Positions 1 through 37,867 of a stretch of DNA of 37,867 nt are shown piece by piece. The DNA lies in IMG/VR virus record IMGVR_UViG_3300020044_006136, positions 1 through 37,867 of that record. One strand, given 5' to 3'. Within the stretch, counting starts at the first letter, position 1. Each line of letters opens with the position of its first letter. The translations under genes were made by a program, and so were the position numbers. Under the pieces are notes generated by a model. That model saw only the letters and a list, made by a program, of their open reading frames with translations, did no database searches and was not told the origin of the DNA. The DNA is from a virus. Taxonomy: Duplodnaviria; Caudoviricetes.

Positions 1-121
1 CGGCATCAGCAGCGGCAACCTTACCGATTTCATCAATCAAATCAGACTTGCCGGAAGCCTTGGCGCTATCCACGAACTTCTTGATTACGCTAGGCTCAAC
101 TTCCTGCACAATGCGCTGCAC
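1..121. repeat. Terminal direct repeat (copy 1), probably circular assembly overlap
   Basis: 1-121 is identical to 37747-37867 and falls inside a continuous ORF. Confidence 0.95.
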
Positions 122-2560
122 GAGCTTTGAGTTATTAACGTAGTCATTCGCATCAATCTTGAAGTTGGTGTCAGAAAAGAAACGAGTAAGCGGGTCAGAA
201 GCTGCCGCATTGAACTCAGCCCGCAATACACTGGCATTCTTGTTGAGCAAATTAGCCTCGGATTCAGCCTTGCGAAGAGCGGCATTTTGCGCCTTCACAT
301 CAGTTTGCATCATAGCCTTCTGGACTGATTTGCGATAGACAAGACGCTGAGTGGCCAAATCTGCACCATTTTTCGGCAGCATAGAAAGCCAATCGGTCAG
401 ATCACCTTGATTGATGCGCCCATCCAGCTTCTTGTCGATAAAACGAGCAAGACGACGGAACTCCGTGGCATTAGCCCCAAAGACTTCCTTCACCGGGAAC
501 TCACCAAGCGTCTCAAGTTCAGCAATGTTTTTAACGAACTTCTGTGGATCAATAGCATCAACCCCTGCAATCTTAGATGCTTTCCTTGCACCATCAACAA
601 GGCTATCATCGAGCATACCCTTCATCATTGCAGCATAGATGTGTTGACGGAAATTATCCGCAACGGCCAAGTCTGCTGGATTAACGGCACCAGCGGCAAT
701 AGCCTTCTGGCTCACGCCACTAAGGAAATCGGCATATTGATTTAGCTGCCTCCAAGCTGGCGAGTTCTTGCCACCATCCTTAACTTGCTTGAAGAATCCT
801 TGAAAGTCTTGATTGGATAGAAGGCTTACAACGTCGCTATCCAAAGCGGCAACGCTTTGAGCATACGCACCATTTGCAGCCGCCCATTGTGCCTGAACGT
901 CAGCGCCATATTTCTTACCAACATAATCACTGGCTGCATCCTTCAAGACATTGTACTGCTCTGCGGCTTTCTTTTCGGCTGCATTGATCACTTTTGGATC
1001 ACTGGAGCCTCCAGCAAGCTTCTTGGCGTACATGGTCTTGAACTCAAGAAACTCCTCTCGCGTCAATTGACCCTTGTCGCCAAATGCCGAGGAGATTGCC
1101 TCCATGAACTCGGAGTTGGCATTCTTGCCCTGAAGCAAACCACCGCTCTGGGAAGCCTTAGACGCACGATTCAGCACCTCATCAAGACCGACAACAGCAT
1201 CGTTAATCTGGATGCCAGTGGCATCGTAAAGACCGCTACGGGCAAGCTTGATAGCTTTAGTTGCATCATCAGCAACACCCTTGATTTCCAGCGCAACAGT
1301 GGCAGGATCAATCTGAAATAGGCTTGGAAGCTTAGGGCCAAGAACCTTGCTCAATCCCTGATCAAACGCGGCCTTGGTCCGCATCTTCTCGCGCAATGCC
1401 GCCTCGGCTTCCGCTACGAGCTTTTGAGAGTCTGAGGAGTAGACGAGACGTGCGCGTCTAGCGGCTTCCTGAGCCTTGTCTGCAACTTCCTTGGCAGCGA
1501 TAGACTGTTCGCGCAGATTGTTAAGCCCCATGTGGCCCATCAACTCTTTGGCGATTGGCGTATTCTCGGGTGATGCCTCAACGAGAGACATGGCAACATT
1601 GGCCATGTTGTCGTCCGTTCTAATCATCCGGTCAATTGCACGGGCATTCCCGTTGGCAATATTACGAGCCTCCATACCGATAAACTCTGGATTTGCCTCA
1701 CTGAACAAGACGTTGGCAATCGTTCCGTCGGGATTGAACATTCCGCCGCCGCCACGCGCTCGGGAAAGTTGTTCAGCCCTACCAACAGTTTCATCCAGAC
1801 GTGAACCCATACGCGCAGAAACCCCGCTAATAAATGGAGTGGTGAATCGCATTACGGAATCAAATGTTCCGTCGCTTGGGCCAAACACTTTCCCGGTCTC
1901 AATTGCGCGACCAACTTCACCGCCAATTGCCGAGCTTGTAGCGGATGCGATAAAACTAGCTGCGCCGGGACTTATTTTAGTTACTGCTATATTAACCGGC
2001 TTAGATAGTTTAACAATAGGCGCACCACCATAAGCTGCGGCTGCCGCAACTTTACGAGGCTCCATTTCCTTTCTTTGCCCAGTTTCCTTCTCAACATATT
2101 GGGCCAAGGTTTCTGATGCAGCCGCAGTTAAAGCCATCGCTCCAGCAGGAACAAATCCAACGCCACCAGTGCCAACGCCAACAGCAATAGTGGGCGCTGT
2201 ACGGATGAAAGACGGGCTAGACAATGCGGCTCCAGCAGACTCAAGTATAAAAGACGGGTGAGGCAATGCGGCTACAGCAGACTCAAGCCCACGACCCAAA
2301 TAATCTGGGTTGCCACTTGCGAGCACTTCCATCACTCCGCGTGGAATCTGTTGTGCAGCCTGTCCAGCATACTGCATAAACCCCGGCTCGCCCTGTGGAG
2401 CCTCTTGTGCTACGGGTTGATCTACGGGTTGCTGGGCAGATTGCTCGTTTAAGTATTGAGCTTGCTCGGCAAACTTATTTGCAGCAAGATAGTCGCCACT
2501 CTTAACGGCTTCATTGTATTGCGCTTCAAGCTGGGCTTTTAATTCGGATGTGTTAGCCAT
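1..2560 (-). CDS. Large internal virion/ejection protein, 5' part (continues across the origin to 37238; about 1022 aa in total)
   Basis: ATG at 2560 (MANTSELKAQLEAQ...). The frame matches the 37238..37867 ORF through the 121-bp overlap, and the ORF track lists no stop-bounded ORF in this frame. Ala/Gln-rich, last gene of the virion module. Confidence 0.75.
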   Translation of the reverse strand, partial: MANTSELKAQLEAQYNEAVKSGDYLAANKFAEQAQYLNEQSAQQPVDQPVAQEAPQGEPGFMQYAGQAAQQIPRGVMEVLASGNPDYLGRGLESAVAALPHPSFILESAGAALSSPSFIRTAPTIAVGVGTGGVGFVPAGAMALTAAASETLAQYVEKETGQRKEMEPRKVAAAAAYGGAPIVKLSKPVNIAVTKISPGAASFIASATSSAIGGEVGRAIETGKVFGPSDGTFDSVMRFTTPFISGVSARMGSRLDETVGRAEQLSRARGGGGMFNPDGTIANVLFSEANPEFIGMEARNIANGNARAIDRMIRTDDNMANVAMSLVEASPENTPIAKELMGHMGLNNLREQSIAAKEVADKAQEAARRARLVYSSDSQKLVAEAEAALREKMRTKAAFDQGLSKVLGPKLPSLFQIDPATVALEIKGVADDATKAIKLARSGLYDATGIQINDAVVGLDEVLNRASKASQSGGLLQGKNANSEFMEAISSAFGDKGQLTREEFLEFKTMYAKKLAGGSSDPKVINAAEKKAAEQYNVLKDAASDYVGKKYGADVQAQWAAANGAYAQSVAALDSDVVSLLSNQDFQGFFKQVKDGGKNSPAWRQLNQYADFLSGVSQKAIAAGAVNPADLAVADNFRQHIYAAMMKGMLDDSLVDGARKASKIAGVDAIDPQKFVKNIAELETLGEFPVKEVFGANATEFRRLARFIDKKLDGRINQGDLTDWLSMLPKNGADLATQRLVYRKSVQKAMMQTDVKAQNAALRKAESEANLLNKNASVLRAEFNAAASDPLTRFFSDTNFKIDANDYVNNSKLVQRIVQEVEPSVIKKFVDSAKASGKSDLIDEIGKVAAADA

Positions 2561-3871
2561 TTACTTTGGGAAGGGCTTGAGCGTTACGGGAGGATTGGCC
2601 TGATACTGTTTAGGACCAGATGGTGCATCTAGCTCTTCCGATGCAGATAGGACGTTATAGTAAAGCTGTGTGGCTGCGTCTTCTTTGGATGCAGCCTTAA
2701 AAGCGTTAAGCTCTCTCTTAAACGCGGATTGCGACCTTGCGAGTTTTGACTCAACTCTCTTCCTAATGCCATTCAGCACTTCTAGGGTGGGAACTTTCTG
2801 GTCTCCCCTAGTAACTAGCTCAAGGAACCTAACATCATTATCGGACGCAGCACCGGGAAGCTGTTTTGCAATAGCAAGAGTAGCGGAAGCTAATGCAGAC
2901 CCAGCACGTTGATAGGCTTCACCCCTAGACTTGAATGTATCATTCCCGAAAAACTCAAGAGCCTTTGATCCAGCATATTTAAGCGAAGAACCGGTACCGG
3001 AGAATGCGTCATTCTTGTTAATTTCATCAACTGCCTCTCCGTAGCTAGAGATAACCTCGCGCAAAGACCTGATGTTGTTCTGCGTTGAGCGCAAATCTTC
3101 GTATATCTTACCGGCAGCGTTGGCTCCAACATTCACGGTGTTAGTCGCTCGTGATTGTTGCGCAACCTTCGCGTAAATTTCAGCTTGTTCTTGCGGCGTT
3201 GCTTTCCTGCCAAGTTTAGATTCTAATGCCGCTAGTTCTTGCTGTACGGCTTGCTCCTGAAAAGAAAAGTCCTGAACCTTAGGAACACCTCGCGCTTTAG
3301 CTTCAGCGCGAATGTTTTCAATGTCAGCCCGCTGCTTTTCTGCGCGCAGATAGCGTTCCTCACCAGACAACTTCTGTTCTGGCGTAAAGCGAGACATATA
3401 GGAATCGGACACGGGGGACGGAATGCTTCCGCCACCAGCACGCATCATTGAGGCATACTGAGCCGTAGCTTTCTCGTCTTGGGTCTTCTTGCCCAATTCA
3501 GCAAGGCTAATGATGTTGTTTAGAGCACTGCCAATGCCCTTAGCATTTGCTGCGCGTTCACGAAGAGAAAGGTTGGGATCGCTTACGCCAGCAATCATCT
3601 TTCCGAATTGAGTCTGAGCTTCTGGGCTTACGTCTTTAAGGAACGACTGAAGGGAATTTCCGAGGCGTTCCGCGCTCTTAACTTCAGCTTCAAGCTGTTT
3701 GTTCTCCTTCTGCTGTTGAACGATGCTTTCAAAGCCCTTCAACGCTCCGCCAACGGCAGACGTGATGCCCTGAGCCTGCATCTGAGCAGCCTGCCCAGAC
3801 GCTTGCAGAAACGGTGTGTAATCAACAGCCGATAGCTCAGGTCTAATTTGACTGCCAGTTGCAATAGCCAT
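2561..3871 (-). CDS. Putative internal virion/ejection protein
   Basis: 436 aa, Ala/Gln-rich and helical, in the podovirus ejectosome position. Confidence 0.6.
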   Translation of the reverse strand: MAIATGSQIRPELSAVDYTPFLQASGQAAQMQAQGITSAVGGALKGFESIVQQQKENKQLEAEVKSAERLGNSLQSFLKDVSPEAQTQFGKMIAGVSDPNLSLRERAANAKGIGSALNNIISLAELGKKTQDEKATAQYASMMRAGGGSIPSPVSDSYMSRFTPEQKLSGEERYLRAEKQRADIENIRAEAKARGVPKVQDFSFQEQAVQQELAALESKLGRKATPQEQAEIYAKVAQQSRATNTVNVGANAAGKIYEDLRSTQNNIRSLREVISSYGEAVDEINKNDAFSGTGSSLKYAGSKALEFFGNDTFKSRGEAYQRAGSALASATLAIAKQLPGAASDNDVRFLELVTRGDQKVPTLEVLNGIRKRVESKLARSQSAFKRELNAFKAASKEDAATQLYYNVLSASEELDAPSGPKQYQANPPVTLKPFPK

Positions 3872-3883
3872 GATATTTTTTAA

Positions 3884-4771
3884 TTAACCAAAAGGTTTAC
3901 CGAAGAACCCACCACCAGCAGCAGAACCAAGACCACCGAGCGCACCACCAATCATTGCCCCCTGAGCCTGAGCATTAGCCCCGGCAACCTGTGCCTGAGA
4001 ACCATAAATAGCCGTCTGATAGCTACCCAGATTCTTCTGGTTCTGCATGGCCAAGTTAAGCCCCGCGTTGTAGTCCACAGCACGCGGCCCAATAGCCTGA
4101 GAACCCAATTGCTGGGCCATACCCATCTGTTGCGCTCCATAGCCCATAGCACCAGATTGACGCCCCAGAATGGCTTGGAACGGGTCTGCGCTGATTGCCC
4201 GATTCATGCCCAAAGCAAGCTGACCAGCCTGAGCAGCCTCCGCACGACGCCGCGCAAGGATGTCTTCCCGGCCAAGAATCTCAGCAGCAATCGAAGACTG
4301 ATCGCCAACACGCCCACGGGCAAGACCAGCGGAACGCGCCTGTTGCTGCGCTAAACGCATCTGCTCGGGCGTAACCTGATTGGACGAGGCATAGGCTTGT
4401 TCAGCCGCCTGTTGGCTCAATTCAGCCATCCGCGCCGAATAGGGGTCAGCCGCACGGAGCGCAGACGTAGCACGCGACCCATACTTCTCCACGTCACCAA
4501 TGTCCGCTGCACGCTGGGCAGCAAGCGTCTCGCGCTCAAGCGCAGCAGCCTGACGGGTGGTAGCGTCCTGCATTCCAAGCAGGCCCGTCTGATAGGTTTG
4601 AAGGTCGGCCAAATTGAGCGCGGCATATTGGGGACGGAGTTGCTTTTCAACGTCCAGCATCTTCTGTTGCAGCACGGGATCAGCCATCATGTCTGCCGTC
4701 TTGCGATACTCGTCTGCCGCGCTAATAGCCGTAGGAGCAGGAGGGGGAGTGGGAGTTTTAACGGATGCCAT
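3884..4771 (-). CDS. Putative ejection/pilot protein
   Basis: 295 aa, Ala/Gln-rich with a Gly-rich C-terminus (GAMIGGALGGLGSAAGGG). Confidence 0.6.
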   Translation of the reverse strand: MASVKTPTPPPAPTAISAADEYRKTADMMADPVLQQKMLDVEKQLRPQYAALNLADLQTYQTGLLGMQDATTRQAAALERETLAAQRAADIGDVEKYGSRATSALRAADPYSARMAELSQQAAEQAYASSNQVTPEQMRLAQQQARSAGLARGRVGDQSSIAAEILGREDILARRRAEAAQAGQLALGMNRAISADPFQAILGRQSGAMGYGAQQMGMAQQLGSQAIGPRAVDYNAGLNLAMQNQKNLGSYQTAIYGSQAQVAGANAQAQGAMIGGALGGLGSAAGGGFFGKPFG

Positions 4772-5114
4772 AGTCTTTAACGCTTAGTTTAGCACAGAGG
4801 AGATTCGTGGGATAGGCTCTAAACCTATCATTGCAGCCCTTATTACGCATCCAACCCATGAATGGTAGGTAGTATGGCGCTTGGCCGGTAAACCAGCTTA
4901 AAGCGTCCTTTCCGGCTGCGTAATGCACATACCAACAGTCGGGTTGAGCCGGATGCCAGTCCGACTCCCCAACGTCCTTCCTCACCGGCTTTGCTAGAAG
5001 AAGCCTGTCGGGCGTGCTAAACACATACCCGTGGCATAAGTAGAACCCCAAATCCTGCTCAAAGCTCCATCCCTTGGATTTGTAGTAGTCCTTGGCTTCT
5101 TCGATTATGCTCAA
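4758..5114 (-). CDS. Small virion-assembly protein, possibly GNAT-like (T7 gp13 position)
   Basis: ORF between tail and ejection genes; likely TTG start overlapping the upstream TGA; CWYVHYAAG motif. Confidence 0.4.
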   Translation of the reverse strand: MSIIEEAKDYYKSKGWSFEQDLGFYLCHGYVFSTPDRLLLAKPVRKDVGESDWHPAQPDCWYVHYAAGKDALSWFTGQAPYYLPFMGWMRNKGCNDRFRAYPTNLLCAKLSVKDYGIR

Positions 5115-5617
5115 ACGGAAGTGAGCGTAACCTTCCACTGAGTTTCGTCAATCTTAACAAGAAGGTCTGGCGCACTCCAGCCAAAACTGATGGCGTTGGG
5201 AGATGCCGCCGCAGTAACCATAGGGACGGTTCGTCCGGTGGCAGTGCCGGGGGCAATAAGCTGTCCAGTTATGGTGCAATTATTTTGAAAGTCGCAACCG
5301 CCAACAACGGTGAGCGAGCCGTTGATTTCACCGTTACCCGAAGTGGTGATGCCGTTTGAGGTGTAGATGGTGCCGCCAGAGGTGATGGTGCCATTCACCG
5401 TAAGATTGTTGCCCGTAGTCCACGTTGGCGCACCCGTGCTCAATTTGCTGGGAGTGATGCCGCCGTTCTTTACGATGATTTGACCACCGCTGAGTTGGGT
5501 GGTCGTGTCATCAACGCAGCCAGAGGCGAGGGTGGCACTATCAACGAGGTTGTTGAGCTTAGTGGAAGTAACCGTATCGGTTCCGGTAAACGTATATCCC
5601 TTAGATAGAATTGGCAT
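5111..5617 (-). CDS. Short tail fibre/spike protein
   Basis: Thr/Gly-rich; N-terminus (KGYTF...KLNNLVD) resembles that of 5635..7611. Confidence 0.55.
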   Translation of the reverse strand: MPILSKGYTFTGTDTVTSTKLNNLVDSATLASGCVDDTTTQLSGGQIIVKNGGITPSKLSTGAPTWTTGNNLTVNGTITSGGTIYTSNGITTSGNGEINGSLTVVGGCDFQNNCTITGQLIAPGTATGRTVPMVTAAASPNAISFGWSAPDLLVKIDETQWKVTLTSV

Positions 5618-5634
5618 AAAATTGTTGGTTTAGG

Positions 5635-7611
5635 TTAAGATACAACAGCGAGTTTCCTTATGGCTCCAGTAGAGTCCCTGATTTCAACATATCCAGTAAT
5701 GGTTAAAGCAGTTGCTACGTGCGTTCCAAACATAATGTAAGCATTGGGGGCTACGTGAATATCTCGGTAGGCAATTCCTCCGGTCAACGCTTTAAGTTCA
5801 GCCCTACTATTGGTTGCGTCATATCTTAGTCCAACATATGTTTGGCCAGATGAAGCTCCATCAGCATCAAGAAATCCAACGCGAGTAGCGCCAGCCCCAG
5901 TGCTATAAATCGAATTAGACGCAGAAATTATCCCAACTGCCGTGTTTACATTCAAAGGGCCGGTTGAGCCAACGGCAAGGTTGCTATCTACCCAAAGATT
6001 TCCCGCGTCCTTTGTATACACCAATCCAGAGCTAAGGTTTCTGGCGACATTAACCAGACCATAAGTGTCAATAGTCATGCGCTCAACGCCGACTTTGCCA
6101 CTAACATCTGTGCTTAGATTAGTGTGCATCCTAATTTCAGATGCTGTTCCGGTTCCGGCTTGAAGTAGCAAATAACCACCCAAACCAGTGCCACCAAAGT
6201 TGTTTCCAACTAAGTCAATTTGCGCCCCATAATTTGCACCGTTGTCCGATGCTCCAGTGATGGTCAGAACCTGATTGTCTCCCGACTTCCTAATGCCAAT
6301 CGTGGAGTTAATCACCAAGGCATCTGTAAATACGGCACTAGTAATAGTTGGCGTGTTAATGCCTGATCCGATGATGGTGCCATTGCGAACGGTGACAGTG
6401 TTGAACTCCGCATCTCCGGTGCCGCGAATACGCCATCCAGATGATCCTGCCGTGAATCCAGAGGACTGAATCGTGCCAGAACCGGGAGTTAACCCATCTG
6501 AAATTGTCAGAGCTTGGCTGGTAATCGTTCCGGCGGTAATCTTTTCAGCAGCAACCTGCTGAATCAAAGCATTCTTGATATAGGTGGTTCCACCAACCAC
6601 TTGAAATGGAGCAATCTGACCAACGCCCGTCGAGTCAATGACTGCAAACTTATCCGCCTGAATTACAAACTCAGTTCCTTTTGTGACATACGCGACAGAG
6701 GCATTATATACTTCAGAGCCAGAACCTGATGGAAGCATATAGGTAAACGTAGTCGTATTTGATACCGTAATCAGATAGCTTCCGTTTGGATTTGTAGTTG
6801 CATAGCCAAGTGACGTAATGCTGATCAGGTCAGTAGAGGAATAGCCGTGCGCCGTCGATGTAACAATTGTTACCACATTTGTCGAGCGGGTTGCAGAACT
6901 TACCAGCTTTCCGGCATCTGCATTTGTCGCTCTGAATCCCATGATGCGCTGACTTGGGCCTGCACCCGTAGGCGTAACCATCAGCACATATTCATCCGCA
7001 ATGCTATCTACCCGCTTGTCGGGATATGGCACCCACGAAGACGTATCGTAGCGATAGAGGATGTTGTTGTCTGACGTGTTAATCCAAATGTCGCCATCAT
7101 TTGGTGCCGAAGGCGCAGTGCTAGACCTAGTGATCTTCTTGCCCAAATTATCCGTAATTGTGTTAGTTACCGGCCACGTTGCAACGGTAGCTGCCAGTGG
7201 ACCTACAATGCTTGAGAAGCGGCCATTCCTAGCCTCAACCTTAATCCAATAGTAACGCACTGAACCAGCTACAAGGTTGTTTCGGAAGAACGTCCGCTGC
7301 TCCTGTCCGACGTAGAACGACGGAGAAGACGGAAGTGAGCTTGTGGTGTTTTCGTAAATCCAAGTCTTTAGCGGCTGAGTATTTTGCGTCCAAGCCCAAC
7401 TCAGAATTACGGACTCCACGCCAGACGTATAGCTTAGGCTAGAGGGATCGTTAGGCGTAATGCCATCATCCGGCGCATAGCCATCAGAATTAAGGGCACC
7501 ATCCCAAACCGAATCATCAATGAGCTTGTTTAGGCGAATAGCCGTAGCCTTGCGACTAGCCCAGTCCTCATTCTTGTCCGTAAACGTGTAGCCTCGTTTG
7601 ATGATGCCCAT
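5635..7611 (-). CDS. Tail fibre/host-specificity protein with FN3-like and TipJ-like (DUF1983-like) segments
   Basis: YYWIKVEARNGRFS (FN3-like); FVIQADKFAV...PFQVVGGTTYIKNALIQ resembles the lambda gpJ C-terminal region. Confidence 0.6.
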   Translation of the reverse strand: MGIIKRGYTFTDKNEDWASRKATAIRLNKLIDDSVWDGALNSDGYAPDDGITPNDPSSLSYTSGVESVILSWAWTQNTQPLKTWIYENTTSSLPSSPSFYVGQEQRTFFRNNLVAGSVRYYWIKVEARNGRFSSIVGPLAATVATWPVTNTITDNLGKKITRSSTAPSAPNDGDIWINTSDNNILYRYDTSSWVPYPDKRVDSIADEYVLMVTPTGAGPSQRIMGFRATNADAGKLVSSATRSTNVVTIVTSTAHGYSSTDLISITSLGYATTNPNGSYLITVSNTTTFTYMLPSGSGSEVYNASVAYVTKGTEFVIQADKFAVIDSTGVGQIAPFQVVGGTTYIKNALIQQVAAEKITAGTITSQALTISDGLTPGSGTIQSSGFTAGSSGWRIRGTGDAEFNTVTVRNGTIIGSGINTPTITSAVFTDALVINSTIGIRKSGDNQVLTITGASDNGANYGAQIDLVGNNFGGTGLGGYLLLQAGTGTASEIRMHTNLSTDVSGKVGVERMTIDTYGLVNVARNLSSGLVYTKDAGNLWVDSNLAVGSTGPLNVNTAVGIISASNSIYSTGAGATRVGFLDADGASSGQTYVGLRYDATNSRAELKALTGGIAYRDIHVAPNAYIMFGTHVATALTITGYVEIRDSTGAIRKLAVVS

Positions 7612-7612
7612 G

Positions 7613-9592
7613 TTATTCAGCAGATGAGGTTGAGCCGTTCTGAACTGCGCCAGTGATTTTCACTGCCCTAATCTTGGGGCGTCCCTGCGTTGGTGCAACT
7701 GTAAACTGAGCACCATAGCCACGTTTGTTGCCAATACGGGCACGAATAGAGGCATCTTCAGCAGATGGGACAAACTTACCGAAAGCAGTTAGAACACTAC
7801 CCAGTGCTACGCTAGAATCGGGATTCTCAACCTCTACGGAAATATTAGCGTCAGATTGGAAGTTTGCTGCACTCTCAATGTGTAGCTCATACGAGTTGAA
7901 CCGCTTCCTATCCATCGTGGAATAGGTGTATTGCCGAGTGGTAAGAATGGAGTCAATGTTCAGTTGAGTGACAGTTCCGCCAGAAGACAACGAAAGGCAC
8001 ACATTATCAAAGTAGTCGTTTGCATTAACACCAGTCTCATCAATGACGTGAATGCCGCCCTCTTTGCTGACAGTGTGCAGGCGATTAACCGTTCCAGCAC
8101 CAGAGCGAACGAAACCAATGATATTCCACTGATTGCTGTTAATCACATCAAGCGACTCCCAGCCGTTGTTCAGCAGATTGAACACAATGACAGCATTGTT
8201 CACCGTAGACGCATCGAGAGGAACGGCGAGATAGTAGCGATTGTCGTGATAGACCCCAATGGAGTTGGCCGCATAGTTCTTGTTGATGCGGTCCATGATC
8301 GGGTTGATTGGCTCCGACATCGGCACAGATGCGCCGCGCAGATTGTATCTGTCCTCAAAGTTTACGCTATAAACGCCATTATCCGAGAGGAACAAGATTT
8401 GATTGCCGATCTGGACAATGGACTTACGGGCAACTGCACCAACTTCCCGCGTAACTTCTTGCACGCTGGAATTGTCCAAGTCTGCGCCAACGCCACGAAT
8501 CAAGTGAATGGAATTACGGGCAAAAACAACCAGCGCATCTTCTGCAAATGGCTGCAAGCCAACAATGAAATCGGAAGACCCAGAGGCAATCTTGAACTGG
8601 TTTTGAATCTGGTCGTAAGTGTTCTGGTCGAGGATGTCGGACGCAATTAGCTCATCACTGACATTGCGGGACGTAATCGTTGGCGTGCCAGACGTTCCAG
8701 CCATCGAGTAGTTGAACGGCATCCAAAGCCTACGCTGGTGATAGGTGGCCCAAGGCGGGGCTGGCATATGCGTGAATCCAAGCCCGATAGACTGACGCTT
8801 GCCCACGGTGATTCTTGCACCCGTAATGTCAGTTGCGTCTGCCTTGAAAGAGAAGCTGACGCCAGACGTTTTGGCATACACCCTATACTCAGTGAGCGGA
8901 TTGAGGTCGGTGTTTCCGGCATCACTAACCATTACCAAGTCGCCAACGAGAATTGCGTGTCCAGCTTCCGTCACCGTGACAACGCCATTAGAGATGGCTG
9001 TGTTGCCAGCCGTGTCGTAAACGAGTGGCTGCGTGTAGGCACCATTGCTCACCAAGGAAAACGCGGGGCTTCCCGTAAGACCACTGCCGTCCCACTGGAA
9101 AGCCACCTTGCCATCACGAAACACAAATAGGTAGTTAAACGCCTGAATGACATCACAAGTCGCGTCAACCGTCTGACCAGCCGGATAGGTGATAGTGTAA
9201 GAAACGCTCGTATTGCTAGTCTTTACAAGAACAGCCCGAGTGGCCGTTACCAGCACAATGTATTCAGTGTTGGCCGTTGACTGATCCGAGTAGAGACAAG
9301 TGCCGTAGATTGCGACCACAGCAGCATCGTTCAACGTAAGCGGAAGGACGGGCGGGGATGCGTCGTTTAGAACTAATGCCCCAGCCCCATTGGCGATGGC
9401 CGCAAACACGTTGCGATAGCCTTTACGGGTCTGCCACGAACCATCTACGTCCATGCGCCCATTCTGGCTTACGGCAACTTCCCCCGGCTTCAGTTGATCA
9501 GGACGAAGACGTTGATTGAGCACAGCAAAAGCTGTGTCTCCGTCATCAATTAGCTGGCTATCAAGCCGACCGAATGAGGCATACCTTGGCAT
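7613..9592 (-). CDS. Tail nozzle/stabilisation protein (P22 gp10 / T7 gp12-like)
   Basis: 659 aa beta-rich; GAVARKSIVQIGNQILFLSDNGVY motif; position in module. Confidence 0.65.
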   Translation of the reverse strand: MPRYASFGRLDSQLIDDGDTAFAVLNQRLRPDQLKPGEVAVSQNGRMDVDGSWQTRKGYRNVFAAIANGAGALVLNDASPPVLPLTLNDAAVVAIYGTCLYSDQSTANTEYIVLVTATRAVLVKTSNTSVSYTITYPAGQTVDATCDVIQAFNYLFVFRDGKVAFQWDGSGLTGSPAFSLVSNGAYTQPLVYDTAGNTAISNGVVTVTEAGHAILVGDLVMVSDAGNTDLNPLTEYRVYAKTSGVSFSFKADATDITGARITVGKRQSIGLGFTHMPAPPWATYHQRRLWMPFNYSMAGTSGTPTITSRNVSDELIASDILDQNTYDQIQNQFKIASGSSDFIVGLQPFAEDALVVFARNSIHLIRGVGADLDNSSVQEVTREVGAVARKSIVQIGNQILFLSDNGVYSVNFEDRYNLRGASVPMSEPINPIMDRINKNYAANSIGVYHDNRYYLAVPLDASTVNNAVIVFNLLNNGWESLDVINSNQWNIIGFVRSGAGTVNRLHTVSKEGGIHVIDETGVNANDYFDNVCLSLSSGGTVTQLNIDSILTTRQYTYSTMDRKRFNSYELHIESAANFQSDANISVEVENPDSSVALGSVLTAFGKFVPSAEDASIRARIGNKRGYGAQFTVAPTQGRPKIRAVKITGAVQNGSTSSAE

Positions 9593-9609
9593 ACGCCCAT
9601 TCTACACTA

Positions 9610-9753
9610 TCAGCGAACGGCTTTGCGTGCGTAATGAACCCCTTTAATCGTGCCCTTGTTCTCGGCTGCGTAAAATACTTGCTTGCCCTTTTTAGGGCCA
9701 TACTGAGCCTTCATGGCGGCAAAGACCGCTTTGCCCTTTTTAGTAAGGGGCAT
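9610..9753 (-). CDS. Small basic phage protein (47 aa, MPLTKKGKAVFAAMKAQYG...)
   Basis: Read manually; TAATG-coupled to the upstream ORF. Confidence 0.65.
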   Translation of the reverse strand: MPLTKKGKAVFAAMKAQYGPKKGKQVFYAAENKGTIKGVHYARKAVR

Positions 9754-9893
9754 TACTTGCAGGATTTACGGCTGCAACAGCCATTCATCTTGGCACCCTT
9801 GCCGTATTCCATCTCGCGCTCACGCTTGCCTTCGCCGCGCTCGTGCTTGATCATTTGCTTCTTGGACTTATACTTCTCGCTGGGTTTGCTCAT
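9753..9893 (-). CDS. Small basic phage protein (46 aa, MSKPSEKYKSKKQMIKHE...)
   Basis: Read manually; fills the gap and is translationally coupled. Confidence 0.6.
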   Translation of the reverse strand: MSKPSEKYKSKKQMIKHERGEGKREREMEYGKGAKMNGCCSRKSCK

Positions 9894-9902
9894 AGGACAA
9901 TT

Positions 9903-10400
9903 TTAGCACCCCCATGCGCGCCTACTCGGTGGGGACAATAAATACTCTGCCGCTGCCTTAAGTCTGTCTGAATTATCACCAAGAAGCCCGATGCCGCGAT
10001 TGCAGTGAGAGCATAGCAATCCCCTGACCTCACCAGTAACATGATCGTGGTCTATGCAAAATCTTCCGCTTCTCTTTGTTTTCGCCTGTTTATCGCCACA
10101 AATTGCACATCCGCCCCCTTGCACCTCAAGCATTTGATCGTATTTCTCAAGTGTAAGGCCATAACTCTTAAGAATCCCTATTGAACGTGTTTCCGGAGAA
10201 TACCTATCTCGTTGTTTTTTGAGACCAACACGACTCATGTAGTCTATTTGATAGCCCCTGCGCTTAAGTTGATAGCAAGCCTTGCATGACGCGCTGTGTC
10301 TGCCGCCTCGTTTTTTATTCCAATAATATTCTTCTTTTGGCAACGTGCGTTTGCAATCAACGCAATCATAGTTAATAATCTCTAAATCAGCTATTTGCAT
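9903..10400 (-). CDS. Endonuclease VII-family (His-Me finger) putative homing endonuclease
   Basis: CAICG...IDHDHVTGEVRGLLCSHCNRGIG motif, N-terminal CxxC pairs, AT-rich insertion. Confidence 0.85.
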   Translation of the reverse strand: MQIADLEIINYDCVDCKRTLPKEEYYWNKKRGGRHSASCKACYQLKRRGYQIDYMSRVGLKKQRDRYSPETRSIGILKSYGLTLEKYDQMLEVQGGGCAICGDKQAKTKRSGRFCIDHDHVTGEVRGLLCSHCNRGIGLLGDNSDRLKAAAEYLLSPPSRRAWGC

Positions 10401-10636
10401 CCCCAGCTCCTTCTACTCCAATAGTTGGCAGACAGCTTATTCTCAGTGCCCTTAATGCCGCCTGATCGGGCGCAGTAGGACTTCTTATTGGCGGGTGAAG
10501 ATTTCTTAATACTCATGTTGGCATCGCCAAAACGAACAACCTTGGACTTGCCGTTCTGGCAGGCTCTCACGACCGACTTCTTGCCGCCTTGGACATCACG
10601 CCGAGGCTTGTTACATGGTAAATCGCGTGGGTTCAT
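10391..10636 (-). CDS. Conserved basic phage protein (81 aa; VVRFGD...SYCAR...SANYWSRRxW)
   Basis: ATG at 10636 overlaps the upstream TGA; motif common in phage late regions. Confidence 0.65.
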   Translation of the reverse strand: MNPRDLPCNKPRRDVQGGKKSVVRACQNGKSKVVRFGDANMSIKKSSPANKKSYCARSGGIKGTENKLSANYWSRRSWGCK

Positions 10637-10806
10637 TTTCTCACTTTGCGATAGCGCACCCAGACTGAGTAGATGCCAGCAAAAATAGCCAAGAGCGAGG
10701 CAATGATTCGCAAGGCCCAATCCAATTGCTCCTGCCAAGCGGCAATAGAGGATGATGCGCTAACCACTGCAAGAATGTCGCCGCTAATGTGTCGTGGATA
10801 GTTCAT
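10633..10806 (-). CDS. Small membrane protein, holin-like (57 aa)
   Basis: MNYPRHIS...WALRIIASLLAIFAGIYSVWVRYRKVRK: TM helix plus basic tail; ATGA overlaps at both ends. Confidence 0.6.
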   Translation of the reverse strand: MNYPRHISGDILAVVSASSSIAAWQEQLDWALRIIASLLAIFAGIYSVWVRYRKVRK

Positions 10807-11264
10807 TTGCCAGAAGACAGAGACATTTTGTGCTCAGTGCGAACACCGAACCAGTAGCCCACGGAAATGGAGAACATACCAAATGTGGACGTGATGATGA
10901 AGTTCATTAGCTCAGGTTGTTCACTACGATACCACACGGCGAGTGTTGTAGAGCTAATCCAGAGGGCCACAGTGAGGCCGGGACGGAACAGGGCAATGAT
11001 GTCAGAAACAACGCCAGAGCTAGGACGAGCGGCAGCCTGAGCGTCAATGGCTTTACCAAAGAGCGTGGCACTGGTTTCCTCGGTCGTCTGCCGCAGATTG
11101 ATTTCAGCTTTCTGCAAATCAATTTGAGACACTACCTTCAGCTCTTCCATACGCATGGAATGCTTGTCCTTTGCCTCCTTCATGGAGAGCCACTTTTGAA
11201 AGATGGCTCCCCCGAGTCCTAAGACGCCACCTAATGGACCGGCTAGTAGTGTTGAGATGTCCAT
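10803..11264 (-). CDS. Putative 3-TM holin family protein
   Basis: N-terminal hydrophobic helix, coiled coil, RPGLT motif, C-terminal GYWFGxR. Confidence 0.65.
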   Translation of the reverse strand: MDISTLLAGPLGGVLGLGGAIFQKWLSMKEAKDKHSMRMEELKVVSQIDLQKAEINLRQTTEETSATLFGKAIDAQAAARPSSGVVSDIIALFRPGLTVALWISSTTLAVWYRSEQPELMNFIITSTFGMFSISVGYWFGVRTEHKMSLSSGK

Positions 11265-11359
11265 AAGTGATCGTATTTTATGCGTTAAGCCCCCAAAGTG
11301 ACGCTAACTCCTAATTTACTATCTATTAGGAAGGCCCGTTAGACGCCATTCCTTGCGAT

Positions 11360-11524
11360 TTAAGCCGTTTCGTCCTTTAGCTCGACTACTTTGCCGTCCC
11401 CCTTGGGTTTAATGGCTTCAAGGACAACATCAGCGGATTGCTTGATGATGTCATGCTCCTCTGCGGTGAGTTGAGCGCGACGGGATGCGGTATACAGATT
11501 GTTAAGTGCTTGGATAGGTGTCAT
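11360..11524 (-). CDS. Hypothetical protein (54 aa, MTPIQALNNLYTASRR...)
   Basis: Read manually; fills the gap. Confidence 0.55.
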   Translation of the reverse strand: MTPIQALNNLYTASRRAQLTAEEHDIIKQSADVVLEAIKPKGDGKVVELKDETA

Positions 11525-11552
11525 CGCCAGAAATCGTGTTAGCTAACGAAGA

Positions 11553-12074
11553 TCAGTCAAACTTTTTCATATAGCTGCTGTCAATTTGATCGCTGGTCAA
11601 AACTACGAAGAGGCCGGTTTGTGGCTCAAAATTAAGCAGGCCGCGCTCCGTAAACACCATATTCAGGGCATGACCAGTGGTGTTCGTGGGCATATACCAG
11701 CGGGTTCCCACTGCAATGCCCTCTGCCGGAATAGAGCTATGGAACGCCTGAGCAAAATAGCGTTTCTGGCAATAGACCTCAAAGGCAGATGCAAACAACG
11801 TGCATTGGCTTCTGTTGTCCCACTTTGCCACGCCAAACTGACCAGAAGATAGCTCTTTGCGGAAGTCATCGTAGGCCCATAGCAGCCATGCGCTATTAAC
11901 CTCCGCATAGAGCGACTTGCCCGTCTGCGCACCATTTACAGCTAAATACACAGCCTCCTTGGAGATTGTGCGTCCAGTGAACATCGTTGGCTCGCCAGAA
12001 CGCTTGGAGCATCCAACTAGCGCAGCCAACGAGGCCAATGCGAATAGCAGAAATAGTGACAGCAGACGAGGCAT
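11553..12074 (-). CDS. Lipoprotein with putative papain/transglutaminase-like Cys-His-Glu triad
   Basis: Signal peptide plus lipobox LVGC; QCTLFA...GHALN...FEPQ. Confidence 0.55.
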   Translation of the reverse strand: MPRLLSLFLLFALASLAALVGCSKRSGEPTMFTGRTISKEAVYLAVNGAQTGKSLYAEVNSAWLLWAYDDFRKELSSGQFGVAKWDNRSQCTLFASAFEVYCQKRYFAQAFHSSIPAEGIAVGTRWYMPTNTTGHALNMVFTERGLLNFEPQTGLFVVLTSDQIDSSYMKKFD

Positions 12075-12076
12075 AC

Positions 12077-12358
12077 TTAGTCGGAGGCAGGCTCATCAGC
12101 GGGCTTAATTGAGTTCGCGTATTCCTGACGGGCAATAGCTGCCACTGCCGCCGAAACCTCGGCATAGGTGTAGGTGAGTTCGCCCACGGTGATGGTCTTG
12201 TCGCTATTTAGCGGCCACGTCACCTGCGTCCACGGCGCGACAAACGTCTGCTCGCCGATAACGGTGCGCTGCTCGAAATAGGCCGTAGCAATAGGAGACT
12301 CGCCTTGCGGGTCGGTCTGAATGCGTTGGAGGGTGGTGGTAACGGTTGGTTCGCTCAT
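12077..12358 (-). CDS. Tail-fibre-associated protein/chaperone (93 aa)
   Basis: Likely start ATG at 12358 (MSEPTVTT), directly downstream of the fibre gene. Confidence 0.55.
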   Translation of the reverse strand: MSEPTVTTTLQRIQTDPQGESPIATAYFEQRTVIGEQTFVAPWTQVTWPLNSDKTITVGELTYTYAEVSAAVAAIARQEYANSIKPADEPASD

Positions 12359-12381
12359 GGTGGTGATGGGTTGAGAGTTGA

Positions 12382-14196
12382 TTAGGCGATGGTCGCAAGG
12401 TAAGAGCCGGTGACCATCCAGCCGCGCGTGGTGACGTAAACGAGCGACACGGTGTCGCCCGCGTTGGTGAACGTCACGGTGGTGAATCCGGTCTTGGTGG
12501 TCGGTGTGAGGACGCCAGAGCCGCCGTCCACATCGTGAACAATCGTGAGCCGTTGGCCGTCCACACCATTCGCGAGCGTCAAAGCCTGCGCGGCTCCCGT
12601 TGAAGTGAATTTGACGAGGCTGGTCGTGATCGGAATTGCGCCCGCGCCGCTGAGAGTTGCGGAGCCGGTAATCACCGCGGAAGCGAACGAAATTCCGGTG
12701 CCAGCCGTGTAATTCCAAACCTCCACGCCAGCGGAATCGTCACGAATTTTGAGAGTGGTCGAGTTCCAGCTTTGCGTAAACTGGCGACCGTTGCTCATTA
12801 CAATCGGTCCGTTGGGCAGATTGACCTGACTTGTCACCGTCACCGCGCTCCCGAAGGCGGCGGCGCCCCCCACATTCACCGCCCCGCCCACGCCCACGCC
12901 GCCAGTCACGACGAGTGCGCCTGACGTGGTGTTGGTGGAGGCGGTCGTATTCACTACCGTAACAATGGCCCCAGACCCGAACGCTGCGGTGGTGCCGTTA
13001 AACGTCAGCCCTGCCGCCGAGTCGTTTCCGCGCCGAAGATAAAGCGTGCCGCCCGTGGGCGCGTTTAGAATTGTGTAAGACTGATTTCCGCTCAGAGCGG
13101 CGAGTGCCGATGTGGTGGTGCCTACGTCTCGAAAAAACACCGATGACTCGTTTGAAATTGCACTAGCTGAAATGCGGATTCCATTGGTGGCGGTTGATTG
13201 TCCAGCAAGGATGTCGCCCCCAAAATACCCCGCCCCGCCCACGCCCACGCCGCCCGCAACTTGCAACGCGCCCGAGGTGGTGGAGGTGCTGGCGGTGGTG
13301 GAGGCAATCGAGAAATCTCCACTCGTAGCCGCCATCGTCATTTTGGTGGTGCCGCCTTGCCGGAAAAATAAACTGCCACCCGAAACAGGTGTATTGATGA
13401 TCGTGCTCGTTCCGTCGCTGGCGACCATGTAATTTGTCGAGGCCGGTGAGGAGGTGCCGCCATGCAACACCGTCCAGTTGCCGCCAAATCCATTATTCCC
13501 AATGGTGAGCGGTTGATTGGAGCCCGTGCCTTTGGGCGTCAGGACGATGTTGGCAACCGATGCAGCGGGCGTGGCCAGCACCAGACTCGCGCCGGATGCT
13601 CCTCCGCTCAAAGTTAGATTTGTCGCCGCCGCGCCCGCAGTGACCGTGCCGCCCGCAACGGCAAGATTGCCTGCACCGGAGATGTCGGTAGTGGTGCCGA
13701 TGAGAACATTGTGACCCATCGAAATTCGCATGTCCTCCGTGCCGTTGCTCCAGAACGTCGGGAAGTATCCACCAGAAGTCATGCCGCCCATGCGCACCTC
13801 GCCTGTGCCTGCGTGGACAGTCCACTCCGCGCGAACTGCGCCTGCGATGAACGCCTCGAAGCCTTGCCGTGCGCCGCCCGCGCTCCACGTGCGAATCAGC
13901 GGACTGGCCGCGCCAGAGATGGTGAGTGCGGGGGTTGTCGCGCTTCCGACTGTCAGCGTCGCGCCGCCCGTTGTGGACTGCCCCAGCACCAGACTCGCGC
14001 CCGAGCTACCGCCGGTGAGGGTGAGCGACGTAGTGGTCGGAGCTACAATAGACGGCGACGTAACACTCGTCTTAAACGACGGAGAACTCGCATCAATCTT
14101 GCGGGTTCCATTTACGGTTCCGTCAAGCGCAATGAAGTCGTCGCTAGCTGTCTGCGTTGCCGTAGTCGGCAGGTCTTTGATGCGAATGTCGGCCAT
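12382..14196 (-). CDS. Long tail fibre protein
   Basis: 604 aa Gly/Thr/Ala-rich with internal repeats TTASTxTTSGALxVxGGVGVGGA and LTLxGGxSGASLVL. Confidence 0.75.
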   Translation of the reverse strand: MADIRIKDLPTTATQTASDDFIALDGTVNGTRKIDASSPSFKTSVTSPSIVAPTTTSLTLTGGSSGASLVLGQSTTGGATLTVGSATTPALTISGAASPLIRTWSAGGARQGFEAFIAGAVRAEWTVHAGTGEVRMGGMTSGGYFPTFWSNGTEDMRISMGHNVLIGTTTDISGAGNLAVAGGTVTAGAAATNLTLSGGASGASLVLATPAASVANIVLTPKGTGSNQPLTIGNNGFGGNWTVLHGGTSSPASTNYMVASDGTSTIINTPVSGGSLFFRQGGTTKMTMAATSGDFSIASTTASTSTTSGALQVAGGVGVGGAGYFGGDILAGQSTATNGIRISASAISNESSVFFRDVGTTTSALAALSGNQSYTILNAPTGGTLYLRRGNDSAAGLTFNGTTAAFGSGAIVTVVNTTASTNTTSGALVVTGGVGVGGAVNVGGAAAFGSAVTVTSQVNLPNGPIVMSNGRQFTQSWNSTTLKIRDDSAGVEVWNYTAGTGISFASAVITGSATLSGAGAIPITTSLVKFTSTGAAQALTLANGVDGQRLTIVHDVDGGSGVLTPTTKTGFTTVTFTNAGDTVSLVYVTTRGWMVTGSYLATIA

Positions 14197-14197
14197 G

Positions 14198-14407
14198 TTA
14201 TGTAACTGCGATTAAAGGATTGGAAGAACTGTCAACAAATCTGTCACCCGCTGACGTAACCAGCGAATAGATGACATCAGGCGGGTTGGCATCATTTGGA
14301 GTCATCAACACGTCCGACCAAAACTCACGGTCGGCAAAAGCGGGACGTAGGCCAGCAAAATAGCCCATCTGCTTCGCGTTGATTGCACTCTCAAACGGGC
14401 TTTGCAT
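14198..14407 (-). CDS. Hypothetical virion protein
   Basis: 69 aa, coupled to its neighbours. Confidence 0.55.
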   Translation of the reverse strand: MQSPFESAINAKQMGYFAGLRPAFADREFWSDVLMTPNDANPPDVIYSLVTSAGDRFVDSSSNPLIAVT

Positions 14408-14733
14408 TAGAGGAAGTTAAGCTCCTGCACCTCAACCACAACATCAGTGCTGTCGTCTCGGATTGCCTTAGCCGCAAACGCCATATTGCGCGTCAAATAT
14501 GCCGTGCTACCATCAGAATAGATGAAGCCCTTGGTAGTGGTCGGATTACTGCCATCAAACGTCACGCGAGCATTTGCCCCAGTAAACTGAAATAAGACGT
14601 GGGTTGTATTTCCACTAAGCGAAAGACCACCAATCAACGCACCAGCCGTAGCACCAATAGTAACTTGAGTGTGGGCCGTGCCATACTGAGGGATTGCCTG
14701 AGATGGAGTGTTTACAATTTTAGCGTTAGCCAT
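14407..14733 (-). CDS. Small virion protein (paralog of 14735..15043)
   Basis: Start ATG at 14733; shared NAxVTFDGxxP motif. Confidence 0.6.
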   Translation of the reverse strand: MANAKIVNTPSQAIPQYGTAHTQVTIGATAGALIGGLSLSGNTTHVLFQFTGANARVTFDGSNPTTTKGFIYSDGSTAYLTRNMAFAAKAIRDDSTDVVVEVQELNFL

Positions 14734-14734
14734 T

Positions 14735-15043
14735 TTAGTGAGTGAATTGAGAGATTGCCGCAACTGCCGCGCCGCCACTGTGCTTAACCAGCTTCATGTT
14801 CTTGATGGCAATTTTATTAAACCAGCCAGCATACGGAGCCTCCAGCGTGTGGCCATTGGACGCACTTGGCGTGGTCCCATCAAACGTCACATACGCATTT
14901 CCTCCGTGTAGCGTGAAGAAGAACACGTTCGTCTTAGTATCGAAGTTGTTTGTAAACGATGTAGCTCCCGTGCCGACAGTGACTGTCTGCATCGGAGCCT
15001 GATCGTTCGATACAGGATAGAGGTTTACAACGTAAGAGTTCAT
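14735..15043 (-). CDS. Small virion protein
   Basis: GNAYVTFDGTTPSASNGH motif; ATGA overlap. Confidence 0.6.
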   Translation of the reverse strand: MNSYVVNLYPVSNDQAPMQTVTVGTGATSFTNNFDTKTNVFFFTLHGGNAYVTFDGTTPSASNGHTLEAPYAGWFNKIAIKNMKLVKHSGGAAVAAISQFTH

Positions 15044-15816
15044 CGGCTACGATAGGATCGGCTGGCGTGGGTTGAGATTCGATGGGATAATACACCAACG
15101 GAGCGTGTAACATCCACCTTCATTAACTGATCTTGAAGGATGCCTTCAGCGACTTTTTCCTCAATGAGAGCCTTCTCATTCTGTGCATCCAATCGAAGGA
15201 AATCCGCAAAAACTGCATGACCCAAATACTCATTCCACTCTTCGGGAATGTTGGTTGAGGTGGATGTATACGGACCATTCCACTCTTTCTTATACGTCAC
15301 AAAAACAGAGGAAGACGGAAGCGTGTCGCCCATCACATGGGCACCCTGCCCATCAACGTAATACTCAACCTCGACGGACGAGTATTGGAAGAACGGTTGA
15401 TAGCTCTTATGGATACGGAGGTAGGTGTCGATGGTGGGTGAACCGGCCTTCTCGTATGGAACAATGTTGCTGTTAAGCGTTGCCGTGCCCGTGCCACTAC
15501 CTACCCCCGTAGCCACAAATACAACGCCAACCGTGTTGGCAGAAGCCCCAATGCTCGTCCAGTTGGTGCTGCCTACGCTCAAAATGGTGTAGGTGTAGCC
15601 AACGACAAAGCTGCCAGCAGACACCGTAGTCGATAGATAGCTGCGATTCTCGCCAACCACAAGCCAACGAGGCCAAAAGTCCGACCCCTCATAGGCTAGC
15701 TTTGCGCGGCGATTGACTAGCGTGGTAATAAGCGTTTGCTCTTGAATCGTAAAGTCGGTCACTCCCGCAAGAGCGCACACCTGATTGTAAATAGAGCTGT
15801 ATGCGACTTCTTGCAT
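15040..15816 (-). CDS. Head-tail adaptor (T7 gp11-like) with an inserted beta module
   Basis: Position after capsid genes; helical ends; internal AGSFVVGYTYTILSVGSTNWTSIGA module. Confidence 0.55.
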   Translation of the reverse strand: MQEVAYSSIYNQVCALAGVTDFTIQEQTLITTLVNRRAKLAYEGSDFWPRWLVVGENRSYLSTTVSAGSFVVGYTYTILSVGSTNWTSIGASANTVGVVFVATGVGSGTGTATLNSNIVPYEKAGSPTIDTYLRIHKSYQPFFQYSSVEVEYYVDGQGAHVMGDTLPSSSVFVTYKKEWNGPYTSTSTNIPEEWNEYLGHAVFADFLRLDAQNEKALIEEKVAEGILQDQLMKVDVTRSVGVLSHRISTHASRSYRSR

Positions 15817-16127
15817 TAGAGTTTGTTTGGAGCCAAATTGGGGAAACGCTTCTGAAAGTCCTTAACAAAACCCTTGTCGTGCATGGCTTCATGGCCATAC
15901 TTGTTGCGCAGATTGAACCACTCCCACGCTGGCGTAACCGCAACGCAGCGCATTCCTTTGATGTGAGCCTTCTGTGTATCTTTGATACGCTGCACCTCTT
16001 GGGCGCAAATCGTTTCCCGCTCATTCTCCCAAGCCTGTTTTAGCGCAATCCCCGTGGTAATTTCGCGCATCAACGCACGATTGACTTCACCGTCTGAATA
16101 ACGAGGGATTGACGTAATGATTTCCAT
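15816..16127 (-). CDS. Hypothetical protein (103 aa)
   Basis: Start ATG at 16127 directly after the terminator U-tract. Confidence 0.65.
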   Translation of the reverse strand: MEIITSIPRYSDGEVNRALMREITTGIALKQAWENERETICAQEVQRIKDTQKAHIKGMRCVAVTPAWEWFNLRNKYGHEAMHDKGFVKDFQKRFPNLAPNKL

Positions 16128-16164
16128 AAAAAAGCCCGTGCAGTATTCTACCACACGGGCTTTT
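16128..16164 (-). terminator. Rho-independent terminator after the capsid gene; loop carries an extended -10
   Basis: AAAAGCCCGTG-TGGTAGAATACTG-CACGGGCTTTTTT on the minus strand. Confidence 0.75.
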
Positions 16165-16180
16165 GATAGCAACTGTTTAA

Positions 16181-17155
16181 TTAGGCGACAACCGTAATCT
16201 TGCCGTGGGCAAGCGGGCTGAACACCTGAAGACCAGCAGCGGCATCAACGAAGCCACGCTGACCACCACCCTGATCGGGAACCCGGGTGGAACCGAGGCT
16301 CATCAGTTCAGCAACACCGATGTAGCTCGGGTTGATGATGTAGCCGCGGGACGAATCGGGCAAGCACGCAGGATTGCCGTTGATGACGGTGATGAGACCG
16401 AAGTCGCTGTCGTAGGTGTTCACCGAGAGCGTGATTTCCTTGTCCGTCGCCATCTGATTGACGTGATAGACGTTCTCGTTGGTGTTGTTGTCCGAACGAG
16501 CAAAGCCAGAGATGGTCCGGCGAAGGGTCGTGCCAGCAACGAGCGAGAGCTTATCCACCGTGCCGGTCTGGCTAAAGATGGAGGCAACAAGACCGTTGAG
16601 GACGTTCTCCGTGAACGTGCCCGTAGCGTGGATGGACGCAGTAGGAGTGCGGAAGTTGCTCGGAACGTCAGAACCGGGGGTGTTGGAGGTCCAGAGACCA
16701 AGGCCACGGCTGACGTAACGGGCCGAAGCACCGTCTTCAACCGAGCGGTCTTGATCGCCACAGACCACCTTCTCCATGTCGCGTTTAAGCTCACGGATAG
16801 CTTTCGATTCAGCCTCCGCAATCTTGGCGGGACCAACAGACTCAACAGCCTGCTGGAGTTGGCTCACCATGAAGTCACGGCGGAAGAGCTGGATGTAGTT
16901 GCCAAGACGAGCGCGACCAGCGAACTTGTCCGCAAAGCTCGTGATGTCAGCACCTTCCTGAATGCCCGTAGACGACGGGGTAGCGAGCACGTCCACAGTC
17001 CACTCATTGAAGGTGGCGGTGGCTTTGCTTTTATTGGCGAGCGAGAGGACCGGAGTCTCCTCGGGAGCCAGAATGGTCAGAACGTCCGTGAGGTCTTCAC
17101 GATTGGAGACGCCCGAACCGGGATTGGTAACATTGTAAGTATTGGAAAAGGCCAT
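16181..17155 (-). CDS. Major capsid protein (DUF5309/SU10-like)
   Basis: NREDLTDVL...ETP...EWTVD...EGAD...GNYIQLF...KELKRDME pattern; strong codon bias; follows the scaffold gene. Confidence 0.85.
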   Translation of the reverse strand: MAFSNTYNVTNPGSGVSNREDLTDVLTILAPEETPVLSLANKSKATATFNEWTVDVLATPSSTGIQEGADITSFADKFAGRARLGNYIQLFRRDFMVSQLQQAVESVGPAKIAEAESKAIRELKRDMEKVVCGDQDRSVEDGASARYVSRGLGLWTSNTPGSDVPSNFRTPTASIHATGTFTENVLNGLVASIFSQTGTVDKLSLVAGTTLRRTISGFARSDNNTNENVYHVNQMATDKEITLSVNTYDSDFGLITVINGNPACLPDSSRGYIINPSYIGVAELMSLGSTRVPDQGGGQRGFVDAAAGLQVFSPLAHGKITVVA

Positions 17156-17160
17156 GATAG

Positions 17161-18249
17161 TTAGATTTTAGAGTGTTGAAGAGCACGAATTGCTTTGAAG
17201 TCCTTGTAACTTCCGCTTTTCCCAAAGCGGCTGGAGAGGTCATTCAGAGCCTTCGACTGACGAGTCTCGGGCTGACTGGATTCTGCTGATTGGCTAACTA
17301 CGGGAGACGGCGGGGAAAGGCGTTGCGTAGGCTTTACGTCAACGGAGCGACGTGCATACAGGCTATTGGCTGCATGAGCCAACAAGTAGGGCAATTGAGG
17401 AGCAATCTCGGGCAGGATTTTTTCAATATCCCGAATCCGATCATCTCCAATCATCGCCTCATACTGCTTTCGCACATCATTGTCCTCTCCTTGCATCCAA
17501 GGAAGCTCTGTCTTTGCCCGTTCAACTAGGGCATTCTTGAAGGCTTTGCGGTCTTCGCTAACTTTGATCTGTTTGTCCTGATCGGGCAAATAGACCTCTT
17601 TTGCTTTTCGCGCCTTCCGCAGGGCTTCCTTGATTTCGCGTTTGCTGTAGTCCTTTCCGTTAACATTCGTCAAAATGTCGTCGGAACCAAGTTCCTCACC
17701 CTTTTCGAGCAAGTCGTCGGCCCAGTCAATAACCTCAGTGACTTCCTGATATTTCGACTTGAGGTCGGTAGGGTTGTCAATGTTGGCGTAGGGATTATCC
17801 TTCACCGTGGCTTCCAACTGGTTTGAACTACGTTTGGCAATGTCGGCTTTAAGTGCTTCCAGTTGCTCCTCGGCTGCTTTACGCTTGGCGGTGAGTTCGC
17901 CATAACGGGCGACCGCTTTGCTACCGAGTTTCTGGGAAAGCTCTTTAAGCTCTGCCTCGCTCATGCTATCCAAATCAACGTCCTTAGAAAGAACTCTTTG
18001 CTCCTCTTTGGCATCTGGTTCCGAGGGATTAGGCGCAGGCTCTTCTTGCCGCACCTCCTCCTTGGGAGCTTCAATGACATCGGGAGCCACCTCTTGCGAC
18101 TCTTGGTTGAGTTTCTCGGGCGATTTTTGCGCCTTAGGAACATCCCCTAGAGCCTTATACCGCATAGCGACTAGCTCGCTATTTGACATATTTTTCACCA
18201 CAGGTTTTTGGTCGGCTCCTGCGTTAGCCGTTTGGACTTCAGTAGACAT
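17161..18249 (-). CDS. Capsid scaffolding protein
   Basis: Acidic coiled-coil protein directly upstream of the major capsid gene. Confidence 0.7.
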   Translation of the reverse strand: MSTEVQTANAGADQKPVVKNMSNSELVAMRYKALGDVPKAQKSPEKLNQESQEVAPDVIEAPKEEVRQEEPAPNPSEPDAKEEQRVLSKDVDLDSMSEAELKELSQKLGSKAVARYGELTAKRKAAEEQLEALKADIAKRSSNQLEATVKDNPYANIDNPTDLKSKYQEVTEVIDWADDLLEKGEELGSDDILTNVNGKDYSKREIKEALRKARKAKEVYLPDQDKQIKVSEDRKAFKNALVERAKTELPWMQGEDNDVRKQYEAMIGDDRIRDIEKILPEIAPQLPYLLAHAANSLYARRSVDVKPTQRLSPPSPVVSQSAESSQPETRQSKALNDLSSRFGKSGSYKDFKAIRALQHSKI

Positions 18250-18296
18250 AGGTTGCCGTCTTTACGCCACGGGCATTGCGAAATCGGAGTATAGCA

Positions 18297-18554
18297 CTAT
18301 CCCGGCAAACCATGCGACATCCGCACGGCTCGCTTCATCAGAAGGCTATGATAGTTGCAGAGGGTTAGGATTTCATCATACACCTGAATCTTGCCGCTAA
18401 TCTCGCGCAGACGCCCCTCGGGCGCACGCTGCATTTGGCTAATAGCACTCTCTCGGCCAGCGGAAATCCAGTCTAGAAAATCAAGAAACTGCTCACGATC
18501 AGACAGAAACGCCATTGGTTGTTCAAGTGGATGCTTCTTGTTGAAAATGTTCAT
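18297..18554 (-). CDS. Small protein between portal and scaffold
   Basis: 85 aa in a typical position. Confidence 0.6.
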   Translation of the reverse strand: MNIFNKKHPLEQPMAFLSDREQFLDFLDWISAGRESAISQMQRAPEGRLREISGKIQVYDEILTLCNYHSLLMKRAVRMSHGLPG

Positions 18555-18645
18555 GCCTATTAGAGATAGTAATTGCTGCGGACTGTCAATGGATTTTGCT
18601 TGACGAAAATCTTAAATCCCCCCTTAACAACCCCCGTTGTACCAA

Positions 18646-19263
18646 ATGACATTAAACACAAATCCAAAGAATCAAAGTCTGCTTTCAGTGCGAAGAAATG
18701 AACTGATCCAGAAAGCAACAAAAGCAGAACTTCACATAAAAAGACTTCTTGAAGAAATTGGTGATAATTTCTGCTTTCAAAAGGGATTCTTTAATCAATC
18801 AACCCACTACATCGTAGACTTTTACATCAAAAAACGTAAGAAGCTATGCTTAGAGATTGATGGCGGGTATCACTTGAATCCATCTCAAATTATCTACGAT
18901 AGAAATCGGGACTGGTTCTTGACGGAAGTGCGTGGATTTACGGTTAAAAGAATAACCAATGAGCAAGCATTCAAGATGAATGCTGCTGATTTAGTTTCCG
19001 CTATTGAGACTACTGAACGCTTTGAGTGTTCACTTGCCCCATTTGTGCTGGAGCGGTGCCAACACGCCCAATCTGAGCATTCTGCATTTGAGTTAGGGCA
19101 AACTGATACTGCTGGGCATATTTCTCAAGGCGTCCACGGAACGCCTCATCTTGCTCCACTCGTTGAGCAACATCTGGCTGAGAGACGTATTGCTGAATCA
19201 CCTGAAGAGCAATCTGAGCACCATTGGGGCGTGCAGGCATTTCGATGCCAGCAAAAATCTTAG
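18646..19263 (+). CDS. DUF559/Vsr-like endonuclease, antisense to the late operon
   Basis: TKAE...FxFQ...YIVDF...LEIDGGYH...DRNRD...RITN motif; 3' end overlaps the portal gene. Confidence 0.8.
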   Translation: MTLNTNPKNQSLLSVRRNELIQKATKAELHIKRLLEEIGDNFCFQKGFFNQSTHYIVDFYIKKRKKLCLEIDGGYHLNPSQIIYDRNRDWFLTEVRGFTVKRITNEQAFKMNAADLVSAIETTERFECSLAPFVLERCQHAQSEHSAFELGQTDTAGHISQGVHGTPHLAPLVEQHLAERRIAESPEEQSEHHWGVQAFRCQQKS

Positions 19264-21100
19264 AGAGGTCATCTGTGACCAGCTTAACCACCTGTTGTGA
19301 GGCTTGCTCTGCTGGCTGCAAGATGGCGTCGGCCATAATTGGATCAATGGCTGCGGCCATAGACTCAAGCAGGCTATCGGTGTTAATGCGACCATTCTTG
19401 TCTAGTTGCAACAGATTTACAAACTGACCCAAGCGAGCTTCCTGCGTCTCGGGATCGTTGTTCAACACGTCAAAGCTAATCTTAATGTCAAAGTCCTCGT
19501 CGGGATTGCCCTTGTCGAAGCGCATGGGATCAGCCACGCCAGTTACGCGGAAGAACACCTGATCTGGGCCAAACCGCTGGTAGCACTTAAACGCCATCTT
19601 AATGACATCCTGCGTGTGAGACAGGAACTTGTTCACGAAGTATTGCTGGCGAATAGCTGACAGCGGATCGTCAACGGCAAATCCAACAATTTTGTCGGCA
19701 GCACCAATCATGGTGCGCTCCATCTCAATGGAGCCGGGGTTATACGGGGGAGTAGGCCCAAAGCTAATCTCGCCTGCACGACGAATTGGTATGTAGCGAC
19801 CGGGGCCGTAGTCCGAAGGCGCATTGCCGGGAGGATGAAGGATTGGCGGAAGAGTTGCCAAACTGTTGCGATCAGTGCGGCTATCACGTTCAGCCTTCAC
19901 CTGATCCTGTGGACCACGTAGCAAGTCGGAGAACGTCTCAAGGTCATACATCCGCTTAGAGCTATTGCTCAGGCGAGTGACTACGAATGGATAGTCGTTG
20001 TAGCCGTTCAGAAGCTCAAACTTGGCGTATCCCTGAATCTTGGCGTCACCAGACCACTTAGGGTGAAAGATGGTGCAGTAGATGCCCTCTGAGCCATCCT
20101 CGGAGTCAATGAGACGCTGGAAGCCGTAGACTACCTCAATTAGTTCGTTGGCGTTGTATTGCTGGCGATAGCGGGTTGTAGACGTGCCGCGAGTGCCATA
20201 CACGCTTTCAAGGTTGTAGGTGTTTACGCCGCGATACTTGGAGCAAATGTATTCCGCCCAAGACTCATCCCAGCCATCAGACGTAACGCGGGACAGCACC
20301 TCCTGCACAGTGAGGAAGGTGCGATAGAAGACAAAGGGAGCACGCTGTGGGTCAATGCAGTAAGACGGGAAGAACACGTCGCCATCGGGCGCACAGGTTT
20401 GCAGGAACGGACGGTCCACGGACAGGCGACTAATCGGAATTTCACCGACTCCCTTCTCGCGGAGTTCCTTCAACGCCTTCTTGGCACGCTTGTCCACCAA
20501 GTCAGGATAGACCGACTTGAACATGGCAATAATCTCATCGTCATTCTTGCCATCAATAATGAGACGAGCCAAGTCCGGCGAACTCGTGGCAATCTGGTTG
20601 AGGTCAATCTTCTGGAGATACTTCTTCTCCATGCGCTCCCAGCCAATGTAGGTGATCATCAGGCCGCGCTCAAGAAAGTAGTTGGCCCCAAGCTCCATCT
20701 CTTCTTTGAAACGCGGGATGTATGACGCCACCATCCACTTCAGAAATGCACTCACTACCCGGGCGCGACCAGTGTCGGAATGCTCGGTGGGATAGGCGCG
20801 AATGTTGGCTCGCGCCAACGACGCCATGAACAGCGAGACGTAATTGTTAATTCGCTCGTCAATGATGCGGGCTTCAGTATCAGATGCACCTTCCCAAGGG
20901 AACGCATCAGCCCCATGCTTTCGCATATCCACGGACTTCCCCGGCCAATTGCAACGACGATTGTCTCCGCTGCTAATGCACTGCGTGAAGTAGCTGGAAA
21001 GCTCAGTGAGCGTCCTATCATACGCTCCACGCAACACAACAACGTCAGGACCATCTTGGTCAACAAATGTGAGGGCGTGCTGAGACTTCGTTTCTTGCAT
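19010..21100 (-). CDS. Portal protein
   Basis: 696 aa with a Gln-rich C-terminus, between terminase and scaffold. Confidence 0.8.
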   Translation of the reverse strand: MQETKSQHALTFVDQDGPDVVVLRGAYDRTLTELSSYFTQCISSGDNRRCNWPGKSVDMRKHGADAFPWEGASDTEARIIDERINNYVSLFMASLARANIRAYPTEHSDTGRARVVSAFLKWMVASYIPRFKEEMELGANYFLERGLMITYIGWERMEKKYLQKIDLNQIATSSPDLARLIIDGKNDDEIIAMFKSVYPDLVDKRAKKALKELREKGVGEIPISRLSVDRPFLQTCAPDGDVFFPSYCIDPQRAPFVFYRTFLTVQEVLSRVTSDGWDESWAEYICSKYRGVNTYNLESVYGTRGTSTTRYRQQYNANELIEVVYGFQRLIDSEDGSEGIYCTIFHPKWSGDAKIQGYAKFELLNGYNDYPFVVTRLSNSSKRMYDLETFSDLLRGPQDQVKAERDSRTDRNSLATLPPILHPPGNAPSDYGPGRYIPIRRAGEISFGPTPPYNPGSIEMERTMIGAADKIVGFAVDDPLSAIRQQYFVNKFLSHTQDVIKMAFKCYQRFGPDQVFFRVTGVADPMRFDKGNPDEDFDIKISFDVLNNDPETQEARLGQFVNLLQLDKNGRINTDSLLESMAAAIDPIMADAILQPAEQASQQVVKLVTDDLSKIFAGIEMPARPNGAQIALQVIQQYVSQPDVAQRVEQDEAFRGRLEKYAQQYQFALTQMQNAQIGRVGTAPAQMGQVNTQSVQ

Positions 21101-21329
21101 GGTGTTGGTTGTTATGATAGCACGCTTTTGCGTGAGACATGGCGTTCTTTATGATGTTGGTGACGTATTCCTTAGGGCGACCAATCTTGTCAGACAACTC
21201 ATCGGGAAACATCTCAACCGCGCTGCCGCTTTTCGCGGTCATTGCATACTCGTAGGCTATGAGCCTGTCGGAATGACTCAATAGCCACTTCTTGTCTGTT
21301 GTGGGATCAATGTGGTTGTCCCTCAACAT
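21060..21329 (-). CDS. Hypothetical protein (possible C-terminal HTH)
   Basis: ORF fills the gap; start uncertain (21329 or 21389). Confidence 0.45.
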   Translation of the reverse strand: MLRDNHIDPTTDKKWLLSHSDRLIAYEYAMTAKSGSAVEMFPDELSDKIGRPKEYVTNIIKNAMSHAKACYHNNQHHARNEVSARPHIC

Positions 21330-21609
21330 AACGATAGGACGTGCCGGATTGATCTGTGATTGCTTCAACTTGGATGTTTTTGTTGACAAGTTTTTGCGTC
21401 AGGCGGCGAGGAATAGCAACATGAATGCAGCCGAGGTCGCGGCCTACGGCGGTGCAATAGACCCATTGCGGGTTATTTGCCTGCCGCAACACCTTAGCCG
21501 CAAAGATGTCGGTCTGCTTTGGTTCCTCAATAGCGGGAACAATTTCGGATTCAACAATAGCAACCACTTCATCAATGGGAGCCTTAACCTTGGGTTTGAT
21601 TTTTTTCAT
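21307..21609 (-). CDS. Hypothetical protein
   Basis: TAATG-coupled to terL. Confidence 0.6.
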   Translation of the reverse strand: MKKIKPKVKAPIDEVVAIVESEIVPAIEEPKQTDIFAAKVLRQANNPQWVYCTAVGRDLGCIHVAIPRRLTQKLVNKNIQVEAITDQSGTSYRYVEGQPH

Positions 21610-23222
21610 TAGTAGCCACCTCTAGAACCAACTTTAGTTTTCATGGAGTCTGGAGAGACATATCCGACTCCGCTCACTGCCAAATAGCGTATCACATCAA
21701 TAGGGTCTTTCCACGCCTCATCCTGCCCGCCTTCAGCGGTGTATTCCTGCAATGCCGAGATGATGTTCTGGCACCTATCAGAGATGTAAAAATGCGGCCT
21801 ATTCATCGAATCAATAGGCTTCTTCTTGTTGTAGGACATCTTAGTCTGCAATGCTTGCAGCCCGTCCTCAATGTCAATGCCGGGAGCCGGGATGAACACA
21901 AGCCCAGCGTCAGACAGGTCTTCGATGATGGATGATGCGCCTTCCTGCGTCTGGTACTTGGCTGCGCCTAGCCGTGGATCAATTAGCCGCTCAAAGATGG
22001 TGTCATTAGTCTCAGACTCCATGCCGGTGATGAGATCAACGTAGTCACGGATGCCATAGCCAAGTCCCTTTGCGGCTTCCCCGCTAGACCACTTGCCGCC
22101 ATGCCACTTAGCCCAATCGCCTACGTTGCCGTCGGGCCACTCCCGATAGACAAACCAAGTGTCCGTCTCGTCAATTGCCACCCAGCACATGAACCAGTTC
22201 TTGCGGCCCGCAGGATCAAGCACCATGTACTTGGTCTTGTTCTTGAGATCAATCTTCTCGTGGGCAATGACATTCACTTCCCGCGAGAAATTGGGGAACT
22301 TCGTAGACATTGACTTGGTAGCAATGCCATAGGCGCGAGTGAGGATTTCATTCTCTGGTCTTCCAGCCAAGTCCTTGGAGATACGCTCATAGCCTCCAAA
22401 GGGATTGTCTTTGCTGTGGAAGTAGATGATTCCCGCGTCCCGATTCCTAGACTTCTGGAGATAGGGTACGGCCCTTCCTTCAAGGAGTTCAGCGTCCTTG
22501 CTGCGTATCGTCTCGGCCCCTTGCACGTAGTCCCGCACAACCTCCGTATAGCCATCAATAGGCGTGAACGTAACCACCAGCTTGCTGTTGCGCGTAGCCA
22601 AGCGGAAACGCAGCGTAGCCAGAAGCTCAGGCCCAATCAAATACTCGTCGCACCATGCACCAATATTGAGCCACTTGGGATCGCGGCATCCCAACTCAGC
22701 ACCCTCAAGGATGGTGTCATTGTTCAGGTACTGGGCATACGTCTTGAAGATGATCGAACTCTTGCTGTTAGGCAGGATGAGACTCGACTTGCTGAAGCCA
22801 TTCTTCCGCGTGTAGGAGATGTTCTCCTCAGTGCCCAGCACCTTCACCCTATACTCCTCTGGCAAAGCGTCATAGATGGCGGACTGCTGCTGGCGGATAG
22901 AAACGTCCGCATTCTGTGCAAAGCACATAATCGTGGACTGTGGATTCTCCACTGCTGCCTTCACAATAGCATTAGCCGCAAAGCACGTCTTCCCGCTCCG
23001 ATTGCCACCACTCACCAGAAGCTCAGAGTGGGAAGCCATCAACTCCTCGGCATCCTTCCAATGGGGCAGCTTCCAGCCATAACGGTAGTTGTCACGCCTG
23101 CTATTGGCAATGGCCGCGTGATAAAGCGTGTGAAGCTTCACCACCTCCTCCGGCGACATAGACGCAAGCTCCGCGTCAGTCGGTGGCTTCAGCACCTCAT
23201 GCTTTTCCCACAATAGGCTCAT
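21609..23222 (-). CDS. terL: Terminase large subunit
   Basis: Walker A GGNRSGKT, Walker B-like AWCDE, TFTP motif, C-terminal nuclease residues LDPAG...KDPIDVIRY. Confidence 0.92.
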   Translation of the reverse strand: MSLLWEKHEVLKPPTDAELASMSPEEVVKLHTLYHAAIANSRRDNYRYGWKLPHWKDAEELMASHSELLVSGGNRSGKTCFAANAIVKAAVENPQSTIMCFAQNADVSIRQQQSAIYDALPEEYRVKVLGTEENISYTRKNGFSKSSLILPNSKSSIIFKTYAQYLNNDTILEGAELGCRDPKWLNIGAWCDEYLIGPELLATLRFRLATRNSKLVVTFTPIDGYTEVVRDYVQGAETIRSKDAELLEGRAVPYLQKSRNRDAGIIYFHSKDNPFGGYERISKDLAGRPENEILTRAYGIATKSMSTKFPNFSREVNVIAHEKIDLKNKTKYMVLDPAGRKNWFMCWVAIDETDTWFVYREWPDGNVGDWAKWHGGKWSSGEAAKGLGYGIRDYVDLITGMESETNDTIFERLIDPRLGAAKYQTQEGASSIIEDLSDAGLVFIPAPGIDIEDGLQALQTKMSYNKKKPIDSMNRPHFYISDRCQNIISALQEYTAEGGQDEAWKDPIDVIRYLAVSGVGYVSPDSMKTKVGSRGGY

Positions 23223-23740
23223 TCCTTGATTTCGCTAACCGTAGTCTCGATGGACGCCAGCTTCATCTTAGCCCTAGCCTCCTCAATAGCCTTCATTGCG
23301 TCCTCCAAACTCGGGGCACCACTCTTATGCTCCACAATAACCTTGTTCTCTCCCATAGCCGACAGGAACTTATCATTAGCTATACCCCAAGGAAGCGTCA
23401 GGTCTCGTATGTTAGTCTTAGCCAACTGCTCAGGGTCTTCCGCCAGCATACGCATCTTCTCCTTCTGCAATAGCCGCAAGCCCTCCACGATGTCCAGAGC
23501 ATCCTCTGCCAAGGAAGCACGCCGCTCATTCAGAGCCATCTTATGCCGCGCCTTAAGCCGCGCCACAGTCTCCCATTTAAGCCCAGTCTTCTTATGGATG
23601 GAGTTGAACGTCTCCCCCTCCGCCAGCATCTCCAGAGCCTTTATAGCCAAAGCCGGATCACGCCGCTCCAAGTAGTTGCCCGTCTTGTCCGCATTGGCAA
23701 CCACAGACTTGGAGATGTCACTAATCTTACGCTTTGGCAT
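23219..23740 (-). CDS. Putative terminase small subunit (HTH)
   Basis: HTH-like N-terminal region; ATGA overlap with terL. Confidence 0.6.
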   Translation of the reverse strand: MPKRKISDISKSVVANADKTGNYLERRDPALAIKALEMLAEGETFNSIHKKTGLKWETVARLKARHKMALNERRASLAEDALDIVEGLRLLQKEKMRMLAEDPEQLAKTNIRDLTLPWGIANDKFLSAMGENKVIVEHKSGAPSLEDAMKAIEEARAKMKLASIETTVSEIKE

Positions 23741-24256
23741 ACACCACCTCTACTACACCACGGCACTTATACAAGCAGTTTATTCGCTGGCACTACAAAC
23801 AACACATCTCTTTGTAGCACGCTATATTACATAACACCCAAATTTTATTCGCAACCTTTGCCCCCTTTCCCCCGTCCCTTACAACATCTTTGGTTGCAAC
23901 TATGTTGACGCGACCTCTCTTTGAGACACTCACCGCGTAAACTAGGTTAGTTGCCTTGCAGCTTCTCTGGGCGGAAGACCTACTGCAAAATTTTTTAAAG
24001 TGCTTATGGGATCAATCTCAATTTGGCTGCCCCCCACGCCACTGAACCCCCTCCCCCCCGGCGTGCGTGAGCATATGCGCATGCGCTCATATGCAAGGCA
24101 ATGGATTTGCAAGTTGGCTGGGGCGGAGTTGGGGAGAGGACGCGAGCGAATGGCAGCGGAAATGGGCGCGTGAGCAGGCGTTAAACAAGGGGAAAGGGTT
24201 TGGAGTCGCTGCGGATGTTATGCACTTCCCTTCTTTCGCTCCATTTCGCATCCCGA

Positions 24257-24307
24257 TTGCAAGTGGATTTATGACACAGGAACAAGAGGATTGGCTTGTA
24301 ATCTGTG
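24257..24307 (+). promoter_or_regulatory. Repeated early promoter/operator motif, copy 1
   Basis: TTGCAA-N28-TTGGCTTGTAATCTGTG; the same architecture recurs at 25525-25575. Confidence 0.45.
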
Positions 24308-24375
24308 AGAGGTTTAACAGAGTCAGGAAAGCAGAGGCACAAAGCCGACGCAAAAAAGAAATAACACAAAAAACA

Positions 24376-25086
24376 ATGAAATATCTAACCACAGAAAACG
24401 CGAAAACAACCAAGGGCGAGTCCCTTGGGTTCTTGACCGCCATACTCTACCTTGCGCCGTCTAACCTCAGTGGTCGCAACGTATGCCCACACGCAAGCAC
24501 TGGATGCATAGATGCGTGCTTATTTTCGGCGGGAATGGGTGCATTTTCTAACGTCAAGGCGGCGCGCATCGCGAAAACAAGGGCGTTTTTCGCCGATCCG
24601 AAACAGTTCATAGAAGACATCGCAGGGGACATCGAAGCGGCGCAACGCAAAGCAGGCCGGGAGAAACTCACCCTTTGCGTGCGTCTAAATGGAACTTCGG
24701 ATATTTCTTGGGAAATTTATGGCGGCCAAGCTGGCGTTTCTTTGATGGCGCGATTCCCTGAGGTGAGTTTCTACGATTACACAAAAAACCCATCCCGCGT
24801 TCGTGCTTTCCTTGCGGGAAAGTTTCCCCCTAACTACTCCCTGACTTTCTCGCGCTCTGAGTCTAACGGCGACACCGCGTTGTCCCTTGCAAGCGCCGGG
24901 GCGAATGTTGCAGTAGTTTTCGACACCTCAAAAAGAGATGCGTTGCCTGCAGAATGGGCGGGGCGACCGGTTGTTGACGGCGACGTGTCTGATTTGCGTT
25001 TCCTTGACGCGCGGGGGCGAATCGTTGGCTTGCGCGCAAAGGGTCAGGCAAAGAAAGATGAAAGCGGTTTTGTTGTTTACGTTTAA
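24376..25086 (+). CDS. GP88-family protein (Cys cluster, radical-SAM-like fold suspected)
   Basis: CPHASTGCIDACL, VRLNGTSD, FYDYTK, DGDxSDLRFLD motifs; ATG at 24376 after an A-rich leader. Confidence 0.7.
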   Translation: MKYLTTENAKTTKGESLGFLTAILYLAPSNLSGRNVCPHASTGCIDACLFSAGMGAFSNVKAARIAKTRAFFADPKQFIEDIAGDIEAAQRKAGREKLTLCVRLNGTSDISWEIYGGQAGVSLMARFPEVSFYDYTKNPSRVRAFLAGKFPPNYSLTFSRSESNGDTALSLASAGANVAVVFDTSKRDALPAEWAGRPVVDGDVSDLRFLDARGRIVGLRAKGQAKKDESGFVVYV

Positions 25087-25091
25087 TCTAC

Positions 25092-25181
25092 ATGAAAAAA
25101 TCAGACTTCCTTTCAACCCTCGCTTTTCTAGTCCTCCGCCTCTTTGGCCTGCTCTTTTCCGTCTTGTCCGCTCTGCTCTAA
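25092..25181 (+). CDS. 29-aa hydrophobic peptide
   Basis: MKKSDFLSTLAFLVLRLFGLLFSVLSALL, between the GP88 stop and the terminator. Confidence 0.45.
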   Translation: MKKSDFLSTLAFLVLRLFGLLFSVLSALL

Positions 25182-25200
25182 ACCTAGCAAACACAAACAC

Positions 25201-25231
25201 AAGGGGCGCCCCAATTAGGGCGCCCCTTTTT
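25201..25231 (+). terminator. Rho-independent terminator
   Basis: AAGGGGCGCCC-CAATTA-GGGCGCCCCTTTTT. Confidence 0.8.
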
Positions 25232-25290
25232 CGTGCCCCAGTCTTGCCCTAGCCACGAATCGAAACCCCTAGAAACGCAAGGAAAGGCAC

Positions 25291-25450
25291 CTTGCGCCCC
25301 TCTTTTTTCACCTAGTTTGCCCCCCCTAGTTTGCGCCCTTGCGCCCTAGCTTGCGCCCTTGCTTGCTTGGCTTGCGCCATGCCTTGCGCCATTGCGCCGT
25401 CTTGTCTTGCTTGTCTTGCTTGCGCCTTGCTTGCGCCATGTCTTGCGCCA
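25291..25450. repeat. TTGCGCC heptamer array (about 10 copies)
   Basis: Non-coding and A-depleted on the plus strand; interspersed CTTG/CTAG units. Confidence 0.85.
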
Positions 25451-25463
25451 TACGCAAATAAAG

Positions 25464-25509
25464 CCTCCTTAAGGAGGGAATTCCCTTAAGGAGAGAATTC
25501 CCTTAAGAG
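25464..25509. repeat. 17-bp tandem repeats built from palindromes
   Basis: CCTTAAGGAGGGAATTC / CCTTAAGGAGAGAATTC / CCTTAAGAG; contains the palindromes CCTCCTTAAGGAGG and GGGAATTCCC. Confidence 0.8.
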
Positions 25510-25524
25510 CGCAATTTGAACACG

Positions 25525-25586
25525 TTGCAAACTATCTCACTTATTTATTAAAAAAGGCTTGGCTTTTAATCTGGGCACCTTATGGT
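25525..25586 (+). promoter_or_regulatory. Repeated early promoter/operator motif, copy 2
   Basis: TTGCAA-N28-TTGGCTTTTAATCTGGG with an AT-rich UP-like tract. Confidence 0.45.
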
Positions 25587-25632
25587 TTTGGCAATCCCGA
25601 CACGGGCAACAAAAACAGATAGGAAATTGACT

Positions 25633-25815
25633 ATGGAAATCTACATTGAATTCTTCAGGGACGCGGCTTATGAGGAGCCGTTTTTCATCGGCGACCGGAA
25701 ATTCGTCTACTGCTGGGGAAAACGGGCAGACGGACGCATCGACAATGCCGTCTATTCTTTCGCCGGGGATGTGACTTTTTCCTACGAATATTTCCAGAGC
25801 CTTTTGGGTAAATAA
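25633..25815 (+). CDS. Early hypothetical protein (60 aa)
   Basis: ATG at 25633 after AGGAAA. Confidence 0.6.
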   Translation: MEIYIEFFRDAAYEEPFFIGDRKFVYCWGKRADGRIDNAVYSFAGDVTFSYEYFQSLLGK

Positions 25816-25850
25816 CAAAGTAAGATAAACCAATAAAACAAAGTAATAAT

Positions 25851-26210
25851 ATGAAACCTACCGTTCAAATCATCAGTCCGGCTTCGCGTGGAGCCTACCA
25901 TTCCATCCGTTCTGCTGCGCTGCTCTACACGAGCACCAGCGGCACTTCCTATCTCATCGCTGACCTGTGGTGCGGAGGGAATGTCGAGGGCGAATGCTAC
26001 AGGACGCACATTTGCAAATTGGACGAGGAGGATCACAAAACCGTCATCAATCGGACGCAGTTCAAGAACGGCGAGAAGTTTGTTTTGGATTCCGTCGAGT
26101 TTGGTGACCTGATGGACACGATGCCGCTGACTTGGGTGCGCTATCGCCACGCCAATCCCACGCATAAACGCATCGTCGAGAAAGCACACAAACTCCTTTG
26201 CGTCGTTTGA
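25851..26210 (+). CDS. Early hypothetical protein
   Basis: 119 aa with an A-rich leader. Confidence 0.65.
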   Translation: MKPTVQIISPASRGAYHSIRSAALLYTSTSGTSYLIADLWCGGNVEGECYRTHICKLDEEDHKTVINRTQFKNGEKFVLDSVEFGDLMDTMPLTWVRYRHANPTHKRIVEKAHKLLCVV

Positions 26211-26212
26211 CT

Positions 26213-26247
26213 CACCTCCTAGCTCTCACTTCTGAGGGCTACAGGGT
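26213..26247 (+). promoter_or_regulatory. Intergenic stem-loop with internal loop (possible RNase III-type processing site)
   Basis: CACCT-CC-TAGCTCTCA-CTTC-TGAGGGCTA-CA-GGGTG, no U-tract. Confidence 0.4.
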
Positions 26248-26289
26248 GCGCCAATAGGCCGCTATAACGCTAGTAAATCAATAAAACAC

Positions 26290-27237
26290 ATGAGCCACGA
26301 AATTGAAATTAATGACACGGTAGTTTACGGCAGCAACACACCCGCATGGCATGGGCTGGGGACGGTCTTTGCTGGCCTTTTAAGCCCTTTGCGGGTCTTC
26401 GCCGAGGGAGTGGGGCACCGGGACATCCTAGAGGTGCCAGTGATGCTGAACGGCCTCACGCTCCCCGGCCAAAAGGGGTTGGTGGGGATCACATCCAAAG
26501 GCGTACAGGTGCCGCTTGCGGTGGTGGGTGACGGCTACGGATTGCTCAAAAGCGAATCCATGTATCGCATCCTTGAGGGCGTCTACGGCGGGCAGGCTGT
26601 TGTCGACGCTGCCGGGACTCTCCGCAACGGTGCCCGCGAGTGGTGCCTCGTTAAACGGTCGGCGTGGAATGTGAGCCGGGACGATAGCGTCATGACTTAT
26701 GACCTCTGGCTCAATCATCACGACGGCTCTGGCTGCTTCTCCCTTCACCGGACCAACATCCGCGTGGTGTGCGCCAACACTTGGAAGATGGCTGTTCAGG
26801 GCGGGAACCGCGTCTTTGGCGTGCGCCATACGAAGAACGTGGCGCAAGGTGTAGAAGCTGCCTTGCAAGTGCTGGGCTACGTCGAGAGTCAGGAGCAAGC
26901 GCAGCGTGCGGCGGCGCAGCGTATGGCCACGGCTTACATGAGCCGCGATGAGGCGTCCAAAGCATTCAATATCCTTCTTGGCATCCGCGACGGGGTGGAG
27001 GCGTCCACTCGCGCAGAAAATCAGGCGAAAGAGCTTAACCGCCTCTTTATGACTGGCGCAGGCAATCACGGCCTGACCCGCTGGGACGCCTTCAATGCGA
27101 TCACCGAATACGTCGATCACGGGCGGGCTACTCGTGTTGCGGATGGTCGCGATGGTGCCGAGGTGCGGTTTGAGTCGGTCCTCATGGGGTCTGGCGATGC
27201 TCTGAAGGCCAAAGCCTTCGACCTCCTGAGCGTCTAA
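26290..27237 (+). CDS. DUF932/DUF945-family phage/plasmid protein
   Basis: PAWHGLG, NHHDGS, IRVVCANT, RHTKN, TRWDAFNAITEYVDH motifs. Confidence 0.85.
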   Translation: MSHEIEINDTVVYGSNTPAWHGLGTVFAGLLSPLRVFAEGVGHRDILEVPVMLNGLTLPGQKGLVGITSKGVQVPLAVVGDGYGLLKSESMYRILEGVYGGQAVVDAAGTLRNGAREWCLVKRSAWNVSRDDSVMTYDLWLNHHDGSGCFSLHRTNIRVVCANTWKMAVQGGNRVFGVRHTKNVAQGVEAALQVLGYVESQEQAQRAAAQRMATAYMSRDEASKAFNILLGIRDGVEASTRAENQAKELNRLFMTGAGNHGLTRWDAFNAITEYVDHGRATRVADGRDGAEVRFESVLMGSGDALKAKAFDLLSV

Positions 27238-27255
27238 GCCCCTAATTAAGCACCC

Positions 27256-27288
27256 AAAGCCCTCTCCCTCACAGGAGGGGGCTTTTTT
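27256..27288 (+). terminator. Rho-independent terminator
   Basis: AAAGCCCTCTCC-CTCACA-GGAGGGGGCTTTTTT. Confidence 0.8.
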
Positions 27289-27351
27289 GTGATTAAAATG
27301 ATCAATAGAGGTGTTTTTACTGAGCAGTAAAACGGTAATTTATGGTAAAAT

Positions 27352-27564
27352 TTACGTCACGTCATCATTCCAAATAAGGACGGTGGTGGGGTTAATTCGG
27401 ATAACCGAGAACGGTCGCCGGGGAACCTCGGGGATCACTTCCTCGGGCACCACCATCACCGGCTGGTGAATGGTTTCCTCAATTGGGTGGCCAAACAGGT
27501 CCACGGGGGGCTTGCGGGAGGCGTTTCCTTGCGTTTTAAGGCGATTTGTCGGAGCGTTTGGCAT
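27352..27564 (-). CDS. Hypothetical protein (70 aa)
   Basis: Downstream of and overlapping the PEP-CTERM mini-gene. Confidence 0.4.
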   Translation of the reverse strand: MPNAPTNRLKTQGNASRKPPVDLFGHPIEETIHQPVMVVPEEVIPEVPRRPFSVIRINPTTVLIWNDDVT

Positions 27565-27724
27565 TTGGTGGCTGACGGGTGTCCTTAAAGCGTAGAATCG
27601 CCAGCAAAATCAAACAGAGGGCGAGGAAAGTGGCGCCATAGGTAGACGGCTCAGGGACAATGGGGTGCGGCGGGTGCTTACGCGACTCGTAAATGGTCCA
27701 CGCATCGTTTTCTCGCTGGTTCAT
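27536..27724 (-). CDS. Stand-alone PEP-CTERM mini-protein (62 aa)
   Basis: IVPEPSTYGATFLALCLILLAILRFK = PEP motif, TM helix and basic residues; ATG at 27724. Confidence 0.65.
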   Translation of the reverse strand: MNQRENDAWTIYESRKHPPHPIVPEPSTYGATFLALCLILLAILRFKDTRQPPNAKRSDKSP

Positions 27725-27792
27725 TCGTGGAGCAGGGCCAGAACAAGGGGCGACGTAAACGAAAAAGTTTTTCCCACTTGCGCGACCGCGTG

Positions 27793-27801
27793 TGTTATCA
27801 T
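27793..27801 (+). promoter_or_regulatory. Extended -10 promoter for the structured region
   Basis: TGTTATCAT (TGn plus TATCAT). Confidence 0.45.
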
Positions 27802-27815
27802 TCGTTCCTGTCAGT

Positions 27816-27916
27816 TGCGGGGTCAAGCCGCACAAAAAGTCTAACTTTGGGGACGCGCTCCTCAAGAAAGGGCCGAATGTGCTACTTGACCTAGCCTTCG
27901 GCCCTTTGCTTTTTCT
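27816..27916 (+). promoter_or_regulatory. Two-hairpin leader with complementary loops; the second hairpin is terminator-like
   Basis: Loop GGTCAAG (27821-27827) is complementary to loop CTTGACC (27885-27891); 11-bp stem followed by a U-rich tract. Confidence 0.6.
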
Positions 27917-27920
27917 TGGT

Positions 27921-28260
27921 TCTCGCGGGGTTGAAGTTCATAGGAACTAAGCGTGTAACCTACGGTATTCGCGAACGGCGAACCGATATTAGGTGAAGGT
28001 GCGGTCCCCGAGGCTAACAGGCGAGAGCCTGAATCGTAGGGGTATCAAAGTGACGCGAAAGCGTGATTCACCGGCAAACTACGAGAAGCAGTTTAGGGTA
28101 GGAGGCACAAGCCGCAACCCGAGGCCGGAAAAGCGAGACACGAAGACTGCTTCATGCGCTGCTTAACAATCCCTGATGGCAGGGATTACTGCGTCCACTC
28201 GCCTACTTCATGCGACGTGCTCAACGCATCCATCCGCAATGGATCGAAAAAACTGCTTAA
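27921..28260 (+). ncRNA. Candidate large structured ncRNA
   Basis: No ORF in the track; multiple nested stems, two GNRA tetraloops, possible pseudoknots. Confidence 0.5.
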
Positions 28261-28422
28261 TCACGAAGTGAAAACCACTAGAAACTCGGGCCAATGCGGG
28301 AAAGCTAATTGCCGCAAATCGCCTTAAGGGAGTGATTTACTGATGCCCCGAAAAAAGTTGAAGAAAAGAATTGATGCCCATAGGAAATTCTGAATGATAG
28401 CGGCAGATAGGGAAAACAAAAT

Positions 28423-28674
28423 ATGAATACAACACTAGAACAAATAAACATAGTTCCGAGCTACGAAAAAATTCAGGCTATGCCCGAACATCAAGCGAAG
28501 GCAGAACTCTATCGGATGCAGAGCATCGCAGGCAGTTTGGCCTACGAACTCTATCTGATCACAAAATACGGCCCACCGCCCACTCCTAAAACAGAAGTCA
28601 TTGACGACCTGTTTAAGCGTTACGCTAAGGCGTCAGAGACAACCGGAAACGTCTATTCCCCAGAAACCAAATGA
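28423..28674 (+). CDS. Hypothetical protein
   Basis: 83 aa; first gene of a coupled operon. Confidence 0.65.
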   Translation: MNTTLEQINIVPSYEKIQAMPEHQAKAELYRMQSIAGSLAYELYLITKYGPPPTPKTEVIDDLFKRYAKASETTGNVYSPETK

Positions 28675-29273
28675 GCACCGCACAAGTAACCGAGGCGCAC
28701 CGGAAACTCGCCGACGAAATCATTTTCGCAACCGACTACTGCTCCGTGTCACCGCAGGCCGCTGCCAAACTCATCGCCGACAGCGAGGCGCGGGCGGTGT
28801 TGAAGGAAACCGGCTACCTCAAGGCGATGGTGCAGGACGGCACGAACGCGATGAAAGAGCGCGACCAGCTCCGCGCCGAGGTGGGGTGGTGGAAGAATCA
28901 GCACGCCGAGAATCAGGAGCTGGAGGACGCGATAGCGGCCAAGGTCAAAGGCACCATAGACGCCCTCCGCGCAGAGGTGGAGCGGTTGAAGGCGGACGGA
29001 GCTGCAAGTGCGTTCATTGATATGTCTTGCCGTGCATCGCACGCCGAGGCCGAACTCGCTACAGCCAAAGAACGTCTGCGCAGCGAGGCGATGGACGATT
29101 ATTCTTCAATTAAAAACTTGCAACGCGAACTCGCCGCCGAGCGGGCGCGGTTGGATTGGCTGGAAAAGCGTGCGCCGAAATGCTGGGGCCTGATTGATGC
29201 GCAGATGCTCGCGGGGAAAACGGAAACCATCCGCGCCGCCATCGACGCGGCGATGAAGGAGGCCGCGAAATGA
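28671..29273 (+). CDS. Coiled-coil modular hypothetical protein (Ead/Ea22-like)
   Basis: ERDQLRAEV and RLDWLE...IRAAIDAAM modules; ATGA overlaps. Confidence 0.65.
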   Translation: MSTAQVTEAHRKLADEIIFATDYCSVSPQAAAKLIADSEARAVLKETGYLKAMVQDGTNAMKERDQLRAEVGWWKNQHAENQELEDAIAAKVKGTIDALRAEVERLKADGAASAFIDMSCRASHAEAELATAKERLRSEAMDDYSSIKNLQRELAAERARLDWLEKRAPKCWGLIDAQMLAGKTETIRAAIDAAMKEAAK

Positions 29274-29896
29274 AACACTTAAACTTAACTCCAAAAGAAT
29301 TTTGCTCCGCAATGGACGCCTGCACCGAAGGACGTATGTTTTCCGAGAAATATAACACGATGGCAGAAGTCTGGGATGCGTGCCCGAGAGCTGATTGGCT
29401 GCTCTGGATTTTAACCGCAATCGACGCTCCGGTCAGTGACAAGACCGAGCGACTTTTTGCGGTTTGGTGCGCTCGTAACACTCCGATGCACAACGGACGC
29501 ACGACTGGCGCATTGCTCACCGATCCGCGCAGTATCTCGGCCCTTGAGGTTGCCGAGCGATTTGCACATGGGAATGCAACTACAGAGGAACTGGCTGTGG
29601 CATGGGCTGCGGCACGGGCTGCGGCACGGGCTGCGGCACGGGCTGCGGCAGCGGATGCGGCACGGGATGCGGCATGGGCTGCGGCAGGGGCTGCGGCACG
29701 GGCTGCGGCAGCGGATGCGGCACGGGATGCGGCATGGGCTGCGGCAGGGGCTGCGGCACGGTATGCGGCAGCGGATGCGGCATGGGCTGCGGCACGGTAT
29801 GCGGCATGGGCTGCGGCAGGGGATGCGGCATGGGCTGCTCAGGCAAATCAACTCCGCACAATGGTCAGTAATCCATTCGAGGAGGGCACCAAATGA
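29270..29896 (+). CDS. Ala-rich WAAARDAA-repeat protein
   Basis: [10 protein letters not shown]-terminal domain followed by 12-nt tandem repeats at about 29598-29838. Confidence 0.75.
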
Positions 29897-30249
29897 GCGC
29901 GCCCATCACCGAGGCGCACCTACGCCTAGCCAATCAACTCGTCGCATCTCCACCGTCTCCTCTCGTGATGGCAACGCTCATCGCCGACAGCGAGGCGGAG
30001 GCGGTGCAAATCGCCATGCTCCGAGAATACGGCAACCTCTCTGCAACGAACGAGTCGCTCGCTAAGGAGCGCGACCAGCTCCGCGCCGAGGTGCAAGCGC
30101 AATGCCTCCTTAACGCGAAAGGCTCGGAGCGTGAGGCTATTCTGCTTGGGAGGCTGGCGCGTGCAGAGCGGAAAATTGTGATGCTCCGCGCCGCGAACGT
30201 CGTGCGTGAGCCATCCCGGACTCACGATGTAAAACAACCAGAAACCTGA
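29893..30249 (+). CDS. Modular hypothetical protein (paralog of 28671..29273); 3' end lies in attC-like site 1
   Basis: Shares TEAH, LIADSEA and KERDQLRAEV blocks. Confidence 0.65.
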   Translation: MSAPITEAHLRLANQLVASPPSPLVMATLIADSEAEAVQIAMLREYGNLSATNESLAKERDQLRAEVQAQCLLNAKGSEREAILLGRLARAERKIVMLRAANVVREPSRTHDVKQPET

Positions 30250-30300
30250 ACGAATAAAGTGCAGCGGCCAACCGGGATTGGCACGACGCACTTGTTAGGC
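30192..30300 (-). mobile_element. attC-like recombination site 1 (109 bp)
   Basis: Plus strand CGCGAAC-6-CGTGAGC-CATCCCGG...CCGGGAT(T)G-GCAC(G)ACG-5-GTTAGGC; extrahelical G30285 and T30279. Confidence 0.75.
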
Positions 30301-30310
30301 AGCACGGTCT

Positions 30311-30541
30311 ATGAAAACAAAACCAATGATAACAGAAACAGTGACACTTTCTTTTGAAGTGAAGCTCGACTACCAAAACGATGCGGGCCGGGCGTGGCTC
30401 GTAAAATCTCTCAAGCGTGATGCTCGCGTGGATATGGGTGGCGCTGGCGTGGACACCGGGCCATACGGAATGAAATCAATCGAAGGCTCGGCGCGAGTGC
30501 TGCCTAACACCACGATGAGCCAACCCGGAGGACAATCATGA
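30311..30541 (+). CDS. Cassette 1 ORF, hypothetical
   Basis: 76 aa; reads through CCT-AAC (Pro-Asn) into attC-like site 2 and stops there. Confidence 0.6.
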   Translation: MKTKPMITETVTLSFEVKLDYQNDAGRAWLVKSLKRDARVDMGGAGVDTGPYGMKSIEGSARVLPNTTMSQPGGQS

Positions 30542-30608
30542 GCGCACCACAGACCGAAGCGCCAACGGACGGAGCAACGTCCGGATTGGCTCTGGCACCT
30601 TGTTCGGC
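30502..30608 (-). mobile_element. attC-like recombination site 2 (107 bp)
   Basis: GCCTAAC-5-GATGAGC-CAACCCGGA...TCCGGATTG-GCTCTGGC-5-GTTCGGC; arms align with site 1. Confidence 0.7.
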
Positions 30609-30849
30609 ACGACCCGATTTTAAGGCCAAACTTAGAACGCTGGCCTCTTGGTTGGCTAAAAGAGCGGAGGGAAATCACAACGAGCTGACCACACGCTCAA
30701 TGCTGCGCCGCAAGGTGGATGAGCTGATGAATGCCAAAGCGCCTAGCTGCGAATACTGCAATGGGTCCGGCGTTGTCGCTTACGAAGCCGGCGGAGAGTC
30801 GCGACTTGATGAGTGCGGGTGCCAGCAAAAGCCGAACAAAGGAATATGA
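30538..30849 (+). CDS. Cassette 2 ORF with CxxCxGxG...CxC zinc-finger-like motif
   Basis: GGAGG SD and ATG lie inside attC-like site 2; ends ...KPNKGI through GCCGAAC. Confidence 0.6.
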   Translation: MSAPQTEAPTDGATSGLALAPCSARPDFKAKLRTLASWLAKRAEGNHNELTTRSMLRRKVDELMNAKAPSCEYCNGSGVVAYEAGGESRLDECGCQQKPNKGI

Positions 30850-30940
30850 CAACTTGCACCCCATGAGCATTCCTTATTACGTTCCACCGAAAATACAAAA
30901 AAGCATTGAACAAACAAAATAAACCTGAATGATGAAAACG

Positions 30941-31075
30941 ATGACAAATGAACTAAAAGAAACGCTAGACTGCATTAAACAACTACTGGCTCGATTTCCC
31001 GCTCCCGATTGTCGTGAGCAGGAAGAGGCAGTCCAAAACGCCAAGGCAATCCTTGCGCGGGAAGGAAAGCCATGA
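30941..31075 (+). CDS. Hypothetical protein (44 aa)
   Basis: MTNELKETLDC...; ATGA overlap with the next gene. Confidence 0.5.
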   Translation: MTNELKETLDCIKQLLARFPAPDCREQEEAVQNAKAILAREGKP

Positions 31076-31362
31076 TTGATGTATCGCTAACAATGCAGTC
31101 AGTCCGGTGGATGTTTGAGAAGCATCTCAAGAACATTGACCTATCAATTCCCGCCATCCCCATAAAGGAGACCAAGGACTATCTGCACCGCAAAAAGATT
31201 ACGGATGAAACAGTTTTTGCCATCCGAGCAGACGCCCAGCGTGGCATGAAAATCCGAGAATTGGCCGAGAAATATGCGGTCAGCCAAACCGTAGCCCACA
31301 AAATCAAGCACTATCAGCACCGTTTTTCCAAGGGCAAGTTTGCCCGGAATCCACAACAATGA
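31072..31362 (+). CDS. HTH DNA-binding protein
   Basis: IRELAEKYAVSQTVAHKI. Confidence 0.65.
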   Translation: MIDVSLTMQSVRWMFEKHLKNIDLSIPAIPIKETKDYLHRKKITDETVFAIRADAQRGMKIRELAEKYAVSQTVAHKIKHYQHRFSKGKFARNPQQ

Positions 31363-31901
31363 AAACATCAGACACACTAGGCAAAATCGCACCAGCTTTG
31401 CTGGCTGCACAAAAATCAGTGGGGAACGCCAAGAAGCAGGCGACCAACCCGCACTACAAATCCAAATACGCCAACCTTGAAGCCGTCATTGAGGCTGTTA
31501 AGGACGCCCTGAACGAGAACGGTATTTCCATCATCCAGACGGTGGGTGAAGTCGGTGCCGGGACCATCTGCGTAGGCACCCGCCTGCTGCACGAGAGCGG
31601 CGAGTTTATTGAGGACATGGCCTCTGCCCCGCTGTCGAAACAAGACGCGCAAGGCGTGGGTTCTGCCGTCACCTATCTGCGCCGTTATTCTCTCGCGGCT
31701 ATCTGCTCCATCACGCAGGAGGACGACGACGGCGAATCAGCAAAAGACCCACAGATTAGCAAGGCGCAACTCGTTGCCATCCAAACCAACGCAGAGAAAA
31801 ATGCGGACATGATCAAAAAAGCCTTGGACTACTTCAAGGTTTCTGATCTAACTAAGCTCAGTCAGGGCCAAGCAAACATCATCATCAACAAACTAAACTA
31901 A
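31359..31901 (+). CDS. erf: Erf-family single-strand annealing recombinase
   Basis: NPHYKSKYANL...GSAVTYLRRYSLAAICSITQEDDDG. Confidence 0.88.
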   Translation: MKTSDTLGKIAPALLAAQKSVGNAKKQATNPHYKSKYANLEAVIEAVKDALNENGISIIQTVGEVGAGTICVGTRLLHESGEFIEDMASAPLSKQDAQGVGSAVTYLRRYSLAAICSITQEDDDGESAKDPQISKAQLVAIQTNAEKNADMIKKALDYFKVSDLTKLSQGQANIIINKLN

Positions 31902-31902
31902 A

Positions 31903-32184
31903 ATGATCACAGTAAAAATCGACGTTACCAAAATTGACAAGAATCTCCTCTACAAAGGGGCCAAGGGCACCTACCTCGACGTAGTGCTTTTCGAGACGCC
32001 GGACGATAAGTTTAACAACGACTACCGAGTCGTCCAAGGCGTCACCAAGGAAGCCCGCGCCGCTGGCGTTAAAGGCGCAATCCTTGGCAACGGCAAGGTG
32101 ATTGGCGGCAACTCCAAGCCCGCCTTCAATAAGCCGGAAGCTAAGGTGGAAAAACCGGAAGCGTCAGAGGACGTTCCGTTCTGA
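31903..32184 (+). CDS. Putative ssDNA-binding protein
   Basis: Follows Erf; acidic C-terminal EDVPF tail. Confidence 0.6.
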   Translation: MITVKIDVTKIDKNLLYKGAKGTYLDVVLFETPDDKFNNDYRVVQGVTKEARAAGVKGAILGNGKVIGGNSKPAFNKPEAKVEKPEASEDVPF

Positions 32185-32261
32185 GTTGGGTGGGGGCTAA
32201 GTGAGGGCGGCACTATATCCGCCCATTTCATAAAACATAAACAGAATGAAACAAACAATCA

Positions 32262-32537
32262 ATGAACTCATCATCGCAATCTTCATCGCCATCTGCACAA
32301 TCGTCATCGCCATTGGAATGGTCCTTACTTTACAGTGAGGCAGTCCGCGCCCGCAATCGGGCTGATATGCTCATCACAGAGGTAAGGTTTCTGGCTCAAA
32401 TGATGAAAATAGATGGTGTGGCTCACGGCAACAACCAACAAATAATTGACAAGACCAACGCCCACATGGATGTTCGCTGGGCAGAAATGGAAGCGCAGGA
32501 AAAGAGGCTTGCTTCTTTAATCGGAAATAAACTATGA
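32262..32537 (+). CDS. Hypothetical protein
   Basis: 91 aa with an A-rich leader. Confidence 0.5.
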   Translation: MNSSSQSSSPSAQSSSPLEWSLLYSEAVRARNRADMLITEVRFLAQMMKIDGVAHGNNQQIIDKTNAHMDVRWAEMEAQEKRLASLIGNKL

Positions 32538-32740
32538 ACGGAAAGGGAGACAGTCCACGAAATTTAGGCCCGAAATATCGGGAAAACTACGATAGCATAT
32601 TCAGAAAAAACAACACACAAAATGAGTCACTGGTATACGAAAAACGGTCAAGCGATGCACAGGGTTCCCGGCAAGACAGTTGCGGAACGGGACACAACGA
32701 TTGCCGATGCAAGAAAGCTCGGCCTTCTTCCGTCAGTTAG
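32534..32740 (+). CDS. Small conserved phage protein (MNGKGDSPR...YDSIF)
   Basis: N-terminal motif; 3' end overlaps the next gene. Confidence 0.45.
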   Translation: MNGKGDSPRNLGPKYRENYDSIFRKNNTQNESLVYEKRSSDAQGSRQDSCGTGHNDCRCKKARPSSVS

Positions 32741-33467
32741 CGGTATTAACAAGGTCTGGGCCAATCCCGGCCTTGATCGCTGGAAGCAAAATGCCACCAT
32801 CGAGGCGGCACTAAACTACTCTCGCGCCGAGTTCTCCATTCCCGGCAAGGAGGAGGAGGATTCAATTGAGGCATATTACAGGGAGATTCGCGCCAAGGCT
32901 GACGCTGGCATGAATGCGGCCTCTGATCTGGGCGTCAAGATTCACGCAGCCATCGAAGCCAATCTCACGGATTCCCCTTGGGATGGCGGCGAGATGGTAG
33001 AGCTTGCAGACGGCAAGATGGTTGAGCTTTACGAGCTAGTTGATCCCGCCATAGACAAACTGGGTGAACTCATCATCACCCCGGTTGAGAGTGAGAAGAT
33101 TGTCACCTGTCTTCCCTATGGCTACGCAGGCCAAATGGATTTGGCTTTCACGCAGGGCGAGATTGCTGGCGTCCTCGATTTCAAGAGCACCAAGACAACT
33201 CCGGGAAAGAAGATTGACGTGCGGCAGGGCCAATCAATGCAGATTGCGGCCTACCACTACGCCTATTGGGGTGCTGCCGACAAGCCGCATTTCACGCCCA
33301 ATCACAAGGGAATCAACCTTTACATCAGCACTACGGAGATTGGCCGCGTTGATGTTGTCACCTACGACCACGAGGAACTTGCGAAGCAATGGGAAGGATT
33401 CCTTGCCTGCCTCACCCTCTGGCGTTTGCAGAACAACTATGATCCACGCTCAAAGGAGGTCGCATGA
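32622..33467 (+). CDS. PD-(D/E)XK exonuclease (RecB/Cas4-like)
   Basis: LPSVS, GVKIH, E...YAGQMD...LDFKS, QIAAY motifs. Confidence 0.85.
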   Translation: MSHWYTKNGQAMHRVPGKTVAERDTTIADARKLGLLPSVSGINKVWANPGLDRWKQNATIEAALNYSRAEFSIPGKEEEDSIEAYYREIRAKADAGMNAASDLGVKIHAAIEANLTDSPWDGGEMVELADGKMVELYELVDPAIDKLGELIITPVESEKIVTCLPYGYAGQMDLAFTQGEIAGVLDFKSTKTTPGKKIDVRQGQSMQIAAYHYAYWGAADKPHFTPNHKGINLYISTTEIGRVDVVTYDHEELAKQWEGFLACLTLWRLQNNYDPRSKEVA

Positions 33468-34801
33468 AGGACCGCGAACTCCCTCGCTCCGAGCAAGCCG
33501 AGTGCAACGTCATCAGTTGCGTTCTCCTAGACGGCGCAGCCGCTCTAGTCACTGCACTGGACGCCAAAATCACGGAGGAATGTTTCTATGAACCCAAGAA
33601 CGCCAAGCTCTGGCGGGCAATTATCTGGAATCACAATCATGGCAGACCAATTGAAACGGCAATCATCATCGATGAACTCCGCAAAGTCGATAAACTCGAC
33701 TCAATCGGCGTTGACCACATCATCAGTGTTTCCGGTAGTATCCCCACTACGGCTGGTTTTACCCACTGGCTTGAGCAGGTCAGGGAAACATACGTCCTGC
33801 GCGAACTCATCAAGTGTGCGAACGAAGTCCGAGAGTGTGCTTACGGCTACAAGGGCAACGTGGAAGACTTCGTGGCGGCTACATCCCGCATACTATCCAT
33901 CCGTCATGCCAGCCAAAAGCAGGAGACGCTCTCTTCAGCAGCTACGGACGTATTTAGCCTCTGCCAGCGCATCCTTGCTGGCGAGGACACGGAGACTGAT
34001 CGAGGTCTGTCTTTCCCTTGGCCGGACTGGAATCAGCGATTCGGCCAAGCGCAGCCGGGAGAACTGATTGTCGTAGCCGCACGCCCCGGTAGAGGCAAAT
34101 CTAGCGCAGGAAGGCAGATTGCGTGGCACTGGAGCCAGAATGTCGGAGATGTGCTCTTATTCTCAAGGGAAATGCCCGTCTGTGGCCTTCCGCAGTTGTT
34201 TGCCCAAAGCCTAAGCGGGAAGAGCTGGCGTGAGTTTCGTCGCAATGAACTCACCTCCGCTCATTCCGATGCGTTTCTTGAGTCCATTAAGGACGTGCAA
34301 AATAACAAGAGACTGCACATCTACGACCGCGACCGGACGCTGGCTCAGGTCACTGCTCGCATCAAAGCATTCCACCAAATCAAGCCCATCAAGGGCATCG
34401 TCATTGACTACCTCCAGCGTTACGATCCACAGCAAGAACGCGGAGAAACACGCGACGTAGCCATTGGGCGCATGACTATGGCCCTGAAGGATGCGGCTAT
34501 TGAATGCGGCATCCCGGTCATCCTGCTGGCGCAGCTATCCCGTGGAGTTGAACGCGACAATCGTGAGCCTATGCTTAGTGACTTGCGCGAGTCTGGAAAT
34601 ATCGAGCAAGACGCCGACCGTGTTATTTTCCTTGACGCTCCGATGAACACCCCGGATGGTGCAACTCAGGACTTGAACGACGGAACAGTGCGCCGAATCT
34701 TCGTCAATGCCATCCAAGCCAAGGGGCGCGGAGAGGGGCAGGATAGAATCGGCATGATGTTCAATCGTCCAATCACTACGTTTGAGTCTATCGTTCCTTA
34801 A
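33464..34801 (+). CDS. dnaB: DnaB-like replicative helicase
   Basis: AARPGRGKS, IVIDYLQ, LAQLSR, LSDLRESGNIEQDAD motifs. Confidence 0.93.
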   Translation: MKDRELPRSEQAECNVISCVLLDGAAALVTALDAKITEECFYEPKNAKLWRAIIWNHNHGRPIETAIIIDELRKVDKLDSIGVDHIISVSGSIPTTAGFTHWLEQVRETYVLRELIKCANEVRECAYGYKGNVEDFVAATSRILSIRHASQKQETLSSAATDVFSLCQRILAGEDTETDRGLSFPWPDWNQRFGQAQPGELIVVAARPGRGKSSAGRQIAWHWSQNVGDVLLFSREMPVCGLPQLFAQSLSGKSWREFRRNELTSAHSDAFLESIKDVQNNKRLHIYDRDRTLAQVTARIKAFHQIKPIKGIVIDYLQRYDPQQERGETRDVAIGRMTMALKDAAIECGIPVILLAQLSRGVERDNREPMLSDLRESGNIEQDADRVIFLDAPMNTPDGATQDLNDGTVRRIFVNAIQAKGRGEGQDRIGMMFNRPITTFESIVP

Positions 34802-34847
34802 AATACGCGGGGAATCGTCTAATCAAGATTTCGCAATGCGAAGATGC

Positions 34848-34896
34848 TGGTAAAATCCTGCTCCCCCGCTCCAATTCACTCCAATTCACTCCAATT
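34848..34896 (+). promoter_or_regulatory. Extended -10 promoter followed by a CTCCAATTCA tandem repeat
   Basis: TGGTAAAAT at 34848-34856; 10-bp unit about 2.8 times at 34869-34896. Confidence 0.45.
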
Positions 34897-34926
34897 TCGT
34901 TACTAATCCAACCCACATAAACACAA

Positions 34927-35103
34927 ATGCCAACGAATCGTAAACTAGAAGAACTGGAAGAAACCCTCATGGAAGACTTCGTGCAAGACATTGCAGGAAG
35001 CCAAGACCCTGTTGACCAATTTAAGGCAATTGAGCGTTACGCCAAATTTGTCGAGGCTCGCTCCATTCGCATCAAATCCGAATGCGCTGAAAGCGAGGAA
35101 TAG
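34927..35103 (+). CDS. Hypothetical acidic protein (58 aa)
   Basis: Read manually (MPTNRKLEELEE...). Confidence 0.6.
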   Translation: MPTNRKLEELEETLMEDFVQDIAGSQDPVDQFKAIERYAKFVEARSIRIKSECAESEE

Positions 35104-35106
35104 CCA

Positions 35107-35361
35107 ATGGTCACAAATGTTGGCGGGCTAAGATTCCACGTCGAATCTTCAAGCAAGGCCGATGTTGCCTTTTACAGTGTAGAGTTCAAGGACCGCAACG
35201 GAGAATGCAACTGCCGCGACTTCGTTGTTAGATGCAAGCCGGTCTACCGAGAGCGCAAGGCTACGGTAGAATACGGAGAACCAGAAAGAACGCGATGCAA
35301 ACACATAAACCAAGTCCTTATGTTCATTGCGAATAAGGCAATAAGCGGGGTGGTCAAATGA
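35107..35361 (+). CDS. SWIM zinc-finger protein
   Basis: Y.V...CNCRDF...RCKHI. Confidence 0.75.
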   Translation: MVTNVGGLRFHVESSSKADVAFYSVEFKDRNGECNCRDFVVRCKPVYRERKATVEYGEPERTRCKHINQVLMFIANKAISGVVK

Positions 35362-35558
35362 CAAAACAAGCCATCTATCAGTTCATGGAAGCTCAGTGTC
35401 ACACCGCTCGCATGATGGGCTATAAGCTCAAATTATGGTCGGTAGAAGACGGACACTGTTGGCAGTGGAAAGGACCAAACGGCATCAGCGAGATTGGGCA
35501 TACCAGCGCACACACTAAGGGAGTAGCCCTTTGGTGCGCTCTTCAAGCCATCTTTTAA
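35358..35558 (+). CDS. Hypothetical protein
   Basis: Coupled ORF. Confidence 0.55.
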   Translation: MTKQAIYQFMEAQCHTARMMGYKLKLWSVEDGHCWQWKGPNGISEIGHTSAHTKGVALWCALQAIF

Positions 35559-35947
35559 TGCCCAATGATACCCCAACACCCCATTGCGGTGGACGATGGA
35601 CTGCGGCAAGAAAGCGCAGTTTCATCGTCTCCGCATTACGCCGCGCTAGTGGCCGCTGGGCACCCAAATACGAAGCTAAGAAAGCTGCCCGCATTGAAAG
35701 GAACACCTACCGATGTGCCTCATGTGCCAAAACTTTTGGTAATGCAGACATTCACATCGACCACATCATCCCAGTCGTTGATCCGTCCCGTGGATTCACG
35801 ACATGGGACGACTTCATTACTCGTCTATTTGTGGAAATCGACGGTTTCCGAGCCGTTTGCACGACTTGCCACTCCGAGATTACTGCCAAGCAGCGATGCG
35901 TCCGAACCCAAAGACTAGCCAATGAAAAGGTTTCAACTCGTAAGTGA
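35558..35947 (+). CDS. HNH endonuclease
   Basis: CASC...IDHIIPV...CTTCH; TAATG-coupled start. Confidence 0.8.
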   Translation: MPNDTPTPHCGGRWTAARKRSFIVSALRRASGRWAPKYEAKKAARIERNTYRCASCAKTFGNADIHIDHIIPVVDPSRGFTTWDDFITRLFVEIDGFRAVCTTCHSEITAKQRCVRTQRLANEKVSTRK

Positions 35948-36653
35948 CATTCACGGAAACTGCAAAGACGTGCGAGCCTGCGACGCAGCCATTGCATTCT
36001 CTCGGCAGTTCAAGCCGGACATCCGCGTAATCGCAGGCGACCTCTGGGACTTCGCCGCCATCCGTCAGGGAGCCAGTGAGGATGATCGCGCAATCTCCAT
36101 GCAGGAAGACTTTGAGGCAGGCCGGGACTTTGCCAATGCGTTCTTTGGCGAAACATCCGAAAACGTCCTCATGCTGGGCAATCACGACATTCGTGCATAC
36201 GATTTGCGCAACAGCAAGGATGCGGTTAAAAGCGACTTGGGCTATCGGATGGTTGCGGACATCAAGACGCTCGCCTTCAAACATAATGCCAAGCTAATCG
36301 ACTACGACGCACGCGATGGCGTATACCAGATAGGCGAACTCAACGTAGTCCACGGCTTTCACACTGGTATGTCTGCCTGTGCCGCCCACGCCCGAATCTA
36401 CGGCAATGTGGCCTTTGCGCACATCCACTCCATCGAGAGCTTCCAAACGCCGGGAATCAAGCAGAAGGAGGCCCGCAGCATTGGTTGCCTGTGCGACCTC
36501 AACCCCGGCTACGCAAACCGCAAAACAGGCAAGCTGCGCTGGTCTCACGGCTGGGCATATGGCTGGCTCCACGACGACGGCACCTACGCCATCTTTCAGG
36601 TTAGAGGAATCAACGGAAAGTTCTACGCACCAACAGACATAATCGAATACTAA
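35922..36653 (+). CDS. Calcineurin-like metallophosphoesterase
   Basis: SDIHG, GDLWD, GNHD, HG and HIH motifs. Confidence 0.85.
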   Translation: MKRFQLVSDIHGNCKDVRACDAAIAFSRQFKPDIRVIAGDLWDFAAIRQGASEDDRAISMQEDFEAGRDFANAFFGETSENVLMLGNHDIRAYDLRNSKDAVKSDLGYRMVADIKTLAFKHNAKLIDYDARDGVYQIGELNVVHGFHTGMSACAAHARIYGNVAFAHIHSIESFQTPGIKQKEARSIGCLCDLNPGYANRKTGKLRWSHGWAYGWLHDDGTYAIFQVRGINGKFYAPTDIIEY

Positions 36654-36868
36654 TGAATCCTTGGGAAAAAATAGACAAATTGATGAAGCACGCCGCCGAG
36701 CCGAAAGGCCCGGAATGGTTTACCAAAAGACAGTTTATGGAACACTACGGTGTAAGCGGTAGCTGCGCCGACAATCGGATTGCAAAGATGATGAGTGATG
36801 GTCTACTTGAAAAGTGGACTGGCACTCTGCCATCTAAAAGAGTTGGAAATAAATGGAAACTAAAATGA
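36653..36868 (+). CDS. Small winged-helix-like protein
   Basis: WFTKRQFMEHYGVS...IAKMMSDGLLEK. Confidence 0.55.
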   Translation: MNPWEKIDKLMKHAAEPKGPEWFTKRQFMEHYGVSGSCADNRIAKMMSDGLLEKWTGTLPSKRVGNKWKLK

Positions 36869-37014
36869 GAAACGAAACGCACCTAGATCACATCGCCACT
36901 ATCATCCAGACCGGCCACATTGAGAAGCTGACCAGCGAAGAAGTTGCCTTCAAAGTGATGGAGTATATGGCTGAAAACTATGACCTCTCAAGAGAATCCG
37001 GTATGGAGATTTAA
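36865..37014 (+). CDS. Hypothetical protein (49 aa)
   Basis: ATGA overlap; read manually. Confidence 0.45.
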   Translation: MRNETHLDHIATIIQTGHIEKLTSEEVAFKVMEYMAENYDLSRESGMEI

Positions 37015-37231
37015 GTCTAGCGTTAAAGAGGTCTATCGCATCGTTGGCGACGCAATGGTTCCGACAGAGATCAATTGCGCCAGATTCACTGTGATAGCTC
37101 AATGCGTGAATCCAATGACTGAAGAACAACAGACTGTCTGTGAGTTTTACAGCAACGCTCTGGACGGGGATAAATTCATCCTCGGCCAGAGCTTCATTGA
37201 GAAATGGGACGCTCTAATTGAGCGGGCCTAG
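36980..37231 (+). CDS. Hypothetical protein
   Basis: Last plus-strand ORF, converging on the ejection gene. Confidence 0.5.
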   Translation: MTSQENPVWRFKSSVKEVYRIVGDAMVPTEINCARFTVIAQCVNPMTEEQQTVCEFYSNALDGDKFILGQSFIEKWDALIERA

Positions 37232-37237
37232 TTTGAT

Positions 37238-37867
37238 TTACGGCGCAGTTTTTCCCTGCGTCGTCTGGGCATCCTTCGCAAGTGCCGCATTAACCTGAGC
37301 AGAATACACCGGACTAAGCTGTGCAAACTTGGTCAAATCATATCCAACAGACTGAAGTTTAGACGCAATCTTTGGATTGAGATAGATTTGGGTTAGCAAG
37401 TTGTACATCCCCTTATCCGCAGCCTTAAGGATGTTGTTACCACCTTGAGCAACCATTGCACCAGTAGTGATGTTGCCCTGAGCGCCACCATAGATGGTTG
37501 CAAGTGCGCGAACATCATTGAACGCATTAGGCTGGCGAATCTGAATTGCTTCACGTCCACGGATAATGCCAGAAATCGGGTCAATAACCTGACTCTTGAT
37601 CATGTCATACTTGTCCTTGCCAATGATGGTTCTAAGGTTTTCGCGCTGATTGCTTAGAGCCTCGTTAGAACTGTAGAACAAATCGGTAAGCTCTCTGAGC
37701 TTAAGCTTATTGGTTCCTTCGTACTGAGTTGGGATGAATCGACGCACGGCATCAGCAGCGGCAACCTTACCGATTTCATCAATCAAATCAGACTTGCCGG
37801 AAGCCTTGGCGCTATCCACGAACTTCTTGATTACGCTAGGCTCAACTTCCTGCACAATGCGCTGCAC
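37238..37867 (-). CDS. C-terminal part of the large ejection protein that starts at 2560
   Basis: In frame across the circular junction. Confidence 0.75.
   Translation of the reverse strand: MQRIVQEVEPSVIKKFVDSAKASGKSDLIDEIGKVAAADAVRRFIPTQYEGTNKLKLRELTDLFYSSNEALSNQRENLRTIIGKDKYDMIKSQVIDPISGIIRGREAIQIRQPNAFNDVRALATIYGGAQGNITTGAMVAQGGNNILKAADKGMYNLLTQIYLNPKIASKLQSVGYDLTKFAQLSPVYSAQVNAALAKDAQTTQGKTAP
37747..37867. repeat. Terminal direct repeat (copy 2)
   Basis: Identical to 1-121. Confidence 0.95.

Follow-up and report, generated by a model that had tools for sequence, protein, structure and literature searches.

How does a tailed phage that encodes its own helicase begin to replicate its DNA when its genome holds no recognizable initiator gene? 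The question is raised by a complete virus record of 37,867 bases with direct terminal repeats (the whole stretch analyzed here, hereafter called the window), whose genes include those for a major capsid protein, terminase, a DUF932 protein, an ERF annealing protein, an exonuclease and a DnaB-like helicase. The original prediction held that this genome lacks a recognizable initiator or primase, and this is borne out by family searches of its ORFs, wherein initiator, primase and polymerase families were absent from 51 window ORFs (Pfam and PHROGs) and from 24 ORFs (NCBIfam), and by six-frame searches of the window, which likewise revealed no initiator family. An initiator of an unrecognized type may be present among the many uncharacterized ORFs of the window, and the ERF protein and exonuclease may allow recombination-driven replication. 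The closest cultured relatives of the helicase are approximately 30% identical to it, and the window DNA matches cultured phages and plasmids at chance level only. None of the 63 stretches recovered in a scan based on the DnaB alignment was a bacterial-genome locus, and the sequencing runs that contain the stretch are labeled freshwater, lake or wetland. An Endonuclease VII gene (9903-10400) is located amid the structural region, where it adjoins a lone + strand ORF (window 9574-10400).

Between the DUF932 gene and the early genes is a gene-free stretch that had been proposed to form a large structured RNA. The boundaries of this element were established by comparison with relatives. Specifically, L001 and L036 match the window at nucleotides 27478-27913 and 28223-28430 but not between these segments, and the same is true for L041. 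The intervening element, which we call cassette A, thus occupies a slot whose contents can be exchanged. All 15 sequence motifs quoted in the original prediction are located where it had placed them. The stretch is also ORF-free as claimed, wherein only short frames of 57 aa or fewer are present and no reading frame is conserved; the 57-aa frame at 27993-28166 is broken in register by indels in the aligned homologs. ARAGORN detected 0 tRNA or tmRNA genes in the window.

Table 1. Features of the slot and of the neighboring replication genes, in window coordinates
Feature	Position	Strand	Basis or remark
DUF932 gene, upstream of slot	26290..27237	+	Pfam, E 3.4e-39
Extended -10 promoter-like site (TGn-TAnnnT)	27793..27801	+	same pattern by eye at 14 loci
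Leader hairpin, predicted antiterminator	27816..27834	+	variable loop and 3' arm complementary to terminator tip
Terminator-like hairpin with bulges, then T-run	27867..27918	+	arms 27867-27877/27897-27907
Cassette A, swappable structured element	27914..28222	+	bounds from comparison with L001/L036 and L041
Interrupted hairpin	27959..27993	+	27959-62/27990-93, 27963-65/27983-85, 27969-72/27978-81
Stem 28006-09/28039-42	28006..28042	+	encloses invariant internal loop and hairpin 28019-28030
Bulged hairpin with invariant GAAA tetraloop cap	28050..28071	+	covariation
Three-way junction	28072..28127	+	28072-75/28124-27, 28077-79/28091-93, 28096-99/28117-20
3' hairpin, C-rich 5' arm and G-rich 3' arm	28168..28187	+	kept in 7/7 sequences
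Shared 3' flank	28223..28430	+	common to L001 and L041; from 28304 also in the initiator-bearing record
Second promoter-like site, before early genes	near 28371-28398	+	by eye
ERF annealing protein	31359-31901	+	Pfam and PHROG matches
Exonuclease	32622-33467	+	Pfam and PHROG matches
DnaB-like helicase	33464-34801	+	Pfam and PHROG matches

A comparison with shuffled controls had been suggested as a check on the predicted structure. The folding energy is marginally better than that of the shuffles (z -1.87, with 5 of 100 equally good), but is equal on both strands (z -1.83 for the opposite strand). Because of this marginal energy, the case for structure rests on relatives, and the evidence for a structured cassette A is covariation rather than energy. 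Homologs were gathered by DUF932 and DnaB searches. Six related phage records carry cassette A, five at 84-94% and one (L047) at 77%, and metagenome matches added near-identical copies. A 38-pair fold of nucleotides 27945-28135, which was drawn from the same small, related set of seven distinct sequences on which it was scored, is paired in 99.2% of 266 cells and exhibits two-sided changes at 16 of its 38 pairs, eight of which derive from L047 alone, versus at most two in slid controls. Most of its helices are recovered by RNAalifold, unaided. Therefore, the proposal of a conserved structured element comes through the covariation check, and we regard cassette A as a real, uncatalogued structured RNA candidate whose fold differs from that first drawn. 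The possibility that these are chance hairpins in a conserved spacer might be entertained given the low folding score on both strands and the small number of sequences. We consider it very improbable, since the two-sided changes far exceed those in slid controls and the unpaired runs of cassette A are more conserved than its stems.

The covariation is distributed over the revised fold. Two-sided changes are present at four of the 11 pairs in the interrupted hairpin, and in contig X1, which is outside the alignment and is probably DNA, both arms of its basal stem are changed with pairing apparently kept by our reading. The stem that follows has two such changes, both from L047, and its inner hairpin stem is invariant. 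In the bulged hairpin, all four pairs below the loop change on both sides and the GAAA sequence is kept in 7/7 sequences; the ACGC-GAAA-GCGT helix of the original prediction (28053-28064) is part of this structure and is retained. The three helices of the three-way junction, in the order listed in Table 1, have one, three and two two-sided pairs, and the junction holds two long, nearly invariant loops. Two candidate pseudoknots (28035-38/28080-83 and 28000-04/28112-16) are invariant in all sequences and hence give no covariation signal. The predicted AATCCCTG hairpin at the 3' end is also preserved, wherein L047 differs in loop and register and is one alignment column off.

Other pairings that had been drawn fared less well. 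That earlier set is paired in 86.8% of cells and has five two-sided pairs among the seven distinct sequences, all of which are within two helices common to both folds, ACGC/GCGT (28053-28064) and CCGGC/GCCGG. The proposed CCGGC/GCCGG pairing (28071/28124) does covary, but it is nested rather than a crossing pseudoknot because the 10-bp stem that it would have crossed (28085/28144) has been dropped; this stem is paired in 71.4% of cells without two-sided change. Similarly, the pairing of CCTACG..ATTC with GAAT-CGTAGG (84.3% paired) and the CGGGG/CCCCG pseudoknot (68.6% paired in homologs) exhibit no two-sided change. The AGTTC/GAACT motif is present, but two of its five pairs are broken in the most distant homolog. 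A switch had also been suggested, in which nucleotides 28250-28258 serve as an alternative pairing partner. This switch is unsupported because the partner is missing from 6/6 cassette A homologs and its sequence occurs in two relatives without the cassette. The only switch with comparative support is at 27821-27907, upstream of the stretch originally described.

A search of the window with the Rfam 15 families returned 0 matches at the gathering score, and none of the six weak matches at E<=10 within 27200-28450 is inside cassette A. The likeness to ARRPOF (RF02933) that had been suggested is not upheld, as its covariance model gave no match on the genome at E<=10, and no family match was obtained for GOLLD, ROOL, HEARO, GEBRO, PAGEV, int-alpA, C4-type or other Rfam 15 families. 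The ribozyme option likewise finds no match to any catalogued ribozyme or intron. A possible resemblance to domain I of group II introns was rejected: RF02005 and RF02001 gave no match at E<=10, and the cassette A model scored at noise level on 22 intron loci (best 10.7 bits). Nor does 27200-28450 contain a match to the catalytic domain V of group II introns at E<=10. Pattern scans yielded true cassette A homologs among 6/6, 6/28, 9/14, 6/45, 6/55 and 0/3 matches, all from one phage group, and the covariance model added no member from 68 sources, 49 records or 91 pattern matches. The best new score (17 bits, L250/L253) is regarded as chance because these loci were pre-selected by pattern. Four supplementary files of PMC10690425, which hold candidate phage RNAs, contain no match to the cassette A motif, and our literature searches found no description of cassette A or of an RNA that replaces a phage initiator.

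Contigs X2-X6, from RNA libraries of five studies, cover parts of 27935-28136, and X3 and X4 extend over further genes of the phage. Two contigs in RNA libraries bridge the leader, terminator and cassette A, where DNA carry-over is possible. These observations are weak evidence of expression because the runs (six of 12 listed, all examined as contigs) were chosen for holding this stretch, and contigs carry no information on strand, ends or level. X3 and X6 begin at one place, 17-21 nt past the -10 site; we do not read this as a transcription start, because the position lies within the variable loop of the leader, a likely site for an assembly break. The coverage by RNA libraries could fit a free noncoding RNA or ribozyme, such as a GOLLD/ROOL-type passenger, a sponge or a relic of group II domain I, that moves as cargo at a recombination hot spot. 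Long invariant unpaired runs suggest tertiary structure, and some short motifs look group II-like. We judge this explanation improbable given the absence of an Rfam family match or domain V and the noise-level scores on intron loci, and because it leaves unexplained the mutual exclusion of cassette and initiator gene described below.

The slot is rarely empty because other gene-free cassettes fill it in relatives. In L001 and L041, a different cassette of approximately 400 nt resides between the shared flanks, which extend to approximately 27913 and resume at 28223. The scan with the DnaB alignment gave 71 loci, and profiles assign cassette B to 26 records (six of which built the profile, with L122 a loose member), cassette C to six and cassette D to two. 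Cassette B (for example, L001:3790-4170 and L154:6930-7250) has two well-kept hairpins and covaries at 10 of 24 pairs, with one-sided G-U changes as well; it offers a better-sampled target for covariation analysis than cassette A. Cassette C (L007:7105-7450, L008, L114-L119) has a conserved 5' motif block and 3' end with a variable middle, and folds no better than shuffles (z +0.8). Cassettes D (L157:4180-4510, L158:5770-6106) and E (L160:8240-8500) occur in the same promoter-leader-terminator setting, and cassette E, by eye, ends with a C-rich/G-rich hairpin that has a long G-run. Rfam gave no match for cassettes B and C, for 10 related loci other than a single tRNA, or for four further loci; one relative carries a tRNA gene at L114:13564-13635. 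The distance from promoter to cassette end is approximately 420-450 nt.

The strongest clue to the function of cassette A comes from G012, a phage record in which the slot holds protein-coding genes. The G012 DnaB is 89% identical to that of the window and is sister to the DnaB of a cassette A phage (99/97 in a 29-row tree), although recombination could blur this placement because the tree represents one gene. G012 keeps the promoter (86% over 36 nt versus L001) and the 3' flank at 28304-28413, and profiles for cassettes A-D find none of them in its slot. Instead, the slot carries a 175-aa HTH_36 gene (E 1.9e-14) followed by an HNH gene. The best PHROG for the 175-aa protein is "replication initiation protein" (E 1.5e-16), and short iteron-like repeats are present inside its gene. 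Internal iterons are a characteristic of lambda O-type initiator genes, and the G012 slot content resembles this arrangement, whereas an O-type gene is absent from the window. Indeed, cassette and O-like initiator are mutually exclusive among 17 records, wherein the O-like profile phrog_391 detects G012 only and the other 16 carry a cassette. In a smaller six-frame set, O-like profiles exceeded the cut-off in one of five records, again G012. HTH_36 was detected in 0 of 50 other records, many of which are fragments, and neither PF09681, a second initiator family, nor the primase domain PF08275 was found in any of the 17. The HTH_36 score of G013, 13.5 bits in an 85-aa frame, falls below the cut-off, and this record is not taken to bear an initiator.

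The exchange of protein for RNA is a single event in one genome, because a search with the G012 initiator retrieved only itself (1/44 stretches). The G012 gene may simply be a mobile cassette that inserted into the slot, since it is short, has an HNH neighbor and has a function taken from profile names. CheckV scores the G012 record as 53% complete despite its terminal repeats.

In our preferred reading, cassette A, which takes the place of an initiator-like gene present in one sister phage, is likely to be transcribed and to act as an RNA-based starter of replication similar to ColE1 RNA II, with a probability of about 0.5. An origin role in some form has a somewhat better than even chance. 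Thus, the origin function that had been proposed gains from the O-like initiator gene found in the same slot, although the homology to RNA I or RNA II that a family relationship would entail is lacking.

The sequences preceding cassette A suggest how such a transcript could be controlled. The 14 loci with a -10 pattern in the matching place include the initiator-bearing locus, and the site in the window would direct a transcription start near 27808. Neither this site (27793..27801) nor the terminator-like hairpin (27867..27918) was reported by the promoter and terminator scans. The window has a TTG only 12 nt upstream of the -10 hexamer, and among clade promoters (window 27778-27801; L108:6669-6691; L157:4036-4056) the spacing of the TTG is 10-12 nt for some members and 15-19 nt for the rest, a difference that may hint at host group. 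The terminator-like hairpin is common to relatives that carry a different cassette, and its tip is linked to the leader by an inverted repeat (27821-27834/27878-27891). The segment 27808-27915 folds at z -3.0. When 15 leaders, two with an identical tip, were paired with all tips, each leader's own tip ranked first in 14 of 15 relatives and third in L007, and the mean duplex energy was -20.4 kcal/mol for a genome's own pair versus -11.6 kcal/mol across genomes. Four leaders that have no clear leader-tip helix (L153, L136, L141 and L060) were left out of this comparison. The leader and hairpin loops change fast among relatives and yet stay complementary, as is expected for a terminator-antiterminator pair, and we consider this predicted leader switch to be clearly regulatory in type.

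Related arrangements are known from phage P4, where CI RNA with seqA-seqC controls termination ahead of replication genes, and from IsrK (PMC4825925). The present leader is likewise close to its promoter and can pair with a hairpin further downstream, ahead of putative replication functions, but the likeness is limited to 27816-27918 rather than the large cassette, and there is no Rfam match. Given this regulatory switch, and with a promoter and terminator preceding it and the early genes following on the same strand, cassette A might itself be a cis-regulatory leader, an antiterminator or attenuator for the early operon (ERF, exonuclease, DnaB) that has no priming role. We find this unlikely. 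In every slot type a second promoter-like site, seen by eye, immediately precedes the first early gene, the G012 slot holds an initiator-like gene, and several unrelated folds of 300-400 nt would exceed the usual needs of a leader.

An RNA starter of replication has precedent among plasmids. ColE1 RNA II/RNA I constitutes a Rep-less replicon with an origin-proximal folded transcript and loop-based control, and control through loops is described more generally for RNA replicons (PMC3035462). Cassette A resembles this system in the lack of a Rep protein, in a folded putative primer of some hundreds of bases and in variable control loops. It differs in that the complementary elements are on one strand, and in its residence in a tailed phage that has its own DnaB. 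The MRB replicons of Vibrionaceae comprise a Rep-less region of approximately 500 bp with an RNA II of at least 465 nt, wherein a conserved short terminator element adjoins a poorly conserved long RNA (PMC3035462). The slot similarly has a putative long RNA in a Rep-less region, with a promoter-to-cassette-end distance (approximately 420-450 nt) close to the length of MRB RNA II, and a conserved terminator element beside this variable candidate RNA, but MRB RNA I is transcribed off the opposite strand, there is no sequence match and the element type is different. No Rep or initiator protein was found among the 51 ORFs or by six-frame search, as would be expected of such a replicon, whereas RNA I/RNA II homology is absent from Rfam searches and from the plasmid collection, where the best match to cassette A is 31 nt (E 3). 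Cassette A may therefore work like ColE1 or MRB RNA II without being a member of either family.

In the mechanism we envisage, host RNA polymerase would start near 27808 and would usually terminate at the hairpin that ends at 27907, with leader-tip pairing, which is evident by comparison, permitting read-through. The read-through RNA would fold into the covarying multi-junction shape predicted from homologs. By analogy with ColE1 RNA II only, this shape could keep the 3' part of the RNA on its template, forming an R-loop near 28140-28260. The RNA end might then prime DNA synthesis by a host polymerase, and the displaced strand could provide for loading of the phage DnaB. Control specificity would be particular to each phage, set by the fast-changing loops of the leader and the hairpin.

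Transcription-primed (R-loop) origins exist in phage T4, in which opening of the origin by a phage transcript is followed by loading of the phage helicase. These origins consist of a promoter and an unwinding element and are not known to involve a large folded RNA, in contrast to the slot described here, and T4 has polymerase, primase and loader genes of its own.

Cassette A could alternatively act as single-stranded DNA, such as a primosome or helicase-loading signal that is exposed by transcription. The slot argument fits this explanation equally well, and covariation is blind to the difference between RNA and ssDNA, a point made for the ARRPOF, GEBRO and PAGEV motifs (PMC5737381). These structured plasmid motifs of 223-349 nt are tied to replication regions (PMC5737381) and resemble cassette A in size and in its proposed link to replication, but they belong to plasmids. 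Several features point to RNA: the GAAA loop that stays invariant above a stem in which every pair covaries, the one-sided G-U changes in cassette B, the promoter with read-through control and the strand bias of tetraloops. Over nine cassettes, 12 GNRA- or UUCG-capped hairpins are present on the + strand versus four on the - strand, an excess that is not significant in cassette A alone (P about 0.1). We therefore consider an ssDNA signal to be quite improbable. The GC skew curve has no turning point at the slot. A minus-strand TGnTAnnnT site is present in 5/5 cassette A sequences, but it is inside the invariant core and is not in other cassettes, and the search of the cassettes for minus-strand promoter sites demonstrated no antisense equivalent of RNA I.

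As RNA-initiated replicons, a 2010 report mentions no others than the ColE1 and MRB plasmids (PMC3035462). If cassette A is an RNA starter of replication, this class would extend from two plasmid families to tailed phages that have their own DnaB. Many phage genomes encode a helicase and no visible initiator, and an exchange of RNA for protein would offer both an explanation and a direct test, since the natural swap compares phages whose helicases are 89-93% identical. Several uncatalogued RNA folds would also acquire a function, possibly as new compact origins. More tentatively, and at somewhat less than even odds, this clade of lake phages may replicate by using at least four interchangeable large folded RNAs or an O-like protein, placed behind a shared attenuating leader whose rapidly changing loops set the specificity of replication. 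Should the origin reading fail, there would remain a structured RNA family new to the catalogs, with a leader switch whose parts co-evolve.

Some smaller observations concern the surroundings of the slot. In G013 (L108:4567-5487, 6077-6433), an ArdC-like gene replaces DUF932 upstream, and a small SLT-domain gene comes next; a small gene similar to that of G013 is also present in L007 and L008, at a place where the window lacks one. By eye, the 3' ends of cassettes A, B and C seem to share a hairpin whose 3' arm is G-rich, with a short similar motif after it (window 28168-28200; L154:7157-7185; L007:7390-7420), which is a candidate hybridization or priming site. The motif just 3' of the cassette (window 28240-28285) occurs once in the window, and G012 and G016 have the same motif elsewhere in their genomes, apart from the slot (L064:1501-1546; L065:1501-1541).

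Follow-up and report, generated by a model that had tools for sequence, protein, structure and literature searches.

A two-cassette, integrase-less attC array of apparent Opitutales type, in reversed read-through form, in the early operon of a phage

The phage genome examined here contains 2 attC sites that lie close together with no integron integrase adjoining them, the arrangement that defines a CALIN. Comparison with other phages and with bacterial integrons indicates that this is a real 2-cassette CALIN of the Opitutales type in a reversed, read-through form, with a mechanism that we infer from comparative breakpoints. The sites would box 2 phage genes located on the attC bottom strand, and on balance we think it probable that an integron integrase from outside the phage, most likely that of its host, cuts and rejoins the units at AA↓C (the arrow marks the crossover). 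That the 2 hairpins are true attC sites with an IntI-type AA↓C crossover in their history is very likely. An earlier reading of the same DNA, here called the first-pass annotation, had recognized the hairpins and the cassettes. The observations that go beyond it are an in-frame asparagine codon at every crossover, stop and start codons inside the sites, changes of tail among homologues, and the re-attachment of sites to other genes.

The window, by which we mean the whole stretch of DNA analyzed, is a complete phage genome of 37,867 bp with direct terminal repeats. The genes for the terminase, capsid and tail proteins are located on the minus strand, and the plus strand carries an early operon with genes for Erf, an exonuclease and DnaB. 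The features discussed below are as follows.

29893..30249, plus strand: upstream ORF of 118 aa; AAC at 30196 is read as Asn, and the last 16 residues and the stop (30247-30249) come from site 1
30064..30093, plus strand: gene-junction linker with a second copy at 28854-28883 (97% alike); likely left boundary of an imported block
30192..30300 (109 bp), minus strand (attC top strand minus, bottom strand plus): attC site 1, identified by geometry, covariance model and copies; crossover AA↓C at 30197/30198, L' at 30205-30211, L'' at 30281-30288, extrahelical G30285 and T30279
30198..30507 (310 bp): cassette 1, ends complementary over 12 nt
30311..30541, plus strand (attC bottom strand): cassette 1 gene, 76 aa; AAC at 30506 in frame; site 2 provides the stop and the last 10 residues
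30502..30608 (107 bp), minus strand: attC site 2; crossover at 30507/30508, loop with a ribosome-binding site (30527-30532) and the overlapping gene 1 stop and gene 2 start (30538-30541)
30508..30836 (329 bp): cassette 2, ends complementary over 7 nt
30538..30849, plus strand: cassette 2 gene, 103 aa, with a CxxC...CxC motif; starts inside site 2, reads AAC at 30835 in frame and has its stop within the attI-like end
30831..30853, minus strand: attI-like array end with an R box, a 5-nt spacer and an L-like box (AATATGA on the plus strand) that contains the gene 2 stop
30886..30889: 4 nt common to the segment with the attI-like end and to the native backbone, where the imported block likely has its right boundary
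31359..31901, plus strand: Erf-like single-strand annealing protein (phrog_2324, E 1e-45); context, outside the array

Read on the minus strand, both sites have the order of an attC top strand, that is R'', a 5-nt spacer, an 8-nt L'', the stem, a 7-nt L', a second spacer and GTT. The spacer between L' and GTT is 6 nt in site 1, as in the family of bacterial sites described below, and 5 nt in site 2. The first-pass annotation had reported 2 hairpins with AAC/GTT R-box cores, spacers of 5 to 6 nt and L boxes of 7 and 8 nt, 2 extrahelical bases on the plus strand of site 1, complementary unit ends (GTTAGGC at 30294 with GCCTAAC at 30502, and GTTCGGC at 30602 with GCCGAAC at 30831) and cassettes of 310 and 329 bp, and all of these coordinates were reproduced. 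In site 2, the first extrahelical position is occupied by T instead of G (30593), as in most of the host family, and the second bulge is absent. Site 1 has an A at position 30283, where 3 other copies have a T, resulting in an A.A mismatch in the L box, and this site seems to be partly decayed, with decay having begun.

A covariance model was built exclusively from 29 diverse bacterial sites (of 255 found), which were aligned with a hand-given structure and which lie beside, or resemble sites of, IntI-bearing integrons; the pairs in the model covaried beyond shuffles and slides. On the minus strand, the model matched site 2 with 38.3 bits (E 7.5e-8) and site 1 with 22.1 bits (E 1e-3), the E-values being rough, and the next-best match in the genome obtained 11.2 bits. 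This search of both strands upheld the attC identity proposed earlier as well as the assignment of the plus strand as the attC bottom strand. A geometry scan of the genome, with thresholds chosen knowing the sites, recovered only these 2 sites, and gave 3 matches in 20 shuffled genomes. No Rfam family matched the sites at E<=1. The attC hairpin was not the lowest-energy fold of site 1 on either strand, and the probability of the constrained recombinogenic fold on the bottom and top strand was 0.017 and 0.0019 for site 1, 0.46 and 0.83 for site 2, and 0.83 and 0.63 as well as 0.92 and 0.92 for 2 other copies of site 1.

Both cassette genes are located on the attC bottom strand, and the usual layout, in which a top-strand gene precedes its attC, was not found in the window. 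This agrees with the opposite orientation noted at first, and the codon changes in gene 1 fit the plus frame; relative to the copy in another phage (L122), there were 6 synonymous and 2 non-synonymous codon changes, and 7 of 9 changes were at third positions. Neither of the cassette proteins had a Pfam, PHROG or usable Atlas match, and both have conserved homologues. All 3 AAC crossover triplets are in frame with the gene upstream and encode Asn. Two of the stops fall in the site 1 and site 2 loops and the third in the L-like box at the array end, and both the start and the ribosome-binding site of gene 2 lie inside site 2. When modelled as circles, both cassettes gave complete reading frames. 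The 3' part of the upstream ORF may be the body of an earlier cassette.

Similar arrangements were seen in other phage arrays of the Opitutales attC family. With a codon model trained on 16 window genes, 52 of the 57 scored cassettes in 15 phage arrays were reversed (including the 2 in the window), while the same model, which is noisy, placed 13 of 50 cassettes of a host array in the reversed orientation and 37 on the top strand. Another 9 of the 66 phage sites had no scored cassette, 4 because of misaligned ends and 5 because no array end was found. A count by longest ORF in 16 viral cassettes gave 5 reversed, 4 usual and 7 unclear. Among the ORFs that cross a junction in the 15 phage arrays, the AAC triplet was in frame in 25 of 29, and a stop in the AAC frame was present inside 60 of 62 phage sites versus 16 of 29 host sites (Fisher p 2e-6; the sites are not independent). 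In one copy of site 1, the TGA of the window is replaced by TAA, a change from stop to stop. Taken together, the in-frame AAC, the stops inside the sites and the stop-to-stop change suggest selection for insertions that swap the tail of a protein instead of breaking the gene.

To the left of the cassettes, the breakpoints in other phages fall at the crossover. Site 1, loop included, was 91% to 97% identical in 3 other phage lineages (L122, L249/L250 and L251); the identity starts exactly at AAC, and the 4 upstream sequences, from the window and the other lineages, all differ and have nothing in common beyond the box. In L122, part of a 204-kb phage record (G002), the next 126 nt of gene 1 are also shared before the copy is truncated, and the first 231 nt of cassette 1 are common at 92%, starting exactly at AAC. 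At L122:2882-3200, only about 230 nt of cassette 1 remain before a fusion to the end of another cassette, which is followed by an attI-like end, and the R'' box of the fused unit no longer matches, which probably leaves the unit fixed. No full-length DNA copy of cassette 1 with both ends was recovered elsewhere. Site 2 has a 92% copy with other flanks in L123/L124 (the same as L247/L248). The body of cassette 2 was not found in the viral contigs, where only its site-2 head was recovered, at these loci.

Contigs from close strains in 4 runs (X3, X4, X5, and X6) follow the left flank at 90% to 99% identity and then continue into other attC-like arms after AAC. In X3 and X4, which are from one study, the left flank is followed by a host-type L' box, and in X5 and X6 by just 13 to 14 differing letters at the contig ends. 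Furthermore, an X4 contig begins to match exactly at 30502, where site 2 starts, and an X5 contig shares positions 30829-30889 with differing sequence on both sides. In the cassette-1 homologues P0002, P0009, and P0010, the tail changes right after the Asn encoded by AAC, with the exceptions of P0003, which ends differently by one residue, and P0004, which lacks the Asn. In the cassette-2 homologues P0005 and P0008, the core is 80% to 86% identical overall, the head and the tail both differ, and the tail change again comes right after the Asn. A comparison of related phages for different cassettes joined exactly at AA↓C had been proposed as a check in the first-pass annotation, and breaks at AA↓C were seen in the contigs that keep the flank and then take other attC arms and in the copies whose identity starts at AAC. 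The pattern is that of the bottom-strand IntI crossover, as it is described in the accessible portions of the literature (PMC5371416, PMC5027507).

Pattern searches recovered few further loci. The exact-arm pattern had no match in the viral contigs, and a looser arm pattern matched 40 viral loci, of which 11 (in 9 contigs) had sites of the window's attC family by the geometry scan; the rest look like chance, and L252 and L280 were rejected as chance matches. The empty-site/right-flank pattern gave 2 chance matches only, and left-flank patterns gave first 0 matches and then 2 chance matches in the metagenomes. The 5.7-kb X5 contig was rejected as a 5-kb longer array at the window locus, as it is reversed and shares only 30829-30889. 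No match to the window array was obtained among 50,697 annotated phage records. Among the sequencing runs listed for the window, none was of RNA and the best share was 0.13; excision joints, cassette circles and empty sites were seen nowhere, in data in which no run spanned the cassette bodies.

In prokaryote genomes, the site-2 arm pattern matched 119 times, and about 100 of the 116 distinct loci had Verrucomicrobiota titles (hand count), including 23 loci from a single genome, that of Horticoccus sp. 23ND18S-11. In Horticoccus, an IntI protein (371 bits, cut-off 265) is encoded beside a long array of the same attC family, and 4 of 5 further genomes with such array starts have an IntI above the cut-off. 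The sites belong to the attC family of the chromosomal integrons of Verrucomicrobiota (Opitutales), and the expectation that similar attC sites would be found in integrons of candidate hosts was borne out. At 7 Verrucomicrobiota loci (L125, L130, L144, L154, L170, L173, and L174), the array starts with a conserved attI-like motif after AAC. Relatives of the phage terminase at E<=1e-20 were present in 6 of 301 genomes of the Opitutales order versus 0 of 301 in each of 2 control orders. They point to an Opitutales-type host independently of the sites, although indirectly and at only 30% to 37% identity.

The phage itself has no tyrosine recombinase, as had been claimed; a PF00589 search of the complete genome gave no match at E<=1 (control 14 of 14), and no such recombinase was identified among the 43 ORFs scanned with PHROGs. 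The proposal that a helper is borrowed from the host was strengthened by the host IntI that accompanies the same attC family, but the helper need not be the host's, since one viral record encodes an IntI. The same cassettes and the same crossover could be served, with little involvement of the host, by the integrase of a co-infecting phage or prophage with its own intI behind a reversed array. We regard this as unlikely, although it deserves serious consideration. The viral record G1022 (L285) encodes a true IntI of 328 aa (TIGR02249, 422 bits, cut-off 265) on the strand of the genes. About 70 nt separate it from the reversed array that it follows, which contains a series of attC-like sites, and the whole looks like a complete mirror-image phage integron. 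The cassette proteins and sites of the window also recur in phages, and neither protein turned up in 401 host-order genomes, where there was one weak match with stops. However, none of the 9 viral records with the window's attC family (3 of them complete) encodes an IntI, and the L285 sites belong to another attC family, with no more than 23 bits in the Opitutales model and none at E<=0.01 genome-wide. One terminase model had no match in G1022, and a scan for relatives of the Horticoccus IntI, which reaches close relatives only, recovered a single viral locus. In addition, 5 of the 57 cassettes in phage arrays have the usual orientation, as expected if host cassettes enter. For the window's attC family, the helper that was found is that of the host, and although host and phage helpers both exist in principle, we consider a host helper clearly the more probable of the 2.

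We noted several other arrays in phages. The reversed array in G1022 (L285:2150-6933) consists of small genes, including one for a DNA methyltransferase, and a serine recombinase is encoded at 7412-8977. One phage record contains 2 arrays in mirror orientation with 15 sites in total (L265 and L266; G006:C1:1-5100 and 27100-31300), and the unit beside the end of its second array may hold a host-type gene in the usual orientation, with nearly tied scores. A record classed as a provirus (G009, L024/L272) has a mostly reversed array in which one site closely resembles a chromosomal site of Geminisphaera (L234). Sites that resemble attC but belong to other families were located near the Erf genes of distant phages (L101:6239-9205, L105:204-261, and L117:8746-8805).

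The array seems to have reached this phage lineage as a block. Among the close relatives, L048 is similar up to 30093 and L049 up to 30085, and the X4 and X5 contigs that reach site 1 begin to match at 30067. On the right, 30886-31400 is preceded by different sequence in contigs of X1, X4, and X5, and the match of the X5 contig that has the attI-like end goes no further than 30889. None of the 12 close relatives (Erf 84% to 94% identical) has an attC site at this locus, and neither of 2 whole relatives has any site. As the close relatives have no site at this position, and as the linker and the 4-nt overlap, which resemble microhomology joins, form the outer ends, the 2-cassette block was probably imported from another phage rather than captured at a native site. 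The earlier proposal that the phage captures and shuffles accessory genes is thereby amended, in that capture at a native site is improbable here.

The surroundings of the block are also variable. The early region at 28460-30896 and its counterparts in the relatives (L042-L053) are hypervariable, with small genes and common short junction linkers, which consist of a ribosome-binding site with an overlapping stop and start and a repeated coding stretch of the ERDQLRAEV type, and the relatives shuffle these small genes without attC sites. A 12-nt tandem repeat at 29587-29840, also present in L048, encodes an Ala-rich 4-residue repeat in the ORF at 29270-29896 (phrog_18326). A 19-codon frame at 30864-30922, which opens shortly past the attI-like end and extends over the 4-nt overlap into the tail of a native gene, is probably a chimera left by the import of the block.

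The interpretation of 30831-30849 as an attI-like site received moderate support. A matrix built from 8 hand-picked ends of other phage arrays, after 2 ends that were further attC arms had been dropped, ranked the AAC at 30835 first of the 1228 AAC positions in the genome, and the rank was third when the Horticoccus attI was added and 17th with 20 unvetted host candidates added. The array ends of L269 and L268 have GATATGA and AATATGC at the same spacing as the L-like box. A promoter of the Pc type reading from attI would be antisense to the reversed genes. Between positions 26000 and 32000, 3 sigma-70-like sites were found versus 3.1 by chance, none of them near the array.

The sites have also changed partners. 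Site 1 precedes 3 different genes and site 2 precedes 2, and gene 2 follows 3 different heads. Among 9 pairs of near-identical sites (6 of them among the 4 copies of site 1), 8 differ on both sides. Such a degree of partner exchange seems to exceed what a bottom-strand crossover alone explains, so a second exchange near G↓TT would be needed. The candidates are top-strand IntI events, which according to the part of PMC5027507 available to us are favoured when the extrahelical bases are lost, and Erf-type annealing in the conserved arm.

In a reading that gives annealing the leading role, the sites would be relics here that have spread as short homology linkers for Erf-type annealing, and IntI would no longer act. 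The mosaic structure of the region between about 28460 and 30896 in the 12 relatives without attC would fit, as would the position of the block ends, one at a repeated linker and one at the 4-nt overlap, the Erf gene about 500 nt downstream of the array, the mutation in site 1 and the change of partner genes on both sides in most pairs. Annealing predicts junctions inside the shared sequence, however, and the identity to the 3 lineages starts at AAC instead; moreover, R'' matches the unit's own far end at all 4 variable positions in 44 of the 57 units, which is the signature of the AA↓C crossover. We consider it improbable that the sites are such relics. As a contributor to the import of the block and to exchanges inside the attC arms, the Erf-like protein remains a candidate alongside the integrase activity that we favour.

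It is very improbable that the strand has been misassigned, in which case the mobile unit would be a gene with its downstream site, recombined at G↓TT on the plus strand, and the cassettes would be ordinary ones. Site 2 is nearly symmetric, and the downstream partner does change near G↓TT in L249, L251 and L123 and in the heads of P0005 and P0008. The covariance model, in contrast, gave site 2 only 8 bits on the plus strand, compared with 38 on the minus strand, and found site 1 only on the minus strand. In IntI-bearing host integrons, this arm order is found on the strand of the genes, with 138 of 202 in the usual orientation, 14 reversed and 50 unclear (the host set unintentionally included 3 loci, L241-L243). 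Finally, none of the 9 pairs shares only the upstream gene with the site, and one shares the site with the downstream gene. That the hairpins arose by chance or are transcription terminators can be dismissed, as their unremarkable free folding (z-scores of -1.3 to -2.1) is outweighed by the copies in unrelated phages and the covariance-model matches, which refute chance, as well as by the complementary unit ends and the lack of a terminator-like match at either site.

In the mechanism that we favour, the plus strand, which is both the coding strand and the attC bottom strand, would fold at attC during phage replication, and IntI would excise a unit as a circle and join it to another attC or to the attI-like end. 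Insertion or excision would swap a short C-terminal tail while the early operon stays translated, because AAC is translated as Asn within each gene and a stop, often together with the next start, follows within a few codons in the next site; the promoter would be at the end far from attI. Homology at the linker (about 30064-30093) and the 4-nt microhomology at 30886-30889 would have brought the block into the lineage from another phage, and a second exchange near the other end of the sites, by top-strand IntI events or Erf-type annealing, would give them new partner genes. On a broader scale, we tentatively suggest that the phages of Verrucomicrobiota might run a mirror-image integron economy. 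The attC sites would have been remodelled into junction modules with a stop, a ribosome-binding site and a start, which are copied or re-attached onto new phage genes, as in a cassette factory, and which the IntI of a host or a phage would shuffle between unrelated phages, swapping tails with the operon intact.

Integrons are taught as bacterial devices in which the choice of strand at attC guarantees that the genes face the Pc promoter. Here, a phage operon would make mirror-image use of the same attC sites, which themselves contain coding signals and thereby offer a site-specific route to phage mosaicism. This would mean that the adaptive recombinase of the host works for its viruses. A single site, loop included, before 3 different genes and a single gene behind 3 different sites are natural substrates for the question of how cassettes are made. 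As a caution, small phage proteins whose ends vary after Pro-Asn can have arisen at cassette junctions.

The systems most similar to the window are the 17 phage CALINs, integrase-less attC clusters in lytic phages, of Qi et al. 2023 (PMC9892861), where, in the portions accessible, IntI1 was active on 5 of 6 sites and recombined 2 sites of phage PH101 with a preference for the bottom strand. Like the window, these have at least 2 attC sites and small hypothetical genes in phages without intI. If the forward primers of that study are taken as bottom strands, with which the spacer order is consistent, the bottom strands of the 2 IntI1-tested PH101 sites (KR534323.1:74253-77153, L279) are on the same strand as the annotated genes, a reversed layout like that of the window, and the CALIN of phage TJE1 has the usual orientation. 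Those accessible portions do not remark on gene direction relative to attC, nor do they describe read-through, tail swapping, attI-like ends or exchange between phages. The window sites are of the Opitutales type, unlike the sites tested there, and their function as attC is predicted from sequence comparison. No description of reversed, read-through phage cassettes was found in the literature searched, which largely left out subscription journals, and none of reversed phage cassettes beyond Qi et al. A preprint on integrons (10.1101/2022.02.06.479319) mentions, in the portion accessible, reversed intI genes but not reversed cassette genes. Cassette genesis is presented as an open matter in the accessible text of PMC8352920.

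IntI acting in trans can place cassettes at GWT triplets (attG), giving SALINs or small CALINs, according to the available part of bioRxiv 10.1101/2022.09.11.507474. The window likewise has a small integrase-less cluster away from an integron, but its end resembles phage array ends and the host attI over about 16 nt, and the block seems to have been imported rather than inserted at a native GWT. Translation is coupled by ORF-11 of attI1 and by short ORFs in attC, as far as the accessible text of a review states (PMC8876359). As in the window, the ORF-11 frame extends over the crossover point, and the incoming cassette provides its stop. ORF-11 is, however, a small leader on the top strand, whereas in the window the cassette genes themselves cross, on the bottom strand and at every junction. 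The sedentary chromosomal integrons of Horticoccus sp. 23ND18S-11 and other Opitutales share with the window the arm sequences and geometry of attC, a unit bounded by G↓TT, and an attI with a similar spacer and L-like box. The host integrons have intI and long arrays of sites of 143 to 144 bp, with genes mostly on the top strand, whereas the phage genes in the window are encoded by the bottom strand, continue across the crossover and have their signals inside the site.

Follow-up and report, generated by a model that had tools for sequence, protein, structure and literature searches.

An apparently reversed gene-cassette array in the early region of a tailed phage and the reading frame at its junctions

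Integrons are usually seen as bacterial devices in which strand choice keeps the cassettes pointing one way. Clusters of attC sites lacking an integrase (CALINs) have been published for phages (Qi et al. 2023; PMC9892861). The phage attC sites work with IntI1, with the bottom strand preferred, and the arrays were called typical of bacterial cassette arrays, with divergent sites in one phage; the main text of that report contains no passage on translation or start codons (PMC9892861). In class 1 integrons, ORF-11 and ORF-18 of attI1 and short attC ORFs are described, an ORF that crosses the recombination point obtains its stop from the incoming cassette, termination-reinitiation helps the next gene, and attC hairpins impede ribosomes unless they are translated through (PMC8876359). 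An attC site is defined by inverted R boxes with AAC/GTT, spacers of 5–6 nt, L boxes of 7 and 8 nt and a length of 57–141 bp, and the arm facing AAC carries its extrahelical bases, usually G16 and T23/24, at a distance of 6 bp from each other (PMC5027507).

Here, we describe an array of attC-like sites in a complete phage genome. With moderate confidence, we read it as an integrase-less integron that runs backward within an early operon, was likely loaded by a host IntI, and has likely kept a reading-frame convention that gives clean gene ends and no fusions.

Genome context and layout of the array

The window, i.e., the whole stretch of DNA analyzed (37,867 nt), carries a 121-nt terminal repeat, indicating a complete tailed phage (completeness class, 100%), and encodes terminase, major head, DnaB-like helicase, Erf-like, and exonuclease proteins according to PHROGs. 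The cassette array lies among the small genes of the rightward early region. No phage integrase was found, either by a PF00589 search of the complete genome or by PHROGs among its 48 ORFs, and five further phage records with arrays (three of them at least 90% complete) likewise gave no PF00589 match. BLAST of 30100–30950 against annotated phages gave no match, and Rfam returned no family at its gathering score. A dicodon model ranked the annotated frame first of six for all three junction genes, with small margins for the cassette genes. The array is a CALIN in the sense of Qi et al. (at least two attC sites within 3 kb, no integrase), as called by a register scan written for this analysis rather than by IntegronFinder or HattCI. 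Its features, with one gene further downstream, are as follows.

29893..30249, plus strand: gene 29893 (118 aa), a native early-operon gene of a coiled-coil-like phage family; the fixed left flank of the array
30192..30300, plus strand: site 1, attC, with the plus strand as its predicted recombining (bottom) strand; register score 13.5
30198..30507, plus strand: cassette 1 (310 bp), hairpin and then gene
30311..30541, plus strand: cassette-1 gene (76 aa), no PHROG family
30502..30608, plus strand: site 2, attC, with the polarity of site 1 and an imperfect L box; register score 10.3
30508..30836, plus strand: cassette 2 (329 bp)
30538..30849, plus strand: cassette-2 gene (103 aa), two CxxC-like pairs, no PHROG family
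30831..30889, minus strand: site 3, attI-like docking module of ~55 bp, with the minus strand as its conventional top strand
31359: gene for an Erf-like annealing protein (PHROGs)

Some further features lie near the array. The segment 27770–28430 (plus strand; core 27900–28330) is a long stretch without convincing ORFs, is 84–94% identical in related phages, and contains many GNRA-like hairpins. A consensus fold of five sequences has eight pairs changed on both sides, the single-sequence z is only -1.6, and Rfam gave no match; the segment is a candidate for a large structured RNA upstream of the early genes. The genes at 28671–29273 and 29893–30249 are paralogous coiled-coil-like early genes with short repeats in common, and such genes are N- and C-terminal mosaics across relatives (P0002–P0056), which is a second, homology-based layer of shuffling beside the cassettes. 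In addition, gene 29270 (phrog_18326) includes 12-nt tandem repeats at 29539–29874 (plus strand) that encode a tract rich in alanine (AAxAA).

Hairpins, crossover points, and the terminal module

A preliminary description, made from the sequence alone, had proposed three attC-like sites. Sites 1 and 2 indeed have the attC layout, with lengths of 109 and 107 bp and spacers of 6/5 and 5/5 nt, respectively; site 3 is read here as attI-like. The left arm of site 1 consists of AAC 30196–30198, a 6-nt spacer, and a 7-nt L box (30205–30211), and its right arm of an 8-nt L box (30281–30288), a 5-nt spacer, and GTT 30294–30296; the extra bases on the plus strand, G 30285 (position 16) and T 30278 (position 23), are 6 bp apart. 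The only extra base of site 2 is T 30593 (T16), a feature it shares with many others in its class, and its L box includes one mismatch and one G-T pair. In six Markov-resampled windows, no site reached a score of 12 and six sites reached 10, so site 2 taken alone is within chance; its putative assignment as attC rests on the 12-bp core complement and on homologues. This complement appears when cassette 1 is drawn as a circle, since its ends would pair as a 12-bp complementary core; the core of cassette 2 is 7 bp, and elsewhere the cores were complementary over at least 4 nt in 44 of 66 adjacent site pairs. Minimum-energy DNA folding gave the L stem for site 2 and competing local hairpins without an attC register for site 1, for which the long hairpin was obtained with RNA parameters. 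The 101-nt site-1 hairpin was present in six further viral loci (L008, L009, L010, L012, L014, and L015).

Because the extra bases sit on the arm opposite AAC (the 3' arm), the coding strand is predicted to be the bottom strand. It follows that the predicted crossover is AA^C before each hairpin and that a cassette consists of a hairpin and then a gene. The classical cassette order, with the gene on the top strand and attC after it, is not the one seen here; in this array, the hairpin comes first and the gene is encoded by the bottom strand. A GTG-started ORF of 32 codons (30259–30357, plus strand) begins in the site-1 loop, 9 nt past the stop, and extends across the 3' arm into an overlap with the cassette-1 gene; in L009, this frame leads on into the downstream gene. 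This ORF is possibly a leader or a relic start.

The predicted crossover at AAC on the coding strand was supported by comparing homologous loci, as the breakpoint fell at AAC in six of seven informative phage locus pairs. Four of these pairs had the hairpin and downstream flank in common but not the upstream flank, and two had the upstream flank only; in the remaining pair, from an array of near-identical hairpins, the upstream flank and hairpin were common but the downstream flank was not. Of the six loci with the site-1 hairpin, five begin to match at 30196 and the sixth 10 nt before that point. In L010, the hairpin and the 5' part of the cassette-1 gene (30196–30426, 92%) follow an upstream gene that differs from gene 29893 and ends at TAA(C); this copy diverges at 30426, so it bears on the left end of the cassette only. 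Conversely, contigs in runs X4/X5 matched gene 29893 up to 30202 and 30210 and then continued into other attC-like sequence. The proteins told the same story of tail exchange: P0007 and P0009/P0057 match gene 29893 as far as RAAN and then have different tails, and the Asn junction was kept in 2 of 55 non-self matches to gene 29893, the rest being without this end. Two of three homologues of the cassette-1 gene retain the PN junction and both homologues of the cassette-2 gene (P0060 and P0061) retain QQKPN, in each case with different tails. The site-2 sequence was matched in run X4 (record 11), and in L423/L424 the same site-2 hairpin start, with its Shine-Dalgarno (SD) sequence, ATG, and overlap, is set between other genes. 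The viral contig L052 (1059–3280) carries six nearly identical attC sites of 81 nt, with called genes pointing either way; it looks rather like part of a chromosomal array.

These breakpoints also bear on the idea that short-repeat recombination by the phage accounts for the mobility of the units, the attC likeness being a relic with no integrase at work. Six phage records without an integrase, the Erf-like gene at 31359, and flank genes that are mosaics joined at short repeats would all suit it. We nevertheless regard this as very improbable, given that the breakpoints are at AAC and not across the hairpin, that R-box complementarity is kept at the cassette ends, and that phage attC sites recombine with IntI1 (PMC9892861).

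Site 3 has no arms in the attC register and no register score of 9 or more; a weak stem is shifted by 4 nt from that register. It combines a GTT crossover, a degenerate L box 5–6 nt away, a position at the array end, and different cassettes in different phages, as an attI site does. In L091, the array ends with a site-3 homologue, with ~45 nt of homology beginning at AAC, and in run X5 (record 16) 30829–30889 stands behind a different cassette end; in relatives, homology resumes at about 30886–30899. Eleven non-attC terminal junctions, including that of the window and chosen by a crude word filter, have an AT-rich box 5–6 nt after AAC. In the bacterial locus L300, a similar junction lies ~100 nt before an intI-like gene. 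The genes beside bacterial arrays that we take to be intI-like were assigned by a motif alone, and no junction as close was found at the four other intI-like loci, so that the attI reading has a single close bacterial look-alike. Together, the L091 homologue, the terminal junctions, the X5 match, and the L300 look-alike lead us to read site 3 as an attI-like module, the "-like" being used because no intI gene is adjacent (no PF00589 match in the genome). A broken attC, for which the ATG/TGA offsets fit one attC class, was considered and rejected, because the homologue ends the L091 array and the box is common to other terminal sites.

Site 3 provides the plus-strand stop TGA 30847–30849, which overlaps just a 6-codon ORF. 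Deleting both cassettes in silico (639 bp) gave gene 29893 an LRAANKGI-stop ending, exactly as the preliminary description had calculated; its further expectation, that homologues in relatives would end in NKGI, failed in all 56 homologous proteins (0/56). We assign the NKGI tail to site 3 because the last cassette gene of L091 ends ...NKGISLPATHE. Searches for an empty-site allele, which can reveal presence but not absence, gave two chance matches in unrelated genes for the exact 19-nt downstream flank in viral contigs and seven unrelated matches for the upstream-flank pattern; 27 metagenome loci of the wider family had neither an NKGI end nor a scored attC, and four runs returned no joint spanning the array. 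Likewise, 18 loci of related phages had no well-formed array at this position, with two low-scoring scan hits (L163/L164). An empty allele follows logically from the frame rule and does not show that NKGI was ever the native end of the gene. Beyond the module, two tiny ORFs (6 and 19 codons; 30846–30922, plus strand) are chained through overlapping ATGA motifs, the chain finishing 6 nt short of ATG 30929, and the L091 homologue is without the stop of the first; they could be a ribosome relay or chance.

Reading frame, stops, and starts at the junctions

In the window, as first reported, three consecutive ORFs read the crossover AAC in frame 0 as Asn, namely AAC 30196 in 29893–30249, AAC 30506 in 30311–30541, and AAC 30835 in 30538–30849, and they stop 18, 12, and 5 codons later (stop included). 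Site 1 supplies the last 16 residues of gene 29893 and its stop (TGA 30247–30249), not the next start; the cassette-1 gene has its start at 30311, 15 nt beyond GTT and separated from the upstream stop by 61 nt. At the other end of this gene, the stop TGA 30539–30541 overlaps ATG 30538 in site 2, which contains GGAGG (30527–30531) and provides the opening 22 codons of the cassette-2 gene. The cassette-2 gene thus starts in site 2 and obtains its stop in site 3. Three of three junctions in frame would occur by chance about 1 time in 27, and this agreement is weak by itself; the weight is carried by other loci.

Two pattern scans of viral contigs gave at least 149 loci and at least 190 scored sites; 9 of the 15 loci from the first scan had no scored attC, and 54 of the 134 loci listed from the second have short flanks. 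For the frame test, we kept sites with a score of at least 11, 150 nt of flank, and distinct flanks, which left 136 among the matches listed, and called genes with our own dicodon model. Asn read-through was seen at 40 of these listed flanks, while 13 stopped at TAA(C), 13 stopped earlier, 2 crossed in frame 1, 4 crossed in frame 2, 8 had the gene on the opposite strand, and 56 were ambiguous and left out. The read-through frames were therefore 40:2:4 among the junctions listed, from 30, 2, and 4 loci, counts that are not fully independent because one sequence pattern drew the sample and cassettes share ancestry. Stricter cut-offs gave 24:2:2 and 16:2:2 among the junctions listed, and ordinary control AACs put through the same caller gave 98:91:57. 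When junctions with T before AAC were removed, making TAA impossible, frame 0 accounted for 30 of 35 listed read-throughs versus 11–13 expected from matched contexts in 566 long ORFs, and 0 of 200,000 context-matched simulations reached 30/35. The frame in homologous arrays is hence non-random, as the preliminary description had anticipated, but not always frame 0, as it had also supposed: of the 72 called same-strand genes listed, 26 end no later than the crossover and 6 cross it in another frame. Judged from these sequences, the junction frame among phage arrays is neither random nor fixed.

The hairpins supply stops mainly in this frame. An Asn-frame stop was present inside 121 of 129 distinct hairpins listed, versus 74.7 in loop shuffles (maximum 87), and in 49 of 52 loop families listed versus 31 shuffled; stops in the other two frames were inside 86 and 68 of the 129 listed hairpins (none in 43 and 61). 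With an Asn-frame stop in nearly every hairpin, an upstream ORF would still terminate correctly once cassettes were exchanged, and on this safety of upstream ORFs the preliminary description was right.

Starts were distributed less uniformly. Among the 129 downstream genes listed, 52 had an in-frame ATG inside the hairpin, in agreement with the proposal that starts sit there, but 32 started after the hairpin and GTT; 4 had no ATG near, 3 were on the opposite strand, and 38 were uncalled. Among the listed genes with a loop ATG (n = 48), an Asn-frame stop lay within -1 to +10 nt of the start in 31, compared with 7 and 4 for the other frames. Where the genes on both sides were called, 12 of 50 listed junctions were tight, every one of them after Asn read-through (12/29), and the other 38 showed no tight stop-start coupling. 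The geometry of the ORF-11 type fits site 2 and these 12 junctions.

The preliminary description went further and saw translational coupling built into the array, with an SD sequence and start inside the sites. In its strongest form, every site would be a full translation module (stop, SD, and start) that keeps coupling in any cassette order. Site 2 fits wholly and is conserved in this form in L423/L424, the overlap with an Asn-frame stop is an exact ATGA at 19 of 48 listed loop starts, a figure that drops to 3 and 4 in the other frames, and in silico loss of cassette 1 puts the stop of gene 29893 on ATG 30538. As a universal rule, however, it is contradicted by the tight junctions numbering 12 of 50 listed, by the 32 of 91 called downstream genes listed that start past GTT, by SD-like words preceding 7 of 48 listed loop starts, and by the 61 nt between stop and start at site 1; moreover, the site-2 SD was still paired when the 5' arm was freed in silico. 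We therefore hold this strong form to be improbable. Within the array, site 2 has a coupled geometry and site 1, whose next gene starts past GTT, does not, so the original claim stands for the former and not for the latter. Overall, the preliminary description was partly supported, having overstated coupling, the internal SD, and the empty allele. Stem melting as a means of freeing the site-2 SD received no support from static folding.

Bacterial control sites were collected with the same pattern from GTDB genomes (8 of 64 parts scanned). The matches were mostly from Verrucomicrobiota (52 of 80 listed loci by title, many overlapping), and the register scanner misses many bacterial sites (47 versus 278 by pattern), so results from both collections are given. 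Classical orientation was found at 106 of 108 called bacterial flanks, with 2 reversed and 69 uncalled, versus 3 of 60 called flanks among the matches listed in the viral pattern-anchored set. Before clustering, an Asn-frame stop was present in 61 of 75 bacterial hairpins versus 47 shuffled (maximum 58), an excess due to one large family; by family, the figures were 15 of 21 versus 12 shuffled (P 0.10). The classical orientation and the lack of a significant family-level bias in bacteria indicate that reversal and frame rule alike belong mainly to phages. The host of the phage is probably a member of Verrucomicrobiota, judging by attC class. A few hairpins with phage-type A-rich loops and an internal ATG occur in L314, L363, and L332 (Verrucomicrobiota-labelled or other bacterial contigs), representing either prophages or phage-format cassettes in host arrays.

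These controls help to judge whether the frame bias was selected or inherited, with new cassettes made from old ones keeping the founder's gene-end and start phases. Reuse of one hairpin before at least five different genes, exchange of hairpin-encoded N-termini with the frame kept (P0060 versus the window), and loop families common to cassettes all speak for inheritance. We consider inheritance unlikely, though a real competitor of selection: the family-level bias persists (49/52 listed) across loops less than 65% alike, the frame is obeyed by the flanking native gene as well as by the attI-like module, and bacterial loops of the same arm class lack a significant bias.

The backward integron that we favor would work as follows. 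A host IntI, probably from Verrucomicrobiota, would recombine the phage cassettes. In the sequences themselves, a cassette gene ends before the crossover, ends at a TAA on it, or crosses it as Asn; the Asn frame is closed inside nearly every hairpin, the other two often being open into the next gene, and where the next start is in the loop, the Asn-frame stop is usually beside it. The main force may be selection against run-on and fusion products. We infer selection for clean ends because frames 1 and 2 are the frames of the downstream genes and are often open through the hairpin. Translational coupling would be a real but optional second layer, at site 2 and about a quarter of junctions elsewhere.

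Relation to known systems

Phage attC clusters and att ORFs that aid translation are already known, whereas the reversed, frame-locked layout was not found in the literature covered, which included few subscription journals. More speculatively, and with less confidence than we give to the backward array itself, phages of Verrucomicrobiota may have their own mirror-image cassette standard and use the host integrase during infection to swap early genes among unrelated phages. Such a standard would include a portable attI module, hairpins serving as translation adaptors with a stop in one set frame and a start next to it, and genes cut to phase, much like exon phase in exon shuffling. If true, backward, frame-ruled cassettes would add a site-specific route to phage mosaicism, would explain many small phage proteins with hairpin-derived ends, and would imply that attC loops are able to acquire an additional role in signaling translation. 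The array is a small test set for these ideas, with one coupled site, one uncoupled site, and one docking site that is found with other cassettes.

The chromosomal integrons of Verrucomicrobiota resemble the phage array in their attC arm sequences and have intI-like genes beside the arrays at five loci, but they show the classical orientation (106/108 called) and no significant frame bias at the family level. The published phage CALINs share at least two attC sites, cassette-sized genes, and the lack of an integrase with the present array, which differs from them, as described in the main text, in its bottom-strand genes, its hairpin-first cassettes, its attI-like module, and its frame rule (PMC9892861). 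Insertion by IntI at attG, short GWT sites outside integrons (bioRxiv 10.1101/2022.09.11.507474), could by analogy have seeded the array in a phage gene; site 3, a module of ~55 bp that also occurs in another phage and has been found with other cassettes, is no part of the native flank and is more like attI than a chance attG. ORF-11 and ORF-18 are alike in that an ORF spans the crossover and takes its stop from the incoming cassette, but in that case a single platform peptide lies on the top strand before the first cassette (PMC8876359), whereas here cargo genes on the bottom strand cross every junction and the attC loop often contains the gene's own start. Finally, in gcuF1-blaOXA-28, as here, a cassette ORF reads through an attC site; in that case, the result is an in-frame fusion that lowers expression (PMC3375312), an outcome that the phage convention appears to avoid.
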